A model generated the notes under the pieces. That model searched no databases. It was not told the DNA's origin and saw nothing but the letters and a program-made list of their open reading frames with translations. A program made the translations under genes and the position numbers. A DNA stretch of 63,052 nt, the filler included, from Collodictyon triciliatum (Eukaryota), in assembly GCA_043381765.1 (NCBI GenBank). It is 6 parts of 6 records of this genome, joined end to end, with 100 filler letters (N's around TTAATTAATTAA, not from the genome) between each part and the next. Parts side by side here need not be neighbours in the genome. Positions count along the whole stretch, not along the records: positions 21,127 to 31,535 come from JBHJMP010002684.1; 5 more parts are not named here. The stretch is one strand, 5' to 3'. This document shows positions 1 to 63,052 of the stretch, piece by piece. The stretch's first letter is position 1. Each line of letters begins with the position of its first letter.

Positions 1-11898: not shown

Positions 11899-14800
11899 AT
11901 GGCTGAAACCCCGAAAGAACTACCTTCCAGCCGTGTGAAGGAAGCCCCTGATGAAAAGGAGTAAGCACACATTTCTGACAATTATGATTTAAATACACCC
12001 ATCATATCTTTATTGTTTTGTAGTTACTATTACTATTACTATTACTATTACTATTGTTACTTTTGCTATTGTTATTAATTATGCAAATTTATAAATTTTT
12101 TAACACATAACTGAGAGACCATTTGCCCTTGAGAGCTGCCTATTTTTATATTTTTTTTAAACTGATAAATGGAATTTTTTTATTTGTTTATATCCATAAT
12201 TTATTTTTTTTTTGTTTTATAGGAAAAAGCGCACATACAGTTTTCAGGAAATCTTAAGTATTAGGGACAAAGTAAGAGGCCAGCCACCACCAGCAAACTC
12301 TCACCTCGATCAAATCAAGTAACTTCACTAGTCATATTATATATACCATGATGAAATCCATGGGAATACATAGATTTTAAAATGTTTCGAATACCAAATT
12401 AATTATGGGATTATTCATCCTGATTGCGAATGAAGCAATAATATAATTTTCATTTCTTATCGTGCATTTTTCTTTTTCTAGCTTCTTCAAACCAATTGAC
12501 CGAGAATCATACCAGGAATCCTCTTTTCAGCACGCAAGAATGCCTAAAACTGTATCCAGCTGGAAGAAAATGTAAACCGACTAAAATAGTGGCACACATC
12601 ATACGCACAATTACTATCTTTCTATAAGAATCGATATCATTATACTAATATATTCATGCACGATTTTTTTTATCAACGCATGCAAAAACACAGCGATGAA
12701 TATCCCGGTCAGTTGAATTACCTAAATTTGTCTCGAGCAAATCATTATGTTACTATGTTTACAATCATTTACTAAAGTAGCCGTAATCTCATTTTACCTT
12801 CATCCTCTAAAGTTAATACCAATTTGTAGATTATTCGAAAATAGATCGAGGAGCAAAGCCATTCAATCAACGACAAACATACAACCAAATACAGGTAAGT
12901 CAATATTTCATATCAAATGGCATTTTCCCTGACTGACTCATGGTCCAAATGTGATTGCAAATTGCCATATTTGAAATACATGATGAATGTCACATCGAAA
13001 CAATTCTTTAAGTAATTTTTTTATCTTTGTTCAGAGCCATCAGCCAAGGAAAAAAATTGTAGAGGATTCGTTAGAAGATTCACTTTGTGAGTAAATGATG
13101 AGTCGATTACATTAAGATTTCATAAGTTGAATTGTTTTACAAAACATCTTACATACTTTCATTTTGAAATATATCTAGGGGACGAACCCGAAGAGGGGGG
13201 CGACACAAATCCATTTTCACTCCAAGAAATGTCCCAACGGACATCGGAGTTGATGAGGATTAATGAAAGTAATCATAATAAAAAACAATCCAGTGTTTCT
13301 ACTAGTTTAGTAGTACAAGAGAAAAAAGGTTTTATTTATACATTAATTAAAAAAATTAAAGCCTATGAAATAAATCAAATTCTTGCATGTGCTTTTTCTA
13401 ACTGTAGCATTACACATATTAACATTTGTACTCAATTGTGAAAATTAAATTATAATATAATCACAAAAGAACCTACACTTCTCGCATCAGAGAAGATTGA
13501 GCCTGTTGAAGCTCCGCTAGCTAATGTAGAGGGGGATGAAGATGTAAGATTTTGATTTTTACTTTATGACTCTAATGGATACGTTTTTATGCAACGTTAT
13601 ATTTCGTAATATCTTTCCCATTCAATTATAATTATCCTCCTTTTATCCCTGTCAAACTAATTATTCATTTTAAGGATATCAGCGGAAGTAGGTTACTTCA
13701 ATCAATAAGTGAGTTACTGTTACTAACTCCCGATTTTCTATACGATGCCACCACGTTTGATCAACGTTTCCTTTCTGCCATATGCTTTTGCTTCACTCAC
13801 CCTTTTTTTTTTTTTTTTATAAAAAAAACCACTCAGAGCAACAATCACTCGCTAACAGTGGAATAGTGGCTGAAAAAGGTCGTCTTGCCGGGTATATACA
13901 CACTGTCTTTTTTTATTTTATACACATGAGTGGCCACCCCATATCCACGAATGATTTCTTTATTTATGGTTGAACCTACAGATGGATATGTATGTTCTCA
14001 GATTTTCTCTCTCCATCATCCTTTGAAAATTTGAAACAAACGATTACATCTCAATTGTAATCGGTCTTCGAAAAAAAACTTTGTATTATTCGTTTTTATG
14101 CTTAGCTCCCACGACCCACCTGGAAAGACATTAACTACTCCTTCAGTTTATCTTGACCAATCGACTCTTTTTCCTCCTGCCGACCAACACCAAGCATTTG
14201 GATCTTTTCTGTTTGGATCCTCATTCAGTCAAGCCGACACGAATGGAGCTAGTTGGTCTTCACAACAGCAAAACACACACCACACCCACGTATCTTACAC
14301 AGGACACTCCAATAGTATAGCTAATGGCCACCACGAAGTCCCATTCAAAACTTACCACGCAAATGACACGTCCACAAACCAACACTCTCAAGGATTGCAT
14401 TCCCTTCCGCAAACTCTTCCAGCCGCTCCCTTTCAGAGCACAACAGACTCCACTTATGGGAAACGCACTAATACTCTGTCTGAACCCACACAACAAAACA
14501 AATTACAGTCAGTATTTCCGTCTATGCCTCCGACTGACGGGAACAACGTACCCATTCCTTTTCCAATCCCATCCTATACCCAGTCATCTATCACACCTTA
14601 CTTGGCACAGTTTGCTGGGAATCAGTCCTCCAAACAAGGCCAGCCCCTCGCAACTGCGCCTCCACGTGAAGATACACCAAAGAATCACGCACAAGCAATC
14701 AATGCATCGATTCTTAATCCACCCAATCACATACCACAAAGTTTTCACCACCCACAGCACCTAAACAGGACAGCACCCAACACCACCCACAGCCATTATT

Positions 14801-15673
14801 CTCGACAAATCATAAACGGAAGCGCACAAGTAGACCCAACATTAGACCTCAGCAGCAGTTTCAACCCAGCGCAAAAGCCATCCATCCCTAACTTTGCTCC
14901 ATACCAGAGTGCACATTCTTTTGCAAGTGTTCCTGTGCAAACACAACCACAGCTTCCCCTTCAGCCCCCTTTCCCATCACTCACCGGGGAATTCAATCAG
15001 CCGAACCAAATACCTGTCGCAAAAACGGCGAACACTAATCGGACAGACTCAGCTCATCATTACGCCTTGCAGTCTGCCCAGCAAAATCTGATGCAAGCTC
15101 CTTTCGCCTTCCCTCACCCATTACAGCCTTTCCCGACTCCAAAAGGTGCTTTGTCGTCGGCTTACATCGACCCCACAATGCTCTTTGGGCCTCTACCTTC
15201 TGTGGGCAACTTTCCTCAGGCGGGGCTGCATTCTACGAACGCACACGGCTTCGGGGCGCAAACATCGTTGCAACCCGGCTCGAATATTCTGTCGCAGGTC
15301 TTTGCTGCCCCAAACGGACTAAACGATGTCCCGCAAAATCACACGAAACCCTCTGCGTCAAGTGGTTCGAAAACGCTGGAGGAAATCGAGAAGCAGGTAT
15401 GTGATTATGAGCTATCCTTCTCGTCTTTTTCATCTCTTGTTGCTTTTGACGTGTGGGATGGCATCCTGAGTGTGAAGATGATACTTTCCCTATCTCTGCC
15501 TCTCTTTTTCTTTATTATGAAAAGAAAACACATGAATATGGAGCGTTCTAATGAAAAAAAAAAATACATTTCTTTGTATGATTAAATGAGTCCAACTTTT
15601 TTTCTTTTCAAAAAAAAAAAAAAAGTTGCTCTCTAGAGCCGGACAGCCAGATCTAAACCCTGCGAGGCGGTAG
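11899..15673 (+). CDS. Multi-exon, largely disordered Q/P/S/H-rich protein; possible eIF4E-binding (4E-T-like) protein
   Basis: MAETPKELPSSRVKEAPDEKE|KKRTYSFQEILSIRDK...; large exon ~14105-15397 ending KTLEEIEKQ|LLSRAGQPDLNPARR*. The gene is well supported; its function is inferred only from short motifs. Confidence 0.6.
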
Positions 15674-16109
15674 ATGACGTTGGGTTTTTCTATTCAAACA
15701 AGCATACGAAGAAACAAAAACAACAAAAACAACAAAAACAACAAAAAAGGCACCAAAAACAACAAAAACAACAAAAACAACAAAAACAACAAACAACAAA
15801 AACAACAAAAACAACAAAAACAACAAAAACAACAAAAACAACAAAAACAACAAAAACAACAACAAAATCGTGGATTTTATTATTCTTGAATGCGCGAGTG
15901 CCATGCAAAAACTGAAGGAAAAGCCAAAGGAAATAATTCCAGTGTTCGAATGACTCCGGGTAGGAACGTGCATCACTAACTGGCTTAAGCATATGCTGAT
16001 TCCTCAGTTCCATTCGTTCAGCTGTCTTATCATGAGAAAGAAATTATGTGTATAAAGATGGCCTTAGTGCAACTGGGACATGGACTCAATAAATCCACAT
16101 GAATTAAAA

Positions 16110-16208
16110 ATAAGAAAAGAAAAGAAAAGAAAAGAAAAGAAAAGAAAAGAAAAGAAAAGAAAAGAAAAGAAAAGAAAAGAAAAGAAAAGAAAAGAAAAGA
16201 AAAGAAAA
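16110..16208. repeat. (AAAAG)n microsatellite
   Basis: Directly visible. Confidence 0.95.
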
Positions 16209-16209
16209 C

Positions 16210-18482
16210 CTATTCATGCTTTGTTCTTAGAATTTGGCTTTCTAGCGAGTGACATGCGACATGAAGAATTACAGGGTTGATATCTGAGCAAATATTGGTA
16301 TTCATGAAGAGAAAATGAATATAGAAAATGTCCGACAAGAGAATGATTCGAATAAAGCATAGAAACAAAAGAAAACAAAAGAAAAGACAGTAAAAGGAAA
16401 TAAGAGACAAATAAGAAAAGGAGAAACGCTAACCGAGGTATACAGCCATGTACTCCACAAGGAATACGTATTGCCGATGGAAAGGGTCCAGCGAACACCC
16501 TTCGCTTGAATAATTAACGAATACGTGCGACGGGTGCTTTCCTCGACTCTGCGGCCTGAGTCGTTTTGATACGAAAGAGATAACATGATAAACTGCAAGA
16601 CTGTGATATGTGTATATTACTAATGTTTCTTCTGGAATAATTCAAAAGTAAATCATCCACAAAAATATATTGCTTTTTCAAAGTTCCTTTTGTCTAATAA
16701 CAATTCTAATATAAATAGTATATAAGAGGATAACCAGCCAAAAATTGTATTGTTTTAAAAATCGATAGATGTTATCTATGAAAGAACATATTTATGATTG
16801 AAAAGTTATGTCTGAGGATTAGTGATTCAAAATATGAAAACAATAAGCTTGGTGAAATGAAAATACACACTGGCCAGGAATGATATCAGGTTCTGGGCGG
16901 CACTGTTTCAGAATATCAGGGGGCTGCACGATTACTGAGAAAGCATTCATCAAACTACTACAACTCCTCTTCGCATCCAAAGACATTGACTAAACGTGTC
17001 AATCTAGACCACCAAATACATATGAAGCTTACTGTGTTCAACTTCAGTCATGACAGGCAAGTCGCCTGAAATACTTTCCATCACTATTGCCGAATCTTTA
17101 AACCCTATCATAGAGCACCTAACTCAGTAAGTTTTTCTATAACCCCATATTTGTCAACGAAGTGATTTTTTAAAAAAAAAGAAAAAGAAAAGGCTAGTGT
17201 GATATGAATCGTAGGGGAAAGAATCTCTTTCTCTTTCATCTTCTTTCTCATAATTCCCTCCACTTAATCTAGCCATATATATTGAAAAGGGCATGATTAA
17301 AGGCAAACTTTTCCTTCTTTTCAAATCAAGAATGATTTTCTCTGAATAGAACTTCTGGTAGTCGGCTGATTTCTGCACGCCCATCTTGTGTACACGCCTT
17401 TATGGGTTAAAATATCTTTAATTTTATGAACCCCTTCTTTCTTTCTTTCTTCCTTTCTTTTTTCCCAAAGAAGATTTGATATACAATTTCGTTACTAGAC
17501 TGACGTTTGCATGTTGGATTCATCTATACTGGTAAAGTATGCTTTGATGGGATTTTGAAGAAAGTGCAACATTAGATCAGCCCACGAGGGTAGCATATCG
17601 AGGAGCTAGCTCGAAATAATCAGACATGAGGACATTTAGTATAAATATGAGGATTGTCGATTAGATAAAAATAATGGGTCAAGCCGTGTTACCAGTTTTC
17701 AAAAATGATATATATATGCACAATATTCTATGACTTGTAAGTAAAGATAATTCAATTTATACATTTCATAAAACTTTATACGCTATAAACTACACTGGTG
17801 TGAATGTATATATTTGTAATTCAACATAGTCGATACTGATGGGTTTTGCAATTATTTCTAATAAATCGCATTATAAATAAAGTAAAATACATCATCGTGA
17901 ATGTCTGATTTCAAATCATCAAGTCCGTAACACATTTTCAAAGCCGTGATAATAAAACTCATTATTATGACGCAGCTAGTTCTCCTTGTTGGCTCTTCAT
18001 CTACGGTCGGTGTGCTGGGCAGTATAAGGTGAGGGAATATCTCTATATCATTTCTAATTACTAAAGTATGAAAGATGAGGTATTGTTGAATAGCTCAATA
18101 CTTACATATTCGATGACCTTTGGGATGTGAGTGTCGGAGAATATTTATGAAAGAGATATACAACACCTTTGAATAAGATATCTATAGTACATAAAGGAGT
18201 CAGGTCTAGTCTTCAGTGACCTTCATCGCCTACTTTTCTCTTTTCTTTTCTTTTTAAAAAACATATAGGAATTTAAAATAGACCAATTACAGTGCAGTAT
18301 GCTTACGTGGAAGGCCAAGGTGATGCATAAAGCGGTGTATGATGCCTTCTGCGTGGATAGGAGGGAACTTCACATCAGGAAATAAATTGATGATGGCTTG
18401 CACTGTTTTGAGTATCTTTTCATGGCTTTGCATACACTAAAAATGGTTTTGTTTTGAGAAATATAATTGCAAGATAACTGTA

Positions 18483-18551
<69 letters not shown>

Positions 18552-20988
18552 ACTTAAGTAAATATTTTGCCTCTTCCAGAATTCTGCTTTATATATACTT
18601 TTCTATTCTAGCAGATAAGGGAAATAAAACCCTACGTGCCCAAAACAGATTTTTCGTGCAACCTCCTCATCAATGTTGTCCGGAATCATGTGAAACGTGT
18701 TTAAGAAAGGGATAGTACCACTTATTGCCCATCTGCGATTACAATTTTTAGAAAGTATTTGATTAAAATAATACTAATTGCAACAATATTAATACTAACA
18801 AAAATTACCGACGCAGATCAGAGATGGTAATGGGTTCACGATTCCAGAGAATTGAAACGTATAGAAGAGATATTGTTATAGAAATGGGAGATACGTAAAA
18901 TCTAGTTTGTATTGAGTTGCAATTAATAATATATATTTTAGGAATACTAGCACGTTGAGTTTGATCAGTGCCACCATAAATATCCATCCAAGCACACACG
19001 AAATATGATAAATAAAGTTTTTTTTGTTGTTGTTGTTGCGTATATGTACCCGTCATTAGCATAGTATTTTTCAATCTTGATCAGTTCATGGTTGCCTAAT
19101 TGAATGTGGTAAATGCTATCGAAGATGGAAATCTCGTCATCATCACTGAAACCCAAATCTTCATCAGGTTCTTCCTCTTTGTCTGTTTCATCTAACTTGA
19201 ACTTCCTGTTCTTGCCCGCATATACGTCCTGCTCTTCAGGGCTAAGGTCAAGTTTCTATAAAGATTGACATACATTGGTATATATTTGGAACATCTCAAC
19301 TAAGAATGTAAAATATTATGCAATTTTTTTTATATATGTGGTAGCTTCATTACGTACTTCATATTCTGTTTCTTTTTTTAACCTTGAAAGGGATGTCAAA
19401 ATAAACATTTATGGGTGTTAAATGTAAATATATCTTAATATACAATTATGTATTTTCTTAACAAAATTATAAAGGATTCGTTCCATACTTTAAATCTAAT
19501 GAAGGAAAAATATTCATTCATAATTTTTTTTTAGAAAAAACCTTTTTGCAGCCTTCATAATTCGTCTCCTTTTTTGGTTATAAACAGAGTTTTTTCTTCT
19601 GTAAAATCATAAAGTACATATATGAATACTATTTCCCCTTAGGTTCAATCCAAGGGAAGCAAATTTAACAAATAAGCTAGTATGTTTCTGATAACATCAA
19701 TTATGAGAGTACAAGGGGTTTAAAACATAGCACGATATATTTAATACCTTTGAATAATCTTATTCTCCTCGTAGTTTAGAAATGCAAACCATACTTTACG
19801 GGCTGTTTGATACAAGGTATCATCACATCCACACCTTTCGATAAGGCATTCAACCTAGTTTACCATGATAAAAAACATATTTTTTTTAAGAGTATATCAA
19901 TATATAAAAAAATCAAATAATCGTGCCTATAATTGTTACTACAGACATATGAGCTTTCATGATTATATACACCTGTTTCTGAAAAATGAATTGCAACGTC
20001 ATCGAAGCAGCTTGCAATCCAGTAGATTTGGCTGTTCCAGGTTCACTTTTACTCTTATGCTCATCTCTTATCATAAGGGAGGCACTGTCCGCTATTTTGT
20101 AAGTTTTATTGTGTTTCCATTCAATAGCGGTGAAAGAAAAAGAAGCATACTGTGATTAATAACAAAATGCACACTACAGCTCATAAGAAGAAAAAAACCA
20201 CTCTGGGCGATTTTTAGTTAAGGTATGAAATATTAGAATCATGATGATTTATTAGTATTTCAGCCGAACATATTTGCGAAGTCATCTTAGTTTTCATAAG
20301 CGTGTGGCCCATTCTTTCGCCTATTTCATCAACTTCTTCTTGGAACCGCTATGAGATACGCGCACAATTACAAATTAAAAGGAGCGAAGCAAGTCTATTT
20401 TATCTTAAAACCTCCTTGATTCACTTTGAGTATGTATGGACATAATCATTTGCGGATAGTACAAGAATTACAAAGAAAGAATTAAAAGAAAGAATTAAAA
20501 AGAAAGAATAAAAAGAAAGAATAAAAAGAAAGAATAAAAAGAAAGAATAAAAAGAAAGAATAAAAAGAAAGAATAAAAAGAAAGAATAAAAAGANNNNNN
20601 NNNNAGAATTAATAAGAAAGAATTAATAAGAAAGAATTAATAAGAAAGAATTAATAAGAAAGAATTAATAAGAAAGAATTAAAAAAGAAAGAATTAAAAA
20701 AGAAAGAATTAAAAAAGAAAGAATTAAAAAAGAAAGAATAAAAAGAAAGAATAAAAAGAAAGAATAAAAAGAAAGAATAAAAAGAAAGAATAAGATAAAG
20801 AAAAAGAAAAAGAAAAAGAAAAATTAAAAAGAAAGAATAAAAAGAAAAAGAAAAAGAAAAAGAATAAACCAAACATGCAAAACACCGCAGTCATCGCAAA
20901 TGAATTGTCCCGCGTCATCCTCCGAGAAAGAAAAGCCATAACAGGCGCGACACCTGCGTGCCCGACGACGTCTCTGGGACGATTCCAT
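16210..20988 (-). CDS. TAF1B: RNA polymerase I initiation factor TAF1B/Rrn7 (TFIIB-like), multi-exon
   Basis: Zn ribbon MESSQRRRRARRCRACYGFSFSEDDAGQFICDDCGVLH; LQFIFQKQ|VECLIERCGCDDTLYQTARKVWFAFL; ISLLYVSILWNREPITISDLRR|WAISGTIPFL; C-terminal FHRQYVFLVEYMAVYL|DINPVILHVACHSLESQILRTKHE*. Confidence 0.85.
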
Positions 20989-21026
20989 TCCGCCGGTCCC
21001 CTTCTGAAAAGAACGTCAAGGAAAAC

Positions 21027-21126
21027 NNNNNNNNNNNNNNNNNNNNNNNNNNNNNNNNNNNNNNNNNNNNTTAATTAATTAANNNNNNNNNNNNNNNNNN
21101 NNNNNNNNNNNNNNNNNNNNNNNNNN
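21027..21126. other. Artificial contig linker
   Basis: N44-TTAATTAATTAA-N44. Confidence 0.97.

Positions 21127-21215
<89 letters not shown>
21127..21215. repeat. (CTAT)n microsatellite at contig start
   Basis: Directly visible. Confidence 0.95.
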
Positions 21216-21216
<1 letters not shown>

Positions 21217-23073
21217 GCATTTTTTATATTTTTTTTTTAAAAAAGGAATCACAAGAAAGGTGTAGTGATTGTCATTCATGAAAGGAAACCATGCGCCGTT
21301 TTTTGTTATAGCAAAGGTCCATACATCGATTTTGCTTAATTTTTTGATTATAGAAAATCGTCTTTTAACAAGACAAAAAATTGAATGAGAAAAAATTGGA
21401 ACCAAAGCTTGATGTAAGGCGATAGAAGAAGGTCATCAGGTCAAGGTAACAATCAGGAAACGAGACTGACTGACCAGAAGCAATTCAAGAAAGCGTAATG
21501 AAGTTGAAGACGGCGTAATGGAACAAACAAGGCTGAGTGCACAATACATATTGTTGTACATAAAAAGGGAAAACACAATAGTGCAATAAAATATGCACAA
21601 AATGAAGACATAAACACACGAAATTAAAGAAAGCAGAAATTTGATTATGAAAAAAATTGTGCTTTATGTGCAATCGTTAACGTATACAATTTACACGAAT
21701 AATAGTGTGGGTCTCTTTCTCTGAGGATACATTCCACTTTACAGCTCATATTACTACAAGATTATCATGTAGGAAAGCGATGCTTGCTCTGATTGAATAA
21801 AAACATATCCTGTTACTATTTTAAGCAAAAAAAATAAGACAAAATAAATAAAAGTAGCAAATGGATTGAGGACAACCTTGATATGTACCGTTCAAATGAA
21901 GCAGCAAGACCAATACACAACTAATAATCTTTAAGCATCAAGGGCTTGTGCAACGAAACCAATCTGTTATCTATGCATTACCAAAATAGTATTCATAGTC
22001 CAATAAGATATTTCAAATGATTTATTATTCTGAGAGACTTAAGCATAGTACTTTAGTTTTTTTGGAAAAGGCTTATGAGGAAACAAATTTGTGGGATATC
22101 AAAGATAATGAGGAAAGAAAACTTTGCTTTTGTGAGTGCATATATTGTGGTTCGTAATAAAGAAAAAAAGAGTAAAAAATAAAAAGAACGACTGGGACGT
22201 AGAGAAAAGAAAGTAATCTCATAAGAGACAGAGAAATACATAAACAGGAATGCAAATAATTTTAAAATAAAAGAACGGGTTTACCTCTATATAAAACATA
22301 TCACTTAATGCATGCTGTTGGATATAATGCATCACTGATCGCCTATCCCTAGTGAATGATACAAAGCTGGCCATAGATTAGACTACAAACTGAGATTAAG
22401 TAGGGATATATATCAAAGTGATATTAGTCAAGCATGCTTATTCCTCCAGGGATACGTACACGTGAAGCGAAGCATATGTAGACACCTAGTATTGAATAAT
22501 CTATACAAAATAAAAACCGGGAAAGAGACTAAACCTTGCCTCTCTCTCATCATCCTGCACAAAAGTTGAAAGGAAGAATAAAAAAAACTCATCCAGTGGA
22601 ATGAAATAGGATGTAAACCTTGTCTGAGATAGACGATTGAAAGGACTCGTCGGAATCGATTTGAGAAATAACTGCCATGTGCGTGTACTTTCATCGACCT
22701 GACAACTTTATGCGTTCTCCTGTCAGTCTCGAATACAACCAGAAATCGCGTCGGAGCTGATTCACCTCTGGTAGAATAGTCTGCGTGTGAGAACACTTTC
22801 CCTACTTTCTATTTTGTTACTCGATATTCCTCTTCCAAAAAACACAAAAACTCCAACCACACAATCTGGGGTTTTCCACTGTCTTGTACCAGCTCATTTT
22901 TGTCCTAGAAGCGAAGGACGCCCATCATCGCGGTAAGATTCATAAGATAACCGCTCACGTTTTCCGCTAGGTTCATAAATACGTATGAAAAATGGAATGG
23001 TTCTTTTATTTTATTTCTTAGTTTGACGGTGCTGTTGATTGGGAAATCATAGCGACCATGTCAGGAGAATCTC

Positions 23074-26000
23074 TTAAAGGATTTGATTGAGAGCTGTGCC
23101 CAAAAATTTTTCAAAGAACTCAGAAATCTTGTTCTTCAATTCACTGATTCTGGGCTTGTTGGAGGTGAGCTTTGTTGCAACACCAAAGAGCAGAGCAATC
23201 ACAGAACTGAGGGCTTCCAGAGCGAATGGAATGATAAAGTCCAGAATAAACACGGCATTCAGCCCGATGATTGCAAAAACTATCCAGTCATTTCCGGGCA
23301 CTAGTTGTTGAACCAGCGCACCAAAAAATGATAAATAGAGCAACAACCAGCAGTTTATTGAAAGGCTGTCATCAGAGTCCAAGAGGTACGGCTCAAATCG
23401 ATTTTGAAGTGTAATCGACATCTATAAAATAAAACTAAACCTGTTAACCCAATTTTTATTTGTAAATATATGCAAAGGCGCTCACCTGAATTAAGATGAA
23501 GAATACAAAATAGAGAATCGCCGGTGATGTGTAAGGGACAAAAAATGCTGTAAATCCAAACAAAATCGATTGAAATACTCTGATGACCACCCACCAGTAA
23601 TATTTCTACACATTTATTTTATTATTTAGACTTCTGGAGAGAAGAAAAAATCAGTAATTTTTCAATCACTTTGATTACCTCTTCGTAGATAGCAGCGATT
23701 CGACCCACTTGAATCTGGCAAATGATATCAAAAGTTGATTGGCTTATTTTGAGACTCTCATTCAACTCATTTCGTCCATTCTTACTAGACTCGATACTCT
23801 TGATTGCAATTTGTACGTTGCACTCTTGAATAGAATCACTTTTATCCTGCGTCATGAAGTTTATTTAATATATATTTGATATAAATTATTTAATATTTAA
23901 TCAAACCGAATCAGTTTGCACAGCTTTTTCTCGTATCTGTTCATTTATAATTCTTCTAGAACTTCTCGCTCTTTTAACGATTAACCACAATAGACTTGGA
24001 TACAGAATCATATACAGCAAGCCCGGTATTGCAGCAGCAATCATTTTAGCATATTCATCGGTCATGGGGTTGCATTGTATCCACGGATAAGTGTTGACAT
24101 ACCACAAATCAAATCCTTTATCATATAAAGTGCATCCAAACGTGCTGATTACGTCTTGCACAACCGAAAAATATGTTCCTTCCAAGAATATAAACATAAC
24201 TCCGACAACCTGTTCATTATCACAGTCAGTTCGATCTCGTTATGCATGTATTTATATATATTTCCTTTATTAGATTCAAAGAATGTACTATTGAAGATAA
24301 AGATCGAATAAACAAACCTTCTCGACATTTTTCCAGTCTCCTTTTGAGATAAACTTTTTCAAAGCCAATAAAGCTATGAAAAATATGGCGGGGATTCGAG
24401 CCAAGTTCAGTAGCGATGTAATGTGGGGGCGATTTCCAACGATGCACTCCAGGGTTGGCAACCTCAGTGAGAACAAATTGCCGACAAATTTTCCAGCAAG
24501 GTTTATTTCTGGGAGAGTTACAATATTGCCAAGAACTTGGAGGATTTGCGTGTAAAACAAGAAAATGTCCAAGGATGCTGCAACAAGTGATTATGAATTC
24601 AACAAACAAGAAAATCAAATTATTAGTGAGATATTTATGATTTGTATACTGACCTGATTCGGTTTGGTCATCGTCTGCACCTTTAATACTGAATTTCTCC
24701 TCGATTTCGTCTACACTCTCACCTAGCCAAGCGTAGCCGACCTGATAGATAACCCCGAAAAAAAGCAGAAGAAGGAAAACAATAACCTTGAGAGCAGAGT
24801 AATCGGATGAGCATTCCCTGCATTCACCGCTGTCAAATAAGTATCCATCCTCACAAAAAGAGCAACTTCTTCCTTTGTATCCTTTTTCACACGGAAAATC
24901 ATAAGTATTGTTGCTAATGAGCATTCTCTCTGACATCAACTCTGGAATATAAAATTTGCACACGTCTGGATTCATGCACGGAACTATCTGGACTATCTTG
25001 AGAACGTCTGGTGTGAAATAGCATTTTTCCAAGGAAACACCATTACTACATTCACATTCTCTTGGACACTTTACACAATTGTCTCCAAATCCAAAGTAAC
25101 CAGGTAAGCATTTGCACAGCCCATATTCGTGGTACTTTGGGTCAATGTCCACTTCCATTTCAATCAAACCTGAACGAGAGACAACGGAAGGACATGCATA
25201 CCTGTCTGTCGTCCTTTCCAAATTGTAGGAGTCAGTGATATTTATAAAGGATGGAAGAAAATATGAAGAACCATGATTCATGCTCGTATTTTTCAAGCCT
25301 AAATAAGTCATCTTGATGAATAAATCATAAGATACAGGAATATTTCCAACAATCGGATTTCCAGTGAGGTCAAGGGAAGTCCATCTCAACAGATTTGTAA
25401 GTTCATCAAGCTTAGTGATGTTGTTATTCTTAAGGCTTAATGTTTTTACGTTGAGAACAAAGTCAAATATCCACCAATTCAGTTCTCCATTCAATTGGTT
25501 GTCATCAAGCAAAAGGTTTTCATAAAAACAATTGTAATTTAATGGATCTGGAACGACGAAGATGCCAATATCTCCAGAAAATGAGTTATTTCTCAAGTCA
25601 ATGGTGGCTAGATTTGGCAGATTCCAGAATGAATCAGGCATGCTTCCAGAAAATTTATTGTGGGATAAAACGAGTGATTTCAGCTCATAGAATTCCTGAA
25701 AACGATCTGGTATTGTGGCTTCCATTTGGTTCCACGACAAGTCGATGTATTGAATTGAAGGCACATTCCAGTATTCTGGAATAGAGCCACTGATTTGGTT
25801 TTCGCTCACATCTAGTCTTGTCAGATTATTCAGATTGAACATCGGTAGTGTGCCCGACAACTTGTTTCGGAACAACAATATTTCCTTGATGTTTTCACAA
25901 TATTTGAAATCTGGAACCTCTCCCTCCAACTGATTATTATAAACAGAAATAATCTCCAGTTTACGCATGTTTGAGAAGTTTGGAATTGTGCCTAAAATTA

Positions 26001-28694
26001 CTCATTAAATTAAGTTAAAAATGAAAATAAAAAAGAAAAATGAATAGGGTTACCATTCAATCGGTTTCTATCAAGCCAAATTATTAAAACATTTGGAATT
26101 CCACTGAAGTTTGGAACGTTTCCTGTAGTATAAAGTTAGTTTTTATTAATATTACATGAAATTAATAATAAAACACTTACCAGTCAATAGATTGCTGTGA
26201 AGGTGAATTCTTAAAACATTTGGAATTCCACTGAAATTTGGAACCGTTCCTGTAATATAAAGTTAGTTTTTATCAATAATAAATAAAATTATTATAATTA
26301 ACTTACCATCCAACTGATTGTTGGAAAGAGAAATTCTTAGAACATTTGGAATTCCACTGAAGTTTGGAACTGTTCCTGTAGTATAAAGTTAGCTTTGCAT
26401 CAATAATACATGAAAATTATTATAAAAACATACCAGTCAATTGGTTGCTGCGAAGATAAATTCCTAAAACATTTGGAATCCCACTGAAGTTTGGAACTGT
26501 TCCTGTAGTATAAAGTTAGCTTTGCATCAATAATACATGATATTATAATTAAAATTTACCATTCAACTGATTGTCGGAAAGATAAATTTCTAAAACTATC
26601 GGAATTCCACTGAAGTTTGGAACTGTTCCTGTAATGTGAAGTTAGTTTTTATCAATAATAAATAAAATTATTATAATTAACTTACCATCCAACTGATTGC
26701 TGGAAAGATAAATTCCTAAAACATTTAGAATTCCACTGAAGTTTGGAACCGTTCCTGTAATATAAAGTTAGTGTTTTATCAGTAACACATGAAATAATAA
26801 TTAAAATTTACCAGTTAATTGATTGCTGTGAAGAGAAATCTCTAAAACATTCGGAATTCCACTGAAGTTTGGAACCATTCCTGTAATATAAAGTTAGTTT
26901 ATTTTTTCTACTACATTAAAATAAAATAATTAAAACTACCATTGAAAAGATTCCTGAAAAGCCAAATTATTTCAACATTCGGAATTCCACTGAAGTTTGG
27001 AACGGTTCCTGTAATGTGAAGTTAGTTTCTTTTTTATATTATACATGAAAATAATAATTAAAATTTACCAATCAATTGGTTGCTGTAAAGATAAACCCAT
27101 AAAACGATTGGAATCCCACTGAAGTTTGGAACGGTGCCTGTAATATAATGTTAGTTTTTTATACTACATGAAAATAATAATTAAAATTTACCGGTCAACT
27201 GGTTGTCGGAAAGAGAAATCTCTAAAAGCTTTGGAATTCCACTGAAGTTTGGAATGGTCCCTGTAATTTAAAGTTAGTTTTTATCAATAATACATGAAAA
27301 TAATAATTAAAAACTTACCAGTCAATTGATTGCCGTCAAGCCAAATTATTAAAACATTTGGAATTCCACTGAAGTTTGGAACGTTTCCTGTAGTATAAAG
27401 TTAGTTATGTATCAATAATGCATGAAATAACAATTAAAACTTACCATTCAATTGGTTGTTGTAAATATGAATTATTTCAACATTCGGAATTCCACTGAAG
27501 TTTGGAACTGTTCCTGTAATATAAAGTTAGTTTTTCTATGCCATCATACTTGATAAAAAAACAAAAAACAAACCATGAACTTTGCAGCTATAAATTCCAA
27601 GAATCTGAAGATTTGGCAACGCTGAGAAATCAGGCAGAGCTCCTGAAATGAAAAATCATTAGAATTCAGAATAAATCATATTGGATGTTACTCTATACCT
27701 TTAATTTTTTCACTTTCACCAATGTATAATTTCTTTAGTGACTGTATTCCAGAAAAATCTGGTATTGTTCCTTCCAATTCATTCCCATCAATCTCAATAT
27801 GTTCAATATTTGGCATTCCTTGAAAGTCTGGAATCGTTCCTGTAATTTGATTCACAAAGAGATTCAGATACGTAATACTTGGGAGATTAAAGTCTGGAAG
27901 ATTTCCGTAAATGAAGTTGTAGCTCATGTCCAAATAATCCAATAATTGGAACTTCTCAAAAATTGCAGAGGCAGCTTCAATGTCACCATTAAGGTTGTTT
28001 CCTGACATCCTGACTTCATATATAGGGCATGTGTTTCTCTATAAATAAAAAGGAAAAAATGTTAAAAATGTAATCAAAAGAGATTATTATCATACTGGGA
28101 ATACCTTATAGTCTTCATCCGAACAGCTCTGATGACAAGATATTCCATACCAATCACAAATTGGAATACTTTCATTCTTCCATCCAGTGTTCCGAAACCA
28201 ATTATCGCCGCCAAGTAAATCATAAAGTTGGACAAGCAGTTCGTATTGGGTCCCAGTATTTCCATCAGCCACACTTCGGTTCTCTTCGTTCTCCAACCCC
28301 TGCTCTCTGTTTCCACTTCGTTTAGGCGAATGGATTTCTTTGTAGAAATCGGCATTACTAGATGTTGATTTTCTTCCGTAATTCCATTTATCACCGTGCC
28401 CATTTTCTAGCGAGTATTCTCCGTCTTTCCAGCCATTCATCAACCCTGGAAAGTTATACTCGCTCTCTTTTAACAAAGGACATGTCTCATCGTAGTGGCT
28501 CAACAGAATTTGGAATGCATCTTCTATTTTCATGGAAAGCAACTCATCTCTTGAATACTGGCATCTGTTTTCATCATTAGAGTCGAAAGTATATTTTATA
28601 AATATTCATAAATCAAAATATACCTTTGACGTGGATGAATTGAGGATGCCGATGAAACAATGAAAACGATGGCAACAGACGCAACCAAAAGCAT
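23074..28694 (-). CDS. Cell-surface LRR receptor: signal peptide, plant-type LRR N-cap, about 28 LRRs (13 on single-repeat exons), Cys-rich EGF/TNFR-like stalk, multi-pass (about 7 TM) C-terminal domain
   Basis: MLLVASVAIVFIVSSASS; LVQLYDLLGGDNWFRNTGWKNESIPICDWYGISC; GTIPDF..NQLxG repeats; CKCLPGYFGFGDNCVKCP, CEKGYKGRSCSFCEDGY; TM segments with LFYTQIL, YYWWVVIR, LQNRFEPY. The 3' end is approximate. Confidence 0.88.
26054..27513 (-). repeat. Tandem array of 12 exon+intron units (period ~126 bp); each 69-nt phase-1/phase-1 exon encodes one 23-aa LRR
   Basis: Each unit reads ...CTAAC(T/A)...TACAG|GA ACx GTT CCA AAC TTC AGT GGA ATT CC...G|GTA; first exon 27445-27513, last exon 26054-26122. Confidence 0.95.
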
Positions 28695-31535
28695 CGAATT
28701 TCTGGTTATATATTTAAAATTAAGACTAATTAATCCAATGTATTTATCACAGATTGAATTATGAAACGCACGTTGCAGGAATTTTGGGAGTTGTCCTTAT
28801 CGATTCGAAGAAATTATTGCGTTGGAAATCAGTTCTTTTTTCATCAGGTGAGTGCATTCCTATCCTATTGCAATTTACTTCTTAGTATAAGTTGAATATT
28901 ATCAGTTCTGCTGATATTTTATTCACCAAACATAGGAATGTTCAGCAAATTTGATTTCAAGAATATTCAGCAAATTTGATTTCAAGAATATTCAGTATTA
29001 AATAAAGGAAATTCTCAAATCGAAGCTTAATTTTGTGTCTATTTATCAAATATTATTGATTTTTCATGTGATATAAGGTTGATACAATGAAAATAATGCA
29101 TTATTCATAAAAATAAATCAACACAAACATATTGCTTAGGAAAAATGAATTTTTTAGTATATATAATTTTATTTTCATTATTTGATTTTATATTTTTTTC
29201 ATTAACTGTCTTTTTTTTATTTTTAACTTTCCTTCTGATATATCAATATCATCTCCGTAAACCACTTGTCTTTTCGTACACTCATATATCTTGATTCAAT
29301 ATTTTAATCCTCTCTCATCTTTCAATTTCATATAAACCAGGTAAATAATCTATTATTCAGCATCTTGAGATATTCACCGATAAGCTAAAACGTATGATTG
29401 CAAATACAAATGAATTTTGATAGATAAGAGAATAATAAGTTTGTGATTAATATGAGTTGATTAATGACTAAAATAATTAAAACAGAATGAAACTATTTGC
29501 ATAAAATCATTGTGACGGCTAGAACTTTAGTAATTCCTAAAATCATAAATGTCGGTTCAAAATTATAAGAAAAATGTTTATGATTGTTGCATTCGTATAA
29601 ATTGTTATTCATCATCATATTGAAAAATATTAGGATAAGAACCATTTACTCGAATCCTCTAAGTGTTAACCATATAATCACACAGTAATTAATCAAACAA
29701 CCAGAGGTTAAAACAGCCATATAATTAGATAATTTATATTGAATCAATTATTAAAGAAACCCTGTTTGCTTGACAATATCAAATAATTATTAGATGAGAA
29801 AAAATATCACCCTTGAACATGGCTTCCGATAAAATTTGTTCTGGATTTAAAAGTCTAAAATTGAGTTTTTATGAAATCTTCCTTCAGTTAGCTGGATTAC
29901 TAATTGTTTTAGAACTATGCTTACTCATGAAGTACAACCATATGTATATGGAAATGGCCAAGCGAAGAGTCACATCCTAATATTCGGTAAAGTTACATCA
30001 ACAACTGATTGAAATACCAAAATATGTTTTATGAGAGCTGGGTATCATCTCTAAGAGGTTCGATGATTAGCAATAAGTTTCACTATAGATTTGCATGTAT
30101 TCATCTGTTTCATCGTGATTATTTCATTCTCTATAAGGAGGCACTTAGTTGTGGATTCAAATCAACCAACTATCTTAAATCCAATCGTATGTCAATTTCC
30201 ATATTAATATTATTCATTAAATCAAATCCAAAGCACTGAAAGTTATATCGATAAAAATTTGACTATATTTTTTGACTATTAATAGCGATATGTTTTATGT
30301 AAATCTTATATTTCATTGAGCTCTAAACCATGTAATTTTTAAATTCCTTTGGAACCCAAGATAAAATCAGTGTTTAAAAGAAGCTAAAACTCATTATGAT
30401 ACAAGATTAAAAAAAGGTATTGATATTATTCAATTTACAATCAAAATCATTTCAAGAGATATTTTAGAACTGAAAGTTTAGTTATTCAATTGGTTAAAAT
30501 TTCTATCAATTCAGAAAAATTGTATCCTTGTATTTGAATATTTGATAGAAAAATGAATAATATAGAATATCAATAAAATTGTATATGCATTAATTCTAGT
30601 ACTCGGCCATATTTTGACCAAATAGGAATAAATCGAACAATATCAAGTATTTATTAATAAGATAGAATCAACAATATGAACAATCATAGAAGCCATACTG
30701 TATGTGTTGATAAAATAAATAAATCATAATACAAACCAAAACAAATATACGAAAATATAATTTGTACGCATAAAAATGATTTTTTAATATATTTGAATGA
30801 TGGTAATCGTAAAACAAAATAAGGGCATGAACCGTCTACCATATTCTCGGTTAGTCAGGGGAACATAATAATACATATAACAAATACCTTTTCATTACCT
30901 CTGATTGATTTGGAATTGGAAGGAGGAGGGTGGGTTTGTTGTATTTGAAAAATCGACATCTAAATCACCAAGAGAGAAAATTAAACTAATTTAGATGATT
31001 TAACATCGATTAATTATCAAATAAGTTTCTTTATTGAGCGGTAAACCTACAAATCATTTCACTTGGAGAAACGAACAAGGTCTAGTAAGGTGAGGGGTAT
31101 GGGTGTGAAGCTGTGGACAAATGATTGCAGTTCGGTCAAGGGGGAGGGGTGGTGTATCATTCAGCGGCAAACTGGTTTTTTGTGGGATATGGTATGTGTT
31201 TTTCGATTTGGATATAATAATGGTTCATATGTTGATTAGTTGGTTTTTAAATTCACATAAGATGGAAAAGTGTATTATTAATTTAATTAAGACGTCATAT
31301 TAAAATACGGATACCAAGAATCTGCAGATAACTAAGCTTCTCTAGTAGATACGTAATTTAAAGATTTTTTTGTATATTTAGTATTCAAAAGGCGATACGT
31401 AATACGATTATTGAAAAATAAACGACATAGCGATGCAGATGCATTAGACAGACTATTCACTTTGATTAAACTTCATTAGAAAACATATAGCTGAGGCAAT
31501 TATAATATAAATATTAAAATATTGATTCCATGTTT

Positions 31536-31635
31536 NNNNNNNNNNNNNNNNNNNNNNNNNNNNNNNNNNNNNNNNNNNNTTAATTAATTAANNNNNNNNN
31601 NNNNNNNNNNNNNNNNNNNNNNNNNNNNNNNNNNN
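31536..31635. other. Artificial contig linker
   Basis: N44-TTAATTAATTAA-N44. Confidence 0.97.
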
Positions 31636-32303
31636 AACCTTCCACCGCGCTAGTAGCGGCTCGGGCGTGTTTGGCGAGAGTGATGGGATTCTGCTCTCAC
31701 AGAGCTGTGCCTTGAAGTTCGGGCATATGCGATGGATGAGATGCCACATTCCGCGCTGCCAAAACCAATTCACACGCACCAGCACACCTACCCAAATTTT
31801 TGAATATGCTTGAAATGGACAAAGGTCAAAATAATTATAATTGCACAATTAAATTACATAATATCATAATACAATTGTTAAAATACATATAAATGGTTAT
31901 ATTAATAAAAGTATATAAATTCCAAAATTGTAAGTCAACATCAACCACAATGATAGTACAAGGAATATAGTGTATAAATTGATTCATTTGCTCCCATACC
32001 AAAGCCTAAGTGTGCACGGATAATGGGATATCAGTTCGTGGTCTTAGATTCGGAGGTACTTACTTAAGCGCACCAAGACTGATTCAGGAGAGAGACCATA
32101 GTATCAGAATTTCACCATAACGCCACACAAAACCCGACATTAAACAACCTCCCCGTACCCGACCACACCTGGCCGAAGGCTCACCCCCGCGCAGCAGCAA
32201 AAAAGACGCCCACATCGTCTACCCTTTACGTTCTATCTCGCCTCACTTTCGCTGTTCTCCTGCTCACAACATCTCCTGCCCACACAGCTTCGCCCGTGAC
32301 GCC

Positions 32304-41611
<9,308 letters not shown>

Positions 41612-42046
41612 GCCTCCTGCTGCATGCCCTACTCCTTTCCTAGCACACGCGTTTCCTTGAGTAAGGCGAATAAAAAAAAAAAAAAGAAGAAAAGATAATA
41701 ATAATAAAGAGCCAAGAGACAGAGAGACATCCTCTGGGAGGTGGGTTCCGGCTGTGGGATGGGCGAAGGAATTAATTTATTTTTCATAAAAGAGAAGAGA
41801 AGAGAAGAGAAGGGAAGAGAAGAAGCATGTGCGCAGCTGCGCTGGCTGTGGAGGGAGATGAGAAACGCCTTTTAGGATGATGGGTCCTGTGCCGGTCTGC
41901 GCTTCTTGGATTCTTGCGGGGTTTCAATCTTGTCCGACTGATTGCCTCCAGCTGGGGAATGGGTAAAATGTTGTCAAAGATTGTTGAGTAAGTCTGGTGT
42001 TGAATAGTTTTGCTACTTGTGTGTGTGTGTGTGTGTGTGTGTGTGT

Positions 42047-42146
42047 NNNNNNNNNNNNNNNNNNNNNNNNNNNNNNNNNNNNNNNNNNNNTTAATTAATT
42101 AANNNNNNNNNNNNNNNNNNNNNNNNNNNNNNNNNNNNNNNNNNNN
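42047..42146. other. Artificial contig linker
   Basis: N44-TTAATTAATTAA-N44. Confidence 0.97.
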
Positions 42147-42165
42147 AAAAAAAAAAAAAAAAAAA

Positions 42166-42216
<51 letters not shown>

Positions 42217-42971
42217 TAGATAGAAAATGAAAAAAAAATAAAACATCGACAACACAAAAGCAAAGGGGAAAAAAAAAAGACAAAACAAAACAAAATAAAC
42301 AACCAAAGAAACAGAATAAAACAAGGGCTTGAGAACCCCTGCAAGGGGAGGGAAGTGCCGCGATGTGAAGAGATGTTAGCCTACCCTGCAGAGTGGACGG
42401 GTTGTATGATTTCAGTCGCGCTGGCTCCATCGGGGACTGCGTCTGTGTTGATCTTGCGCAACTGGATCAGAAGTGGCTCTTGTCCGAGTATGTGACTTAC
42501 ACGCAAAAGCGATCGCAATCGAAAACAACGCAAGCAGATGACTACCTCATCATCAAAAGCGATGCAAAAAAAAAAACGAGATCATCAATTCCATAAAAGA
42601 TTGAGCAGTTTTGTCCACTATTGTCACATGATATTTTGCACAATATGCGTAATTTTATCTACGAATATGACCTGCAGAGTCATCTATTCAAATTAAAGGC
42701 AGTATATTATAAATCCCGCATTTGATTAACCGTTGTCTATTTCTGGAAAAGCCTTTGTGTCGAACAAAACACGCCTGTGTGTCTTCTGAGGCGACAAAAC
42801 ACAACGCCCAATCGGCTCACCTATCCGCCTTCTCTTCGAACTCTGCCAACCTGCTGCCCTTGCGAGATAGAACACATGATACACATTATCTCCATCATTG
42901 TTTTTGCGCTGTGCAGACCCAATCAGTTTATCGCCTAATGAATCATTTATTTACTTATTTTTATGCAGTAG

Positions 42972-45900
42972 GGAAATTAAAGAAAGCTTGATGGAGGGAG
43001 GTGTCGATCTAGACAAGCCGAGCATATTCCATTTTTCCTTTGGGGACATTCTGATCGATCATGCTCAGGCTTCAATGGCAGAGATCATCAGAGTCCGGTT
43101 GCCCGATGAGATTAAATGGGAATGCGCAGTAGTCTCATTCGATTACGCACTGCTCGCAGATATCGATACGCAAGTGCAAAGCAGCAGTAGCGGCCAAGTC
43201 ATCAAACACCTTATCGCTAGTGCGGCCTCATCAATGGGAATATCAACAGAAATTATCAATCTACAAAAGAATCTCGGCCACTCGATTTATTCTGATTTTT
43301 TCACGCCTAATATATCGTTCATGACTGATAGTCAGGTAAGAATCCACTTTAGTGTTTACAATAAAGGCCTGTGTGGGGGTGGACATTGCATCTCCCGTTC
43401 CAGCGTGCGAACTCCAGTACCTATCGAACATACTTCAACAAACGGTGGCCTTGGACCTATTGCGCAGCCGAACCAGCCTTTGCAAAATAACTTGGTTGAC
43501 ACGAAGGAGACTCCTACTCAGGACGTAACGAAAGAACCTACCCCATCAATCCCGAAGCTTCCGCCTAATCCCACGCCACAATTCCGCATATTCACGTCGG
43601 ATATGAATCCAGATATTATGATTCCCTTTGGTCAAGCAGACCACAAACAAGACATTAAAAATGTGGAGCAACTCTCTCAATACATTCTGCATAATCCAAA
43701 CGCTCCAGAGACCTCGAAGCTAATTAATATTGCAGTTCAGTTATTCAGTGCCTTGCAAAGGTCGCCAGGGTTGGATATGCCTCGTATTTCTGAATTGTCG
43801 GTTCTTTCAAAAGCGAATATACCTGAATTAAACACAAAAATCCTAAATGATATCATAAGACACTGGGAAACATCAACAGATGCGAGTAAGGATGATGCAT
43901 TATTGGCATTGCATACAGTGTTGTCTTGGACGCCCTTATCTCTGATAGATGACTCGCTATGGACGCCTTTGATGAATATTTTAACGAAGGAAATTTCCCT
44001 CCTAAGCGATATGAATTTAGAAGAACATTGGGTGTCTTTCTCTCTTCTGTGCGATCTAATCTCCATGCTTGTATTCTGCAATACCCTCAGGGTTCCACAA
44101 ACGTTGAGAGATCCAGTCACCCTAATAGTTTCAAAAGGTCTTGTATCTCAGGATTATCGTGTTATAGCGGGTTCATCCTTACTTTCTGAATTGATGGATA
44201 TGAAAATGTCTGATGCATCCCAATCGATGCTCCCATATCAAAAGAATACTCGGGACTTGCCCATCGCATTAGGATCAGTGGGGCGCTTCCTTTCTTCTCA
44301 CAAGATAGCAATCATGTCTAAAGAAAAAAACTCCTTATCGTTGTACTTGAAAGCTCATGCAAAGTTAGACCCCTGGTTCATAGATCTGAAAAAAAGCTTG
44401 TTTTACATGTTCACGTTCCAGTTTATTTTATTTGAAAAATACGTCTTCTACGAGTGTAAAAGCAGAGAAAGTTTATTTTATTGCTCCAATATCGTCTTTA
44501 ACATGGCGTATATGATGGAAGCGCTTGAAAATGAATCGATATCGATGCTCTTTACTGCTTTTTTGACCACTATGGTTACAAAAGCTTCATTTTGGATCGA
44601 TACAATGCCATTCCGTAAATTTGTTTTGCAAATCATCTACGACATGTCAATGCACAGGTGTTCAAATATATCTGTACCCGCAAACAAAGCCTTAAATGAC
44701 ATGAAAGGTTTAGAAGAGCAGGACAAAAGCATAGCTGAACTTCTTGAACAGGTTTCAAACAAAGAACCAATCACATGGAGCATACAAATGAAAAAAACCA
44801 CACTTACGGATGAAATATGTTCGAGCTTTATCAAAATGCCCGAAATAGAGTTGTCCTTCTGTACTATTGTCGAAAAATTGACCGCTTTTCCACTAACTAC
44901 TCTTCCAAGACAGCTATTTGTTCCTGTTCAATTAGTTCATTTGAGAAAGATGATGTGTGTGGATGGCTTAGGTGCAGTGGATTCTTTCCTTCAATCAGAT
45001 TCTAAACATATGCTGGTAAGAGGACCTCAAGGCTCGGGTAAAGCCACTTTGGTTGAAAAAATATTTGAGAAATACATATCTGAGTGGCAACCAGGACAGT
45101 ACCTTCCTATGGTTGTGGACTATCATTTTTTGGAAATAGACCCAACATCTTCTTTTAGTGCCCTCATCGAGCATATGTTTAAAATACTCTCTTCAAAACT
45201 GAAATTGGATTTAAGTATAGTATTATCCGATTTAACGAAAGGAAAATACTTTCTCATTTTTGTCGACCAAGATGGCAATTTTTTAAAGAATATTTGGCCT
45301 GAATTAAGCGATACTTTCCAAGCTTTTGTGTACAAAGTCTGTGTGTTTACAAACGACATTTACGATGTCAGGGAACGCACAAATAGCCTGCAAATTCAGA
45401 ATGTATATACCCATGTCGATTTTGACGCTGAGCAAACCTTTTACATAAAACCCTGGGATGAAAAAATGATGATTAAAATGTATGAGGCAAAACAATTGAA
45501 CATCGAAGAAAGAACCCAAAATACTGAAGATTCTTTGTTAAAAACTTTGATTAAGCTTGATGGACTTCAAAAAATAGTCAGCACTCCGCTACACTCATAT
45601 ATTGCCATTAGTGCTCTGTCTCTGTTAAAAGATCCAGAGAAAAAGGGTTATGAAAAAGATTATCAAGTTTTGCATCCATTCCACTGTTACGAGCTTTATC
45701 AAGAATCCTTTTTTGATGCAAAGTACTCTGAAATATCTAAAACTGGTAAATGTGCAGCATACCCATCAAGAGAACTGTTCTTATCTATTCAGAAAGACAG
45801 ATTAAAGGTTTTTGCATACGTTGTTGAGAGCTCTGGTTCGGCATCTTTTCAGTTCTTCCCTCTCACAGAACCCGAATCTGAGGTCCGCGACAGTAGATTA

Positions 45901-62000: not shown

Positions 62001-62866
62001 TGATGAAAACGAAATTATGGTTACAGCTCCAGTGCAGAATTTGAACTGAAGTACAATATATATATGCATCAATAGACAGATTTGAGTATCAAACCCTTTA
62101 TCCATATTCCATTTCTGAAGAATCGCACTGTGTTCTGTGTCATTCTTTCTGATTGTTTTGACGATATTTGAGAGAACAGACTTAATCACAGCAGACTTCT
62201 GCTGCAGCTGAGTTTCATACGGGATTCTCCATGTGGGAGTAACCACATCTGCGGCCGTCTTGTTTGGAATTACGGACTCAGCCAAAGTCTGTGTATTTTC
62301 TTTGGTTCCGTCTCCATCCCTGCTCTTCTTGGAGGATGCTAAGCAGCATTTGTGTCAGAGAAAACCAGCATATACGTATTCAAGGAAACGATTGAGATAA
62401 TCTGAAATGGACCCGCTGAAACCTTCGCTTTCTCCCTCAGAACGCCGCTTTGCGGATGAGCCCAAGACACCGCCTTTCTTTGCGAATCTAGCCTCCAACT
62501 TGAGCCCTTCAAAGTCCTTCCCATGAATCAACCCTATTGCTTTCTCGGCATCCTCTCTTGTCTGTGCGATGCAATACAAAGGATTCGGGTTTGTATATGA
62601 TGCAATGAGTTTAGTTGCTGCGCATACAGGCAACATTTGCGAAATAAGAAGGCTTTCGAGAGGCATATTTCGTTATGTTTGGATACGTGAACCTGGAGGG
62701 TAAGGTGAGCAAAAGCCACTCCGTTTGGTTTGTTGAGTTTGCCGGAAGGAACGCCCCAGTCTTGGAAGGCGCGCTGGATGCGGTTGGCCTTGGCGTACGA
62801 TTTGAAGTTGAAGACAAAGATTTTGGTGTTGTCCGGGTCGTCGGCCTTATCGGTTGTCGCTTCCAT
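59051..62866 (-). CDS. TRMT2A: tRNA (uracil-54-C5)-methyltransferase TRMT2A/Trm2 homolog with N-terminal RRM
   Basis: DVVTPTWRIPYETQL, YRNKNEFTIG, FQISPGAFFQVNT, LDVCCGTGTIG, VDPPRSG, VYVSCNP, AVDLFPHTKHCE. Confidence 0.95.
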
Positions 62867-63052
62867 TTTATTCTGCTTGTAAATTGATATAAAAATATGA
62901 TAACAAGAGGACGAATACATGGGTATTGTAGAGGGTTTTCTATTGCTTTTGTTTTGTTCTTTTTTGTTTTTTTGTTTTTTTTTTGTTTTTTGTTTTTTGT
63001 TTTTTGTTTTTTGTTTTTTGTTTTTTGTTTTTTGTTTTTTGTTTTTTGTTTT

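Follow-up and report, generated by a model that had tools for sequence, protein, structure and literature searches.

A tandem array of single-LRR exons in an intact receptor gene

The window analysed here, a 63,052-nt stretch of Collodictyon triciliatum DNA, carries on its minus strand one intact 22-exon gene (28694-23074) encoding a protein of 1434 amino acids. The gene model comprises 4305 nt, with GT-AG borders at every intron and a single terminal stop, and a single exon holds 445 open codons, implying use of the standard genetic code. From the N-terminus, the protein is composed of a signal peptide, an LRRNT-like cap, about 29 leucine-rich repeats (LRRs), a Cys-rich stalk and a multi-pass membrane domain. 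Twelve tandem exons at 26054-27513, each exactly 69 nt long and in phase 1-1, constitute an array within the LRR region. The exons are, in the order of transcription:

28624..28694, minus strand: exon 1, ATG at 28694, GT donor after 28624, in-frame joining
28105..28564, minus strand: exon 2, N-terminal region with an LRRNT-like Cys/Trp cap at its end; splice sites
27699..28038, minus strand: exon 3, 340 nt, several LRRs (Pfam LRR_4, E=1.7e-12); splice sites
27574..27642, minus strand: exon 4, diverged single-LRR exon, 69 nt, phase 1-1, AG/GT flanks
27445..27513, minus strand: array unit 1 exon, 69 nt, AG/GT flanks and translation
27319..27387, minus strand: array unit 2 exon, 69 nt, sharing an identical 71-nt tract with unit 12
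27192..27260, minus strand: array unit 3 exon, 69 nt, AG/GT flanks and translation
27069..27137, minus strand: array unit 4 exon, 69 nt, AG/GT flanks and translation
26940..27008, minus strand: array unit 5 exon, 69 nt, AG/GT flanks and translation
26812..26880, minus strand: array unit 6 exon, 69 nt, AG/GT flanks and translation
26686..26754, minus strand: array unit 7 exon, 69 nt, forming the closest pair with unit 10
26560..26628, minus strand: array unit 8 exon, 69 nt, AG/GT flanks and translation
26434..26502, minus strand: array unit 9 exon, 69 nt, AG/GT flanks and translation
26307..26375, minus strand: array unit 10 exon, 69 nt, a mosaic whose 5' part resembles unit 9 and whose 3' part resembles unit 7
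26181..26249, minus strand: array unit 11 exon, 69 nt, AG/GT flanks and translation
26054..26122, minus strand: array unit 12 exon, 69 nt, AG/GT flanks and translation
24654..25991, minus strand: exon 17, 1338 nt, about 10 further LRRs, Cys-rich stalk and first membrane helix
24318..24577, minus strand: exon 18, membrane domain; both flanking introns spliced in RNA contigs
23907..24209, minus strand: exon 19, membrane domain carrying FGCTLYD...W...N..PWI.C, the signature of the family
23679..23846, minus strand: exon 20, loop region; an RNA contig spans 23679-23815 and is joined to 23605
23486..23605, minus strand: exon 21, membrane helices; intron 23606-23678 spliced in an RNA contig
23074..23421, minus strand: exon 22, last membrane helices and stop codon, in frame with one terminal stop

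A preliminary description of this DNA had reported twelve 69-nt exons of phase 1-1 and a diverged copy at 27574-27642, and all of them were recovered at these positions. The units are indeed symmetric exons, each encoding one LRR of 23 residues; the twelve variable-half peptides given in that description agree letter for letter with our translation (12/12), and the flanking LRRs do reside in large multi-repeat exons (340 nt and 1338 nt).

The signal peptide in exon 1 coincides with a hydropathy peak at residues 1-19. The cap in exon 2 resembles Pfam LRRNT_2 (PF08263; E=0.0022, 18.7 bits), below the curated cut-off of 20.7. Pfam matches of the receptor's LRRs all exceed their cut-offs (LRR_1, E=8e-19; LRR_8, E=2e-18; LRR_4, E=4e-17), those to LRR_1 (E=8e-19) and LRR_8 (E=2e-18) falling in exon 17. 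A hydropathy peak at residues 989-1007 marks the first membrane helix in the same exon, and about eight hydrophobic helices follow the ectodomain. No kinase family of Pfam matched in the exon translations scanned, ROC-COR was without a match in the parts scanned (all except the array exons and exon 20), and two C-terminal exon translations matched no Pfam family.

Metatranscriptome contigs splice out introns 24578-24653, 24210-24317 and 23606-23678 with zero to three other letters, the contigs across the first two coming from run X2. A further RNA contig spans 24022-24206 in exon 19. The acceptor of exon 20 at 23846 is a putative one, placed from the reading frame and the homologous protein P0008. 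None of the sequencing runs matches more than 0.10 of the sampled words, and the RNA junctions inform on the 3' part of the gene only. Over the array, the only RNA is one 80-nt contig of ~90% identity that derives from a paralogue or related strain and includes one exon-exon junction between two array-type exons. The metagenome DNA contigs match at 90-95%; they are pieces of paralogues or relatives and contain odd joints. Two other metagenome contigs that matched the 21-nt scaffold pattern described below (L001 and L002) proved to be chance hits to an unrelated gene with no LRR array.

The array arose from a 126-bp exon-intron unit

Tandem Repeats Finder describes the array as 11.5 copies of a 126-bp period with 80% matches (score 1612). 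AG/GT borders flank the exon in 12/12 units, and the intron splits a codon after its first base. The 11 internal introns measure 54-60 nt, a normal intron size for the receptor gene, and 11/11 begin with GTA, end in ACAG and have CTAAC at -17; of the gene's 10 other introns, only three have CTAAY within 20 nt of the acceptor, and the splice signals of the array introns are at least as strong as those of these ten. These introns had been called near-identical and ~57 nt long. The length holds, whereas the degree of identity was overstated, given pairwise values of 67-96% and a mean p-distance of 0.17.

A 21-nt scaffold pattern is matched 12 times, against 0.01 matches expected by chance. Codons within the scaffold are uniform, with TTC in 12/12 units, AGT in 12/12 and AAC in 11/12. 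In the rest of the gene TTC makes up 36% of Phe, AAC 36% of Asn and AGT 19% of Ser codons, and this disparity points to shared ancestry rather than codon bias. The further statement that the scaffold is nearly invariant even at synonymous sites applies to its codons 3-9 (three synonymous variants among 84 codons) but is overstated for the scaffold as a whole: codons 1, 2, 8 and 10 vary synonymously, and scaffold dS amounts to 0.29. Third positions of codons 3-9 underwent three steps over seven sites as compared to 49 over 56 in the introns, which is no significant slowing (p=0.27). Unit 7 is the sole unit in which L replaces P at scaffold position 10.

Between units 7 and 10, identity reaches 91% for the exon and 96% for the downstream intron. 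Tracts without a single mismatch are shared by units 2/12 (71 nt), 7/10 (61 nt) and 9/10 (60 nt). Judged by this identity and these tracts, the units appear to be recent or homogenised. The array as a whole is of tandem origin, through amplification of the 126-bp exon-plus-intron unit. Exon 4, which was missed by a nucleotide profile built from the 12 units, is followed by an intron whose 3' end (CTAAC...ACAG) is common to the array introns; this exon either founded the array or is an older copy.

Relatives of the receptor and its membrane domain

Searched against 1.84 billion sequences, exon 19 returned 54 relatives, and its signature motif is present in the family consensus. The closest relatives of the receptor are Diphylleia rotans proteins (EukProt EP00002; P0002, P0003, P0004, P0006, P0008 and P0011), known from transcripts alone, which share the layout of LRRs, Cys-rich region and multi-pass membrane domain, the 23-residue LRR and a G-[TS]-[IV]-P-[ND]-F-S scaffold. 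Their identity to the big exon (exon 17) is 28-40% over 59-93% of its length; P0008 reaches 59% identity in the membrane-domain exon, and exon 22 is collinear with its C-terminus. Members of the family contain uninterrupted runs of 4-13 LRRs spaced at 23 residues. In contrast to the array-bearing gene, whose 16-repeat run has a mean pairwise repeat identity of 0.53, the LRR runs of the Diphylleia proteins are older (0.23-0.40).

The Pfam TRP family (PF06011) is matched by nine of 46 relatives at E ≤0.01 (best 3.8e-5), with the individually listed relatives scoring 11-18 bits, under the gathering cut-off of 28.5. PF06011 found no match in the receptor gene's own C-terminal exons, and a phmmer search of PDB sequences with the membrane-domain relative P0280 returned none. 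The membrane domain may serve signalling, possibly as a channel. Among the literature matches listed, no title or abstract describes a receptor combining LRRs with a TRP-like domain, and a literature search found no paper covering both Diphylleia and leucine-rich repeats. Two RPB1 fragments of the same organism are at most 59% identical to any database sequence, their named matches being scattered over Amoebozoa, animals, fungi and plants; its RNA polymerase II is thus without a close relative in the databases.

Splicing of the array exons

The preliminary description had proposed a combinatorial repertoire akin to VLR or Dscam. The locus lends this no support: its 22-exon frame is complete and open, strong canonical signals occur at 11/11 array introns, and the window contains no orphan cassettes. 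The search for orphan donor cassettes and paralogs suggested along with that proposal returned none in the 63-kb window by nucleotide and protein profiles; nhmmer and hmmsearch, applied to both strands, detected no orphan, antisense or inactivated cassettes outside the gene's own LRRs. We rather expect all array exons to be included constitutively, and the relatives' uninterrupted LRR runs with their 23-residue spacing fit a single solenoid containing all units.

It is unlikely, but the best placed of the alternatives, that different subsets of the 13 single-LRR exons are skipped to generate many isoforms with varied concave surfaces and solenoid lengths. The symmetric 69-nt phase 1-1 exons make every skip frame-preserving. 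The same idea has been put forward for brown-algal ROCO genes, for which excerpts of a published account (PMC11378527) mention annotated splice variants with different LRR sets, up to nine per Ectocarpus ROCO gene. According to passages of another study (PMC6142364), Tetrahymena is the only non-animal to show an enrichment of frame-preserving exon skipping, with a 3n bias among skipped exons; together with its 3n-exon LRR arrays, this renders some skipping in the present gene plausible. The same passages tie exon skipping to weak splice sites and report it to be infrequent outside bilaterians (PMC6142364), whereas the splice signals of the array introns are uniformly strong. Introns of 54-60 nt would also leave little room for selector elements of the Dscam type. 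One Diphylleia isoform (P0244) lacks 48 residues, or ~2 LRRs, in the LRR region, yet is otherwise aberrant, with 48 mismatches and >270 membrane-domain residues missing. In four of the five Diphylleia clusters aligned, a set that omits cluster 3 (two 1602-aa members), the short P0242, P0245 and P0259 and unrelated members of 54-55 aa, isoforms differ only at the N- or C-terminus and not in LRR units.

A more specific version, in which one gene, by including different subsets of the 13 exons, gives rise to many extracellular surfaces for recognition, joined to what may be a TRP-like channel domain, strikes us as distinctly unlikely. If true, what has been suggested for brown-algal ROCO proteins, which are cytoplasmic, would gain a first counterpart that is extracellular and anchored in the membrane. 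Our analysis concerns one gene in one window, which would be exceptional only if the repertoire mechanism, so far a proposal, were true.

Diversification of the predicted binding face

The 12 units vary chiefly at the x positions of LxxLxLxxN; the clustering of changes at these positions, noted before, is evident from the aligned translations. In plant LRR receptor ectodomains, xxLxLxx forms the concave beta-strand. Since the flanking LRRs of the present gene match such ectodomains, the x residues are predicted, by mapping onto the LRR consensus, to lie on the concave face, where they may bind a ligand. Enrichment in W, Y, H, R, D and E had also been reported: these residues occupy 26 of 48 places at the four most variable codons, but the commonest single residue is Ser (12).

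With the Nei-Gojobori method applied to the 12 units, scaffold dN was 0.043 against a dS of 0.29. At codons 14, 16, 18 and 19, dN rose to 0.89, as compared to an intron distance of 0.19 and a dS of 0.33 for all other codons; the x codons' own dS was 0.51, with only ~2 synonymous sites there. The dN of the x codons thus exceeds the proxies (0.19-0.33), and a dN/dS at or below 1, named beforehand as speaking against the proposed diversification, was not what we found. On a parsimony tree built without the x codons, itself uncertain, and with gene conversion likely, positions 1 and 2 of the x codons chosen a priori (13, 14, 16, 18 and 19) took 40 steps over 10 sites (4.0 per site). Introns took 49 steps over 56 sites (0.875 per site; p=2e-11) and other third positions 26 over 18 (1.44 per site; p=5e-5), meaning that the predicted concave-face codons changed at ~4.6 times the rate of introns and ~2.8 times that of the other third codon positions. 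These are counting methods, as opposed to codon-model likelihood, applied to paralogous repeats rather than orthologues; at the level of sequence, the fast change of the x codons supports selection favouring diversity.

Relaxed constraint combined with concerted evolution might mimic this pattern without positive selection, with conversion homogenising the remainder of each unit and thereby inflating the rate ratio. We regard this as quite improbable. Long exact tracts in non-adjacent units and the mosaic unit 10 do point to conversion, the homogeneous block, which begins at the 3' end of the intron and includes the scaffold, ends ahead of the x codons, and dS at the x codons is above that elsewhere. 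However, conversion tracts of 60-71 nt should homogenise the x codons as well, unless selection purges converted copies, and such selective removal would itself amount to diversity-favouring selection. Units 7 and 10, the youngest pair, differ at three of four x codons but at only two of 57 intron positions, and the enrichment of aromatic and charged residues at x positions (26/48) likewise argues against a mere loss of constraint.

Integrity of the locus and mode of diversification

Positions 21127-31535 are free of N. Exon sequences diverge by 9-32% between array units, and no exact repeat within the array exceeds 71 nt, so that short reads can resolve it, and misassembly is unlikely. We consider it very improbable that the array is a collapsed or expanded repeat or that the gene is a pseudogene: the window as a whole is a draft with 15 runs of N, and each sequencing run matches ≤0.10 of the sampled words, but the 1434 codons, interrupted by 21 introns, form one open frame, and RNA contigs show spliced transcripts of the gene's 3' part. 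Extremely improbable is a VLR-like use of the array as a cassette store recombined in the DNA of individual cells, for which there is the analogy of LRR units with hypervariable concave residues and a set of ~90% metagenome contigs with other unit orders (one joint skipping 1292 nt, another stepping back 115 nt) that could equally be paralogues or other strains. Against it, the germline copy is a full open frame that has canonical introns and lacks a non-coding insert, flanking, orphan and antisense cassettes are absent from the 63-kb window, and every cassette has its own splice sites.

The explanation we favour, and think probable in its entirety, is germline tandem amplification with constitutive splicing and a selected concave face, without somatic assembly. 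The 126-bp unit (69-nt exon and 57-nt intron) would have been duplicated repeatedly in tandem by unequal crossing-over, and all 13 single-LRR exons would be spliced constitutively into one mRNA, in whose product they would make up the central part of the LRR solenoid. Once the copies existed, purifying selection would have maintained the convex-side scaffold G-T-V-P-N-F-S-G-I-P, while four to five concave-face residues per repeat would have been driven or held apart by selection that favoured new binding specificities. Introns and scaffolds may have been homogenised by gene conversion acting now and then between units. Diversification would thus proceed in the germline, on an evolutionary scale, through changes in copy number, order and x residues across generations. 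A receptor of this kind might recognise prey, microbes or kin.

Comparison with known systems

The VLR genes of lamprey and hagfish consist of an incomplete germline gene and flanking donor LRR cassettes without splice sites, and arthropod Dscam includes one exon per cluster in each mRNA by means of docking and selector RNA elements. Both resemble the present gene in their modular repeats with variable binding-surface residues, and Dscam additionally in its tandemly duplicated exons. Unlike VLR, the gene is complete, lacks flanking cassettes in the 63 kb and has AG/GT on every unit; unlike in Dscam, its exons encode consecutive turns of one solenoid, and its relatives have long uninterrupted LRR runs.

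Plant LRR receptor ectodomains (GSO1, FLS2, PEPR1) are the best solved matches in the PDB (E=2.3e-72 to 1e-64), exon 17 aligning with GSO1 (6s6q, E=2.3e-72) and FLS2 (4mn8, E=1.2e-66). Common to both are extracellular LRRs of the GxIP type and, tentatively, an N-terminal Cys/Trp cap motif. Solvent-exposed residues of xxLxLxx are hypervariable in plant resistance LRRs, too. The plant repeat, however, has a period of 24 residues as opposed to 23, plant genes usually carry many LRRs in each exon, and plant LRR receptor kinases place a kinase after a single membrane helix, whereas here the membrane domain is multi-pass and no kinase matched.

The two precedents cited in the preliminary description for one-repeat-per-exon arrays, brown-algal ROCO and Tetrahymena LRR genes, were both confirmed in print (the former in PMC3341825 and PMC11378527), and our literature search on single-LRR exons in other protists added none beyond them. 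Tetrahymena LRR genes contain tandem 90-bp exons of phase 2, number in the thousands per genome and are associated with a LINE-like element; their arrays have been explained by exon duplication or shuffling via unequal crossing-over. They share with our array tandem exons of a single exact length, one extreme intron phase and membership in fast-evolving LRR genes. They differ in exon size and phase (90 bp and phase 2 versus 69 nt and phase 1), in having germline and somatic nuclei and in their abundance, as one gene, using the standard code, was seen here.

Closest in design are the 'type I LRR exons' of brown-algal (Ectocarpus, Saccharina) ROCO genes, which, in the published excerpts (PMC3341825, PMC11378527), form tandem arrays of ~13-17 and vary in copy number among recent duplicates. 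As in the present array, each LRR has its own small 3n exon with the same phase on both sides, in tandem, and the repeat has the plant-specific GxxPxxL scaffold. These excerpts also report positive selection at four concave-face sites (14, 16, 18 and 19). On our reading of the published consensus these are x3, x5, x7 and x8 of LxxLxLxxN, which look structurally equivalent to the hypervariable positions here; excess nonsynonymous change on the concave face is thus shared, in our case as estimated by counting methods. As far as the excerpts go, the ROCO exon differs in being 72 nt long, encoding 24 residues and lying in phase 2 (PMC11378527); the array exons here have 69 nt and phase 1 and encode 23 residues. 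The ROCO products are LRR-ROC-COR GTPases of the cytoplasm, while the present protein starts with a signal peptide and continues through a Cys-rich stalk into a multi-pass membrane domain, and the inactivated and antisense LRR exons described within Ectocarpus introns have no equivalent in our 63-kb window.

The array is hence a convergent variant of a known design, set apart by the protein family and the lineage in which it occurs and by the size and intron phase of its exons. It would represent a third independent origin of the tandem one-LRR-per-symmetric-exon architecture with a rapidly changing concave face, after brown-algal ROCO and Tetrahymena genes, this time in an extracellular receptor from a rare family of membrane proteins. 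As a compact and testable locus, it bears on how free-living protists evolve recognition specificity, and on whether exon-level modularity is exploited within a lifetime or over generations only.

Array structure and gene model

Tandem Repeats Finder reported a 126-bp period (11.5 copies, 80% matches, score 1612) over 26078-27535, and cutting the reverse complement at AG/GT yielded 12 exons of exactly 69 nt, all phase 1-1, the introns interrupting a Gly codon between its first and second bases. This confirms the array of symmetric single-LRR exons in the preliminary description, whose 12 listed unit peptides are exactly the translations of the units. A 21-nt pattern for the scaffold had 12 hits, where shuffled sequence would give 0.01. 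The 11 internal introns measure, in order, 57, 58, 54, 60, 59, 57, 57, 57, 58, 57 and 58 nt. Because 21127-31535 contains no N and the longest exact repeat inside the array is only 71 nt, a collapsed or expanded assembly is unlikely.

Single-LRR exons (69 nt each; array units with AG/GT borders)
27642-27574, minus, extra diverged exon, phase 1
27513-27445, minus, unit 1
27387-27319, minus, unit 2
27260-27192, minus, unit 3
27137-27069, minus, unit 4
27008-26940, minus, unit 5
26880-26812, minus, unit 6
26754-26686, minus, unit 7
26628-26560, minus, unit 8
26502-26434, minus, unit 9
26375-26307, minus, unit 10
26249-26181, minus, unit 11
26122-26054, minus, unit 12

Joining open frames via GT-AG introns gave a minus-strand gene of 22 exons (4305 coding nt, 1434 codons), running from an ATG at 28694 to a single terminal stop at 23074.

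Layout of the receptor gene
Residues 1-19, minus, hydrophobic signal peptide (hydropathy)
N-terminal region, minus, with an LRRNT-like Cys/Trp motif at its end (PF08263, E=0.0022, below cut-off)
340-nt exon, minus, several LRRs
13 single-LRR exons, minus, 12 of the array and the diverged one
1338-nt exon, minus, about 10 further LRRs, Cys-rich segment, first membrane helix
Five more exons 3' of it, minus, about seven further hydrophobic helices (hydropathy)

The LRRs belong to the plant extracellular class, and the 1338-nt exon matches the GSO1 ectodomain (6s6q, E=2.3e-72) as well as FLS2 and PEPR1. Towards the 3' end of the gene, contigs from the metatranscriptome run X2 align with 0-3 differing letters, and precisely the predicted introns 24578-24653, 24210-24317 and 23606-23678 are missing from them; transcription and splicing of this part therefore follow the model, for this gene or an allele nearly identical to it. 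Over the array, RNA coverage comes down to a single 80-nt contig, which differs at 4 of 42 aligned letters and whose unaligned end continues as another scaffold (…T-G-T-V-P-N-F-S); the contig spans a junction of two array-type exons, but stems from a paralogue or a related strain. A 25-bp tandem repeat (28936-28995; 2.4 copies, 97% matches), some 240 bp upstream of the receptor's start codon, may be a promoter-region element.

Variation on the predicted binding face

Within the unit (G1…N23), the LRR core reads V12-x-x-I15-x-L17-x-x-N20-x-L22, so that the x residues of LxxLxLxxN fall on codons 13, 14, 16, 18 and 19. It is these residues that make up the concave beta-sheet face in LRR proteins. 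Across the 12 units, 5-7 different residues occur at each of codons 14, 16, 18 and 19; codons 4, 6, 7, 9 and 20 each encode one and the same residue throughout.

Substitution among units (Nei-Gojobori, pooled over all 66 unit pairs)
Scaffold codons 1-10: dN 0.043, dS 0.29
Codons 14, 16, 18 and 19: dN 0.89, dS 0.51, on only 2.1 synonymous sites
All other codons: dN 0.10, dS 0.33

Fitch parsimony steps (uncertain tree, built from introns and non-x codons)
Positions 1 and 2 of the five a-priori x codons: 40 steps, 10 sites, 4.0 per site
Introns: 49 steps, 56 sites, 0.875 per site (p=2e-11 versus x codons)
Third positions of other codons: 26 steps, 18 sites, 1.44 per site (p=5e-5 versus x codons)

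With an intron Jukes-Cantor distance of 0.19 against the x-codon dN, and 4.0 against 0.875 steps per site, the x positions have changed faster than the introns, in line with the hypervariable face described earlier. A four-codon version of the parsimony test gave ratios of 2.5-4.9, and the test is conservative because steps are under-counted at saturated sites. These comparisons are between paralogous units, with gene conversion likely, and use Nei-Gojobori and parsimony rather than a likelihood codon model. A rival account holds that the x codons are purely relaxed and everything else is homogenised; we read the pattern as selection that probably creates or preserves diversity on the predicted binding face.

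Origin of the array

Codon use in the scaffold is nearly uniform (CCA, TTC, AGT and ATT in 12/12 units, GTT and AAC in 11/12), whereas elsewhere in the gene TTC encodes 36% of Phe, AAC 36% of Asn and AGT 19% of Ser; shared descent or homogenisation, rather than codon preference, therefore accounts for the uniformity. The intron preceding unit 1 already has an array-type 3' end, a hint that amplification took in the distal part of one intron, the exon and the start of the following intron. The most similar units are 7 and 10 (exon 91%, intron 96% identity), which lie three units apart. Exact tracts of 71, 61 and 60 nt are shared by units 2/12, 7/10 and 9/10, respectively, and unit 10 is a mosaic, 9-like in its 5' part and 7-like in its 3' part. 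Tracts and mosaic together fit an array that would have been built by unequal crossing-over with some gene conversion, the tract lengths alone being suggestive, given the clustered variable sites. The amplification appears comparatively recent and has so far been seen only in the receptor gene, since 23-residue LRR runs in ~50 relatives have mean pairwise identities of 0.23-0.40, versus 0.53 in the receptor's 16-repeat run.

Relatives and host

The best full-length relatives of the 1338-nt exon were six transcriptome proteins, all from Diphylleia rotans (EukProt EP00002), five with 28-40% identity over 92-93% of the exon and the sixth (P0008) with 40% over 59%. In these proteins the receptor's architecture recurs, as does the 23-residue LRR, its scaffold reading G-[TS]-[IV]-P-[ND]-F-S. 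Querying 1.84 billion representatives with the membrane-domain exon (23904-24209) returned 54 proteins at E<=0.001, 26 of them at E<=1e-10. The best match, P0265 (a 190-aa fragment, 79% identity), appears to have been predicted from unspliced DNA, of a paralogue or a related strain, because it runs on uninterrupted across the site of intron 24210-24317. A Pfam scan of 46 of the 54, leaving out eight short or weakest ones, found LRR_1 in 32, DUF7630 in 15 and the TRP family PF06011 in nine (best E=3.8e-5), individually listed members scoring 11-18 bits against the PF06011 cut-off of 28.5. No solved structure matched the membrane domain by sequence, and literature searches found no paper on this LRR/membrane receptor family. 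Judged from these matches, the family is rare and LRR-linked, and perhaps distantly TRP/Flc-like.

The window also holds the gene for the largest subunit of RNA polymerase II.

Exons of the RNA polymerase II largest-subunit gene
33225-34145, plus
40040-41611, plus
The gene has a long canonical YSPTSPS tail.

The host is a divergent microbial eukaryote with no close sequenced relative in the databases searched, where no protein exceeds 59% identity to either of two fragments of this subunit; their named matches spread over Amoebozoa, animals, fungi and plants. It uses the standard genetic code (445 open codons in one exon), and traces of it or its relatives occur, in small shares only, in freshwater and aquaculture sequencing samples.

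Other features of the window

An uninterrupted frame of 2699 codons (42880-50979, plus), 15 kb from the receptor gene along the window, encodes a Walker-A-like motif (G-P-Q-G-S-G-K-A-T), pentapeptide repeats, two WD40 propeller regions and a C-terminal Sel1 block (E=1.8e-72); its predicted build resembles a STAND/NLR-like NTPase. The open frame at 9309-9887 (minus) carries a different LRR type (LxxLxxLxLxxNxLxxLP-like, LRR_14 E=1.6e-13), unrelated to the array units. A tRNA gene (7541-7614, minus; RF00005, 63.9 bits) is the sole Rfam match. Simple repeats abound at 20463-20864, 21127-21216 and the window ends (1-450, 55527-56100, 62534-63052), including a 13-nt AAGAATAAAAAGA array, (CTAT)22 and long A/G-rich tracts with K/Q/N-rich reading frames. 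Five pairs of N runs (2 x 44 bases, 12 bases between) recur about every 10.5 kb (10416-10515, 21027-21126, 31536-31635, 42047-42146, 52551-52650), a spacing that looks like an artefact of scaffolding or masking, not biology; TYIH-type microsatellites border several.

Splicing and the proposed repertoire

The earlier interpretation joined modular symmetric exons and a fast-evolving binding face, both of which stand, to a VLR- or Dscam-like combinatorial repertoire, which is not supported: the gene is complete, every unit has its own splice sites and local cassettes are absent. On both strands of the 63-kb window, nucleotide and protein unit profiles matched only the 12 exons, with weak matches to the gene's other LRRs, and revealed no orphan or antisense units, hence none of the orphan donor cassettes envisaged. 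VLR-like flanking cassettes and Ectocarpus-like intronic relics are thereby excluded locally, within this window.

All 11 array introns have a 5' GTA, CTAAC at -17 and an ACAG acceptor, while CTAAY lies within 20 nt of the acceptor in 3 of the gene's 10 other introns; the array signals are more uniform than, and at least as strong as, those of the latter. At 54-60 nt, versus 56-108 nt, array introns are of normal size for the gene. A real splicing repertoire would have parallels in Tetrahymena, the one non-animal in which frame-preserving skipping is enriched (PMC6142364, in part), in brown-algal ROCO genes of the same design, with annotated variants carrying different LRR sets (PMC11378527, in part), and in one aberrant Diphylleia isoform without 48 residues of its LRR region. 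However, four of five aligned Diphylleia isoform clusters differ only at their termini, and skipping, infrequent outside bilaterians, goes with weak splice sites (PMC6142364, in part), unlike the strong, uniform ones here. Weighing strong signals and a complete gene against the Tetrahymena, ROCO and Diphylleia points, we consider constitutive inclusion of the array exons probable and a splicing repertoire quite unlikely. We found nothing for the array beyond germline evolution.

Comparison with known LRR-exon arrays

The closest precedent is the brown-algal ROCO genes, whose one-LRR-per-exon layout, invoked in the preliminary description, is in print (PMC3341825 and PMC11378527, in the parts concerned). 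There, each LRR is a single 72-nt exon (GxxPxxLxxxxxLxxLxLxxNxLx), with dynamic exon shuffling and positive selection on concave-face sites (PMC3341825). Positive selection falls on sites 14, 16, 18 and 19 of a 23-residue window, and splice variants occur (PMC11378527); by the printed consensus these sites are x3, x5, x7 and x8, structurally the same positions as those variable here. The receptor array belongs to neither the ROCO nor the Tetrahymena LRR-exon family, because the parts of the gene scanned with Pfam contain no ROC-COR module, its exons are 69 nt and phase 1, and its protein is predicted to be extracellular and multi-pass. As an evolutionary device it is akin to both, and we regard it as a new, convergent case of a known exon-array design.
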